Source: Eledone cirrhosa
Lineage: Eukaryota
Assembly (NCBI GenBank): GCA_964016885.1
Contig: OZ024741.1
Span: 376,526,001-376,590,000, forward strand
Length of the DNA: 64,000 bases
Reading direction: 5' to 3'
In this document: positions 1-64,000 of the stretch, in pieces
Position numbering within the stretch: position 1 is the stretch's first letter
How the letters are laid out: every line of letters starts with the position of its first letter
Notes under the pieces: generated by a model
What the model was told of the DNA's origin: nothing
The model's input: the letters and a program-made list of their open reading frames with translations, nothing else
The model's database searches: none
Program-made: the position numbers and the translations under genes

Positions 1-1004
1 CGTCTCGGGTTTTGCCCGCCTATTATTACATCCTCTATGTTGCCTCTATCTGTATGTCTGCTGTGGGCGTCAAGGTTATGACTATCACTTACTAAGGTAT
101 TCCGTTCTATATTGTCTGCTCTTTATGTGCTGCTGCTGTCGGGGCTATGCCACTACTACCAGGCCAGGTGTTCCTTCTAGCGGGTGCCACGGCTGTACTT
201 GTCGTTACCCTGTCCCTAGTTCCAGTTACCGCGATGCATGTAGTGTTCGTGCCGGGCCCATGCCTACATGTACTGGGTGGTCTAGCGCCCATGCGTGCCT
301 TAGTCCGTCCTATTGTCGGTCCTGTGTCATTAAACGGAACTGTATTGCTACTCGTGTTCTCGGAGACTAGTACCAGATCATTTCTTCTACCTATGGATGT
401 GCCACAGCTATTGCCGTCTCCGCATGCCTCGGCGCTAGGCTCTTCCCTGTCTGGGGTATACACTATATTATCTGTGTAACCGGCCCTGCCAGTGCATCAT
501 TATAATAGTCGGCGTGCTGTTTAAACACGTCTACGTTGGCCGACAGGGTGTATATGCGTTTCGATACCCCTATTGCTTCTATGATTGACCTGGGGTGGTT
601 AGATTGCCTGTTCACATATTGCAGGGTCTCATTGGGTTTGTGATAAGGTCGGTGGATGCCCGTATTCATTTCCAGGGTGACGTCCAGGAAAATCACCGTT
701 TGAGTGCTAGGATCTGACGTCACGGATAAGCCGTGTTGCTTTAAAAAATGCGATATGCGCTTCCTCATACGTTCCATCTGGCTGGGGTTTAGGGAAAGGA
801 AGGTTAAAAGTGCGTCGTCTCTGTTCTATTTCCCCGTCGATCCCTGGGATCTCCTCCGCTAATCTATGGAGGAGATATATCCCCACCAGAACGCTCACCT
901 GCGTCGAGTCTCTCAACCCCATGGTGATATCAAAACTGTCGGGTCTGTCCCTCCTCTCCCAAAACTTGTCTTCGAATCTAATTAGCGTCTTTCTAGCTCC
1001 TCCC
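1..1004 (-). mobile_element. Penelope-like element (Naiad-like) RT/thumb fragment, frameshifted, 5'-truncated at a (TA)n tract
   Basis: Minus-strand pieces FDITMGLRDSTQVSVLVGIYLL (ORF 707-922) and VIFLDVTLEMNTGIHRPYHKPNETLQYVNRQSNHP...YYNDAL (463-777) match the other PLE RTs in the window. Confidence 0.85.
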
Positions 1005-1006
1005 CA

Positions 1007-1039
<33 letters not shown>

Positions 1040-1159
1040 TTATATATATAAATATATATCTGTATATATATATATAGCTTTCACCGTATTTTTAACTAAA
1101 GGAATTTTAGCATGATAACGGGGTTTCGAACCCTCAGATAAATGGAAAAAGATGAGTAT

Positions 1160-1230
1160 TGACGTACATGGGAGTCGAACCCACATCTGTGGTTATCGCG
1201 ACCACTGTTCTACCATTACACCAACACATG
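1160..1230 (-). ncRNA. tRNA-like cloverleaf copy
   Basis: Reverse complement of 1540-1610. Confidence 0.7.
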
Positions 1231-1418
1231 ACCCATCTCTTTCCATTCAAATTAGAAACTACATTCTTAGCGAGTTTAAATGGCAAGTAAGTATGTTTTG
1301 AAACAGTGAGCGAGTTTGAAATTATAAAATATATAGCTTTCACCGTATTTTTAACTAAAGGAATCTTAGCTTGATAACGGGGTTTAGAACCTTCAGATAA
1401 ATGGGAAAAGATGAGTAT

Positions 1419-1489
1419 TGACGTACATGGGAATCGAACCCACATCTGTGGTTATCGCGACCACTGTGCCACCATTACACCAACATATC
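1419..1489 (-). ncRNA. tRNA-like cloverleaf copy
   Basis: Reverse complement of 1540-1610 with a few substitutions (D-stem gtg/cac pairing). Confidence 0.7.
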
Positions 1490-1539
1490 ACACATCTCGC
1501 TAAGAATGTAGTTTCTAATTTGAATGGAAAGAGATGGGT

Positions 1540-1610
1540 GATGTGTTGGTGTAATGGTAGAACAGTGGTCGCGATAACCACAGATGTGGGTTCGACTCCC
1601 ATGTACGTCA
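1540..1610 (+). ncRNA. tRNA-like cloverleaf (non-canonical; Pol III A/B boxes), probably not a functional tRNA
   Basis: Acceptor gatgtgt/gtacgtc, A box tggtgtaatgg, anticodon arm gtggt-cgcgata-accac, T arm gtggg-ttcgact-cccat; G33 and U37 are non-canonical. Confidence 0.75.
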
Positions 1611-1743
1611 ATACTCATCTTTTTCCATTTATCTGAGGGTTCTAAACCCCGCTATCAAGCTAAAATTCCTTTAGTTAAAAATACGCTGAAAGCTATATAT
1701 TTTCTAATTTCAAACTCGCTCACTGTTTCAAAACATACTTACT

Positions 1744-1780
<37 letters not shown>

Positions 1781-1788
1781 GTGTATAT

Positions 1789-1840
<52 letters not shown>

Positions 1841-2477
1841 GTGTATATATATACACACATATATATATATATATATTGAAACCTACTTACTTACAGAAGT
1901 GGAGATACATATGTAACACTCACAGACAGACATGATAATTCCAGTAAGCATATGTTGTATATGAAATACTCCCATGCATATACGTCTGGTGGTATGTGCA
2001 AATAACTACAATCACAAATATAGACATAATTATAAATATCTACATCAACTCAACACTCACATTCACGCTACTACATACGCCTATATCGCTTCGGATAATT
2101 ATATATAACACCGTTCACATAAGAATCCAATCATTGAGATTTATCTATATGCCCATATACACACGCTTACAGAAGAAAATATTTGCCAGAAAATAATGAT
2201 TTCCTCACGATTTATTCACTTTCTTGCTTCATTGAAAAACAAAGCTAATTTGATTTTAATACTCAAAGGGAAAATATATTGATAAAAGTATTATAAAATT
2301 TTGAGTTGCAATTTCACTTCCTACTGTTTTGACGTTTCTGACACGAAAGTAGTTACAGAAAGTTTGAGCAAAGAAATAGTGATATATTTCGTGTAAGTGC
2401 ATTTCATCATAGAATGTTAAAACTAATTCCAATTAAACAGTTTCACTGTTTCGAAATGTTAACAGGGCATTATGTTA

Positions 2478-2663
2478 CGGTGGATTGGCAGTATCGGTAG
2501 AGGGTCGGACGCCATGCTTTCCGGCATAGTTACGTCCCTTTACGATCTGAGTTCAAATCCCGCCGAGGTTGACTTTGCCTTTCATCCTTACGGGGTCGAT
2601 AAAATAAAGTACCAGTAATGCACTGGGTAATTGCTGGCCTTGTGCCTAAAGTAGAAACAATTA
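2478..2663 (+). mobile_element. tRNA-derived SINE
   Basis: A-box-like tggcagtatcgg, B box gagttcaaatccc, conserved body gccgaggttgactttgcctttcatccttacggggtcgataaaataaagtaccagt; repeated at 7293 and 19866. Confidence 0.85.
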
Positions 2664-3643
2664 TGTTACCTGGTCTATTTAATATAGATTTCAGTGGTGT
2701 AGTTTTGTTGGCATGGCCTAGTTTTAGAAGGCCAGAAATATAAAGTGTATTATTTAAGTTCGTATCTGAGGATGATTTAAGCACTATCGAATGTGTGCAC
2801 TTGGCGGGAGAGGGTAATATAATGATTGACAAAGGCTTAGAACCTTAATTTACATCGGGAGCATTAGAACTGAAATGGGGATACACCTTAACTGAATACT
2901 TCAAGTATTTTATTTAAAGCTTTACCTCTTCTGCAAGCACATCAATTTGCAAGCATTATAAGTACACGTTATAATTTAGCTTATATACATTACTCACAGT
3001 ATCTTCTCCCCTTTTTTATAGCATAGGTATAGTCCTAGATTTTTAAGAGAAATATATTAAATTGCCTTACGAATTACACGTTGGGTCAATGTTGTTACAG
3101 CCATATCGTTCGTATATTTTGATTAACAGTATCCAGAATGTTGGCTGCTTGCTAAATCGTAGACACATAAAAAGATAACACACACATGTACACATACACA
3201 CAAACACACGACAGCGTCGGTTGAAGCAGGCAGAGTTTTGGCTGCTTGCTAAATTGTAGACACATAAAAAGATAACACACACACACACACACCAGATAAC
3301 TCTACATGCGGCTTTGACCGGGAGGGTCATTTAGAGGGAATGTGGGGGAGGGGGTAAGGCTGCACAGCTCCACTTTCCGCCATGGCGAGTGGACTGCATT
3401 CCCTGCTTTCCAGGTTACCCTTCGCCACTCTATCCAAAGTACCCTAAGTTTTTTTAAAGAGAGTGAAGGGTAATTGCTATTTTCTAGGATGTAGATTTTC
3501 TCATTGGCTAAGAATTAAAAAAATTAAAAGGAGCGGTGAAGATTTCAGAATAGCTTGGTAGCATTAGTAGCTGTTTTCTGGGACTATTCCTATGTTAAAA
3601 ATCAAATGACATATGCTTCAACAAAATTTATTAGTGTATATGT

Positions 3644-3645
<2 letters not shown>

Positions 3646-3731
<86 letters not shown>
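3646..3731. repeat. (CA)n microsatellite
   Basis: Direct inspection. Confidence 0.95.
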
Positions 3732-3734
<3 letters not shown>

Positions 3735-6539
3735 CCCCCGCGGGATGGCCGCCCCGGCAGACGAACCCCACGCAACCAAGGCGTGATTGGAGAATATACC
3801 GGCGACCCGCACGCATCACCCACCTGCAGCAGAACAGGCTGCGGCGTGCGGAATAATAATGGTACAACACCGCACGCCTTGAGAGATAACAGTACCAATG
3901 ACAGATTTAGAGACATAGATAAGAACATAGATAGCAATTGTAATAGCTTTACTTTAGGAACTAGGAGCGACCGTGACGGAAAATGCAACTGTCGTGACAG
4001 GGGAAGCTGCCCTCTCGGGGGAAACTGCCTGACTGATAAGGTTATTTATAGGTGCACCGTAACTAGCCATAGCGGAGTTAAACACCATATAGGAGCCACC
4101 TCTGGCCAGTTTAAAACGAGATTTAGAGCGCATCTCCACTCTTTCAGGAACAAAAATCTATGGCACTCCAAATCACTACAACTTCAGAGGCACTACAACG
4201 TCAGAGGGAAATGCCAGCTCTGCCTCATGGAGCTATACTACATCATAAGAACACTAGGAAAGAGATACCGGCCCTACAGGGCGGAGTATGAGACGATGCC
4301 CTGTTTACCGAATCCACAGCCCCCGCAGGATAGAGAACCTTAACAAGCGTATACACAGGTTCTTTAAGACATATGGCCTATCAGTGACCATGGACCTCAA
4401 CCACCAAATAGTCAATTTCCTAGACGTAACCCTGGAGTTGAGTACGGGCCTATACAAGCCATACCATAAGCTCGGTGAGATCCTGTCCTATATAAACTAT
4501 GCATCTAACCACTCTAAGTCTACTCTCAACTCCATAGTATATAGCATATCCCATAGGATCTCGAGACTCTCCGTCAATGAAGATATCTTCAACCAAGCGG
4601 CCGAATATTACAATAAGACTTTACTAAATGCCGGTTTTAACCAGAAAATATCCAACATCCTTAACGCTAGCTCTAGAAACCAACCCCAACGTAGGACTAA
4701 TGTTATTGTGAGCCATACCTATAACAGAGAACGCTACAGCCATGACAGCGTCACTAACTATAGTATAGAGAACCACACTAAGAAACTTGGCCACACCGTT
4801 AATTACATGAGTGGCGACCAAGACAACCGACAGTATGGTAAGTGTTTCCCCGATTGGTAGCGCCACCCACTGCAGCCTATTAGAGTTATTCCCTAACTAT
4901 AAGACCAGCAACGGCGGCGGCCTATTAACAACACCCTCCAACCCGCGTCTAGCCACACATAGAAAGTACGGAGGTAAGGCGCCCCCAACTGAACATAAAG
5001 TAATGGGGACGCACAACCGGCTACAGCACAGGAACAACCGTAAATACTGTCAACTAGGAAGCACAACCTGTAGCAAACCCACAGTAACGCGGAAACGCCA
5101 CTGTAATATCATATGGTTCCACCCCCTACTCTCGGAGTGTGGCCTCCGACGTACCGAGGATATTCTTCGAAGCCTTGGAGAGAAATTTCCCAGCTAATCA
5201 TAAATACAGAAAAATACTTAACAGGAAGACTATCAAAATATCCTTCTCTACCACCCCCAATCTAGCTGACATCATAGGAGCAACTAATCACAGTAAGATT
5301 AACAAAACACTACACCTTAGCATAGATACATCTAGACCTGACAAAAACACTAATAACCTTAACATCCCCCTAACAGCACCAAATAGGTTGGATGGCCGCC
5401 CCGGCAGACGAAACCCACGTAACCAGGGCGTGATTGGAGAATATACCGGCGACCCACACGCATCATCCACCGGCAGCAGAACGGGCAACGGCATGCGGAA
5501 TAATAATGGTACAGCACTGCACGGCTTGACAGATAACAGTACCAATGACAGAGTTAGAGACATAGATAACAGCATAGATAGCAATTGTAATAGCTTTACT
5601 TTAGGAACTTGGAGCGACCGTGAGGGAAAATGCAACTGTCCTGACAGGGGAGGCTGCCCTCTCGGGGAAAACTGCCTGACTGATAAGGTTATTTATAGGT
5701 GCACCGTAACTAGCCATAGCGGAGTTAAAAACTACATAGGAGCCACTTCTGGCCAGTTTAAAACGAGATTTAGAATGCATCTCCACTCTTTCAGGAACAC
5801 AAATCTATGGCACTCCACATCACTTGACAACTACGTCACCAGATTGCAAGACGCCAACATAAGCTTCTCCACACACTGCGATATTGTTAGTAGAGCTGCA
5901 CCATACAACTTCAGGGGGAAATGCCAGCTCTGCTCATGGAGATGTACTACATCATAAGAACACCCCACGAGCTCATAAACAGCCGAGCAGAATCAGTTAT
6001 TAATTGTAAACACCGGGTACAGGCGTCGTATTTTGCCTGGGAGGCGACTGTGACATGAAAACTACGAACTGGCTCCCCCTGCCCGAACCATAACACCCCG
6101 GTGGGCAGGCGGTATGAACAATCATCTGCGAACCAAATGTACACCGCAGACCATACTCGAACAAACATTAGTGAAGCAACATCCACTAAATAATAAATGT
6201 ACACCCCAGACCCGACCTGTACTGGCACTAGTGAAACAACACACATAATATAAAGATGCTAAACACCAGCATATGTACAGGCATAAAAATCCACATGGGA
6301 CTGATTGCTTGAACACCGGCAAGAGTTACTCCCTCTGCTCTGTGATAATAAAAACACATGCACAGAGGGGAAAAATGAATGATGATGTTACTTTAACCGT
6401 GAATTCCCTACTGGGTCCTATGTTGATCATTATTTTGCTTTCCATTCCCTTGATAAGCCGATTCAGGACGAAACGTACGTAGGTGCACTATTATATAAAC
6501 ATATTTTAACGGTTTTAAACTCTTTGTATTCATTTCCTT

Positions 6540-6540
<1 letters not shown>
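3732..6540 (+). mobile_element. Penelope-like element (Naiad-like): RT thumb + GIY-YIG endonuclease, with an upstream partial tandem copy of the EN region
   Basis: VNFLDVTLELSTGLYKPYHK (4288-4860); CNCPDRGGCPLGENCLTDKVIYRC...NYIGATSGQFKTRFRMH (5139-5957); 3732-4250 duplicates ~5390-5960; 3' end carries an HHR and runs into (TA)n. Confidence 0.9.
6447..6485 (+). ncRNA. Type I hammerhead-like motif, UUGAUAA (U3-A8) core
   Basis: cc-ttgataa-gccgattcaggac-gaaa-cgtacg-ta-gg; palindromic stem III acgtacgt, GUA site; stem I weak. Confidence 0.55.
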
Positions 6541-6616
<76 letters not shown>

Positions 6617-6626
6617 TATAATAATA

Positions 6627-6707
<81 letters not shown>

Positions 6708-7292
6708 AAAATGTAAACAGAAATAACAACACAATCGGTACAGTATATGGAAGGGATATATTAGGTTAACGTTTGATATAGCAGGAAGAGGGTCTTAACG
6801 TTTTGGACGTTATCCCTTCATCAGAATAAAGTATGAGAAATAAGATAGATTGAGTGGTGGGCGGGATGGAATTGGAAAAAATGTCTTTTGATAGAAATGA
6901 CAGGTCCATTCATGTTGACATCTCTTTGCCAACCTCAGAAAATGACTGTAACAATATTTAATCGTTATAAATAATAGCTTAGAAAATCGGGCAAATAGCC
7001 ATAAAGACGGAATTATATGGACAACTGCCACTGCAGAAGTACGCTGTCTACATCCCTCTAAATGGTAGACGACCAAAAATCCGTCAATTTTAAGGTGATA
7101 TAATAAACAGGTTGCACGTACACCGGGAACGAAACAAATCCTATTTAGCTTTGACCCATTAGGGTGATTGGAAATATGAAACTATGGGTATCCGCTGAAA
7201 ATAAGCCCTTAGAAATCGGGAGATAGGGTGGGGGTAGGGTGACAACATGCTCTAGGGTTATCTTACACAAATGCTAAGCCATTATTTATAGG

Positions 7293-7460
7293 GCGGGGGA
7301 TTGGCAATATCGGTAGAAGGTCGGACGCCATGCTTTGCAGCATAGAGTTACGCTCCTTTATAATCTGAATTCAAAACCTGCCGAGGTTCACTTTGCCTTT
7401 CATCCTTACGGGGTAGATAAAATAAAGTACCAGTAATAAACTGGGATAATTGCTGGCCTA
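7293..7460 (+). mobile_element. tRNA-derived SINE (same family as 2478)
   Basis: Near-identical body gccgaggttcactttgcctttcatccttacgggg...aaagtaccagt. Confidence 0.85.
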
Positions 7461-7588
7461 TTCCTATTATATCAGTTATAAAAATATATTCCTTATATAT
7501 ATTCCTTTATATATATTCCTTTATATATATTCCTTTATATCAGTTATAAAAATATTTGGTTGTTGTATCCCAACAATTTAAATAGAAC

Positions 7589-7676
<88 letters not shown>

Positions 7677-7786
7677 AGAAGTTCTATTTAAATTGTTGGG
7701 ATACAACAACCAAATATTTTTATAACTGATATAAATGAATATATATAAAGGAATATATATAAGGAATATATTTTTATAACTGATAT

Positions 7787-7797
<11 letters not shown>
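7459..7797. repeat. Inverted repeat (~120-130 bp arms) around a (TA)n tract
   Basis: atcagttataaaaatatttggttgttgtatcccaacaatttaaatagaacttc precedes the TA tract and its reverse complement follows it. Confidence 0.9.
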
Positions 7798-10556
<2,759 letters not shown>

Positions 10557-10572
10557 TTATATATATATATAT

Positions 10573-12345
10573 CCAGCCGCCCTCAGGACTGCCGCTAGGT
10601 AACGATGGTCGACCCTATCGAAAGCTTTCGACTGGTCTAAATTGATCAAGGACCCACCCGTGCCAGGTTCCCTAGCTACTCTCTCTACGATGTATCGCAT
10701 GGGGTGGAGGTTGTCGTGGATAGATCTGTCGGGAATGGCGCATGTCAGCGCCTCTCCCACCAGACCACCAACGACAAGCGCCAACCTCTTTGCTAGCACC
10801 TTGGCCAAAATCTTGAACTCTGTGTTTAGCAGAGTTATGGGCCTGAAATTATCTATCTTATCCCCCTTGTTCGGATCTTTTCTCAGCAGTGCCACCGTTC
10901 CTCGGCTCACAGAGCTGGGAATTCTCCCGTTCTGTTGCCAGTTGCAGTAGACGTCCGGCAAGAGGCCTCCGAACAAGTCTGGCATCTGTACGTAAAGTTC
11001 ATAGGGAAGACCATCCAAACCAGGCGATTTACCCCTTGTGCAGCCAGTCATTGCCTCCCGTACTTCAGCGGCTGTTATCGGCTTTTCGCAACACTTCACC
11101 TCAGTGGACGAGAGCCGCGGCAGTCGTCGAGGTAGACACTAAAGTCCATCCCTCGACCCGTCCCACCGCTGCCCCCGAACAGCTGAGCGAAGTGTCGCTG
11201 AAAAGCTTCACACATTTGCCCGGGATCGAGTAGCATGCGCCCTTCGCGGTCCACCAAAGACCGGATCGTGGCTTTGTTTCCACAACGCGCCTCCGCCACT
11301 CGGGCCCATTGAACGGCTTTCGTCCCCTCGTGTCTGAGAGCACGCACCCTAGCTCTGACAACGCAGCCTTCGTGCTTTGCATTGAAGAATTGGTCAAGGG
11401 CCAATTTCGCCGCAAGCACGTCGGTCGCGATGCCTTTGCTAAGCGCCTCGTCTAATTTTCTAACTAGTTCTCCCTCTGCTCTATTTTTCTCTATTGCTAA
11501 AGCCTTACTAAACCTAATGGATTCTATTCTAATCGCTCTGTTCAGAGCAAATCACCACTTGTTGTTGACGATGGCCCCCGTCAACACCCACTTAACTAGT
11601 TCGCTAATCCGGTCTCTGGTAAGGACGCGTTTAGCTTCCAGTAGCCGGGTCCTCGTCTATGAAGCCTATCTAAGTGAAGCACACAGATCACAATTGTGTA
11701 CAGCCTCTGCTACACCTATCTATTTCCCTACAAAATACTCTATCTAGATATGATCTGGATGACCCTATGCGATTTGTCCAAGTCCACATTGGCACATTCG
11801 GGAAATCCAATCGGTACCTGTCAGACAGTTCAAAACGCCTGAGAAGTTTGGTGAGGCCCTTGCAGCCTCCACCCCTATCCCCGAATCCCACACAGTCCCA
11901 GCGTGCATCTAAGATCCCGTTCCAAGGCCCACTAACACTAAAGAGCGGGACGATCCAAGAAAGCTCTCCACACGCCGGAAGAAATCAGGCCGCCCTGCTC
12001 CTGTGGGGGCATAGACGGCCACTAGCCTGAAAGCTTGCCCGTCTCCGCTGGTCACGTCCAGCACCACCAACTTGCCCTCTGGGTCCAGGAAGATGGCCCG
12101 TATGGCGAGATCCAAACCTCTCCGAAAAGCACAGCAACTCCTTCCCCCCGATCCAGGAGGCTGGGAGATGCGTACACATCGTAGCCGCCGAAGATCGGTG
12201 CGAAGACCCGTGCTTCGGAGATTCTGGTCTCGCTGATGGCCACTACATCTATGTTTAGTGACCTGAGGTCGTTGCGCAGGTGACCTTGCTTCCATGACGA
12301 CCCAACGCCACGCGCATTTATGCTGCCTATTCTGAGTGAGGTCAT
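10573..12345 (-). pseudogene. LINE ORF2 (APE endonuclease + RT N-half), frameshifted
   Basis: ORF pieces 12052-12345, 11909-12418, 11688-11891 (WTWTN..SRSYLDRVF), 11096-11419, 10557-11099. Confidence 0.88.
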
Positions 12346-12753
12346 GTTTAAAATGGAGTGGAAAAGATGGGAAAGACCACTTACCGTACTTTTCGTAGAG
12401 GAATGATGGTTTCTCCATCCCTTCTCACTTGATCGTCTGGTGAAGGGACCGTTGAATCGTCCCTTCGGCTGGTCGTCGGCTCTTCTATGGGTATGTCCGA
12501 ATATACTCTTCGGTTGAGAGTCCCTCCTATGTCTCTGAAATCACCAACTGCGTTGGGGAATTTCGTTTTAATGTTTGTGTATTGTTTCTGTGCTATTTTT
12601 ACCAGTCTTATGTTCGTTGGCGTTTTGATTGGTGCTGGTATTATGTAGTCGTGCTATGAAATGTCTGTGTGTTCAATTATGTAAGTCATTAGTTTCTTGT
12701 TGTGTGTATTTATTGCCGTGCATTTGTTTTTCTGCGGGTGTGGTGTGGTTCTG

Positions 12754-14348
12754 CTATTTTCTTGTCGTTGTTGCTGGGTGTGTGTTTTGTTGTTGTGTTT
12801 GCGATGTTGGTGCTTGTTGTGGTGGTGTTGAAGGTGTTGTTGTTGTTGGCGGTGGGGTTGTCGTCGGTGGTGCTAGTGTGGGTGGTGATGGTGTTGGTGG
12901 TGTTGCTGCTGTGAGTCTCTTTGCAGTAGCCTTTACCTTTTTTTCATTTCTTTCCTCCCTTTTCGAAGGCGACGATGCCCTGCTTCTGCGCTTGTGCCTT
13001 CTTACGACCTTTTGCCATCCCTCTCCCACCTCACACTCCATGTCTGATTCTGTGAGGTCGGGGAGGGGTACCAGCTCCACTCTTTCACTTGTTGTTGTTG
13101 GTGATGTTTGCACTGGAGTCTCTGTTGCAGCTGCATTTGGTATTACTGTTGTTGTTGTTAATACTTCCACTGCTGCTGCTGTTTTTGATTTCCGTGGCGT
13201 GGGTATGGGTGCCACGGACCTATCGTTCCTGGTTGCCGCTTGTCCTGTTGCTGCAAGCCGTGGAGCCGGTTTCGGAAGGAGGGGGGTTTTCTCCTTTCTC
13301 AGGATCTTCTCGTTGCAGAAGGCCCTGAGGTGAGTCTTCGATCCACAGCGAAAGCATTTCGGGCGTTTGCCCTCAACACTTATGGGCAGTTGAGTGCCGT
13401 TATAGAAGTCTATCACATCCGGGATAACATCGATGCACTCCTGGTTGGTTTGGATTAACATCTCAATGGAGGTGCCGGCCCAAACTTCTCTTACTTTTTA
13501 CTGTACTGCAGTAGAGTTGTTTTGTCTTCGATTCCGACGAGGACAGACGCGGCCAGCCAAGAAGGGGCCATCCCACTTGGGGACGTGGGTCAGTTTGACC
13601 CTCACAATTTTTTGCCCGCAGTAGGAGGGCACCAACACCATTTCCTCGCTCCTTAGGGTCACTAAGGATTGAGCCTCTGCCTCCTCGGGTCTGGCAAAAA
13701 GCACGTCTACGGTGGCATATTTCTTGCCTCGGGTGATATGCGTTTTCCGCTGCCACACAGACCCTAAGGCTTTTTGTATTTGAGCCCCTGTGGCTCTTTC
13801 AACCCTACGGGATTTTGTGCTTACTGTACGGTACGTGACCGCACAGTGCTGTTGGTTTCGAAAAATGTTTCGGCTGCCTTGCAGATTGCTCGGTGTCCGG
13901 TTTTCGTCACCATCTTCTTCGCTTCCTGTAATTCCTCATTTGTTATGAGGATGGTTTCCAGGTTCTTTGCGATACCTGCAAACGAGATTGGTTTTTCTTT
14001 GCTGCTGTTGTTGTTGTTGTTGTTGTTGTTGTCGTCAGAGCTGCTGTTACTTTTGTTGTTGCTGCAGGTACTACGACTACTGCCGCCGCCGCTGTTGCTG
14101 TGGTTGTTGTTGTTGTTGGTGCTGCTGCTGTTGTTGTTGCTGTTGCTGCGAATGCTGTTGTTGTTTATGCAGCTGCTGATGCTTTTGCGGCTGCTACTGT
14201 TGTTTTCCTTGTCACTGTTGCTGCTGCTACTGTTATTACGGCTGCTACTGCTACTATTCATGACGTCAGACGAATGAAATGGGTTTTCGTATTTCCCGCA
14301 CACATTTTTCGTCGTTGTCGTCGTGGAGAAATGTTGCCCGCTTTGCAC
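12754..14348 (-). pseudogene. LINE ORF1 (gag-like; N/S-rich N-terminus, zinc knuckle, P/T-rich tail), frameshifted
   Basis: ORF pieces 13821-14348, 13498-13758, 12754-13461. Confidence 0.75.
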
Positions 14349-15739
14349 GTGATTTTTTTTACTGGTGTCGCTTGCGAAAGAGAAGGGAGGGAGAGAGACA
14401 CATTTAGAGAAGGGAGGGAGAGAGACAATCTTCTCTCTGCTGTAGTGACGATTGAGGAAGAAGAAGACGGAATGAGTGCGAGTGACCTATACAAATTCTT
14501 TTTCATAGCCATGTTTTTTTTTGTTTAAAATAAATATTGGGCACAAATCCCCAATAAGCGGTTATTTAACCCTGAAGGGCCAAATAACGGGCAGAAAGAC
14601 CCTCTCACAAGGAGGAGGGTGTTTTTGTCTACAATTTGGTTAAAGTTTTAAACAATTTACAATTGTTATATCGGTCAAAATTTACAATACCTTACAGAGC
14701 CGAGCTTCCGTCAACCATAGCATTCAATAATAATAATAATAATAATAATAATGTGGTGGATAGAAGGTCATGAAATCGCTCCCGTAATTTTTTGATTTTT
14801 AACATATTTAAAACAATTGTGATATAACAATTCTTAGTACAAATGATACATAAAGCACCCGACTCAACTCTCAGAAAATTCGGATCCATAATATCCAGTT
14901 ATATGGCTCAAATATTCAATTTTGTATTATAAATTTTATATTCAAAAAAGAAAATGGTTATAAATGGAAGAAAAAAACCCCTCTGTCTACACTATATAGA
15001 ACAGCCAAATAACAGCAATTTCACCAACACCACAAACTAGATACACCACCTTTCACATCACCCCTCTGTGTACACTAAATACAACAGCCAGATAACGGCA
15101 ATTTCACCACCACCACCACCAATCCCAGCATAATAATAATAAATACTATTATTGTCTCAAGTTTTCACAAAATGTTTAATTCAAATATTAAGAAAATATG
15201 TCAAAACATATATTAAACATACGCGACAATCCGCATAGATACACAGATCAAACAAACTAGTCTATTCAACAAAACTCAGTAACGACAGTGCCATCGATAT
15301 AGTCACCGCCGCCACCACGCCATCCATCATTACTACCACTATCCCATCACCGCCGTCGCCACTCCATCATTGCTACCACTATCCCATCACCGCCGCCACC
15401 ACTCCTTCATTGCTACCAGCACTATTCCCCCATTACCTTCTGTTAATTTAAGAAAGGGGAAGGTGGCGGTATCACTAGACAAGGGAGAGGCTAGCAAAAG
15501 ATATAAATAGATTGACGTAGTGACCCGGCCACCGGCCAAATGTCAACGGCTATGGCACTGCTGGCTCCCCCCTTCCCCACAAACAATAGAAAAAGCCCCA
15601 GCACCACCACCGACATAGCCAACAACAATACCAGGCAACCTCAGCAAAAAGTATATTATATTATTAATAATTTCATTATTAAGCCACGCAATGCTCACAT
15701 TAAGGAACCACTCATGATAATAACAATTTAAAAAAAAAC

Positions 15740-18700
15740 AACAAAAAAGAAAACCGCGGATCAAGAAATACCGGGATGGCGGCCGGCGGGGAATAGCCGT
15801 ATCTCTAGGTGAGGACGACCCCTCTAGTCTTGGTTGACACTCGTCCTAGAAGTGGTAACACGAAATGATTACCCCTTGGCGGAAAAGGATAAAACGCGAC
15901 AAAATAAAGTAAATGTCAAATAATAAAATCTCATACCGGATCGGCCGTCACCCGGGTAAAAAAGGGCCGCGTCCCTCAGAGAGGAACCAGACTGGGGTCG
16001 AAAAATCAGCTAATGGTTCAAACCTTCCCATAACTTCGGAGCTGGAGACCTCCCATAACCGGAATACTCCTACTGTTGGCCCTACATGCTGACCACCAAG
16101 AAATCCCCCCCCAAAAGAGAGAAAAATGGTCAAGGGAAGATAATAAAGAACTCCTTGAGGCTTTCTACACTGCCATGTACTACCCATCAAATACATCGAA
16201 TACAGAACAGGCATATATCAACTGGAAAAAGAAACATCCAGAAAACAGAGGCTATATTGACAGTAACAAACTAGCAAATATACGAAGAAATATTGTTAAA
16301 AAAACTGATATAGAAATTGATCAGATCAAGCTATTAGCACAAAGTCAGCGAAGGGAAAATGAAACATGTGTCAGTGAAAACGAGGTAAATTGTAACACTT
16401 CGTATCCCAGGGTTGGGGCGGAATCACTGACAACAGAACAAATTAAAGAAAGGAACGAAAAAGTGGAGGGAGTGCATGCTCATGATGAAACTCAAAATGA
16501 AAACGATTAGATGGTAAATGATAAAGAAATGAATGAGAGTGAACTTGCCAACTTGAATGATGAAATTATGATCGAATGGATGAACATGAAAGAATCTGAC
16601 ATGGGGGACGAGACACTCTCCCTAAGATCCAGAACTCCAAACAGAACCAAAAGATAATACACAAGACTAACATAATTCTCAAAAACATTATCATCACAAA
16701 CAAACTAAACATTACTGATTTAAATCATTTCTATTATGCATCGGCTAAAATCACTCACTTATGTGGAGTGAAAATGACAAAACAAAGGAATTCCCACAAG
16801 AAATCTACTTGACAAGAGAACATCAAATAAAACTTCTCCGATCTGACATAGACATTTTAACAAACTACAAAGTAGGTGAACATGTTAAACAAACTAAACT
16901 TAGAAAATTGAAAAGGAAATACAGTATAAAATCAACAAGTGACATAGACATGCTGATAAAAATAATCAAGTAAAAAGTGTCGGCCAAAGCTGCTCGTATA
17001 AGGTGCTTTGAAGAACGATCTAGATTCTATAAGGACAATAATATGTTCAAAAACAACCAAAGAAACATCTACAGAAAAATTGGCAAGTCAACAATAACTG
17101 CTAAATCAATACCACCCAAGGAGGAAGTGCAAGAATTCTGGGAAAAGATCTGGGCCGAAGAAAAAGTTCATAATATACATGCCCCATGGATAGGCAGACA
17201 AATGAAAGATACAGCTCACCTTGAGGAACAAAGATAGGAAAATATAACAGTTGAACAGTTGAGTTTGGCTCTTAGAAAAACCAGCAAATGGAAATACCCA
17301 GGAAAGACAAAATACCAAATTTTTGCATAAATGCCTTCATAGAGTCTTATAAGCTCTTAGCCCAACTTTACAATGAAATAGTTAAGGAGCCAGAAACGAT
17401 ACCATCATGGCTAGTTAACGGTATTACATTCCTGCTTCCGAAGAATGATGAGACAAACAATCCCAAAAATTACTGACCGTTAACTTGCTTGAACACAATG
17501 TATAAAATGTTAACATCAGTCCTAAATGAATATACATATGACCACCTGATAACAAATGATCTATTTCCCAATGAGCAGAAAGGGAGTAAACGAGGCTCAT
17601 ATGGCTCTAAGGATCAGCTTTTGGTTAAGAAAACGATACTGGAAGATTGTCATAATACACACAAAAATCTATCAATTGCTTGGATAGATTATAAAAAAGC
17701 ATTCGATAGTTTGCCACACAGTTGGATTGAAAAATGTTTAGAGATTTTCAAAATATCTCCCGTTCCTGTCATTCAGTATGAAGACATGGAAAACGACACT
17801 CCTTTTGAATAGTGGAAAAAAATCACTGGAAGCTGGAGAAGTTAATATTAATTGCGGAATTTTTCAAGGTGACTCTTTATCACCGCTTTTATTCTGCATC
17901 GCACTTATACCATTAAGTAAAATGCCCAATGAAACAAAACATGGATATAAAGTCTATGACAAAACCATTAATCACTTGTTCTACATGGATGACCTGAAAC
18001 TATTTGCAAAAAATGATGAACAATTGCAAGGGCTATTATCCAATGTTGAGCCGTTCAGTGAAGACATTCAAATGGAGTTTGGACTAGATAAATGCGCCAA
18101 AGCAACGTTCACCAGAGGAAAGCTGCTGAAAAGTTCAGACATTAATCTTGATCGGGGGAACGTGATAAGAGAACTTGACCAAGAGGAAACTTACAAATAT
18201 CTAGGTGTTTCTGAAGGAGACGGAATCAAGCACTCGACAATGAGGGAAAGGATAAGGAAGGAATGTTACCGCAGAGTCAGAGCAATCTTAAGAACGGAAT
18301 TGAATGCAAGGAATAGGATCGATGCCATAAACACGCTTGCCATACCAGTAGTAACCTACAGTTACAATGTCATCAACTGGTCAAGCACTGAAATCCCTAG
18401 GCTCGATACAAAAATTCGAAAATTCTTAACCATGCACAGAATGCATCACCCTAAGGCAGATACAGATAGAATATATCTCCCTAGGAAAGAAGGAGGACGT
18501 GGGTTAATCCAGTTAGATATTGCTTTGAAAACTGCAAGAATTGGATTATCTACATATCTAAGGGAATCACATGATTGGATGATCAAACTCGTTTTGAAAC
18601 ACGAAAGCATCAACAGATCATACTCCATTACAAAAGACGCACAAAGATACAGTAATGGACTACAAATTTCAGAAGTCCCATTTACTGCTGAAATGGAAAA

Positions 18701-19690
18701 CACAGAAAAAGCAAAACGGGTAAAAGTAACTGCAAAGAAAGAACTGCTACAGAAACTGGCTAAGAAATGGCAACAAAAGCCTCTGCATGGAAAATACCCA
18801 GAAAGAGATAACAATCCTGATGTTGACAAATCTTTAACCCATCAGTGGTTGGCCTCCTCTGGACTGAAATCGGACACTGAAGGACTGATTTTATCCGCAC
18901 AAGATCAGTGTCTGCCAACAAAAATTACCAAGCCAACATAATAAAAAAAATGGATGCAACCCATTGTGCCGTGTATATAAAAAAAATACAGAGACCATTG
19001 ATCATATAATTTCAATGTGCAGTCCTATAGCTCCAACCGAATACCTAAACAGGCATGACAGAGCTGCACGATACATACATTGGATAATGTGTAAGCATTT
19101 TGACCTGCCCCATCAAAAGAATTGGTGGGAGCATCAACCACCTCCCATACTTGAAAAAGATCACATCTCAATCTTGTGGAACTTTAGCATCCAAACAGAC
19201 CGAAGAATAGATGCAAATAGACCTGATATAATACTGAAGGACTTTAAAAAGAGGGTATGCCTGCTAATTGATATGTCTGTTCCAATAGACAAGAATGTAT
19301 TTCTAAAAATAGTTGAAAAATTGAGCAAGTATAAGGATCTGGAGATAGAAATTGGGAAAATGTGGAAATTGAGAACTAAAACAATATTAGTGGTTGTAGG
19401 CGCTCTAGCAATGATACCTAAGGGGTCTAATTATTACGTATCACATATCTCAGGAAACCCGAGTATAGGAGAAATAGAAAAGTTAGTACTAATGGGATCT
19501 TCCCATATACTAAGGAAGATTCTGTCAATATAAGTACATCACAAGTCTAAACACCTAAAGATGCATGTGTGATTATGTATGTTCTTTCTTGAACATGGCG
19601 GAGCTTGTTGTCTCTTGAGGTCACTGGTTGTGACTTGGTGATAACTCGTATGAACATAAAGCAAGATAAATGCAACTATAATAATAATAA
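15740..19690 (+). mobile_element. R4/Dong-type non-LTR retrotransposon (RT + zinc knuckle + REL endonuclease), near full length, decayed
   Basis: WIDYKKAFDS, GIFQGDSLSPLLF, HLFYMDDLKL, RIYLPRKEGGRGL, ETIDHIISMC, RHD, RPDIILKD..LLID; ends in (TAA)n. Confidence 0.9.
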
Positions 19691-19760
19691 TTGTTTCTAC
19701 TTTTGGCACAAGGCCAGCAATCACTCAGTGTATTACTGGTACTTTATTTTATCGACCCCG
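19687..19760 (-). mobile_element. SINE 3' fragment
   Basis: ttgtttctacttttggcacaaggccagcaat...actggtactttattttatcgacccc is the reverse complement of the SINE tail at 2590-2663. Confidence 0.75.
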
Positions 19761-19865
19761 AATAATAATAATACGGTTACTGACAATAATAGTAGTGCTG
19801 GTAGTAGTCATAGTTGTACAGGTGAGTAGATAGATGCGTAAAATAGCAATGACAATAACAATAAT

Positions 19866-20087
19866 AATAATTGTTTCTCATATAGGCACAAGGCCAGCAA
19901 TTTAGGAGGAGGGGAAACTCGATTAAATGGACCTCAGTGTGTGACTGGTACTTTGTTTCATCTACCCCGTGAGGATGAAAGGCAAAGTTAACCTCAGCGG
20001 TAATTGAACTCAGATCATAATGGGGCCCTAACTCTATGCTGCAAAGCATGGCGTCCGACGCTCTACCAATACTGCCATTCCACCGCC
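19866..20087 (-). mobile_element. tRNA-derived SINE, full length
   Basis: Reverse complement of the 2478 family with an (ATT)n tail. Confidence 0.85.
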
Positions 20088-20432
20088 CTCAATAATAATA
20101 ATACCATGAAAATAAACTTTGGGAAGATGCGATATGATAGGCGAATTACTGTTTCTTTGTATTTGTGTATATATTCATATATACATATATATTAGTACAT
20201 TTTCGCTCTAATCAGATTAGAGCAAAAATCATGAGCACTCTATCTCAAAATTATTTTTGCATAAGAAATGCGCAACCGGTAAAAACTTAAAACTAAAACT
20301 GAATACTAACTAACACTTATTACTAATTTATACTTATTCCTAATTAAACTATTTTCACTGGGAAAAATTTGTCAGCATTTTCTTTTCATTTTTACTAATA
20401 TATCACAACTCGTGTGCTACACCTCTATTTTT

Positions 20433-20496
<64 letters not shown>

Positions 20497-20666
20497 AAAT
20501 TAGTATATTTAACAACATATGCGTACATATGTACACTAATGCTAGCAAATACATAAGTTATGTTATAGTACCTAGGTGGTTCTATGCATGGGGATGCATA
20601 ACAATTATATGAAAGACGTAAAATAAGAAAATTTTAAAAATTAAAAATTAACTTACTAAAATTTTC

Positions 20667-20748
20667 ACTCCAACTAATAAGTTTCTGTAATGGGATAAAT
20701 ATAGTTACGCAATGTAACTATCGAGAATTCATTACGTCATCTGGGAGT
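20667..20748 (-). ncRNA. Hammerhead copy with mutated core (CAGAUGA)
   Basis: Inverted copy of 21349-21430. Confidence 0.65.
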
Positions 20749-21348
20749 CTATTCTCAGCTAAGTTCCCAGGCGATGCGCGGACACTAGGAACTCATATAA
20801 AAATAATAATTTAGTGGATGGAACAGCTAGCGGGGACTGAATTCCATAGCACTGAAAAAGTTCACTGTCTCTGGTCAAGTGGCAGATCCTAAAGAATCAA
20901 TCACGTGACACTGAGGCTAGTCAGTAGGAGTGGGGTGGTATTTACGTCTTTAATATAATTGTTCTGCACCCCCCTGCATAGAACCACCTAGGTACTATGA
21001 CATAACTTATGTATTTGCTAGCATTAGTGTACATCTGTACGCATATATTGGTAAATATACTAATTCTTTATATTTAACTCCAAATTATTTATTTGTTGAG
21101 CAAACTTGCCAAATCCACTGCTAATTTATTGTAGTGGTAGTAGGCTCTTGTCATAATACCACCCCACTCCTACTGACTAGCCTCAGTGTCACGTGATTGA
21201 TTCTTTAGAATCTGCCACTTGACCAGAGACAGTGAACTTTTTCAGTGCTATGGAATTCAGTCCCCGCTAGCTGTTCCATCCACTGAATTATTATTTTTAT
21301 ATGAGTTCCTAGTGTCCGCGCATCGCCTGGTAACTTAGCTGAGAATAG

Positions 21349-21430
21349 ACTCCCTGATGACGTAATGAATTCTCAATAGTTACATTGCGTAACTATATTT
21401 ATCCCATTACAGAAACTAATTAGTTGGAGT
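21349..21430 (+). ncRNA. Type I hammerhead ribozyme with enlarged stem II
   Basis: actcc-CTGATGA-c-gtaatg...cattac-a-GAAA-ctaattag-tt-ggagt; palindromic stem III actaattagt, GUU site. Confidence 0.85.
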
Positions 21431-21488
21431 GAAAATTTTAGTAAGTTAATTTTTAATTTTTAAAATTTTCTTATTTTACGTCTTTCAC

Positions 21489-21582
<94 letters not shown>

Positions 21583-22921
21583 GAGGTGTAGCACACGAGT
21601 TGTGATATATTAGTAAAAATGAAAAGAAAATGCTGACAAATTTTTCCCAGTGAAAATAGTTTAATTAGGAATAAGTATAAATTAGTAATAAGTATTAGTT
21701 AGTATTCAGTTTTAGTTTTAAGTTTTTACCGGTTGCGCATTTCTTATGCAAAAATAATTTTGAGATAGAGTGCCCATGATTTTTGCTCTAATCTGATTAG
21801 AGCGAAAATGTACTAATATATATAATTCATAAATATATGGCTGGGGTACTTATGGTGTGCGTATGTGTGTATAAATGTAGTAGAAACAGCGGGCTGGCGA
21901 ATCCTATGCTATAACGAATATGATTTGTATCATTTACTTTTAGTTCTTAGCTAAGTAACCTTTTACGTCTTTTGCTTTAAATTGTATGGACCGTTTTTAA
22001 ACGAAATACAAGGCATTAACATAGGTCAATTTCATTGTTTCAAACTTCTCGAAGTAATGAGATGCTTTACTATATTGTCAGAAATACATATTCTCAGAAG
22101 AGCATAACGCTACTTTAGGTAAAGGTTACAGAAAATTATTTACGATTTCATTGCAAGTTTTGTCGTAACTTATGTTAGATAATACCAACAATGAATAAAA
22201 TGTTTGCCAGAACGATAGGGAAACATATATAAGATGGTCCTGAATTATGAGCCACATATCTTCTAGCATGAGAGCGGGAAGTAGAAGATCTGATCACAAA
22301 GGGTGTAAGAATAATCTAACTCCGTTGGCGTATACAGGTGGGAAGACAATAATAAATTATATATAGAAAATAATGTCTCACGGAATTTATCTTTTTGGTA
22401 TTATATGTCTTATTCATATGCTCAGTCAAAGAAGTTTTCTCTTAAAATCTGCAAAATGTACCTTTAACTTTTATTCCCTTTCTTTTTTAGAAGTTATATA
22501 GCTACCTTGAGTGTTCAGGGACAGACACTTTTAGTTGAATTACTCAGAAGACAAACGAAGGACGTATTCGATTTTGTCACGCATTATATTATTCAAACAA
22601 ATTAAGGCAAGACCATAAAAGTAGATTTCCAGAACTATAAGGAATATAAATTAGATGTCACTGTCTAAATAACTGGTGTATCGATTTCAGTATCATTTTG
22701 AAACCATGGAAGTTCATTTATGAAGATCAATATAATAACCACTTCAGAGTTTGTAGGACTGGATTCCTTTACAGGAAATAGCAACCGACAATCGAAATGG
22801 AAGCCCGGAAATATTTTGCACACTGAAAATTTAGAAGAGCTCAGATAATTAAAATGAATTATTTACCACGACGCGCCAATTAATCCTCTGCCAAGTATAT
22901 ACTTCTCTCACTTCTCCTCTT

Positions 22922-24330
<1,409 letters not shown>

Positions 24331-24343
24331 TATACACCCGTGT

Positions 24344-24448
<105 letters not shown>

Positions 24449-24454
24449 CGCGCG

Positions 24455-24501
<47 letters not shown>

Positions 24502-24505
<4 letters not shown>

Positions 24506-24845
24506 TATAAACGTTTGAATATGTGTAATAAAGCCAAAACAATGCAGGTATGGACATAGAAAAAAGATTTAGAGGGAAATAAAGGTCTCAAACCAACGTT
24601 CTAAATATCTTGGCAAGATATTTAGAACGCTGGTTTGAGACGTTTATTTCCCCCTGAAGAAGAGATATTATCTCGAAAATTAAGGACATTTAAATAAATC
24701 TAAGGTAAAGGACGAATTGTCAACAATATCTTTTACAATTGCATTCTTTTTTCTATGTCCATACCTGCATTGTTTTGGCTTTATTACACATATTCAAACG
24801 TTTATACCTCATTACACAATGCTTCAATTGAACTATAACCTCCTC

Positions 24846-24848
<3 letters not shown>
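24502..24848. repeat. Small fold-back element with HHR-like motif (24648-24690)
   Basis: Hairpin centred at ~24612; CTGAAGA-a-gagat-att-atctc-GAAA-at-ta, AATAAA downstream; flanked by (TA)n. Confidence 0.7.
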
Positions 24849-24890
<42 letters not shown>

Positions 24891-24900
24891 AGCGAGTAGG

Positions 24901-24995
24901 ACCCCGACGGCTGAGCTCAAGCCGTTTCGACGGCTAATTCTGGACTAAATGAAATTTTTATCCTGGTATATGAATAGCCGAGCTTCTCAGGGGGT
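24901..24995 (-). ncRNA. Hammerhead with variant CUGAGAA core
   Basis: acccc-ctgagaa...cggcta/tagccg...GAAA-cggct-tgagctc-agccg-tc-ggggt; GUC site. Confidence 0.7.
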
Positions 24996-27965
24996 AATTC
25001 CATATATGGTAAAAGTGATTGTCACAAGGATTGGTCAAAGGTTTGTTGTTGAGACACATAATTCTATCATGGCAATTTGTGGAAGGAATGTGTAGCTGAA
25101 CCTGCCAGTAGAAGAAAGAGGGAGAGGGGGTGGAGGAAACCCAGTCGTGCGTTGATAGTGCCTACTACAGCAGGGCAGGAGGTCAAGGACGCAAACTAGG
25201 GAGGGGGAGGGGGAGGAAGTCGAAACAATAAGTAAAACAATATGGGGTAAATATATAGAAAAATACCGAGAATGTTAAAAAAACAATTAAATATAAAAAA
25301 AATAAAACAATTTCTGGTTACAATTCCCTAAGGACAGCCATCAAGTCTCTCACTGGTACTGCTAGACTATAGAAAGGTTTACTAGGTTGGACGGAATTAT
25401 AATGAAACCCTTTTAAGAGGTAGTAGTAATCAACCGAGAATATCTTACGGTGACGAGTCAACAAGTGGGGGGCCAAAATACTAAAGAAACTACCACGAAA
25501 TAACAATTCAAAGTCCCGAGACTAATACGAAATAAGTGTTTCTACCCTAGGCACAAGGCCAGCAACCACCCAGTGCAAACAATAAACTAATACGAAATAA
25601 TAATTCAGAATCCCGAAAAAGAATACTAATACTATCTCTACGGGTGCCGCTACGATACAAAAATTCTAGTGCAAACTACATAAATGCTCGTACGAAGTGT
25701 ATGAAAAATTTGATACGGAAAATTTATTCAGAATCCCCCCCCCCCCACCCCCCACCCCCAAAATACTGATATACGAGAAATTAAAGCAAACATACCACTA
25801 AGAAATGTAGAAAACACGGAAAAGGGGCAGCCATCGGATAATAAAGCAAGTATCCGGGGTCTATCACATCTCCTATAAAAAGCAGAGTCAGCCAATTCTA
25901 TCAAAGAATAGGTGAAGGGGGTGGGGGTACTGAGGCTACAAAGGACCGAGGGGCTGCCTGGGTGGGCGAGAAAGTGAAAAGCACGACGACAAAGAAAGAG
26001 GACTGGGGTGGAAGGACTAGGAAGGGATGGGGGAAGAAGGAAATATAGAGGAAGCGATAAAAAGATATAAAAGAAGATCTTACGTCTACCTTTGTAAGCA
26101 TGGGTTACCCATTACAAAGTCGGCAAGTGGGGTGTTACAGCTCTTGTCTACCCCCCCCCCGGGTCATCATGGGCTTTGAGAGCGAAGTAAGTCCTACGCA
26201 ATCTGGGTTTGCATGCAGTTACCAGTTCATCTCTCTTGTTTAGGAGTTGGTCCGACGAAAACAGCATTTGTAAAGTTTCCTCCGAGCATAAATTGCACGG
26301 ACGGCGTCCTCCCGTTTAAGAGTTGGCTCTGGACAGTAAGCTTCAAGGGAGATCATAGGTAATATTGTTATCCTTGAGGTCCCAGATGTGGCCCGAAAGT
26401 GTGGTGGCGTGACGCCGGGCCGGGTTTCGGAAGGTATGTCTGTCTTGGTATAGCCGGGTCTTGAAGTCACATGCGGTTAATCCTATATAAGCTTTGTTGG
26501 AGTTGTCCGTCCTCACGTTGGACTGGTCGATCACATTACGATCTCTGCATCTGTTGTCGAGGGGGAAAATGGATCAATCAGGACAGTTGCACCTCCTGGT
26601 CGGCTCTCCACTGCTATTTAGGTTATTTCTTCCATAGGGGTTGAGTTTTTTGTTGTTAGAGGAGACGATGTTTTGTGCAATGTTTGGTGTGGTGCTGTAG
26701 GAGAGTTTGATGGTATTTTTGTTAATTATGTTGTGGTAGCGGTGTTGTAGTGGGAAGTGTTTTTCAATGAGCCTAAAGAAGATTTTCCCGATAGGAGTTG
26801 TCACCTCTGCGTTGTGGGGAGGATTGAACCCTGTTACATTGCGTGAGCGGCGGTGTCGCCTGGTGGTTCCTCTATGGAAGCTGGACAGTATGATATTTCC
26901 TCCCGGAAACCGCTCCGCTTGAGGGCCTGGTTATAATAAGGCGCATGTTCGTCGAATATATGCTCATTAGCGGACAAACGAGATATGCGGACGGAGATGT
27001 TTTTAACCAGGTTATTGGTGATGTACCTAGGATGGCTTGACCGGCGGTCGATATAGTGCAGGTTGTCGTTGGGTTTCCTGTATGGTAGTACAGATCATTA
27101 TCGAGGTCAAGTGTAACGTCCAGGAAGGTGACTCGGGTCAGGGACGTTTGTAGGGTTATTTTAAATCCCCAGTCCCGGAACAAGCTGATTAATTGTTTAC
27201 GGACCCGGTCTGTACTACTGGGGTTGTACCCTTTAAGGGTAAGGAGCCCATCATGACGGTACAATCCACCGCCGAATGCAGGAAACATGTCGGTGCGTTT
27301 AGCTAGTAGGAATAATCCTATAAGATCTGTGACCTCAGCCGAATCCGTCGCGCCCATGCTGACGTCAAAGGGTGAGTCGGGAGCTCTCTTTATCCATTTG
27401 GAGTTGTCGAAGAGTAGGACTGTCTTCCTGGCTTGGAGGATGATGTTTCTTTCTTGGTCGGTGATGGGCGCAACTGTTTCGGCAAAGTCCAAGGCAGCCG
27501 TAAGTAGCGGTAAAGTAATTAAGCATAGTAACTCTCTATGTCAAACTGGATGAATTTGGTGTCTCGTTTGTCCTCCATATTGCTGAACCATGAGATTAAT
27601 TGCTGGGTGTTGAACCATAGGCTAAGTCTGGCGTGTTGCTTAACTTTTGATATAACGCGGTCTAGGATTGTTTTGCTGATTCTCCCTATGTTGGACTTCG
27701 TTTATAAGCCTGATAGAAGGGTTACGGTCGAAATCGGATTTGTGGTCCTTCAGTGTGAAGTAGGGTGTCTGTGGGTCTAGGGGTTCCGTGCGGTCGGCGA
27801 CCCCGAGGCTGGAGGTAATTTGTTGTCCATCTCGATTTATGTCCTTGATGCATGAGTGGTTAGCCTTTTTATAGGTGGAGTTTAGGCGGCTCCTGATCAG
27901 TGTGTGGTATCTGTCGGGGTTGTAGAAGTAGAGGTTACCAGTTTCATCCGAGTGCACCATGATAT

Positions 27966-28406
27966 TGTAGTGACCTACATTCCGCGGGCTCACATACATT
28001 CTCTGTGCGTGATTTGGCTCAGCTCAGCCAATCAGCGCCAGGGGAAGAGAATGTATCCCTACGCGTTCTGAGGAAGAAATAGCCCGGGACGATTTGAGAA
28101 ATCTCAGACTCGCAGCTTGACCATGCTAAAGTAAACACCACTTGTTCTTTTGCTACGTAAGCACAAACAATATGTAACGACAAAACATTACATACGGATC
28201 TGGCCAAACGCCTCAGCCAGTCGACCGTATTTTCTCTTGTAATCTTAGTTGATTTGTTTTATTTCTCTTGGCATGCCAGCTCAACGTTTGTTAATATATA
28301 ATGTAAAAACAATCTAAAGTCGTTGTCGATATTCCTATCATATCTTTCTACGAACCTGGTTCCTCGTAGAAACCTTACAACTCTCTAAACAATACTCTCT
28401 GCTAAA
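27966..28406. mobile_element. 441-bp insertion, probable solo LTR, with ATAT target-site duplication
   Basis: Starts tgtag, ends ctaaa (one change from ctaca); ATAT at 27962-27965 and 28407-28410; removal restores the PLE frame NTNDIMVHSDET. Confidence 0.7.
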
Positions 28407-29283
28407 ATATCATTGGTGTTATCATACTCTTTTAAGTTGCTACGGAGTTTTTGTAGGAATCGGTTGTCTCTGGGTTTGAATTTAATGTTCTTGACCAGTT
28501 GGAAAAGGTCATTCTCGAAGGGTGAGAGCATAGGGTTCGGAGGGGGACATTTGTAGGTATTAAATCCGAATCTCTCCTTGGTACCGAAGTCCTGATTGTC
28601 GCAATATCTGTCGTAGAAAAAAGTTCTCCATCTAAGTCTTTTCGCAAATACGTCGATTTTTTGCGTGAGCATCCGAAGGTAAAGTTTTTTCGGTGGAACT
28701 GGGATGTTCTTGGTAGAGAAGTCGATGTTGTGTTTTCGCATGGTGTGAGTGAAAGAACTTGAGCTTAGCGGAAAAGTCTGGATACGGCGTGGTAGTGTCG
28801 GAAAGTGCTCTACTACAGGAATAGGAGCTAGATAACTAAGGAAATGTGGTAAGGTACCAGGTGGACCATAACGCACCAAAGTACTCAATACTTAGGGTAG
28901 TAGAGTGGGTAATAGGAACGAGTGGGACCCCGACGGCTGAGCTGAAGCCGTTTCGACGGCTAATTCTGGACTAAATGAAATTTTTTATCCTGGTATTTAA
29001 TTGTTTCTTAACATTCTCGGTATTTTTCTATATATTTACCCCATATTGTTTTACTTATTGTTTCGACTTCCTCCCCCTTCCCCTCCCTAGTTTACTTGAC
29101 CTCCTGCTCTGCTGTAGTTGGCACTATCAACGCACGACAGGGATTCGTCCCCCCTCTCCCTCTCCCTCTACTGGCAGGTTCAGCTACCCATTCCTTCCAC
29201 AAATTGCCATGATAGAATTATGTGTCTCAACAACAAACTTTTGACCAATTCTTGTGACAATCACTTTTACCATATATGGAATT

Positions 29284-29379
29284 ATCCTCTGAGAAGCTCG
29301 GCTATTCATATACCAGGAGAAAAATTTTCATTTAGTCCAGAATTAACCGTCGAAACGGCTTGAGCTCAGCCGTCGGGGT
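29284..29379 (+). ncRNA. Hammerhead with variant CUGAGAA core (inverted pLTR copy)
   Basis: Same fold as 24901-24995. Confidence 0.7.
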
Positions 29380-29485
29380 CCTACTCGTTCCTATTACCCA
29401 CTCTACTACCCTAAGTATTGAGTACTTTGGTGCGTTATGGTCCACAGGTTCCTTACCACATTTCCTTCGTTATATATATATATAT

Positions 29486-29516
<31 letters not shown>

Positions 29517-30302
29517 CAACTAGAAATTGATTGACATATAAATATATCTAAAATAAACATATGAACCAATCACAGGGGATACTTTCTAAAAGTGTGTAAG
29601 CACACATAGCTATGTAGGTAACTAAATAAAGTTTAACTGGAACTTCAAAAATAGATACCTTATAAATTGATTAATCTTCCTTGTATATATTCCATTAAAG
29701 AAATATATTTCACCAATTAATCGATTGGTAAACGACAGTAGCCAGATCCTGGATTTTCAACAACGAAGATGACTAACCGTCTGTGTTTACGCATCAAATC
29801 AAATCAGCGACTGGCCAGTAACACGTGTTGTATTTACTAAATACACAGACATCGTACCAGCTTCGTCCCAGTGGCGTGAATAGGGTTATCGACAACTAGA
29901 AATAGCAGTCAAGTCCTTTCAACTGAGTTAGCTCTAGAATTAAGGGGCCGTATTTATATGTATCCAACATTAAGTTAAATTAAGGGTGTCATGTCAGATA
30001 TACATGTGCCATATCACCCGTAAAATATGCTCAGAGATTCCAATGAATAGATCCGAGCATTTTATATCAACTAGAAATTGATTGACATATAAATATATCT
30101 AAAATAAACATATGAAACAAGGGATAATAATTCGGGGTGTTTATAATAAATGTTCGGTAAATCCATACGTACATATATATATGTGTGCATGTATGTATAT
30201 ACATACACCTGTACGTCTGTATACATATATTTATGTACGTAAACATATTTATATTCAAATATCAGCCTTACTAAGAGTGGGAAATGAATATTCATTTATT
30301 CC

Positions 30303-30334
<32 letters not shown>

Positions 30335-30487
30335 ATAAATGCTCTGAAATAGCGATATATATGTGAATATAGACATAGAATATTCGAAAATATTCTGTAT
30401 GTTTATAATAAACATTTTGAAGACCTAATCGCTATAGAATAGAATACGTCACGTATTACAATTAGATTCTCGATAAAAGCAAGGGAA

Positions 30488-30530
30488 GTAATCTACGCGT
30501 TTCATTCTTGTTAGAAATCATCAGGACTAC
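30488..30530 (-). ncRNA. Type I hammerhead (also 30798-30840, 31108-31150, 31418-31460, 31728-31770 on minus)
   Basis: Reverse complement of 31864-31906. Confidence 0.9.
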
Positions 30531-31863
30531 ATATCCAGTGCTTTTATCGAGAATGACACAGCTAGAGACTTATAGAATACTTAGCTGTGTACAGGAACTG
30601 GTTTGAAAGAGCGGTTGCCGGTCCGGCAGAAATTAGAAATTGGAATAAATGCTCTGAAATAGCGATATATATGTGAATATAGACATAGAATATTGGAAAA
30701 TATTCTGTATGTTTATAATAAACATTTTGAAGACCTAATCGCTATAGAATAGAATACGTCACGTATTACAATTAGATTCTCGATAAAAGCAAGGGAAGTA
30801 ATCTACGCGTTTCATTCTTGTTAGAAATCATCAGGACTACATATCCAGTGCTTTTATCGAGAATGACACAGCTAGAGACTTATAGAATACTTAGCTGTGT
30901 ACAGGAACTGGTTTGAAAGAGCGGTTGCCGGTCCGGCAGAAATTAGAAATTGGAATAAATGCTCTGAAATAGCGATATATATGTGAATATAGACATAGAA
31001 TATTCGAAAATATTCTGTATGTTTATAATAAACATTTTGAAGACCTAATCGCTATAGAATAGAATACGTCACGTATTACAATTAGATTCTCGATAAAAGC
31101 AAGGGAAGTAATCTACGCGTTTCATTCTTGTTAGAAATCATCAGGACTACATATCCAGTGCTTTTATCGAGAATGACACAGCTAGAGACTTATAGAATAC
31201 TTAGCTGTGTACAGGAACTGGTTTGAAAGAGCGGTTGCCGGTCCGGCAGAAATTAGAAATTGGAATAAATGCTCTGAAATAGCGATATATATGTGAATAT
31301 AGACATAGAATATTCGAAAATATTCTGTATGTTTATAATAAACATTTTGAAGACCTAATCGCTATAGAATAGAATACGTCACGTATTACAATTAGATTCT
31401 CGATAAAAGCAAGGGAAGTAATCTACGCGTTTCATTCTTGTTAGAAATCATCAGGACTATATATCCAGTGCTTTTATCGAGAATGACACAGCTAGAGACT
31501 TATAGAATACTTAGCTGTGTACAGGAACTGGTTTGAAAGAGCGGTTGCCGGTCCGGCAGAAATTAGAAATTGGAATAAATGCTCTGAAATAGCGATATAT
31601 ATGTGAATATAGACATAGAATATTCGAAAATATTCTGTATGTTTATAATAAACATTTTGAAGACCTAATCGCTATAGAATAGAATACGTCACGTATTACA
31701 ATTAGATTCTCGATAAAAGCAAGGGAAGTAATCTACGCGTTTCATTCTTGTTAGAAATCATCAGGACTACATATCCAGTGCTTTTATCGAGAATGACACA
31801 GCTAGAGACCTAAGTATTCTATAAGTCTCTAGCTGTGTCATTCTCGATAAAAGCACTGGATAT

Positions 31864-31906
31864 GTAGTCCTGATGATTTCTAACAAGAATGAAACGCGTA
31901 GATTAC
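31864..31906 (+). ncRNA. Type I hammerhead (also 32174-32216, 32484-32526, 32794-32836, 33104-33146)
   Basis: gtagtc-CTGATGA-t-ttct-aaca-agaa-t-GAAA-cgcg-ta-gattac; palindromic stem III acgcgt, GUA site; outer helix ttctcgataaaagca/tgcttttatcgagaa. Confidence 0.9.
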
Positions 31907-33268
31907 TTCCCTTGCTTTTATCGAGAATCTAATTGTAATACGTGACGTATTCTATTCTATAGCGATTAGGTCTTCAAAATGTTTATTATAAACATACAGA
32001 ATATTTTCGAATATTCTATGTCTATATTCACATATATATCGCTATTTCAGAGCATTTATTCCAATTTCTAATTTCTGCCGGACCGGCAACCGCTCTTTCA
32101 AACCAGTTCCTGTACACAGCTAAGTATTCTATAAGTCTCTAGCTGTGTCATTCTCGATAAAAGCACTGGATATGTAGTCCTGATGATTTCTAACAAGAAT
32201 GAAACGCGTAGATTACTTCCCTTGCTTTTATCGAGAATCTAATTGTAATACGTGACGTGTTCTATTCTATAGCGATTAGGTCTTCAAAATGTTTATTATA
32301 AACATACAGAATATTTTCGAATATTCTATGTCTATATTCACATATATATCGCTATTTCAGAGCATTTATTCCAATTTCTAATTTCTGCCGGACCGGCAAC
32401 CGCTCTTTCAAACCAGTTCCTGTACACAGCTAAGTATTCTATAAGTCTCTAGCTGTGTCATTCTCGATAAAAACACTGAATATGTAGTCCTGATGATTTC
32501 TAACAATAATGAAACGCGTAGATTACTTCCCTTGCTTTTATCGAGAATCTAATTGTAATACGTGACGTATTCTATTCTATAGCGATTAGGTCTTCAAAAT
32601 GTTTATTATAAACATACAGAATATTTTCGAATATTCTATGTCTATATTCACATATATATCGCTATTTCAGAGCATTTATTCCAATTTCTAATTTCTGCCG
32701 GACCGGCAACCGCTCTTTCAAACCAGTTCCTGTACACAGCTAAGTATTCTATAAGTCTCTAGCTGTGTCATTCTCGATAAAAGCACTGGATATGTAGTCC
32801 TGATGATTTCTAACAAGAATGAAACGCGTAGATTACTTCCCTTGCTTTTATCGAGAATCTAATTGTAATACGTGACGTATTCTATTCTATAGCGATTAGG
32901 TCTTCAAAATGTTTATTATAAACATACAGAATATTTTCGAATATTCTATGTCTATATTCACATATATATCGCTATTTCAGAGCATTTATTCCAATTTCTA
33001 ATTTCTGCCGGACCGGCAACCGCTCTTTCAAACCAGTTCCTGTACACAGCTAAGTATTCTATAAGTCTCTAGCTGTGTCATTCTCGATAAAAGCACTGGA
33101 TATGTAGTCCTGATGATTTCTAACAAGAATGAAACGCGTAGATTACTTCCCTTGCTTTTATCGAGAATCTAATTATAATACGTGACGTATTCTATTCTAT
33201 AGCGATTAGGTCTTCAAAATGTTTATTATAAACATACAGAATATTTTCGAATATTCTATGTCTATATT

Positions 33269-33331
<63 letters not shown>

Positions 33332-33344
33332 CAAACATCACGGA

Positions 33345-33506
33345 CGCTCTATCTCAAAATTATTTTTGAAAAGCATTAGAAATACGCAACCGGTAAAACT
33401 TAAAACCAAAACTGAATACTAACCAATACTATTACTAATTCTCACTTATTCCTAATTAAACTATTTTTCACTGTGAACAATTTGTCAGCATTTTCTTTTC
33501 CGTTTA

Positions 33507-33510
<4 letters not shown>
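33345..33510 (+). repeat. Diverged copy of the 20187-20435 repeat
   Basis: ctctatctcaaaattatttttg...gcaaccggtaaaacttaaaac...tttgtcagcattttcttttc shared. Confidence 0.8.
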
Positions 33511-33570
<60 letters not shown>

Positions 33571-33665
33571 CATACTAGGATCGGAATTAAGCGCATTCCG
33601 CAATTCACAGTAATAATAATAATATTAGCTCAAAGAAGAATAGAGAATTTTCTTCTGAGCTCAGA

Positions 33666-34140
33666 TACAAATATATTACACAAATAGATGTGTGTTACAC
33701 AGTGAAATGTGTGTAAAGAATTATTACAAGTGATTTCTACCGATACTGTATAGAAAACAATATCTACAGGTTTAGCAATTAAATAGAAAAAAAACCTAAG
33801 TCAGAGTCAAATGTCTGAAGCGGGTATATTAGCTTTCTCTCTATCTATGAGGCTAGATGTGTAGTAAACAGAATCCACATTTGCTGAATGATGAACCTGT
33901 GGCTGTTAAACTGCACATTTCTGTGGTGAAACGACTTAATTTGTAGCAGAAAACATATAGTTATAAGGTTAGTAATTTAAAATCTACTTCAGAGATTTGA
34001 TGCTGACTAAATTTTTTTTCTGTTTAATTTATAAACCTGGAGATATTGTTTTTTATACAGTAACGGTAAAAATCACTTGTAATAATTCTTTACACACATT
34101 TCACTGTGTAACACACTTCTATTTGTGTAATATATTTGTA
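33666..34140. repeat. Inverted repeat, ~155-bp arms
   Basis: tacaaatatattacacaaataga...gtgtgtaaagaattattacaagtgattt at 33666 mirrored at ~33985-34140. Confidence 0.8.
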
Positions 34141-34172
34141 TATATATACATAATATATATATATATATATAT

Positions 34173-34223
<51 letters not shown>

Positions 34224-34554
34224 GGAAAAAATGAAATTTCATTTCACAATTTTAGTACGGCTGATATTTGAATATAAGTATGTTTACGTACAGACATATA
34301 TATATACAGATGTTTACCGAACATTTATTATAATGCTCGGTTTGTTTGTAAACAAGCAGCCCGAATTATTAACCGTACAGTGTTCGGCAACCATTGTTGC
34401 AAACAAACCGAGCATTATAATAAATGTTCAGTAAACCCATACGTACATATACATATATATATGTGTGCATGTATATATATACATACTACTGTACATCTGT
34501 ATACATATATGTATGTACGTATACATACTTATATTTATATGTATATATATACAT

Positions 34555-35365
34555 ATACGTTATTCCGGGTTGAATCGGAGGTAACCACAGTAAGTAAGGT
34601 ACTCAATACATTGCAGAGTATAACAGTTTTAATATAGATGAGATTCTACAGGACTAGAACTATTTCATTCTTTAGAAATCATCAGAAATCTGGGTTACAA
34701 AAAATAAGTATGGTATTTATATATATACATATACGTTATTCCGGGTTGAATCGGAGGTAACCACAGTAAGTAAGGTACTCAATACATTGCAGAGTATATA
34801 AGTTTTAATATAGATGAGATTCTACAGGACTAGAACTGTTTCATTCTTTAGAAACCATCAGAAATCTGGGTTACAAAAAATAAGTATGGTATTTATAGGT
34901 CTCTTCAAATGGTAGGAGAGGATAGGGAGTGGAATGGGTGTAGGTCATTGGTTGATAGAAAAGGGAATTCTTTAAAAGCTAATTCTACAAAGTTATAGTT
35001 TATTTTTATTTTTATTTTTAGAGTAACAAAGGCAGAAAGAATTCTATAAACAAGTTCAGGATGGGGTGCCACTCCTTATTATTAAGTTTCTCTTAAGCTA
35101 ACAGGTGTCTATAAGATCAGTGGGGGTCAGTCATGGTTGATGGATTTACACGAAAGGGAGATTCTTTAAAAGCTAAATTCTTTAAGGTTCTACTAAGTGA
35201 CAAAGGTTTAGAGAATTCTGTAGACAAATTCTAAATATTGAGTGCATATCATACAATTATCTTCAAATTTCTCTTAAACTATTCAACTATATGCCAAAAA
35301 TCAACAGACACATTCACAAAAACACTCACTCACACACTCGCGCGCACCCATAAACACACACACAT

Positions 35366-35422
<57 letters not shown>

Positions 35423-35479
35423 TATACACATATATACATATATACACACATACACACACATATATATACACACATACAC

Positions 35480-35529
<50 letters not shown>

Positions 35530-35556
35530 AACACACACACATATACTCACACATAC

Positions 35557-35570
<14 letters not shown>
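34555..35570 (-). repeat. pLTR-like repeat with 177-bp tandem duplication and degenerate HHR (34652-34690); inverted partner at 44405-45087
   Basis: atacgttattccgggttgaatcgg repeated; minus strand ctgatga-tttctaaagaat-gaaa. Confidence 0.75.
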
Positions 35571-35587
<17 letters not shown>

Positions 35588-35628
35588 CACACATATATAT
35601 ACATATACACATATACATACATACACAT

Positions 35629-35685
<57 letters not shown>

Positions 35686-35694
35686 CATATATAT

Positions 35695-35780
<86 letters not shown>

Positions 35781-35782
<2 letters not shown>

Positions 35783-38700
35783 AAAGTTATATTTAAAATC
35801 TGACTCTTTTATAAGGAGAATCAGGTGGCGAGCATTCCACTTTGATAAATCTAATATAAATGAAAATGCCTCGGACTTAAACAAAGTTTTTAAATCTAAA
35901 AGAAATCCACCCCCTAACAAACTTTTATCTGACTTTGAAAACGATATAATTTCTATCATACAAGGGGTCAAATTCAAGAGAAACTTCAAAGGCCAGGAAT
36001 ATCTGAAAGGCATTAAAGGATAATATTGAGAGCTTAGAGAAAACTGAGAAGATCTTGGTGAAATCTGACAAGACCAACAACCTCTATGGAGTGCAGAAAG
36101 ACATGTATAATGGCCTCATACTGAAGGAACTGAGGAAAAAGTACAAGGTAGCAGATAGGGCCGAGCTTGAGAAAATGAATGTTGAAGCATCTTGTATAAT
36201 GCACGAGTTGGAAATTGAGAACAGAACACAACCTTTCGTGCCCAGGAAACCGAAGATCAATATGAAAGATCACAAAAGGAATTTTGAAAATGACTTGCCA
36301 GTTAGATTGATCGCACCATCAAAATCGGACCTGGGCAAATTAAGCAAAAACATTCTTGACAGGGTGATACAGCAAATTAAAAACTTGGATTGTATACCTA
36401 ACCTGAGCTTGTGGAAGGGAACTGGAGAGGTTGTTGAGTGGTTTAAGCAAATTAAATATAACAATAATAATAAGTTTATTCAACTTGATATTGCTAACTA
36501 TTATTCTTCTATTACCCCTAATCTACTAAATAAGGCACTAAATTACGCATTCAAACATACAGACCTAACTAGTAATGAAATGCACATTATATTATCGGCT
36601 AGGAAAACATTGATAGAATTTAATGACCAACTATGGACCAGAGCAGATAGAGATAGCAATTTTGACATTACTATGGGATCATCCGACTCAGCTCAGGTAA
36701 CTGACCTTGTGGGCTTATTTTTAATCAATTCGCTACATAGGAAAATACCTGGTACTACCGGAGGTTTATAAAGAGATGACATGCTTTTACTTATTGATAA
36801 TAATAACTCTGAACTAAATAGAAAAAGAAAACAAATTACACAATTTTTTTAATTACTTTAATCTAAAAATAGAAATTGAGAACAACCATAGAATAGTCAA
36901 TTTCCTAGATATAACATTAAATCTCAACACATGTCTTCACTATCCATTTCAAAAGTTGAATGAAAACTTAAACTATGTCAGCTTTAACTCTAACCACCCC
37001 AGATCTGTCAAAAACACTATAGTAAACTCTGTTCAAAAACGTATCTCTAGAATCTCGTCTAATAGAAAGATTTTCGACGAAAAAGCCCAGTACTACAATG
37101 AAGCGTTAGCTAGAGCAGGATATAGTGATAAGATTATGTACATAGATAATGATAGACAAACTAAACAAAATAACAACTATTTTAATTACGGCCACAACCT
37201 TAACAACTATAATAGAAACCATTACAATAATTCCAAAAGCCAAAAAAGAAATAGAACTAGGAACATAATATGGTTTGCCCCCCCCTTTCTCACTAAACAT
37301 TAAAACCCACATCGCTAAACTATTTTTTAAAGCTCTTGATAATCGCTTCCCTAGAACACATAGGTATCACTCAATTTTCAATAGACATACTATAAAATTA
37401 ACCTACTCATCCACCAAAAAATTAGCACAAAATATTAATAGAATAAATAATAGGAACTTAAAACCTAGCGATAATAGCATAAATAATATACAAGTTAACA
37501 AATGTAACTGTAGAGATAGATCTAAATGTCCGTTAAATAACAACTGCTTAGTTAAAAATATAATATACAACTGTAATGTTAAAACGGACTCTAATTCTTT
37601 TAACTACGTCGGTTCCACATCGACGGAATTTAAACTTCGCTATAATAACCACAAGAATTTTTTCACAGATCCAAGCAAAAAATCTTCAACAGCACTATCA
37701 GGCGTACTCTGGCAACTTAGGCAAGATAACGTTAGATATTCGACGGCTTGGAATATAGTCTCAAGAGGGATTCCTTTTAATTCATCCTCTGAGACATGTG
37801 ACCTCTGCGCGGAGGAGATATTCTTTATACTAAAATCTAAAGATTCCCTTAATCTACGGACAAATTTATTCAGTTGCTGCAAACATAGATTGAACTCAAC
37901 TTTTAAATATAAATTTAAATTTAAAATGTAGTATATTTAGTTTGATTTGTAATTATTTGGGAAACTAGCCGATAAATCTTTCGATTTCTTCTTTTTATTC
38001 TTCTTTTTATTTTAATTTTTATTTTAAACATTCTTCATGAAAAATTAAACTACCCTAAAAGTTGATGCTCCAAATATATCGAATAAACGTTACACTAGAT
38101 AAACTTCTATATTAAATATAAGAACATATGTAGACCAAATGGGCATCCTAAACTTTTGAAATGATTTCTGCTAGACGCGATTTGGTAAATAATTTTTAGC
38201 TTTATCTGTTTTCGACTCTGATGATTATAATGAACTTGGCAATATATTGTCAATTAATTTTGAAGGGTTGATCTTTGTGGTCGATTTGCGTGGCATATTA
38301 TGTTTTTATTTTTATTATTTTAATATTTTTTTATATTTTTTAATATTTTTAATTTTTAATATTTTTAATATTTTTAATATTTTTATTTTTAATATGTAAT
38401 ATTTTTTAGTTTTCTATTTTACTTATTTATTTGTTTATTATTATTATTATTATTATTATTTGTTGTTTTTGTTTCTGATATTTTTATTAATATATTGAAA
38501 TCTGTTCTCTATTTCTGCTTGATAGATAATCATGTAGAGTAAAGACAAGAATAGTATTGTTAAAATTAATATAGACTCTATATATATGTGTATATATACA
38601 CATATATGTATACTTAAATTTTTATAGCACAATGAGAATGTTCTCCGTGTGAAATAGGGGTTTGCAGAGTTGATCACGTAAATTCACATCGATGTTTGTA

Positions 38701-39416
38701 ATTATCATATAAATATATGAATTTTTAAAACTAGACATAAGATTATTACTTTTCACACATTATAGATACGTGTCTCATTCAGGAATACTGATATTAACAT
38801 TATAGTGCCTGGTTTTTATACGAACTAATATTTCTACATTAAAACATAGGGTTTTTACATTCTGCCTCGCCTATGTCTGGTTACTTTTCATTTTTCTCTC
38901 TATATAACGGCTGGTTTCTTTCCTAACCACATATATCTCCCTTACATTAATACTAGAGCTAAATAAATAAATAAATAAATAAATGTATCATTGATACGTC
39001 ATTCAACGGATGTTCAACTACCTACTTTTCTCTATATATATCTATCTCTATCTATTTCCTCTCTCTATATATCTCTCTCTGTTTCTTTACATGAAGTTCT
39101 TCTCTTTATCTATCTTTCCATCTCTCTATTTTGTTGCATGCATCTCTTCTTTTTTCTTCTTTTTCTTCGTTTTCTTTCTTTCTTTCCTTCTTTCTTTCTT
39201 TCTTTCTTTCTTTCTGTTTACAATTTTTCACTGCCAAATCAACTTTTTCAAATACAAGTCGATGTTGAACGGTATGTCAAATCTATTTATCTATAAAACT
39301 GTCTATATTGTATTTTGTCTGAAGAAGGCATAACATATTGTTAATATGATATCCCTGAAATATATATAATGAAATAAATATGGTTTTATAAATATAGTTT
39401 CCATTTATTTAATATC

Positions 39417-39418
<2 letters not shown>
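35781..39418 (+). mobile_element. Near full-length Penelope-like element (Naiad-like) with few stops and frameshifts
   Basis: [101 protein letters not shown]; 3' HHR and (TA)n. Confidence 0.93.
39311..39376 (+). ncRNA. Type I hammerhead ribozyme
   Basis: tattttgt-CTGAAGA-agg...cct-GAAA-tatata-ta-atgaaata; homologous to 10450-10514. Confidence 0.78.
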
Positions 39419-39454
<36 letters not shown>

Positions 39455-39578
39455 TCACAAATATACACAAACATATGTATACACATACACACATACGTAT
39501 ACATAAATAAATATATATATATAAATATATATACACATATATATATACATATATATATATAAGCACACACATACATAC

Positions 39579-39660
<82 letters not shown>

Positions 39661-39772
39661 ACACATACACATATACATAAACATATATAAATATATATAT
39701 ACACATATTCACACATATATACAGACACATATATATACACACATATATACACACACATACACATACATATAC

Positions 39773-39819
<47 letters not shown>

Positions 39820-40005
39820 TATACATATACATACATACACATACACACACACATATATATATACATTTATATATATACATATATATATATATATACACAT
39901 ACATACACACATATATATATACATATACACACATACATATACACATATACACATAGACATACATATATACACACATATATATACATATACACACATAATA
40001 TACAC

Positions 40006-40044
<39 letters not shown>

Positions 40045-40075
40045 AATACATACACACACATACACATATATATAC

Positions 40076-40117
<42 letters not shown>

Positions 40118-40141
40118 TAACACACACATACATATACATAT

Positions 40142-40236
<95 letters not shown>

Positions 40237-40261
40237 CACATATATATATACATATATATAC

Positions 40262-40310
<49 letters not shown>

Positions 40311-40315
<5 letters not shown>

Positions 40316-40830
40316 ATGAAATGACAGGAGGCTGGATTTGTGTAAATCCTTGAAAGGTTTATTATACTATGATCATTTCAATGACCGGGTTCCGTATGAA
40401 TCCGGTGATATCATCAGGTATTCGAAATATAATACGTGAATGTAATAGGTAAAATCCATGGGGCTGAAAATCCCAGGGCGACCGGCTGAGGTTGAAGGAA
40501 CAGAATAGCGGTCGCCCTCGGGTCTCGATTTTCAGCCCCATGGATTTTACCTATTACATTCACGTATTATATTTCGAATACCTGATGATATCACCGGATT
40601 CATACGGAACCCGGTCATTGAAATGATGATAGTATAATAAACCTTTCAAGGATTTACACAAATCCAGCCTCCTGTCATTTCATTATAATATTTAACTCCG
40701 TAATAGCACCACCAACTACAAAAACAAAGACGGTTGAACTGCTTTACGTTGAGTACTCTCTATATTATTGCATTACGATTGACCATACGGAATAGACCAG
40801 CTCTATACAGTGGTGAACCTCAAACCTGAA
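40311..40830. mobile_element. Small ORF-less fold-back element with two opposed hammerheads
   Basis: ~160-bp near-perfect inverted arms 40311-40470 / 40527-40688 around a GC hairpin; flanked by (TA)n. Confidence 0.88.
40364..40421 (-). ncRNA. Type I hammerhead ribozyme (plus-strand copy at 40578-40635)
   Basis: atac-CTGATGA-...accgg/ccggt...-GAAA-tgatca-ta-gtat; palindromic stem III atgatcat. Confidence 0.85.
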
Positions 40831-41037
40831 TATATATATATATATATACATATATATATACACATACACACACATACACACACACACATATATATACACA
40901 TATATACACACACACACATATATAAATAAATAAATACATACACACACAGAGTGAACCACACAAACACTTACACACATATATATATATATACACACACACA
41001 CATATGTATATATATATACACACATATATACACACAT

Positions 41038-41134
<97 letters not shown>

Positions 41135-41329
41135 TCTATCTATATATATATATATATCTATATATATGTACACATACACATACATACATATACATACACA
41201 TACATATACACACATACACACAGATATATACACATACAAATAAATAAGTACTCAATAAATATACGCATATACACAGTCACATAAAAACAGCTCTACAGGC
41301 TGAAAATGCAGATAGGTAAGAGGTACTCA

Positions 41330-42986
<1,657 letters not shown>

Positions 42987-42997
42987 AGAATTATATA

Positions 42998-43042
<45 letters not shown>

Positions 43043-43086
43043 ATATATATATATATGTATATATATATACATATATATATAATTCT

Positions 43087-43258
<172 letters not shown>

Positions 43259-43368
43259 AGAATTACCCGACAAACACCACACTCGCTTTCTGCAACTCGA
43301 CGTACAAAACTACTATGCCACTATATGTGTATATATATATATATGTATATATATAAATGTATATATAC

Positions 43369-43399
<31 letters not shown>

Positions 43400-43419
43400 C
43401 ATATATATATATATACATA

Positions 43420-43489
<70 letters not shown>

Positions 43490-43502
43490 CATATATATAT
43501 AC

Positions 43503-43562
<60 letters not shown>

Positions 43563-43574
43563 GTGTATATATAC

Positions 43575-43646
<72 letters not shown>

Positions 43647-43713
43647 ATATATATATATATGCATGTCTATATATAAATATATATATATATGTGTGTGTGT
43701 GTATATATATGTA

Positions 43714-43775
<62 letters not shown>

Positions 43776-43844
43776 TATATGTATATGTGTATGTATGTAT
43801 ATGTATATATGTATATATGTGTGTATATGTATATATATATATAT

Positions 43845-44405
43845 CTAAGGCGGGTAAAATTCCCGAGATCCATGGACGAGTTCTCTCCAGCGGTCTCTGT
43901 CCCTCATTATCGCTGCCATGTCCTGCATCTCCAACAGACCAGTGTCTGTCCTTAGGGCATCAACATACGTTAACCTTGGTCTTCCTCTTCTAGTGTGCCC
44001 ATGTAGGGGCTCCCAAAGGAGTACTGAGTGCAATGTCAACTCTGGATGTCGGTGAGCTTGTCCAGCTAACATCAATCTCCTATGTGTCACTTTCGAGCTG
44101 ACCTTTGGGATGCCCCCATACAACTCTGAGTTTTTCATCCTCAGTGTATACTGATTAATGTTCGGAGGCATCCTCAACATTCTCGGTGTAGCACCCATCC
44201 ACCATCTGAGTGAGTTTCTTGGTCAGTGTCCAAGTCTCAGACCCATACAGCAGCACAGACTCCACTACAGCAATGAAGAGGCGGACTTTCAGGTCTCTAC
44301 GAAGGTCCGACTTCCACACCGATCTCAAGCTGTGGCACGCCGCCCAGGCCTTGCTCTTCCTCTCAACCACATCATCTTCCGTATTCCCAATCGTTGCTCC
44401 CAAAT
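43845..44405 (-). mobile_element. RTE-clade LINE 3' fragment
   Basis: [37 protein letters not shown]. Confidence 0.85.
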
Positions 44406-44440
44406 ACATATGTATATGTATGTGTGAGTATATGTGTGTG

Positions 44441-44498
<58 letters not shown>

Positions 44499-44555
44499 GT
44501 GTATGTGTGTATATATATGTGTGTGTATGTGTGTATATATGTATATATGTGTATA

Positions 44556-44604
<49 letters not shown>

Positions 44605-44615
44605 GTGTGTGTGTG

Positions 44616-44675
<60 letters not shown>

Positions 44676-45087
44676 GTATATGTGTATGTGTGTGTGTTTA
44701 TGGGTGGGCGCGAGTGTGTGAGTGATTGTTTTTGTGAATGTGTCTGTTGATTTTTGTCTGTTGATTTTTGTCTGATCTTATAGACACCTGTTAGCTTAAG
44801 AGAAACTTAATAATAAGGAGTGGCACCCCATCCTGAACTTGTTTATAGAATTCTTTCTGCCTTTGTTACTCTAAAAATAAAAATAAACTATAGTTTTCTA
44901 GAATTAGCTTTTAATGAATTCCCTTTTCTATCAACCAATGACCTACACCCATCCCACTCCCTACCCTCTCCTACCACTTGAAGAGACCTATAAATACCAT
45001 ACTTATTTTTTGATACCCAGATTCCTGATGATTTCTAAAGAATAAAACAGTTTTAGTCCTGTAGAATATCATCTATATTAAAACTAT
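44405..45087 (+). repeat. Inverted copy of ~34800-35570
   Basis: Reverse complement including tgatcttatagacacctgttagc...ggagtggcaccccatcc and the microsatellite pattern. Confidence 0.88.
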
Positions 45088-45129
45088 ATATACATATATA
45101 TCTGAATGGAAAGAGTGGTGTGAATGGGT

Positions 45130-45200
45130 GATGTGTTGGTGTAATGGTTGCACAGTGGTCGCGATAACCACAGATGTGGGTTCGACTCCCATGTACGTCA
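45130..45200 (+). ncRNA. tRNA-like cloverleaf copy in a partial 259-bp unit
   Basis: Near-identical to 1540-1610; flank matches 1611-1707. Confidence 0.7.
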
Positions 45201-47249
45201 ATACTCATCTTTTTCCATTTATCTGAGGGTTCTAAACCCCGTTATCAAGCTAAAATTCATTTAGTTAAAAATACGGTGAAAGCTATATATTTTCTAATAT
45301 ATATATATATATATATGTATGTGTATGTGTGTGTATATTTATGCGTGGTTGGTTGTTCCATTTGTATAAAATACACACAGGCAGACATAGAAACAAACAA
45401 CACAAACAAACTGATATCCAAACACACAGGAGAAGATTTTTTTAATTTTTCATTTTATTTCTAATCATATTTAGAGTACATGGAATATTAAAGCGACTTT
45501 TTATTGGTTTTGGAAATATGAAAATCATGTGCCAACCCTTATCTATGGGCATGAATCTTGGGTAATATCTATCACGAATACAAGCCTAAATGGAATTCTT
45601 CCGAAGGGTCTTTGAAGTAATGTTACTCGACAAAGTGCGTAACTTGGAGATCAGAGTGTCACTCCAGGTAAAGCCGCTACTTTCACAGCCCCAGTAAGAG
45701 CATGTGGTTAGAATGTCTCAGGAAAGAATCGCCGGATAGATTTTAAAACAAACCCAACCGGCAGGAGACTCAAGGGTAAAACTCGAACAAGAGAGTTAGA
45801 TAAAATCCATGAGCTTGGCTGGTCACGCTTGGGGATCCAGCCGAATCCTTTGCGGACAGTTGCTTCTGATAGGACACAATAGAAGAAAAAGAAGAAGAAG
45901 AAGAAGAAGTATTTAACTTGAATTTCATATGAATAACCTAAACATGGGACTTGTCCGACGGTCTAACAACGTAGCTAATTATACCAAAAAATTAACTACA
46001 TCTAAATAAAAATGTTTTGTGACATTAGTTCAAATTTCATGATTTAACTATAAGTTATATTTGAAATATATATTATATGATGTTGGAATCTCGAATGTTA
46101 TTGATCGTAGCTTCGTTCAAATTCGGCACTACTGATGTATTACTTCAGCAACGGTTAATTTTTGTAGTAATATCTCATCAATTTTCTGTGCCAATTTCTA
46201 GTATGGCTAAGTGAGCCATTCATATATATTCCGTACGCATGGCAGTAAATTATATTAAAGGATTAAATATCACTCAGTCATATTTGAACATAAATGATTT
46301 CCAAATGTTGTCAACTATTGTAAGCACATTTACAACTTACAGGTATTGAAAAATCGAATCTCTTTGGTGTCACCAGTTGAACATTATATTAGTTAGGATG
46401 ACATGTGAACCCCCATTATAAAACTTGATGCATACGAAAATCTTTTTACATGGTCTTAATTATATGGTGGTATCATGTGTTCAATAGTAGAGCCTTTTTG
46501 ATTAGTACATAAAAGTATGTTGTAGTAGTTGTTCATTAATATAGAGAATCGCGGACAATGTTTTTATTTTCTAAATGAAGTCGTAAAATTATATTTAAAT
46601 GGGAATGCTGTCAATAAAATACATATTTGGGAGGATTTAAGTTAGAAATAACTGATGGAACCAACACTCTGGTTGCAGAGACAGCTAATATCACGCAACA
46701 GTTGAAAGTATGTGAACCATAGAAGACACCAATTTACCAAGAAGGAAATATCATGTTTGGACACTAAATGAAATTTAAAACAGAATACCAGAACACTTCA
46801 CTAAAATTTAAATTCAAAATTAATTGCTCATTACTAATGGAAACCTTGCATCTCAGTGATGTGCTGGTTAAGGTGTCTAATAATCATGTGTTAATCACTT
46901 GTAGAATATTGAGCTTTCGGAAATTCAATTTAACTTCAATTTTAAAAGTTCTAAACAGTCGCTAGTGAAATATTACGGTCCACGTAGAGAAGCTTTCAGT
47001 CATCCAGCTAATCCACAGCAAATATTTCATACTTCTTTCTATTTTTCACCAAAGTGTATTTTCACATGAATATATATCCAATATATTGCAAGTCTATTGT
47101 ATGCAAAACGCTGGTAATATTGTTAAAAGGTCCAGCACCATACAAGTTAATTTGGACTGTCTTCTTGGCTATGCTATATGCTATATATACGCATATCAAT
47201 AAAACCTTGACTCACACAGATGTGTCTGTGGAACATCAAGCATGAGTAA

Positions 47250-47602
47250 TGAAAAAGTGACTCGCTGGGAAGAAAAACTTAACAACCTCCCATCTGTAAC
47301 AAAATGGAACTAAAGGCGAGTGCGACCCCCCCCCCCCGGTTAGATACAGACTATGCAATATGGAAATGCCTCAACAGACTAAGCTCTGGGTTGGACGTGC
47401 AAAAGTCAATATTGCAAAGGATGAGGACGTTGTGTGTGACTGGGGCATCGAACGACAGACTACACAGCACCTCCTGATATGCTCACTGTACAGCATTGAA
47501 CTTGGCAGAGTTTAATGAGAAAGAACAACAATGCATTCATTTGTGGTGGAACCACATTTGGCCAAGCTCTGTAACTGACACTCTTGTGGACACGATAAGA
47601 AG
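47250..47602 (+). mobile_element. Decayed I-group (Ingi/Vingi-like) LINE 3' end
   Basis: Reads WKCLNRLSSG..GRAKVNI..CD.G.E.QTTQHLLIC and ends ggacacgataagaaga. Confidence 0.55.
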
Positions 47603-48065
47603 AGGATCTCTCAAATTACAATGTCTTAAGGAATAGATTAGGCATTGGAAACTGTGGTTCTTATACAAAATACAATGTATGTTAGAAAAGCTGATGGCTT
47701 TTATGTATGAATAACTACTCTACTATATTGAATATCCAATTCAAAATTTAATGTAGTTCCCTGTTATTTGATACAAAGAAACCGAAATGAATAAAAGAAT
47801 ACATTTGAATTAGAAGTAAAAAAGAAATTAGATAATATAATTTCCCTTCAATAATCTACAAAATCGAAATATATAAGCATACTTGAATTAGTTTGTGCAT
47901 CTGTTAATCTAGCAGTTTTCTACAACGGTTGAAATGAACACGTCAAACTGAGAGCTTAAGGATATTTTCAACTTCTATTTTTGCTCACTCTCTTTCATTT
48001 TCTCTTTCACTCACAATATATCAATCTCTCTCTGTCCCTGTCTCTGTCTCTCTCTCTCTCTCCCC

Positions 48066-48103
<38 letters not shown>

Positions 48104-48120
48104 CTATCTATTTCTCTATC

Positions 48121-48171
<51 letters not shown>

Positions 48172-49112
48172 TATTGTGTATTACAATTTGAGATGAATAT
48201 ATCATCATGCGTCACTTATATTTATCCCTATTGTCTTAATATAAGCTCTGTTCGTTAGCAAGATGTTCTGGAACACGGCATAATGAAATATATATATAAC
48301 GCATCGGTAGTAATTCATAATATATATGTTCAATGCATTGTTTATTTAAATTCACACTGAATTCGTCATCAATCTTAACTGCTTTATTTATTTTATTAAC
48401 TTTCTACAATATATATTCTAGAACAACTAAAGCAATAGAATGTTTATATATGGTATCGATGCCTTTTACTGTCATGTTGTCTTAACTATTTTAAATCTTA
48501 TTGAATTATCTACATTATCTCTAATGTATGATAACATTTTTAACGTTCCCTGATGAATTTTGTCAAACAAGTTGATAAGTAAATATATAAAAGAGAATGT
48601 AACGAAATGAACAGCCGGGGACGAAATAATACAATTATATATGGACACGGAGAAAAATTGGCATTTTGTGTATACATGATTCTTCAGCGCTGCAACGATT
48701 TTTTTATGGTTGGCAGACATTAGGAGCCGATGAGTTCTTAAGAATTTGCTTGGGTTCAAGTAATCTTGAGTGGTTAACTAAATCACGTTTGGAATTGTGC
48801 CCAATAGAAGAAATTAGCTTTTTTGTATATATTCCAAAATATATAACATCATGCGTGTTACAAAATATTGTCATACTTGCAGTCAAAGTTAATCGTTTTC
48901 ACGAGTTGAAATTTTGTAGATTTTATAAGATATCTATATAAAATGAGTGTCGTGCTCCCGAGTATGGGGTTTTTCAGGGTACCTTCATCAACAGTGAGAG
49001 AGAAAGATAGAGAGGAAGAGATAGTGGTTGCGAAAGAATTACTTGAAAGAGAGACATAGAGAGAGAGGGGGGGAGAATGAAAGAGAGAAAGAGAGAGAGC
49101 TGGTGTTGTTGT

Positions 49113-49143
<31 letters not shown>

Positions 49144-49150
49144 GCGAGTG

Positions 49151-49183
<33 letters not shown>

Positions 49184-49772
49184 ATATGTGTGTGTCTATG
49201 ACCAGTGTATATAGATCACAGACACCCACACACACATATATATATATACACACACACATACATATACAAACACACACGTATATATATATGGGCGTTCCAG
49301 TTTCATTTCATATTATATACATTTCTTTGTATATTTTAATTATTTAAAAATTATTGTTAAGTGAACATGATTTAAAAAAAATACTTTGAAGTGAACGTGA
49401 CACAACGGCTCACGGGTGGTTTAGTAATCAACAAAAAATGAGAATATATGAACCCATTTCTATATTAATTATAACATATGTAAACAAGAATATATAAATA
49501 GGTGTTTTCATGTGTCTATGGGTGTATATGTTTGTGGAGTTTGATTACGTACATGTGTGCTTGCTTATATAACTAGATATAAAATCACAACATTTAATAA
49601 CAATGAATACGCAGAGAACTTAATTATATGTAGAATATCTTCCAATCTAAAGTTTTATTCAATCCTGTCACGGAGATGTTTGACTAACAGAACCTTCTAC
49701 TCGAAGAAACAGGGGTATATTTAACATTCGAAAACGATGTATAATCCGGAACAGGGTAAACAATCTTCAGGC

Positions 49773-49804
<32 letters not shown>

Positions 49805-50127
49805 GAAGAGCGTGAAGGGGGGGGGGGTCATTCTACTGACATGGTTTATAAAACACGCTGTTAGCATAATTGCAAACGAATGGAATATTCTAAAAACTCA
49901 GATTACATTTATTGTATTTAGCCATGTAGAGCAATAACTAGTTGTTAGTTATGAATATATGTATATATGTATATATATATATATATATACATATGTATAT
50001 ATATATATATATATTTATATATAGAGAAAATTGAGGTTGGTAATGGCACATGGAATATATAAGAGACAGAATACTTTTTTGTGAAAAAACATAATTTTAT
50101 AAGGTAAGGAAATAATAAAGGGTATAA

Positions 50128-50175
50128 AAAATGACCGGTTTCGATGGGTCTGCAAAAGCCATCTTTTCAAATGTT
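50128..50175 (-). ncRNA. Hammerhead-like motif, UUGAAAA (U3-A8) core
   Basis: aacat-ttgaaaa-gatgg..ccatc-GAAA-ccgg-tc-atttt; palindromic stem III accggt, GUC site. Confidence 0.6.
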
Positions 50176-50370
50176 GATTAATATTAAGAAAAATTAATAA
50201 TACGAAGAGTTAAAATTTGAGACTTGAAAATTCAAGTATAAAATTCATTGTGGGATTTCATAGCAGTTTTCATCTAGGTAGCAACAACAGGTTGACTGCT
50301 GTGTCCCTTTCTGGTAGTGAATGAGAAGTTATTTGGGATGTGGGTTATTTTATAAAGGTCAGATTTAGCA

Positions 50371-50450
<80 letters not shown>

Positions 50451-50477
50451 GTTAAATAAATAAATATATAAATATAT

Positions 50478-51460
50478 CATCATCATCATCATCATCGTTT
50501 AACGTCCATGTTCCACGCTTGCATGGGTTAGGACGGGAGTTTTCCCACTTGAGGCAAGAGTGGTTGTCTTGCTCGCATAGGACTGTCTGGCAGGTTTTCT
50601 ACGGCTGGATGCCCTTCCTAACACCAACCACATTTACAGTGTGGGGCTGGGAGGTTTTTACCGTGTTGCCTACACGGCCACATTACAGCGTGGACTGTCT
50701 GGCGGGTTTTCTACAGCTGGATGCCCTTCCTAACACCAACCACATTTACAGTATGGGGCTGAGAGGTTTTTACCGTGTTGCCTACATGGTCACATTACAG
50801 CGTGGACTGTGTGTTTTTTTGTCGTGACACCTACACGATCTCATTTGTTTCGGCCTGGATTTTGTGGCACCAACATAACTTTACATTGAAAGGGGCGGTG
50901 TGGATGGGTGGGTGGGGGTGGGACGGGAGTGTATTTTGTTAGAGATGCCTACTGACTGTAGTAGGTTTTACTTTGTATTTAGGTAAGGCGGGTCTTCTCT
51001 ATTACTGAGTACCGCCAAAGGTCTCGGTCCAGTGACATTGTCTTGGAGAGGTGTAAGTGTGTGAGGTCGGAATTTATCAGCTCGTCCCAGGTTTTTCTGG
51101 GTCTGCCTACTCCGTGGCCACCGTCTATCTTTATTGCCCTGCACTTTGCTATACAGCTGTCGTCTTTCATGCGCATCACGTGACCATACCAACGTAGCCT
51201 TCTCTCGAGTTAACAACATCTGATCCCTCTTATTTCTAATTTTTTCCTTAGTTCGTTTATGCTTTGCCGTTCGCGTATATTACTATTACACATCCAGCGG
51301 AGCATGCAAGCTTCGTTCCTCTCTAGTCTGCGTATATCCTCTGCACACAATGCCCAGGTCTCACTGCCATGCAACATTGCTGTTCGTATGCAGGCACACT
51401 GCCATGCAACATTGCTGTTCGTATGCAGGCACTGCCATGAATCATTGCTGTTCGTATGCA
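50478..51460 (-). mobile_element. RTE-clade LINE 3' fragment with 3' UTR and (GAT)n tail
   Basis: AMLHGSETWAL..RRLERNEACMLRWMC, GRPRKTWDELI; (CAT)n at 50478-50496; internal ~112-bp duplication. Confidence 0.85.
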
Positions 51461-51484
51461 TATATATATATATATATATATATA

Positions 51485-52083
51485 CTAGCAGATGTACTCC
51501 GCGTTGCTCGGGAAATGAATGACAGCCTGTTTGTCCGTATAAAGAGATCCAAACGTTGAGCAAAGAATTGAAATGTAATTGTAAAAAAAAGTTTAATAAA
51601 ATGGGTGTACAGTGAAATGATTGAGTGAAATAAACGTCAACATAAAAACAATTCATGGGGTAGCTTGAGTTAATTAACGTGAATGATTTCAAATCCGGCC
51701 TTGCTGTAGTAGAGTAAGAGGATAAAGATGGAATAGACGCACCGTGTGTCTTTCAGTAGACTAAACCCTATGCGTAAGATGGCGCTGCCACTACCACGTT
51801 GACCATCCACTGGACATAGAAATATCATTCCTTGAAGCAAATCGGCCTAGTACTTCAAAGGTTAAAAGGAGCCTAGTATTTTATACCCAGACAGATACAC
51901 ACACAAAATCGATTTTTCGGCCCCAATATCCTTTTTTTTCAAATTTCCTCTTGCATATAACCAATACATGTGCCAAATTTGGTTGAAATTGGCCTAGTAC
52001 TTCAAAAGTTAAAAGGAGCCTAGTATTTGTACACAGACAGACACAGAGACACACAGACCGACTTGCTTTTATATATATATAGA
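51485..52083 (-). mobile_element. Non-autonomous Helitron
   Basis: Minus strand starts TC-tatatatatataaaag and ends in a GC-rich hairpin region (cgagcaacgcggagta) followed by CTAG|T. Confidence 0.7.
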
Positions 52084-52247
52084 TATATATATATATACAT
52101 ATATACATATATATACATACATACATAGACGCACACATTTCAAATCAACGCGCTCTCTCTCTCTCTCTCTCTCTCCCTCTCTCTCTCTCTCTGTGTTTTT
52201 CTCTCTCTCCCACTCTCTCTCTCTCCCTTTCTTTCTCTTTCTCTGTT

Positions 52248-52296
<49 letters not shown>

Positions 52297-52424
52297 CATA
52301 CGTACACATACATATCACTCTTTCACTTTCCCTCTTTCTCTCTCTCTCTATATATATATCTATAAATCCAAGCAAATATTCACACACACACACACATACA
52401 CACACATATATATATATATATATG

Positions 52425-52585
52425 AGAAAATATTTAACCCCGACGGCAGAGCTCAAGCCGTTTCAAAACAGCTTGAGCTCTGCCGTAGGGATTAAATATT
52501 TTCCTATTACCCACTCTACTACCCTAAGTATTGCGGACTCTGGTGTGTTATGGTCCATCTGGTTCCTTACCACACCTCCTTCGTT
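52425..52585. repeat. Mini fold-back fragment of the pLTR family at 29340-29470
   Basis: cggcagagctcaagc mirrored by gcttgagctctgccg, then cctattacccactctactaccctaagtattg. Confidence 0.8.
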
Positions 52586-52627
52586 ATATATATATATATA
52601 TATATACACCTGTTCCAGCCTATAAAC

Positions 52628-52678
<51 letters not shown>

Positions 52679-52682
<4 letters not shown>

Positions 52683-54758
52683 TACTTTGGGAGGGTCATG
52701 TTGCCAATAAGAAACACACGCACCAGTCGTTTTCACTTCAATTTATTAAAATACATTTATAAATTTAGGAATTTATAAATTTCTGGTTGGTTGGTTGGTT
52801 CGACAACCAGGTAGTTGTTTATATATTGTCAAAGTTCTTGCGTCACAGATTCTGTGACCTCTTCAGTGACTGGGGATTCTTTTCTTTGTTTTTGTGCTTC
52901 TCCTTTGTGGTGTCCTACACCATTTTGTTTCTCTGCGTGTGTTGTGTGCTCAGTCTGCGCATGCGCCACATCCGGGTGTCTGTGTGTGTTTATATTCGTG
53001 TATTTATTTGTTTATTTACATGTTACCGGTTGGTTGTTTTTTCTATGTGCGTGTGTGTTTTCATTTTGTCCTTAATTGTAAGTTGTCATGTTGCTGTTCC
53101 ACTCATATTTTCTATTTAATTTTGGCTGTAATTCTTTTATGTTTATTGCCTCTGTGATTTGTTTAAACATTGCGTCTTTTCTGTGTGTAGATTCTATTTT
53201 TATTTCTATGTTCTCTAATTTACCCTTATGTTCTATTTTAGCATGTTGGTAGAGTACATATGATTCTTTACTATCTTGAAGGTCTCGCCAGTGTTCAGTT
53301 ATCCGTTCCCCTACACTACGAGCTGTCTCACCTATGAACACTATATTTTTGTCTCTACATTGTCCTTCAGTACATCTTATGCTATATACTACATTTCTAG
53401 TTTTACAGTTAATATGGGGGCTTATTTTACAGGTTATACATTTCTTATCTATACAGGGGGTCTTTGAAAAGGGTTGTCTTGCTAATAAGTGTTTTTACGG
53501 AGGTACCTGGTCTTTCTACTATCTTAATATTGAGTTTATGTTTATCTAGGGCCCTTCTAAATTTGTAAGCTAATTCACCTCTAGGGGTTGTATCGATGAA
53601 CATTACACTCTGGTATTTATTGCTATCATACCATGAGTTTATTATGGCTTTGCCAAACCCATGACTTCCAAACATCTGATCCAGGAGCAAATTTTGGAAT
53701 AGAATAGAAAGAACCATGAATAGGGCTAATAGAATAAACTCATGGTATGATAGCAATAAATACCAGAGTGTAATGTTCATCGATACAACCCCTAGAGGTG
53801 AATTAGCTTACAAATTTAGAAGGGCCCTAGATAAACATAAACTGAATATTAAGATAGTAGAAAGACCAGGTACCTCCGTAAAAACACTTATTGGCAAGAC
53901 ATACCCTTTTCAAAGACACCACTGTATAGATAAGAAATGTATAACCTGTAAAATAAGCCCCCATATTAACTGTAAAACTAGAAATGTAGTATATAGCATA
54001 AGATGTACTGAAGGACAATGTAGAGACAAAAATATAGTGTACATAGGTGAGACGGCTCGTAGTGTAGTGGAACGGATAAATGAACACTGGCGAGACCTTC
54101 AAGATAGTAAAGAATCATCTGTACTCTACCAACATGCTAAAATAGAACATAAGGGTAAATTAGAGGACATAGAAATAAAAATAGAATCTACACACAGAAA
54201 AGACGCAATGTATAGACAAATCACAGAGGCAATAAACATAAAAGAATTACAACCAAAATTAAATAGAAAATATGAATGGAACAGCAACATGACAACTTAC
54301 AATTAAGGACAAAATGAAAACACACACGCACATAGAACAAACAACCAACCGGTAACATGTAAATAAACAAATAAATAAACGAATATAAACACACACAGAC
54401 ACCCGGATGTGGCGCATGCGCAGACTGAGCACACAACACACACAGAGAAACAAAATGGCGTAGGAGAGAACAAAGGAGAGGCACAAAAACAAAGAAAATA
54501 ATCCCCAGTCACTGAAGAGGTCACAGAATGTGTGACGAAAGAACCTTGACAATATATAAACAACTACCTGGTTGTCGAACCAACCAACCAACCAGAAATT
54601 TATAAATTCCTAAATTTATAAATTTATTATAATAAATTGAAGTGAAAGCAACTGGTGCGTGTGTTTCTTATTGGCAACATGACCCTCCCAAAGTATAACA
54701 ATATTTGTTTCAACACACGTTTTCAGATAAAGAATCTTGCTAAACAAATTCAGAAACG

Positions 54759-54760
<2 letters not shown>
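52679..54760. mobile_element. ~2 kb palindrome of a PLE 3' end (GIY-YIG EN + pLTR, Neptune-like)
   Basis: Arms 52679-53643 / 53733-54699; ORF 53716-54306 C..KCITC..NCKTRNVVYSIRC..VYIGETARS..RQITEA..PKLN. Confidence 0.92.
54508..54550 (+). ncRNA. Hammerhead (inverted copy 52828-52870); each copy has a different core lesion
   Basis: gtca-CTGAAGA-g-gtcaca..tgtgac-GAAA-gaac-(t/c)t-tgac. Confidence 0.7.
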
Positions 54761-54835
<75 letters not shown>

Positions 54836-54840
<5 letters not shown>

Positions 54841-54950
54841 CACTCTGTATCTACACCTCAACACAGAAGTGAACCTAAATATCGAGTGTTCACCCGGGTT
54901 AACCTGTTTAGGTTCACTTCTGTGTTGAGGTGTAGAGCTATACAGAGTGT

Positions 54951-54952
<2 letters not shown>
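54836..54952. repeat. Short fold-back hairpin between TA tracts
   Basis: ctacacctcaacacagaagtgaacctaaa / tttaggttcacttctgtgttgaggtgtag. Confidence 0.85.
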
Positions 54953-54979
<27 letters not shown>

Positions 54980-54984
<5 letters not shown>

Positions 54985-56775
54985 AGAAGTTTAAGAAATG
55001 GAAATGCGGGTATACAGAATTTATTAGGTAACAATTGTTTCTATAGTGTATGGGTTACCTATACCTCGCCATTTGAATAATATAAAAATATTATCATAAA
55101 CGGAAGGTACACTGTAAGCAAACACACCATGTCGTCAGACCTTTGTATTGGAATGATATGAAATTATTTTATACACTAGATAAAAGATAAAGAAGGAGGT
55201 AGGAAGAGAAGGGGAAGAGGGAAGTGAGTAAGGTGGAGGTAGTCTTAGGATTTAAGACTGTCAGACTAGTAGAGTTTGTCGGGAGAGAATGTTTTGGCAG
55301 CCAGTTAGCTTAATGAGGCGTGTTAAGGTTGGCGGGGAAAGTAAATTCTTCTAGTGGTGTTGTTCGGACAAAATTTAGTTAAAGGGTTCAAAGTGGTACA
55401 GTGTCACAGACAAGTTATTGGGGCTATTATAGTAGCAGGTTATTTCTAAAGGGGTCCAGAAAACAGTGTTTAGTACTATTATTATAGAAAGCCATATCTT
55501 GTGTATAAACATATAAAACAGAAATTTGCAAACGGTGGTGTAAAAAGGCAACATTATATGCATTTAAAAAAAGAAAAAGTCGTTTTCAAACGATGGTTAC
55601 AGTATAGAGAACGTTCAATTTTGCTGTTCAAAAGTTTGTTTACCGACGTTAAAATGCAGTATATCTCCAAATTGCATAACTTGCAGAATCGATGATTTTG
55701 CGATATGCAGGCGCAGCTGCAATAATTTGCCAATCAAAGGAGAATGCTTGATTGTTCCTCCGGAGCTGCCAGGCTTTATCGGCGAGGGTTGTTACGGAGC
55801 GCATTTTCTCGTGCCTGATCGAAGATCGATGTTGGTATAGGCGAGCCTTGAAAGAAGTTGCGGTACATCCGACGTAATACCATTTGTTGTTTCCGGAATT
55901 TATTGTACATCGGTAGACAATATTGCGTGCTAGGCACTGGTTATTCAGTGGGCACGTACCTGGTTTGGTGCAGTTACAATTATTTTTATGTTGTGCAGTA
56001 GAATCCTGGATAGTTTGGTGGTGTTGTAGTTGCGTGTTACTGCGTTGTATGTTGCTATGCTGGTGCGCTGAGTCATTAGGGATGTACTTATTCAGTATTG
56101 CTGAGTTGAGTTTTTTAATTAGTTGTTCTATGTTAGGTGCAGTGGAGTATGAGTGCGCGAGTTAAAGATTTTATAGTATTTATGTGAAGTTGTAAAGTGT
56201 TTATTGATTAGTGTATAGAATTGTGAGATAATCTTAGTGCTAATAGAATAATTGTACACGGGGTTATACCATATGTACTCTCTACGTCTGACTCTATTTG
56301 CTGGTTTGCACCTATTAGTATGCCTATTGATGTGTGTGTGTGGTGCAATACTAGTTCGACTTAGATGTGTTTTATTCATAGTACTTATGTGGTTATCGTC
56401 TAGATATTCTATTTTCTCGACGTAAAAACATTAGGAAACTTTTCTTAGAACTAGGGCTTAATATTACCTTTGAACACAATCTTAAGGTGGTTAACTTCTT
56501 GGATGTCACCTTGAACCTTAATAACGGTAATATAGAGCCATTTCACAAACTTAATGAAAATCTCAAGTACGTTAATGTAAAATCGAACCATCCTCATTCC
56601 ATTATTAAATCTATCCCTAAAAATATATCCATAAGGATCTCCCGACTGTCGTCTAATTTGCAGACCTTCAACGAGCATGCTGAATATTATAATGATGCAC
56701 ATAGAAAAGCTGGTTACTGCGAGAAATTAGAATATCTAGACGATAACCACATAAGTACTATGAATAAAACAAAGA
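54980..56775 (-). mobile_element. Penelope-like element 3' part (EN on minus) with inverted RT-thumb piece at ~56420-56775
   Basis: Minus: YIWYNPVYN..CNCTKPGTCPLNNQCLARNIVYRC..YVGCTATSFKARLYQH; plus: VNFLDVTLNL..KSNHP; ~50 bp shared in inverted orientation. Confidence 0.85.
55026..55142 (-). ncRNA. Type I hammerhead with very long stem II
   Basis: aggt-CTGACGA-c-atggtgtgt...atacactat-a-GAAA-caattg-tt-acct-aataaa; palindromic stem III acaattgt. Confidence 0.82.
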
Positions 56776-59700
56776 AAAATTCAAGTCACTCGACCGACAG
56801 ATGGACACAGAAATCTCAAGGCACCCTGAAGGCCTACTCTATGAAAAAATATTAAAACTTTAGAAAGAAAACTGTGAGGATGAAGAACTAACATCCCTCC
56901 AGCGATGGGAAAAATCGCTACCTGGTTCAACAACTACGAAATGGATTTCAAAAATGAACAACATACAGGTAACCCATTTTTAAAACAAACTAAAACTCAC
57001 ACACCACATGCACAACAAATAATAAAAAAGTAACTAAACATGCACAACAAATAACAAAAAAGTAACAAAACGTCCAACATACCCCCACCAAAACTATAAC
57101 GATAATTGCAGAAGCCATAGACAAAACTATAACCCTACTAACAAAAATCGAAGATCCCCCAACACAAGACAGGACCCAATCCGCAGATCACAACCCACAC
57201 AAAACCTATTCCAAAACCGTAGACCCCTGCACACACAGAGCCTGTTCCAAAATCGTAGATCCCAACCCACACAAAGGAACACAATCTACAACCCGGACTA
57301 TCAACAAACCGAACCTCAATACGTCCGAAACTTCTATACCAGACCGCACAACAACAGGGGAAATGCCATTAGATATAATAATACCATTGAAAAAACATTC
57401 CAGAAAAATCATTTTTTAGACCAAGGCTACAGGACCCGCGACACACGGTGGCACAAACCGATTTTGAAAAACCGAAAATAATCAACCTTTCAAATACAAA
57501 CCTCTCAGCCCAACATGTAAAAATTCTCTCCAAAGGATTGAAATTCACACCAACACCACAATACACTAACCTCAATGAGATAAATGACGATATCTCACAC
57601 TTCTGTAGAAAATTACGTCTCACAGAGGAATTCTTTGACAAGGAGAATAACGACGAATCAATTGTACGGAATAAAAGCAGCTACAACCCAACAAAAGGTA
57701 GAAACAGAGTTCTGGACAAATTTTGTGACCACATAGCCACTTTCCCATACCATGAACTAATGCAACCTAAACCCAAACCCAACACGAGTCGAAGGGAATG
57801 GGAGTTTATCCATGAACTAAAAAAACAATACGGACATTATAATTAAGGAAGCAGACAAGGGAAGTACTGTTGTCATTATGGATGCTGAAAAATATAAAAA
57901 ATTCTATGTTCTCTCTCTTACAAAATACTAATTACTATGAAAGAGTTAAAAACTACCAGCAATCAAAAACAATGACCAGATTAAACACACTGATTTGTCG
58001 AATCCAGGAAGACTTAACTAAAAAGGAACGCGATTATTTAACACATTTTGAATACAAAACCAGCAACCTTTACGGACTTCCGAAGATCCACGAGTGTAAA
58101 ATAATTAACGATGCCTGTAAACAATCCACCTCAGCCTGCGTGAACGCACAATACCTCACAGACCTTAAATTGAGACCAATTGTAGCGGGCCCACAATGTG
58201 AAACACACAGACTGAGCAACTTTATAGACATACTACTAAAACCAATTCTCAAATACATACCAAGCCTTGTAAGAGACGATCTGGACCTCTTAAACTACCT
58301 CCTCAAACATGTCAACAACGACACTATTATTGTGTCTTTCGATGTAGTGAATCTCTACACAACGATCCCATACCAATACGGACTAGAAGCAATCAAATTC
58401 TTGCTAGAGAAATATCCCAATGAGATACCTGGCAGAATAGAAAAAAGCTTCATCACCGAGGGATTAAAATTTATCTTACAGAACAACTTTTTTGATTTCG
58501 ATGGTAGTACTTACAAGCAAATATCGGGGACTGCGATGGGTACAAAAGTCGCTCCAACTTATGCCAACTTAGTCATGGCATACTTATAAGTCCAGATATG
58601 TGAACAGCCCAAATCAAAATACGGATTGAACTTCCACAAATATTTATCAGAGAATTGGAAACGCTACTTGGATGATTGTCTCATTCTTTGGTCCCACATA
58701 CTCGACCAACTGAATGATTTCAAAAACTTAATAAACAGCATCAATAACCACATCCAATTCACAATGGAATACAGCCATGATCAACACCCATTTCTGGACA
58801 TCTTAATATTAAAAAAAGACACACATATTGAAACTGACATACACTACAAACCAACAGATTCCAAACAATACCTGCTATTCACCTCCAACCATCCAAAGCA
58901 CATGAAGACGAACATTCCTTTTAACCTAGCAAGAAGAATTTGCACAATTGTCTCCAATTATGAAACGCGAACTAAAAGACTTCAAGAATTAAAGGAAATT
59001 CTACTCGAAAGACAGTACCCACCATTACTAATAAATGATGGAATAGAAAGGGCTAAAGAAATAGGCATTGAGGAATTACGAACACAGAAACAAATTCAAG
59101 GTACGTACAATATTCTATCATATATCTCAACACACAACCCAAGAGATGCGGAAGCTTACAACACTATTCACAAGAACATCCCACTACTGAAGGAAGACGC
59201 AAGAATGAAAAAAGCCCTTGAAACACACAAAATAATCAAAAACAAAAGACAACCGAAATCACTGAAAACATTACTCACCAATGCCAAATTACCTACCACA
59301 AACACACACCCAACTGTCAAAAATGTGGTCGCTCTATTGTGGAACCTGCACTCACCTCATTGAAGTCAACACGTATACATTTAAATCAGGACAAAATTTT
59401 GCTGTAAAAAATCACTTCGCTTCCTCATCAAAAAATCTGTTTATGCCATTAAATGTAAAGGACGCAATGAAGATTATATAGAACAAACTAAACTCACAAT
59501 CAGAAACAGAATGACAATTCATCGCCAACAATTACGAGATCCAACCACGAGACAGATACCTCTAAGCGCACATTTAGACATATGCGCAAGTAATAAGACA
59601 CCCAAATTCCAAGTCTTCCCATTTTACCGTTGTGCTGACAATACAAAAGAACAAATACGAATAAATAAGGAAAATATGTTTATTCAAAAATATAGACCAG

Positions 59701-60220
59701 CATTAAATATGGTTTAATATACATTATGTCAACACGATAACATGCTAACCATCCAAACAGACACATACACACACACATGACACCTTCTACTTTAGAAAAT
59801 AAAAACCCGAACTAAATAAACCTCAACATACGTTTGCGCTGACAATACAACAGAACAAATACAAATAAGTAAGGACAACATGTTCATTCAAAAATATTCC
59901 TACTAACGGAATCATTTTCCTACACATACACACAATATATATTCTCTTCATCTTAACATGCTAACCATACTCCCACACACACATAACACCCATACACACA
60001 CATAATCCCCCCCTAACACTCACACACAGACAACTCCCTCCCCCATTTCTACTAATAGAATCACTTTCCTACACACATATACACACACACAATTCCTTCC
60101 CCCATTTCTACTAATAGAAACATGTTCCTATACACCCCCCCAACACACACAAGCACACATATCTTTACTTTCTTTATTTCAATAGAAAATCTGAATTCTG
60201 ACACCCCAGCGAACCAACCA

Positions 60221-60757
60221 TATTCACTGAACCAGAACAATTCTCCCATCCCATTTCTCTTGACCATTATCTTTTGCTTGTCATAAAATTCTCTAAAAGA
60301 CTACAAAATAAATTCCCAAATACGGGCGCGATATTTAATGAACTTGTTCACGTGACAGTGATAATTTCATTTATAACCAATCAAATTATATTTATTTAAA
60401 AAAAGCCTTCGTGAGCCACTTGTTTTAAAGTAAAAAGAAATTCAAACAAACTTACACGAAAGCTGATATACTTATTCACGTGACTACACCAACCAACCAA
60501 ACTTCACACATATATAAAAAAACAACCTGCTATATTCACTGAACCAAAACAATTCTCCCATCCCATTTCTCTTGACCATTATCTTTTCTTCGTCATAACA
60601 TTCTCTAAAAGGATACAAAATAAATTCCCAAATACGGGCGCAAATTTTAATGAACTTGTTCACGTGACTGAAAATAATTTCATTTATAACCAATCAAATT
60701 ACATTTATTAAAAAAAGCCTTCGTGGAACCCCCTTTTTAAGTAAAACGAAATTCAAA
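60221..60757 (+). repeat. ~230-bp direct repeats in the PLE 3' region carrying CACGTG and CCAAT motifs
   Basis: tattcactgaacc...aaattcaaa at 60221 and 60533. Confidence 0.8.
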
Positions 60758-60977
60758 TACTCATATATGAAAGAACAACCTGAGCCCCCTCCCCCCCCAT
60801 TGTTTGAAGACCGTTGTAACGCCAACTGGCGCGAAATTTATTATACTTATTGACCAACCAATCAAATTAATTCTCTAAAAAGCTGGCGTTCCGAGCCACT
60901 TTTTTCCATATAAAACAAGTAACATTCAAAGACCAACCAGATGTGAGAAAAACGACAGACCCTCCATCTCAACTTTA

Positions 60978-61013
60978 CTTTTGAAAAGCAGAAGAACTGT
61001 GAAACCGGTAAAG
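60978..61013 (+). ncRNA. Hammerhead-like motif, UUGAAAA (U3-A8) core
   Basis: ctt-ttgaaaa-gcag-aagaa-ctgt-GAAA-ccgg-ta-aag, then AATAAA. Confidence 0.62.
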
Positions 61014-62907
61014 GAACCAAATAAATATATATATATTTTTTAAAAATAAGACTCCCGTTGCATTTTCAATTTCATCTTTTTTTCTTTATATATATATATT
61101 TGATCTTTTTTTCTTTATAATTTCACTCGTGTAGGACACCTAGGTTATTTTAATTTTGTAAAAAAAACATCACTTTCTAATATATATATATATATATGTG
61201 TGTATATATATGTACACATGTGCCTGTTGGCTGGAACACGAAATAGAAATATCAATAGGAAAAACATAAAACCTATGTGGGCATATCCTTTATTGCTGAA
61301 CAGAAGAAGTGCTTGTGTATGCTAAGAATTCATTTATATTATTCGAAGTGTATTAGGAACTTTAACCTCTTGCGTATGCGACTTTATATACATGTGGTTG
61401 TAAACTAAAATTCACAGAATACACATTCAGTGGATATTAAATATAATTTACTCAGTCCATTGCATTATGTGTACCGGTCTTACTAACAGTCAATGAAAGC
61501 TATATATTTTACATCAAATAATATTACCTCAACTACAATGATGTCATTTGCTGAGAAATCTATTTGCCTTCTTCCAAGTTCTATTCTCTTTGCTTTCCTT
61601 TTTACTTCAGTCTTTTATGTAATATATTTTGCATGTCATTCTTGTATGGTATATTTGGCGTATTATTAGCTTTTCGTTAATATTACTGAGCCATGTAAAA
61701 TTTCCAATATCTGCAGGGATATTAAGCTATGGAAAGTTCGCTGTATATTTTTTATTATTCAATAACATTGTTTTTTCTATTTGAATGGTTTTATATCATG
61801 AAACAGCAGCAACCTGGTTTTTTATAGACACAACATTCATACAAGTGTTTTTATTTTCCAGCTTTTATTATCTCTATTCTTGTTTTGTATTCTCCTCCCA
61901 ATTCTTATAAACTATCCTCTGTCATGGGAAATATGTAGGAAACCAGTTTTATTGTTTCTGTGTATTTGTCTCTGTGATTATGTAAATCTATATCGCTGCA
62001 GGTATGGATGTGTAGTTAAGAGGTTCGCTTTGGTCCAACTATAGACTCGAAATGATCAATGTCGATTAAGGAAATTTAGTAAGAATAACTTGCCCCTAAT
62101 ATTGGGTATATACGCATGTATAAACCTACACACAAACAAACACACAAACATACTGAAGCACACCAAAATACATATATGTATATATATGTGTATGTGTGCA
62201 TGTATGAGTGTATGTTAGATTGCTTATGTCTGTCTATGTCTGTGTTTATGTTTAAAACGCATAAACTCCCGATGATGTTTGACTATAACCTACAACGTAG
62301 AATATTTGTTAAATTGTTATCGATCAAAATACCAGAATAAAAAAAGAAAAATTATATGTCGGGACGGTCTGATCGGCTTCTTTCAATCACATGAAACCAG
62401 TAAAAGTGTATATGGGTAATCTTTCGATTTGTTTGTTAATCGTATTAATAACTAAGATATTTATAACCTTTGTAGAATTACGTGTTTCATTAAGACTTCC
62501 TTTCGTAAATGCTTTTCACTTAGTATGTGACGAACCAGGGGTGGCCGAAATCTCAAGGAGCTCGACTGAAAGAAAGAAACTGAGAGAGATAGAGAGAGAG
62601 AGAAAGAGAGAGGGGGGGGGGTGATAGAGATAGAGAGAAATAGAGAGAGAGAGAGAGAAAAAGATAAATACACATACACACACAAACACCCACACGTTTA
62701 CTCTATACAAGCGTATTATATATATGTATTTATATGTTTTCATATATACCTTTATTAGTGTCACCGAAAATTATCCCTCGCTCTCCGCCCCCTCTCTTTC
62801 CCACTCTCTCTCTCGATCAAAAACATAAACACACACTTTTTTCTCTTCTCTGTTTATGTTTCTTGTTTCCTTAAATTTACCATCATTACTGGGTATACAT
62901 CTATTAC

Positions 62908-62976
62908 GCAATTTACCCCTGAAGATGTCACCGGGTTCTTACGCAACCTGGCCTCTGAAATGTAGATAGTGTTTGC
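62908..62976 (+). ncRNA. Partly decayed hammerhead in a solo pLTR-like remnant
   Basis: accc-CTGAAGA-..ccgggtt/aacctgg..-GAAA-tgtaga-ta-gtgt, then AATAAA. Confidence 0.55.
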
Positions 62977-63487
62977 TGAAATAAATAATTTAGGAAATTC
63001 AACTTATTTGGTCTCCTGTCTTGTCACTTTATAATACACTTACTCCGTTAAGAGTTGCATAATGCCGAGTGATTTACTCAAATTACGCCATGATTAACAT
63101 TGCAGAATTACCAATTCTACCCTGTGGTAAACCACCAAATTTAAACGTATATATCTCTCTCTCTATATATATATATATACGTCACGCCGGGTTGTGGCAC
63201 AGAGCGGAAACCTATTGATAACTTGAGTCCGCGTTTCGGTCATCAAATACTACAAACTTGCATATTGCACAAGTAGGATTGTTGATTATGGATTCATAGG
63301 AACCTATCGGAGGTATTGCATAATACCCTTTGATACGGTCTAGGTTTGTTACCTAACCTGATTTTATTTTCGTTGCTTTGGGCTAGGCTCCCTTGCCGCA
63401 GTTTTCATTTTGTCACGCTATCTAACGTATATTATTTACTTGTATATAATTGTATAACTGCCATAACTTCGATTTTACTAACCTTCC

Positions 63488-63518
<31 letters not shown>

Positions 63519-63561
63519 CTTTCCGTAAACAGGTTCAACTTCGCATTTTCCCTATTCCCCT

Positions 63562-63655
<94 letters not shown>

Positions 63656-63839
63656 GGGGTTTGTGTGTATGACCAAATCAAGGAGAAAATATTTGTATAC
63701 AAATCAATAAGAATGCTATACTAGAATGAGACAGAAAATACACGGTATTACTCTACGTGCATGAGACTAGCAGTAACAATTTATAAACAAGTGTATAACT
63801 TCACATTAAATTACTTTCCTTGAGCACAGTGATAAATGG

Positions 63840-63843
63840 GTGT

Positions 63844-63899
<56 letters not shown>

Positions 63900-63912
63900 G
63901 TGCGCGCGTGTG

Positions 63913-63996
<84 letters not shown>

Positions 63997-64000
63997 CCTG
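63840..64000. repeat. (GT)n microsatellite
   Basis: Direct inspection. Confidence 0.95.

What the first reader, a model, noticed from the sequence alone, without database searches (positions are those of the whole stretch)
30331..33279. Palindromic array of ten 310-nt hammerhead units: a young retrozyme / viroid-like circRNA element
Seen: five ORF-less 310-bp units in one orientation, then five inverted, differing by only a handful of SNPs. Each has a complete type I HHR (CUGAUGA...GAAA-cgcg-UA), a perfect 15-bp outer helix, and further hairpins (tgccgg-t-ccggca, agaatatt-cgaa-aatattct, aatacgt-c-acgtatt, acacagcta...tagctgtgt). Established: tandem non-coding HHR units of this size are the architecture of non-LTR retrozymes, thought to be mobilised by Penelope-like RTs. 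Inference: transcripts self-cleave to 310-nt monomers that circularise, and the array was written by rolling-circle reverse transcription followed by one fold-back. HHR sense points away from the centre in both arms, so read-through from either side would give cleavable RNA and also long dsRNA.
Basis: partly seen in the sequence, partly recalled or inferred. Interest (0 to 1): 0.9.

Follow-up and report, generated by a model that had tools for sequence, protein, structure and literature searches.

The report
Two-armed hammerhead retrozyme, Penelope-inserted
This is one copy of a young non-coding repeat with a predicted self-cutting RNA motif that sits at over a thousand places in this animal genome as two back-to-back multi-copy arms, and the fixed, unequal ends of those arms suggest that a Penelope-type jumping-gene enzyme likely copied a small RNA circle from both sides of a DNA break, a route that is proposed in print and can now be tested directly.

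Summary
Observation confirmed with small corrections: 4.8 + 4.7 units of 310 nt, ten hammerhead cores, sense pointing outward, inside (TA)n. The inversion is the family rule, not a one-off fold-back. G000 holds 4,535 exact cores and 987 and 1,170 junctions of two fixed end types. All 54 of 54 coordinate pairs and all 75 simple two-arm loci among 86 analysed have one long and one short end, 26-40 nt apart. This matches the Penelope (PLE) 'tail'. Centres are scattered and rich in microhomology. Each locus carries one monomer haplotype in both arms (98 of 98 testable variants). Inherited substitutions spare the core and helices (0 of 27, against 40 of 102 private ones). Best reading: a non-LTR retrozyme written in by a PLE enzyme that primes both target strands and likely runs round an RNA circle. 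Cleavage, circle and expression are untested, and the helper PLE was not found. The scan noted this family before at other loci. New variant of a known kind.

The parts
30303..30330 (.). Left (TA)n target tract
   Evidence: TRF, 14 copies; both ends abut TA in 72 of 75 two-arm loci
30329..31809 (-). Left arm, 4.8 units, HHR sense on minus; outer end at the family 'long' site (monomer position 163-165, counted from the cut)
   Evidence: long-end junction found 987 times exactly
30329..30364 (-). 'Tail': monomer positions 130-165, present at the outer end of the long-end arm only; likely the stretch between two RT start sites
   Evidence: compare PMC8557442 and PMC11167929; the start-site reading is inference
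31809..31810 (.). Centre junction, blunt, no microhomology; arms begin at positions 235 and 220, inside a hairpin of the monomer
31810..33279 (+). Right arm, 4.7 units, HHR sense on plus; outer end at the 'short' site (131-139, inside the AU tract)
   Evidence: short-end junction found 1,170 times exactly
31840..31928 (+). Type I hammerhead of the first plus unit: 16-bp outer helix, 6-bp stem I, core 31870-31900, 4-bp stem II over U.U, palindromic helix III; predicted cut after 31900
   Evidence: cleavage itself untested
31901..32210 (+). One cut-to-cut 310-nt monomer, the predicted circular RNA
   Evidence: 733 of 735 junction crossings in 86 loci are unchanged and none has an indel
33272..33314 (.). 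Right (TA)n target tract; a target duplication cannot be read at this locus because both flanks are pure TA

Best explanation
This is one insertion of a young non-autonomous non-LTR retrozyme whose two opposed arms were likely written by a Penelope-like (PLE) RT-endonuclease priming both strands of a nicked (TA)n target and likely running several times round a 310-nt RNA circle. Steps: (1) arrays are transcribed and the hammerheads cut out monomers, probably working as dimers because helix III is a self-complementary palindrome [inferred]. (2) Monomers are closed into circles [inferred from the family and from exact junctions]. (3) The PLE enzyme nicks both strands of AT-rich DNA [shown for another PLE in vitro, PMC11167929; the TA target is shown here]. 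(4) One 3'-OH starts at position 165-172 with 0-2 nt of homology; the other starts at about 126-139, in or beside the AU tract that can pair with the TA overhang; every two-armed insertion uses one of each [ends shown; priming inferred]. (5) Each cDNA runs 0.2 to 27 units and stops independently [lengths shown]. (6) The two cDNAs join through short inverted microhomology and are filled in, giving a head-to-head palindrome [junctions shown; repair route inferred].
For: Ends: 54 of 54 minus-plus pairs under 20 kb in the first 222.5 Mb of C1 are long+short, never long+long or short+short (p about 2e-17). Hard test: of 20 short-end loci with no exact long partner, 13 were two-armed with the other end at 166-172, 1 had a 12-nt second arm ending at 165, 6 were single-armed and none was short+short. 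75 of 86 loci are simple two-arm, all long+short. C131 of the last short-arm unit is replaced by target TA in 43 of 75 and kept in 25, so the short start ranges over the AU tract. This matches the PLE pattern of an inverted 5'-truncated copy, a 30-40 bp tail at one end and (TA)n targets (PMC8557442, PMC3846280). The anole PLE nicks and extends both strands from two internal starts that bound the tail (PMC11167929). Target duplications with non-TA letters: 15 bp at L034, 34 bp at L032. Centre overlaps of 2 nt or more in 34 of 59 insertion-free junctions against 18% by chance (p 2e-11). Monomer bottleneck: 32 haplotypes in 86 loci; 98 of 98 testable locus-fixed variants are in both arms; 733 of 735 cut-site crossings unchanged, no indel. 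Selection on the RNA: 0 of 27 locus-fixed substitutions hit the core or break a pair, against 40 of 102 single-unit ones (p 1.2e-5). An older sister family keeps the same helices with different letters and a U3-A8 core in place of C3-G8 (12 of 14 units read by the script). Two PLE families with long open frames, HHRs and the same two-end pattern are in G000.
Against: No RNA evidence: cleavage, circle and expression are untested. In Li et al. only 1 of 9 predicted retrozyme dimers cleaved in vitro, and in the anole PLE HHR mutants did not affect insertion and unprocessed RNA was the main template (PMC11167929). The helper was not found: the two PLE families examined share no sequence with the unit beyond HHR motifs, and their tails are about 89 and 65 nt, not 26-40. 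Two loci (L174, L180) carry a variant in the same round of both arms but not in other rounds, which a single monomeric circle cannot give; L058 switches haplotype inside one arm. Eight loci are single-armed. As a set, target duplications do not beat shuffled flanks (22 of 75 against 82 of 300) because TA runs blur them. Samples come from C1 only and were chosen by exact end or core matches, which favours young, regular copies. Single-unit variants may include assembly errors.
Confidence: 0.7

Rival explanations
1. Same PLE two-ended priming, but the template is an uncut linear (or circular) multimer transcribed from a homogeneous master array; the hammerhead and the monomer circle are not needed for insertion.
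For: L174 and L180 show round-matched variants in both arms. In the anole PLE unprocessed RNA was the dominant substrate (PMC11167929). The HHR here is weak.
Against: 98 both-arm fixed variants against 2 round-matched mosaic ones. New variants reach all units of a locus in 32 haplotypes, which needs repeated single-unit bottlenecks. Inherited changes avoid the catalytic core and helices. A linear monomer re-entered by template jumps would be expected to leave scars, and none is seen in 735 crossings.
Confidence: 0.17
2. One reading: one rolling-circle cDNA folds back and is copied, so the second arm is a copy of the first; the second fixed end would come from endonuclease resolution.
For: This locus has near-equal arms (1,481 and 1,470) and a junction inside a hairpin. 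5 of 75 loci are near-mirror against 1.7 expected (p 0.025, post hoc). Self-priming (PMC3846280) and EN resolution of the tail (PMC8557442) have been proposed for PLEs.
Against: Either end type can be on the longer arm (33 against 33). Centre phases are not symmetric beyond chance (12 of 75). The seven SNPs here are not mirrored. The outer ends are two different fixed sites.
Confidence: 0.07
3. Short two-armed PLE-type insertions were expanded afterwards at the DNA level (slippage, unequal exchange), so the many units say nothing about rolling-circle copying.
For: Li et al. propose local satellite-like amplification. L035/L036 has two variants repeating at a 7-unit spacing, a sign of later duplication.
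Against: 63 of 75 loci have more than one unit in both arms while single-unit variants are rare (118 in 229 kb). Expansion would have had to act on both arms of almost every young locus before mutations arose.
Confidence: 0.04
4. Library or assembly chimera (fold-back reads), or a foldback/MITE DNA transposon.
For: No read or contig spanning this locus was obtained. One fetched locus (L165) was an assembly duplicate of L056 beside a gap.
Against: 75 loci with different centres but the same two asymmetric ends, locus-specific haplotypes and target duplications of varying length. Neither chimeras nor terminal-inverted-repeat elements would give that.
Confidence: 0.02

Closest known systems
Metazoan non-LTR retrozymes (coral, mussel, axolotl; Cervera and de la Pena 2020, PMC7229834; passages and parts 2-4 of 6 read)
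   Same: Tandem non-coding units of 150-450 bp, type I HHR, low GC, long target duplications, self-paired monomer. The HHR joins the one-pair helix III with palindromic tetraloop of HHR_Amex1 to the U.U base of helix II of HHR_Amex2; both cleave better as dimers.
   Different: That paper has no occurrence of 'inverted', 'opposite' or 'microsatellite' in its main text. It proposes RT on circles by PLEs or LINEs but does not show it. Here the arrays are head-to-head with two fixed ends. RNA is shown there and not here.
Li, Clavereau and Pollet 2026, bioRxiv 10.64898/2026.07.22.740005 (parts 1-3 of 5 read; supplements closed)
   Same: Argues that animal retrozymes are non-autonomous PLE derivatives.
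   Different: Its evidence is co-occurrence and pLTR similarity in vertebrates. In the parts read I saw no insertion-end or inverted-arm analysis. Here the link is the insertion footprint, and no pLTR match was found.
EN+ Penelope-like elements (PMC8557442, PMC3846280, PMC4209133: passages; PMC11167929: parts 1-2 of 4)
   Same: Inverted 5'-truncated copy, 30-40 bp tail at one end, (TA)n preference, HHR upstream of the RT start sites, both strands nicked and extended in vitro, U3-A8 core variant, HHR pairs on opposite strands noted in Schistosoma.
   Different: No ORF here, and both arms are multimers of one short unit. The strict one-long-one-short pairing differs from the in vitro result, where RT start sites did not differ between strands.
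L1 twin priming (recalled, not checked in a paper; one search listed two papers, neither read)
   Same: Both target strands prime cDNA, giving an inversion with both 3' ends facing outward and a microhomology junction.
   Different: In L1 it is a minority event with a variable internal second site on a linear RNA. Here it is the rule, with two fixed sites and multi-round arms.

Membership tests
Metazoan non-LTR retrozyme | Tandem units of 150-450 bp, each with a type I HHR | tested here: met
   310-nt units, ten cores; HHR read by hand and below Rfam gathering
Metazoan non-LTR retrozyme | Non-coding, GC under 50% | tested here: met
   longest stop-free stretch 59 codons; GC 34%
Metazoan non-LTR retrozyme | No LTR, primer binding site or polypurine tract | not tested
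   arms run straight into (TA)n; no search for PBS or PPT was made
Metazoan non-LTR retrozyme | Target duplication longer than 4 bp where present | tested here: inconclusive
   clear at L034 (15 bp) and L032 (34 bp); set-wide test not above control; unreadable in the window
Metazoan non-LTR retrozyme | Strongly self-paired monomer under selection | tested here: met
   z -4.38; 0 of 27 against 40 of 102 disruptive changes; covarying helices in sister family
Metazoan non-LTR retrozyme | Self-cleavage in vitro | not testable with these tools
   predicted dimer helix III duplex -9.5 kcal/mol
Metazoan non-LTR retrozyme | Expressed as linear and circular monomer RNA | not testable with these tools
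   needs RNA from this species
PLE-mobilised element (works like) | Inverted 5'-truncated second copy and a tail at one end only | tested here: met
   54 of 54 pairs, 75 of 86 loci
PLE-mobilised element (works like) | AT-rich or (TA)n target | tested here: met
   72 of 75; sampling patterns required TA at one or both ends; core-selected loci L031-L040 mostly agree
PLE-mobilised element (works like) | Unit similar to the pLTR of an autonomous PLE | tested here: inconclusive
   no match to the two families examined; three pattern searches found only sister retrozymes; other PLE families not sampled
Autonomous PLE | RT plus GIY-YIG ORF | tested here: not met
Hammerhead viroid or satellite RNA | Ribozyme in both polarities | tested here: not met
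   motif scans found cores on the sense polarity only
Hammerhead viroid or satellite RNA | RNA-to-RNA replication | not testable with these tools
   none
Foldback or MITE DNA transposon | Matching termini at both ends, fixed internal structure, fixed target duplication | tested here: not met
   ends differ by the tail; centres and lengths vary

The most novel reading that the evidence does not exclude
A PLE enzyme dimer loads on one ribozyme-made RNA circle and primes the two strands of a break asymmetrically, always one at each of two start sites, then runs two rolling-circle reverse transcriptions at once. Each genomic palindrome is then a clonal record of one RNA molecule, and the family evolves as a population of circles selected for ribozyme fold. 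That would be genomic evidence for rolling-circle retrotransposition of a circRNA, and would explain the PLE inverted repeat and tail as obligatory twin priming.
Probability: 0.5. Interest if true: 0.78.

Novelty: new variant of a known kind. Interest (0 to 1): 0.58.

Why it matters
Two questions are stated as open in the papers read: which enzyme moves animal retrozymes and whether it copies circles (PMC7229834; Li et al. 2026), and how PLEs make their tandem/inverted structures and tail (PMC8557442). This family gives over a thousand near-identical insertions that carry the PLE footprint on a 310-nt template with two mapped start sites. That is a minimal substrate for a direct in vitro test, and possibly a compact cargo handle for PLE-based DNA writing. 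It also adds many kilobase palindromes, potential dsRNA sources, to the genome. The element class itself is known, the RNA steps are unshown, and the scan has met this family before.

Tried and rejected
DNA search of G000 with the monomer returned nothing, not even the window itself, because the tool skips very common words; patterns were used instead. Rfam: no hammerhead at gathering. Sequencing runs: no RNA holder listed. 20 runs of 16 studies hold 69-91% of the words. Three of the four runs laid each gave one 340-nt contig (310 + 30, a closed loop) at depth 10-34, two of them with scraps of other repeats; the Hi-C run gave nothing in about 1% read. A tandem array and a circle both give such a loop, and trace DNA explains it, so it is no evidence for a circle or for horizontal transfer; no piece spanned the centre. 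A second laying gave no result, so long-range support for this single locus stays open. Helper search: two PLE families (821 and 775 aa open frames) and three motif searches gave no autonomous element with this unit's ends; Pfam gave no family for the three PLE-like frames tested, so the labels 'PLE' and 'Neptune-like' rest on recalled motifs plus the HHR and end pattern. A 272-nt insert at the centre of L037 matched nothing held. A-to-I editing: fixed A>G 9 against T>C 4, private 11 against 17, p 0.10: not supported overall, although A276G (UAG in stem I) and A20G recur on 6 and 4 haplotype backgrounds. Total unit number by scaling was unstable (16,000-140,000 by sample) and is not used; at least 1,170 insertions at about 6-9 units each points to the order of 10^4 (inference). 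Set-wide target-duplication test uninformative. In one search one fixed variant (U287A) was scored as pair-breaking through a leftover predicted pair; it is position 10.1 and closes the U.U mismatch; the pair table was corrected. L165 was dropped as a duplicate; one 15-kb pair on C1 was not fetched.

Full report
Observation. The window holds two period-310 arrays back to back, 30329-31809 and 31810-33279, between (TA)n tracts. I number the monomer from the predicted cut (31901 = position 1). The left arm reads sense on minus from position 235 to 163-165; the right arm reads sense on plus from 220 to 131-139. Ten hammerhead cores give eight full monomers. Seven SNPs are present, none mirrored. 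There is no ORF over 59 codons, GC is 34%, and the fold is far more stable than shuffles (z -4.38). The ribozyme is a weak type I form: 6-bp stem I extended by a 16-bp helix, 4-bp stem II over a U.U pair, and helix III reduced to one pair under a palindromic CGCG loop. It scores below Rfam thresholds. Such ribozymes in axolotl cleave much better as dimers (PMC7229834, part 3), and the palindrome can form a -9.5 kcal/mol duplex with a second copy.

The family. A 38-nt core matches 4,535 times in the 3.0-Gb genome, control 0. Of the first ten arrays listed there, eight run minus then plus. Exact junctions of unit to (TA)n number 987 for an end at position 165 and 1,170 for an end in the AU tract at or before 139. 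In the stretch of C1 covered by both lists (78 long and 100 short ends), all 54 outward-facing pairs under 20 kb are one long plus one short. I fetched 20 further long-end loci (19 two-armed), 20 short-end loci that lacked an exact partner (13 two-armed with ends at 166-172, one with a 12-nt second arm, six single-armed) and 36 of the remaining pairs. One duplicate was dropped. Of 86 loci, 75 are simple two-arm, 1 is two-arm with a complex centre, 1 has the 12-nt arm, 1 runs into a gap and 8 are single-armed. Every two-arm locus is long plus short. These samples are from C1 and favour young copies with exact ends.

What the ends mean. PLE insertions carry an inverted 5'-truncated copy, a 30-40 bp tail at one end, and often sit in (TA)n (PMC8557442 and PMC3846280, passages). 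The purified anole PLE nicks and extends both target strands, starting at two internal RNA sites that bound the tail (PMC11167929, parts 1-2). The retrozyme shows this footprint with a tail of 26-40 nt. The short start lies in or beside an AU tract that can pair with the target; C131 is lost from the last unit in 43 of 75 loci and kept in 25. Target duplications are readable at L034 (15 bp) and L032 (34 bp) but not as a set. Centres are scattered round the monomer, with 2 nt or more of overlap in 34 of 59 insertion-free junctions against 18% by chance; BLAST-defined edges may inflate this a little. Arm lengths are close to independent, and either end type can be on the longer arm. That fits two cDNAs primed from the two target strands and joined in the middle, and does not fit copy-back as the rule. 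This locus is one of five near-mirror cases, a slight excess, so a fold-back step here is not excluded.

Circle or multimer. The 86 loci fall into 32 haplotypes. A locus-fixed variant is in both arms in 98 of 98 testable cases, and 733 of 735 crossings of the cut site are unchanged with no indel. A mutation that arises in one unit can fill a whole new array only through a single-unit template, and scar-free repeats favour a ligated circle (inference). Against this, L174 and L180 have a variant in the same round of both arms only, and L058 changes haplotype within one arm. These point to a multimeric or second template in a minority, and the first two also suggest that both cDNAs come from one molecule. 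In the anole PLE the uncut RNA was the main substrate, so the multimer rival stays alive.

Selection on the RNA. None of 27 locus-fixed substitutions hits the core or breaks a pair; 40 of 102 single-unit ones do (p 1.2e-5). The common inherited changes lie at the free core position N7, in loop 2, at 10.1 (closing U.U to A-U), or turn A-U into G.U on the sense strand. An older sister family of about 320 nt (1,785 matches) has the same layout and ends, a differently lettered outer helix, and U3-A8 in place of C3-G8; that swap is known in PLE hammerheads (PMC4209133, passages). An A-to-G excess was tested and is not significant.

Helper. G000 has at least two PLE-like families with long open frames, their own hammerheads, TA targets and two preferred ends, at about 43 and 132 nt and about 76 and 141 nt after the cut. 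Neither shares sequence with this unit, and their tails are longer. The helper is therefore inferred from the footprint, not identified. Their clade labels rest on recalled motifs.

Comparison and novelty. It works like a PLE-driven insertion and meets the testable features of a metazoan non-LTR retrozyme; cleavage and circular RNA could not be tested. Eight literature searches gave no paper, among those I opened, that describes two-armed retrozyme arrays with PLE tails. PMC7229834 does not use the words 'inverted' or 'opposite' in its main text. PMC4209133 notes opposite-strand HHR pairs near PLE fragments. I did not see the supplements of these papers (the life-cycle figure of PMC7229834, the tables of the 2026 preprint), which may bear on this, and the library lacks most subscription journals. 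The host looks like a cephalopod by recalled repeat content and by other notes of the scan; I did not test this. Earlier notes of this scan describe the same family and the same reading at other loci; they are not independent support, and my reading was recorded before I saw them.

Verdict. A real feature and a new variant of a known kind. The two-ended PLE footprint and the clonal arms are shown; the enzyme, the cut and the circle are inferred. Interest 0.58.

Noticed in passing
window 34555-34897 (minus), also 44772-45093: A second HHR-bearing repeat: two 176-bp units with a stem II almost the same as the main family's but a longer helix III and an unrelated 3' part, continuing into further repeat sequence to about 35120. 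Retrozyme or 3' end of a PLE.
   Followed up: partly
window 30140-30300 and 34226-34535; L073:1855-2777: Ends of a third family whose full copy at L073 has opposed arms and an HHR with the same U.U base and loop 2 as the main family. The main array sits in the TA run beside one such end.
   Followed up: partly
window 33576-34141: Short inverted repeat (about 150-bp arms, 90% alike) ending in TA runs, also at L057; possibly another two-armed element.
   Followed up: no
window 35796-37901, 57391-59360, 26187-28891 (minus), 41452-42826 (minus) and others: Many broken PLE-like RT and endonuclease frames (tblastn with the 821-aa protein); the 57391-59360 copy belongs to the 775-aa family.
   Followed up: partly
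L126:4170-6632; L244:2239-4563: Two PLE-like families with long open frames; tails of about 89 and 65 nt, longer than the 30-40 nt in print; the second has a U3-A8 hammerhead core.
   Followed up: partly
window 1160-1610: Three tRNA-like matches on both strands (30.8-38 bits); a similar sequence lies in L125 between TA runs, so probably a tRNA-derived repeat.
   Followed up: no
L058:576-4594: Long-end arm reads A276 in its four outer units and G in its two inner units; the other arm is all G. Template switch, conversion, or editing during copying.
   Followed up: partly
L037:3099-3370: 272 nt of unrelated sequence captured between the two arms.
   Followed up: partly
L086:1378-1973: Sister-family array with a 163-bp period that keeps only the position 59-212 module and lacks the hammerhead region; may define the minimal signal for the enzyme.
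   Followed up: no
window 31500-32210 in public runs: 20 runs under 17 organism labels hold most of the unit's words; those laid look like trace DNA. Not resolved.
   Followed up: partly
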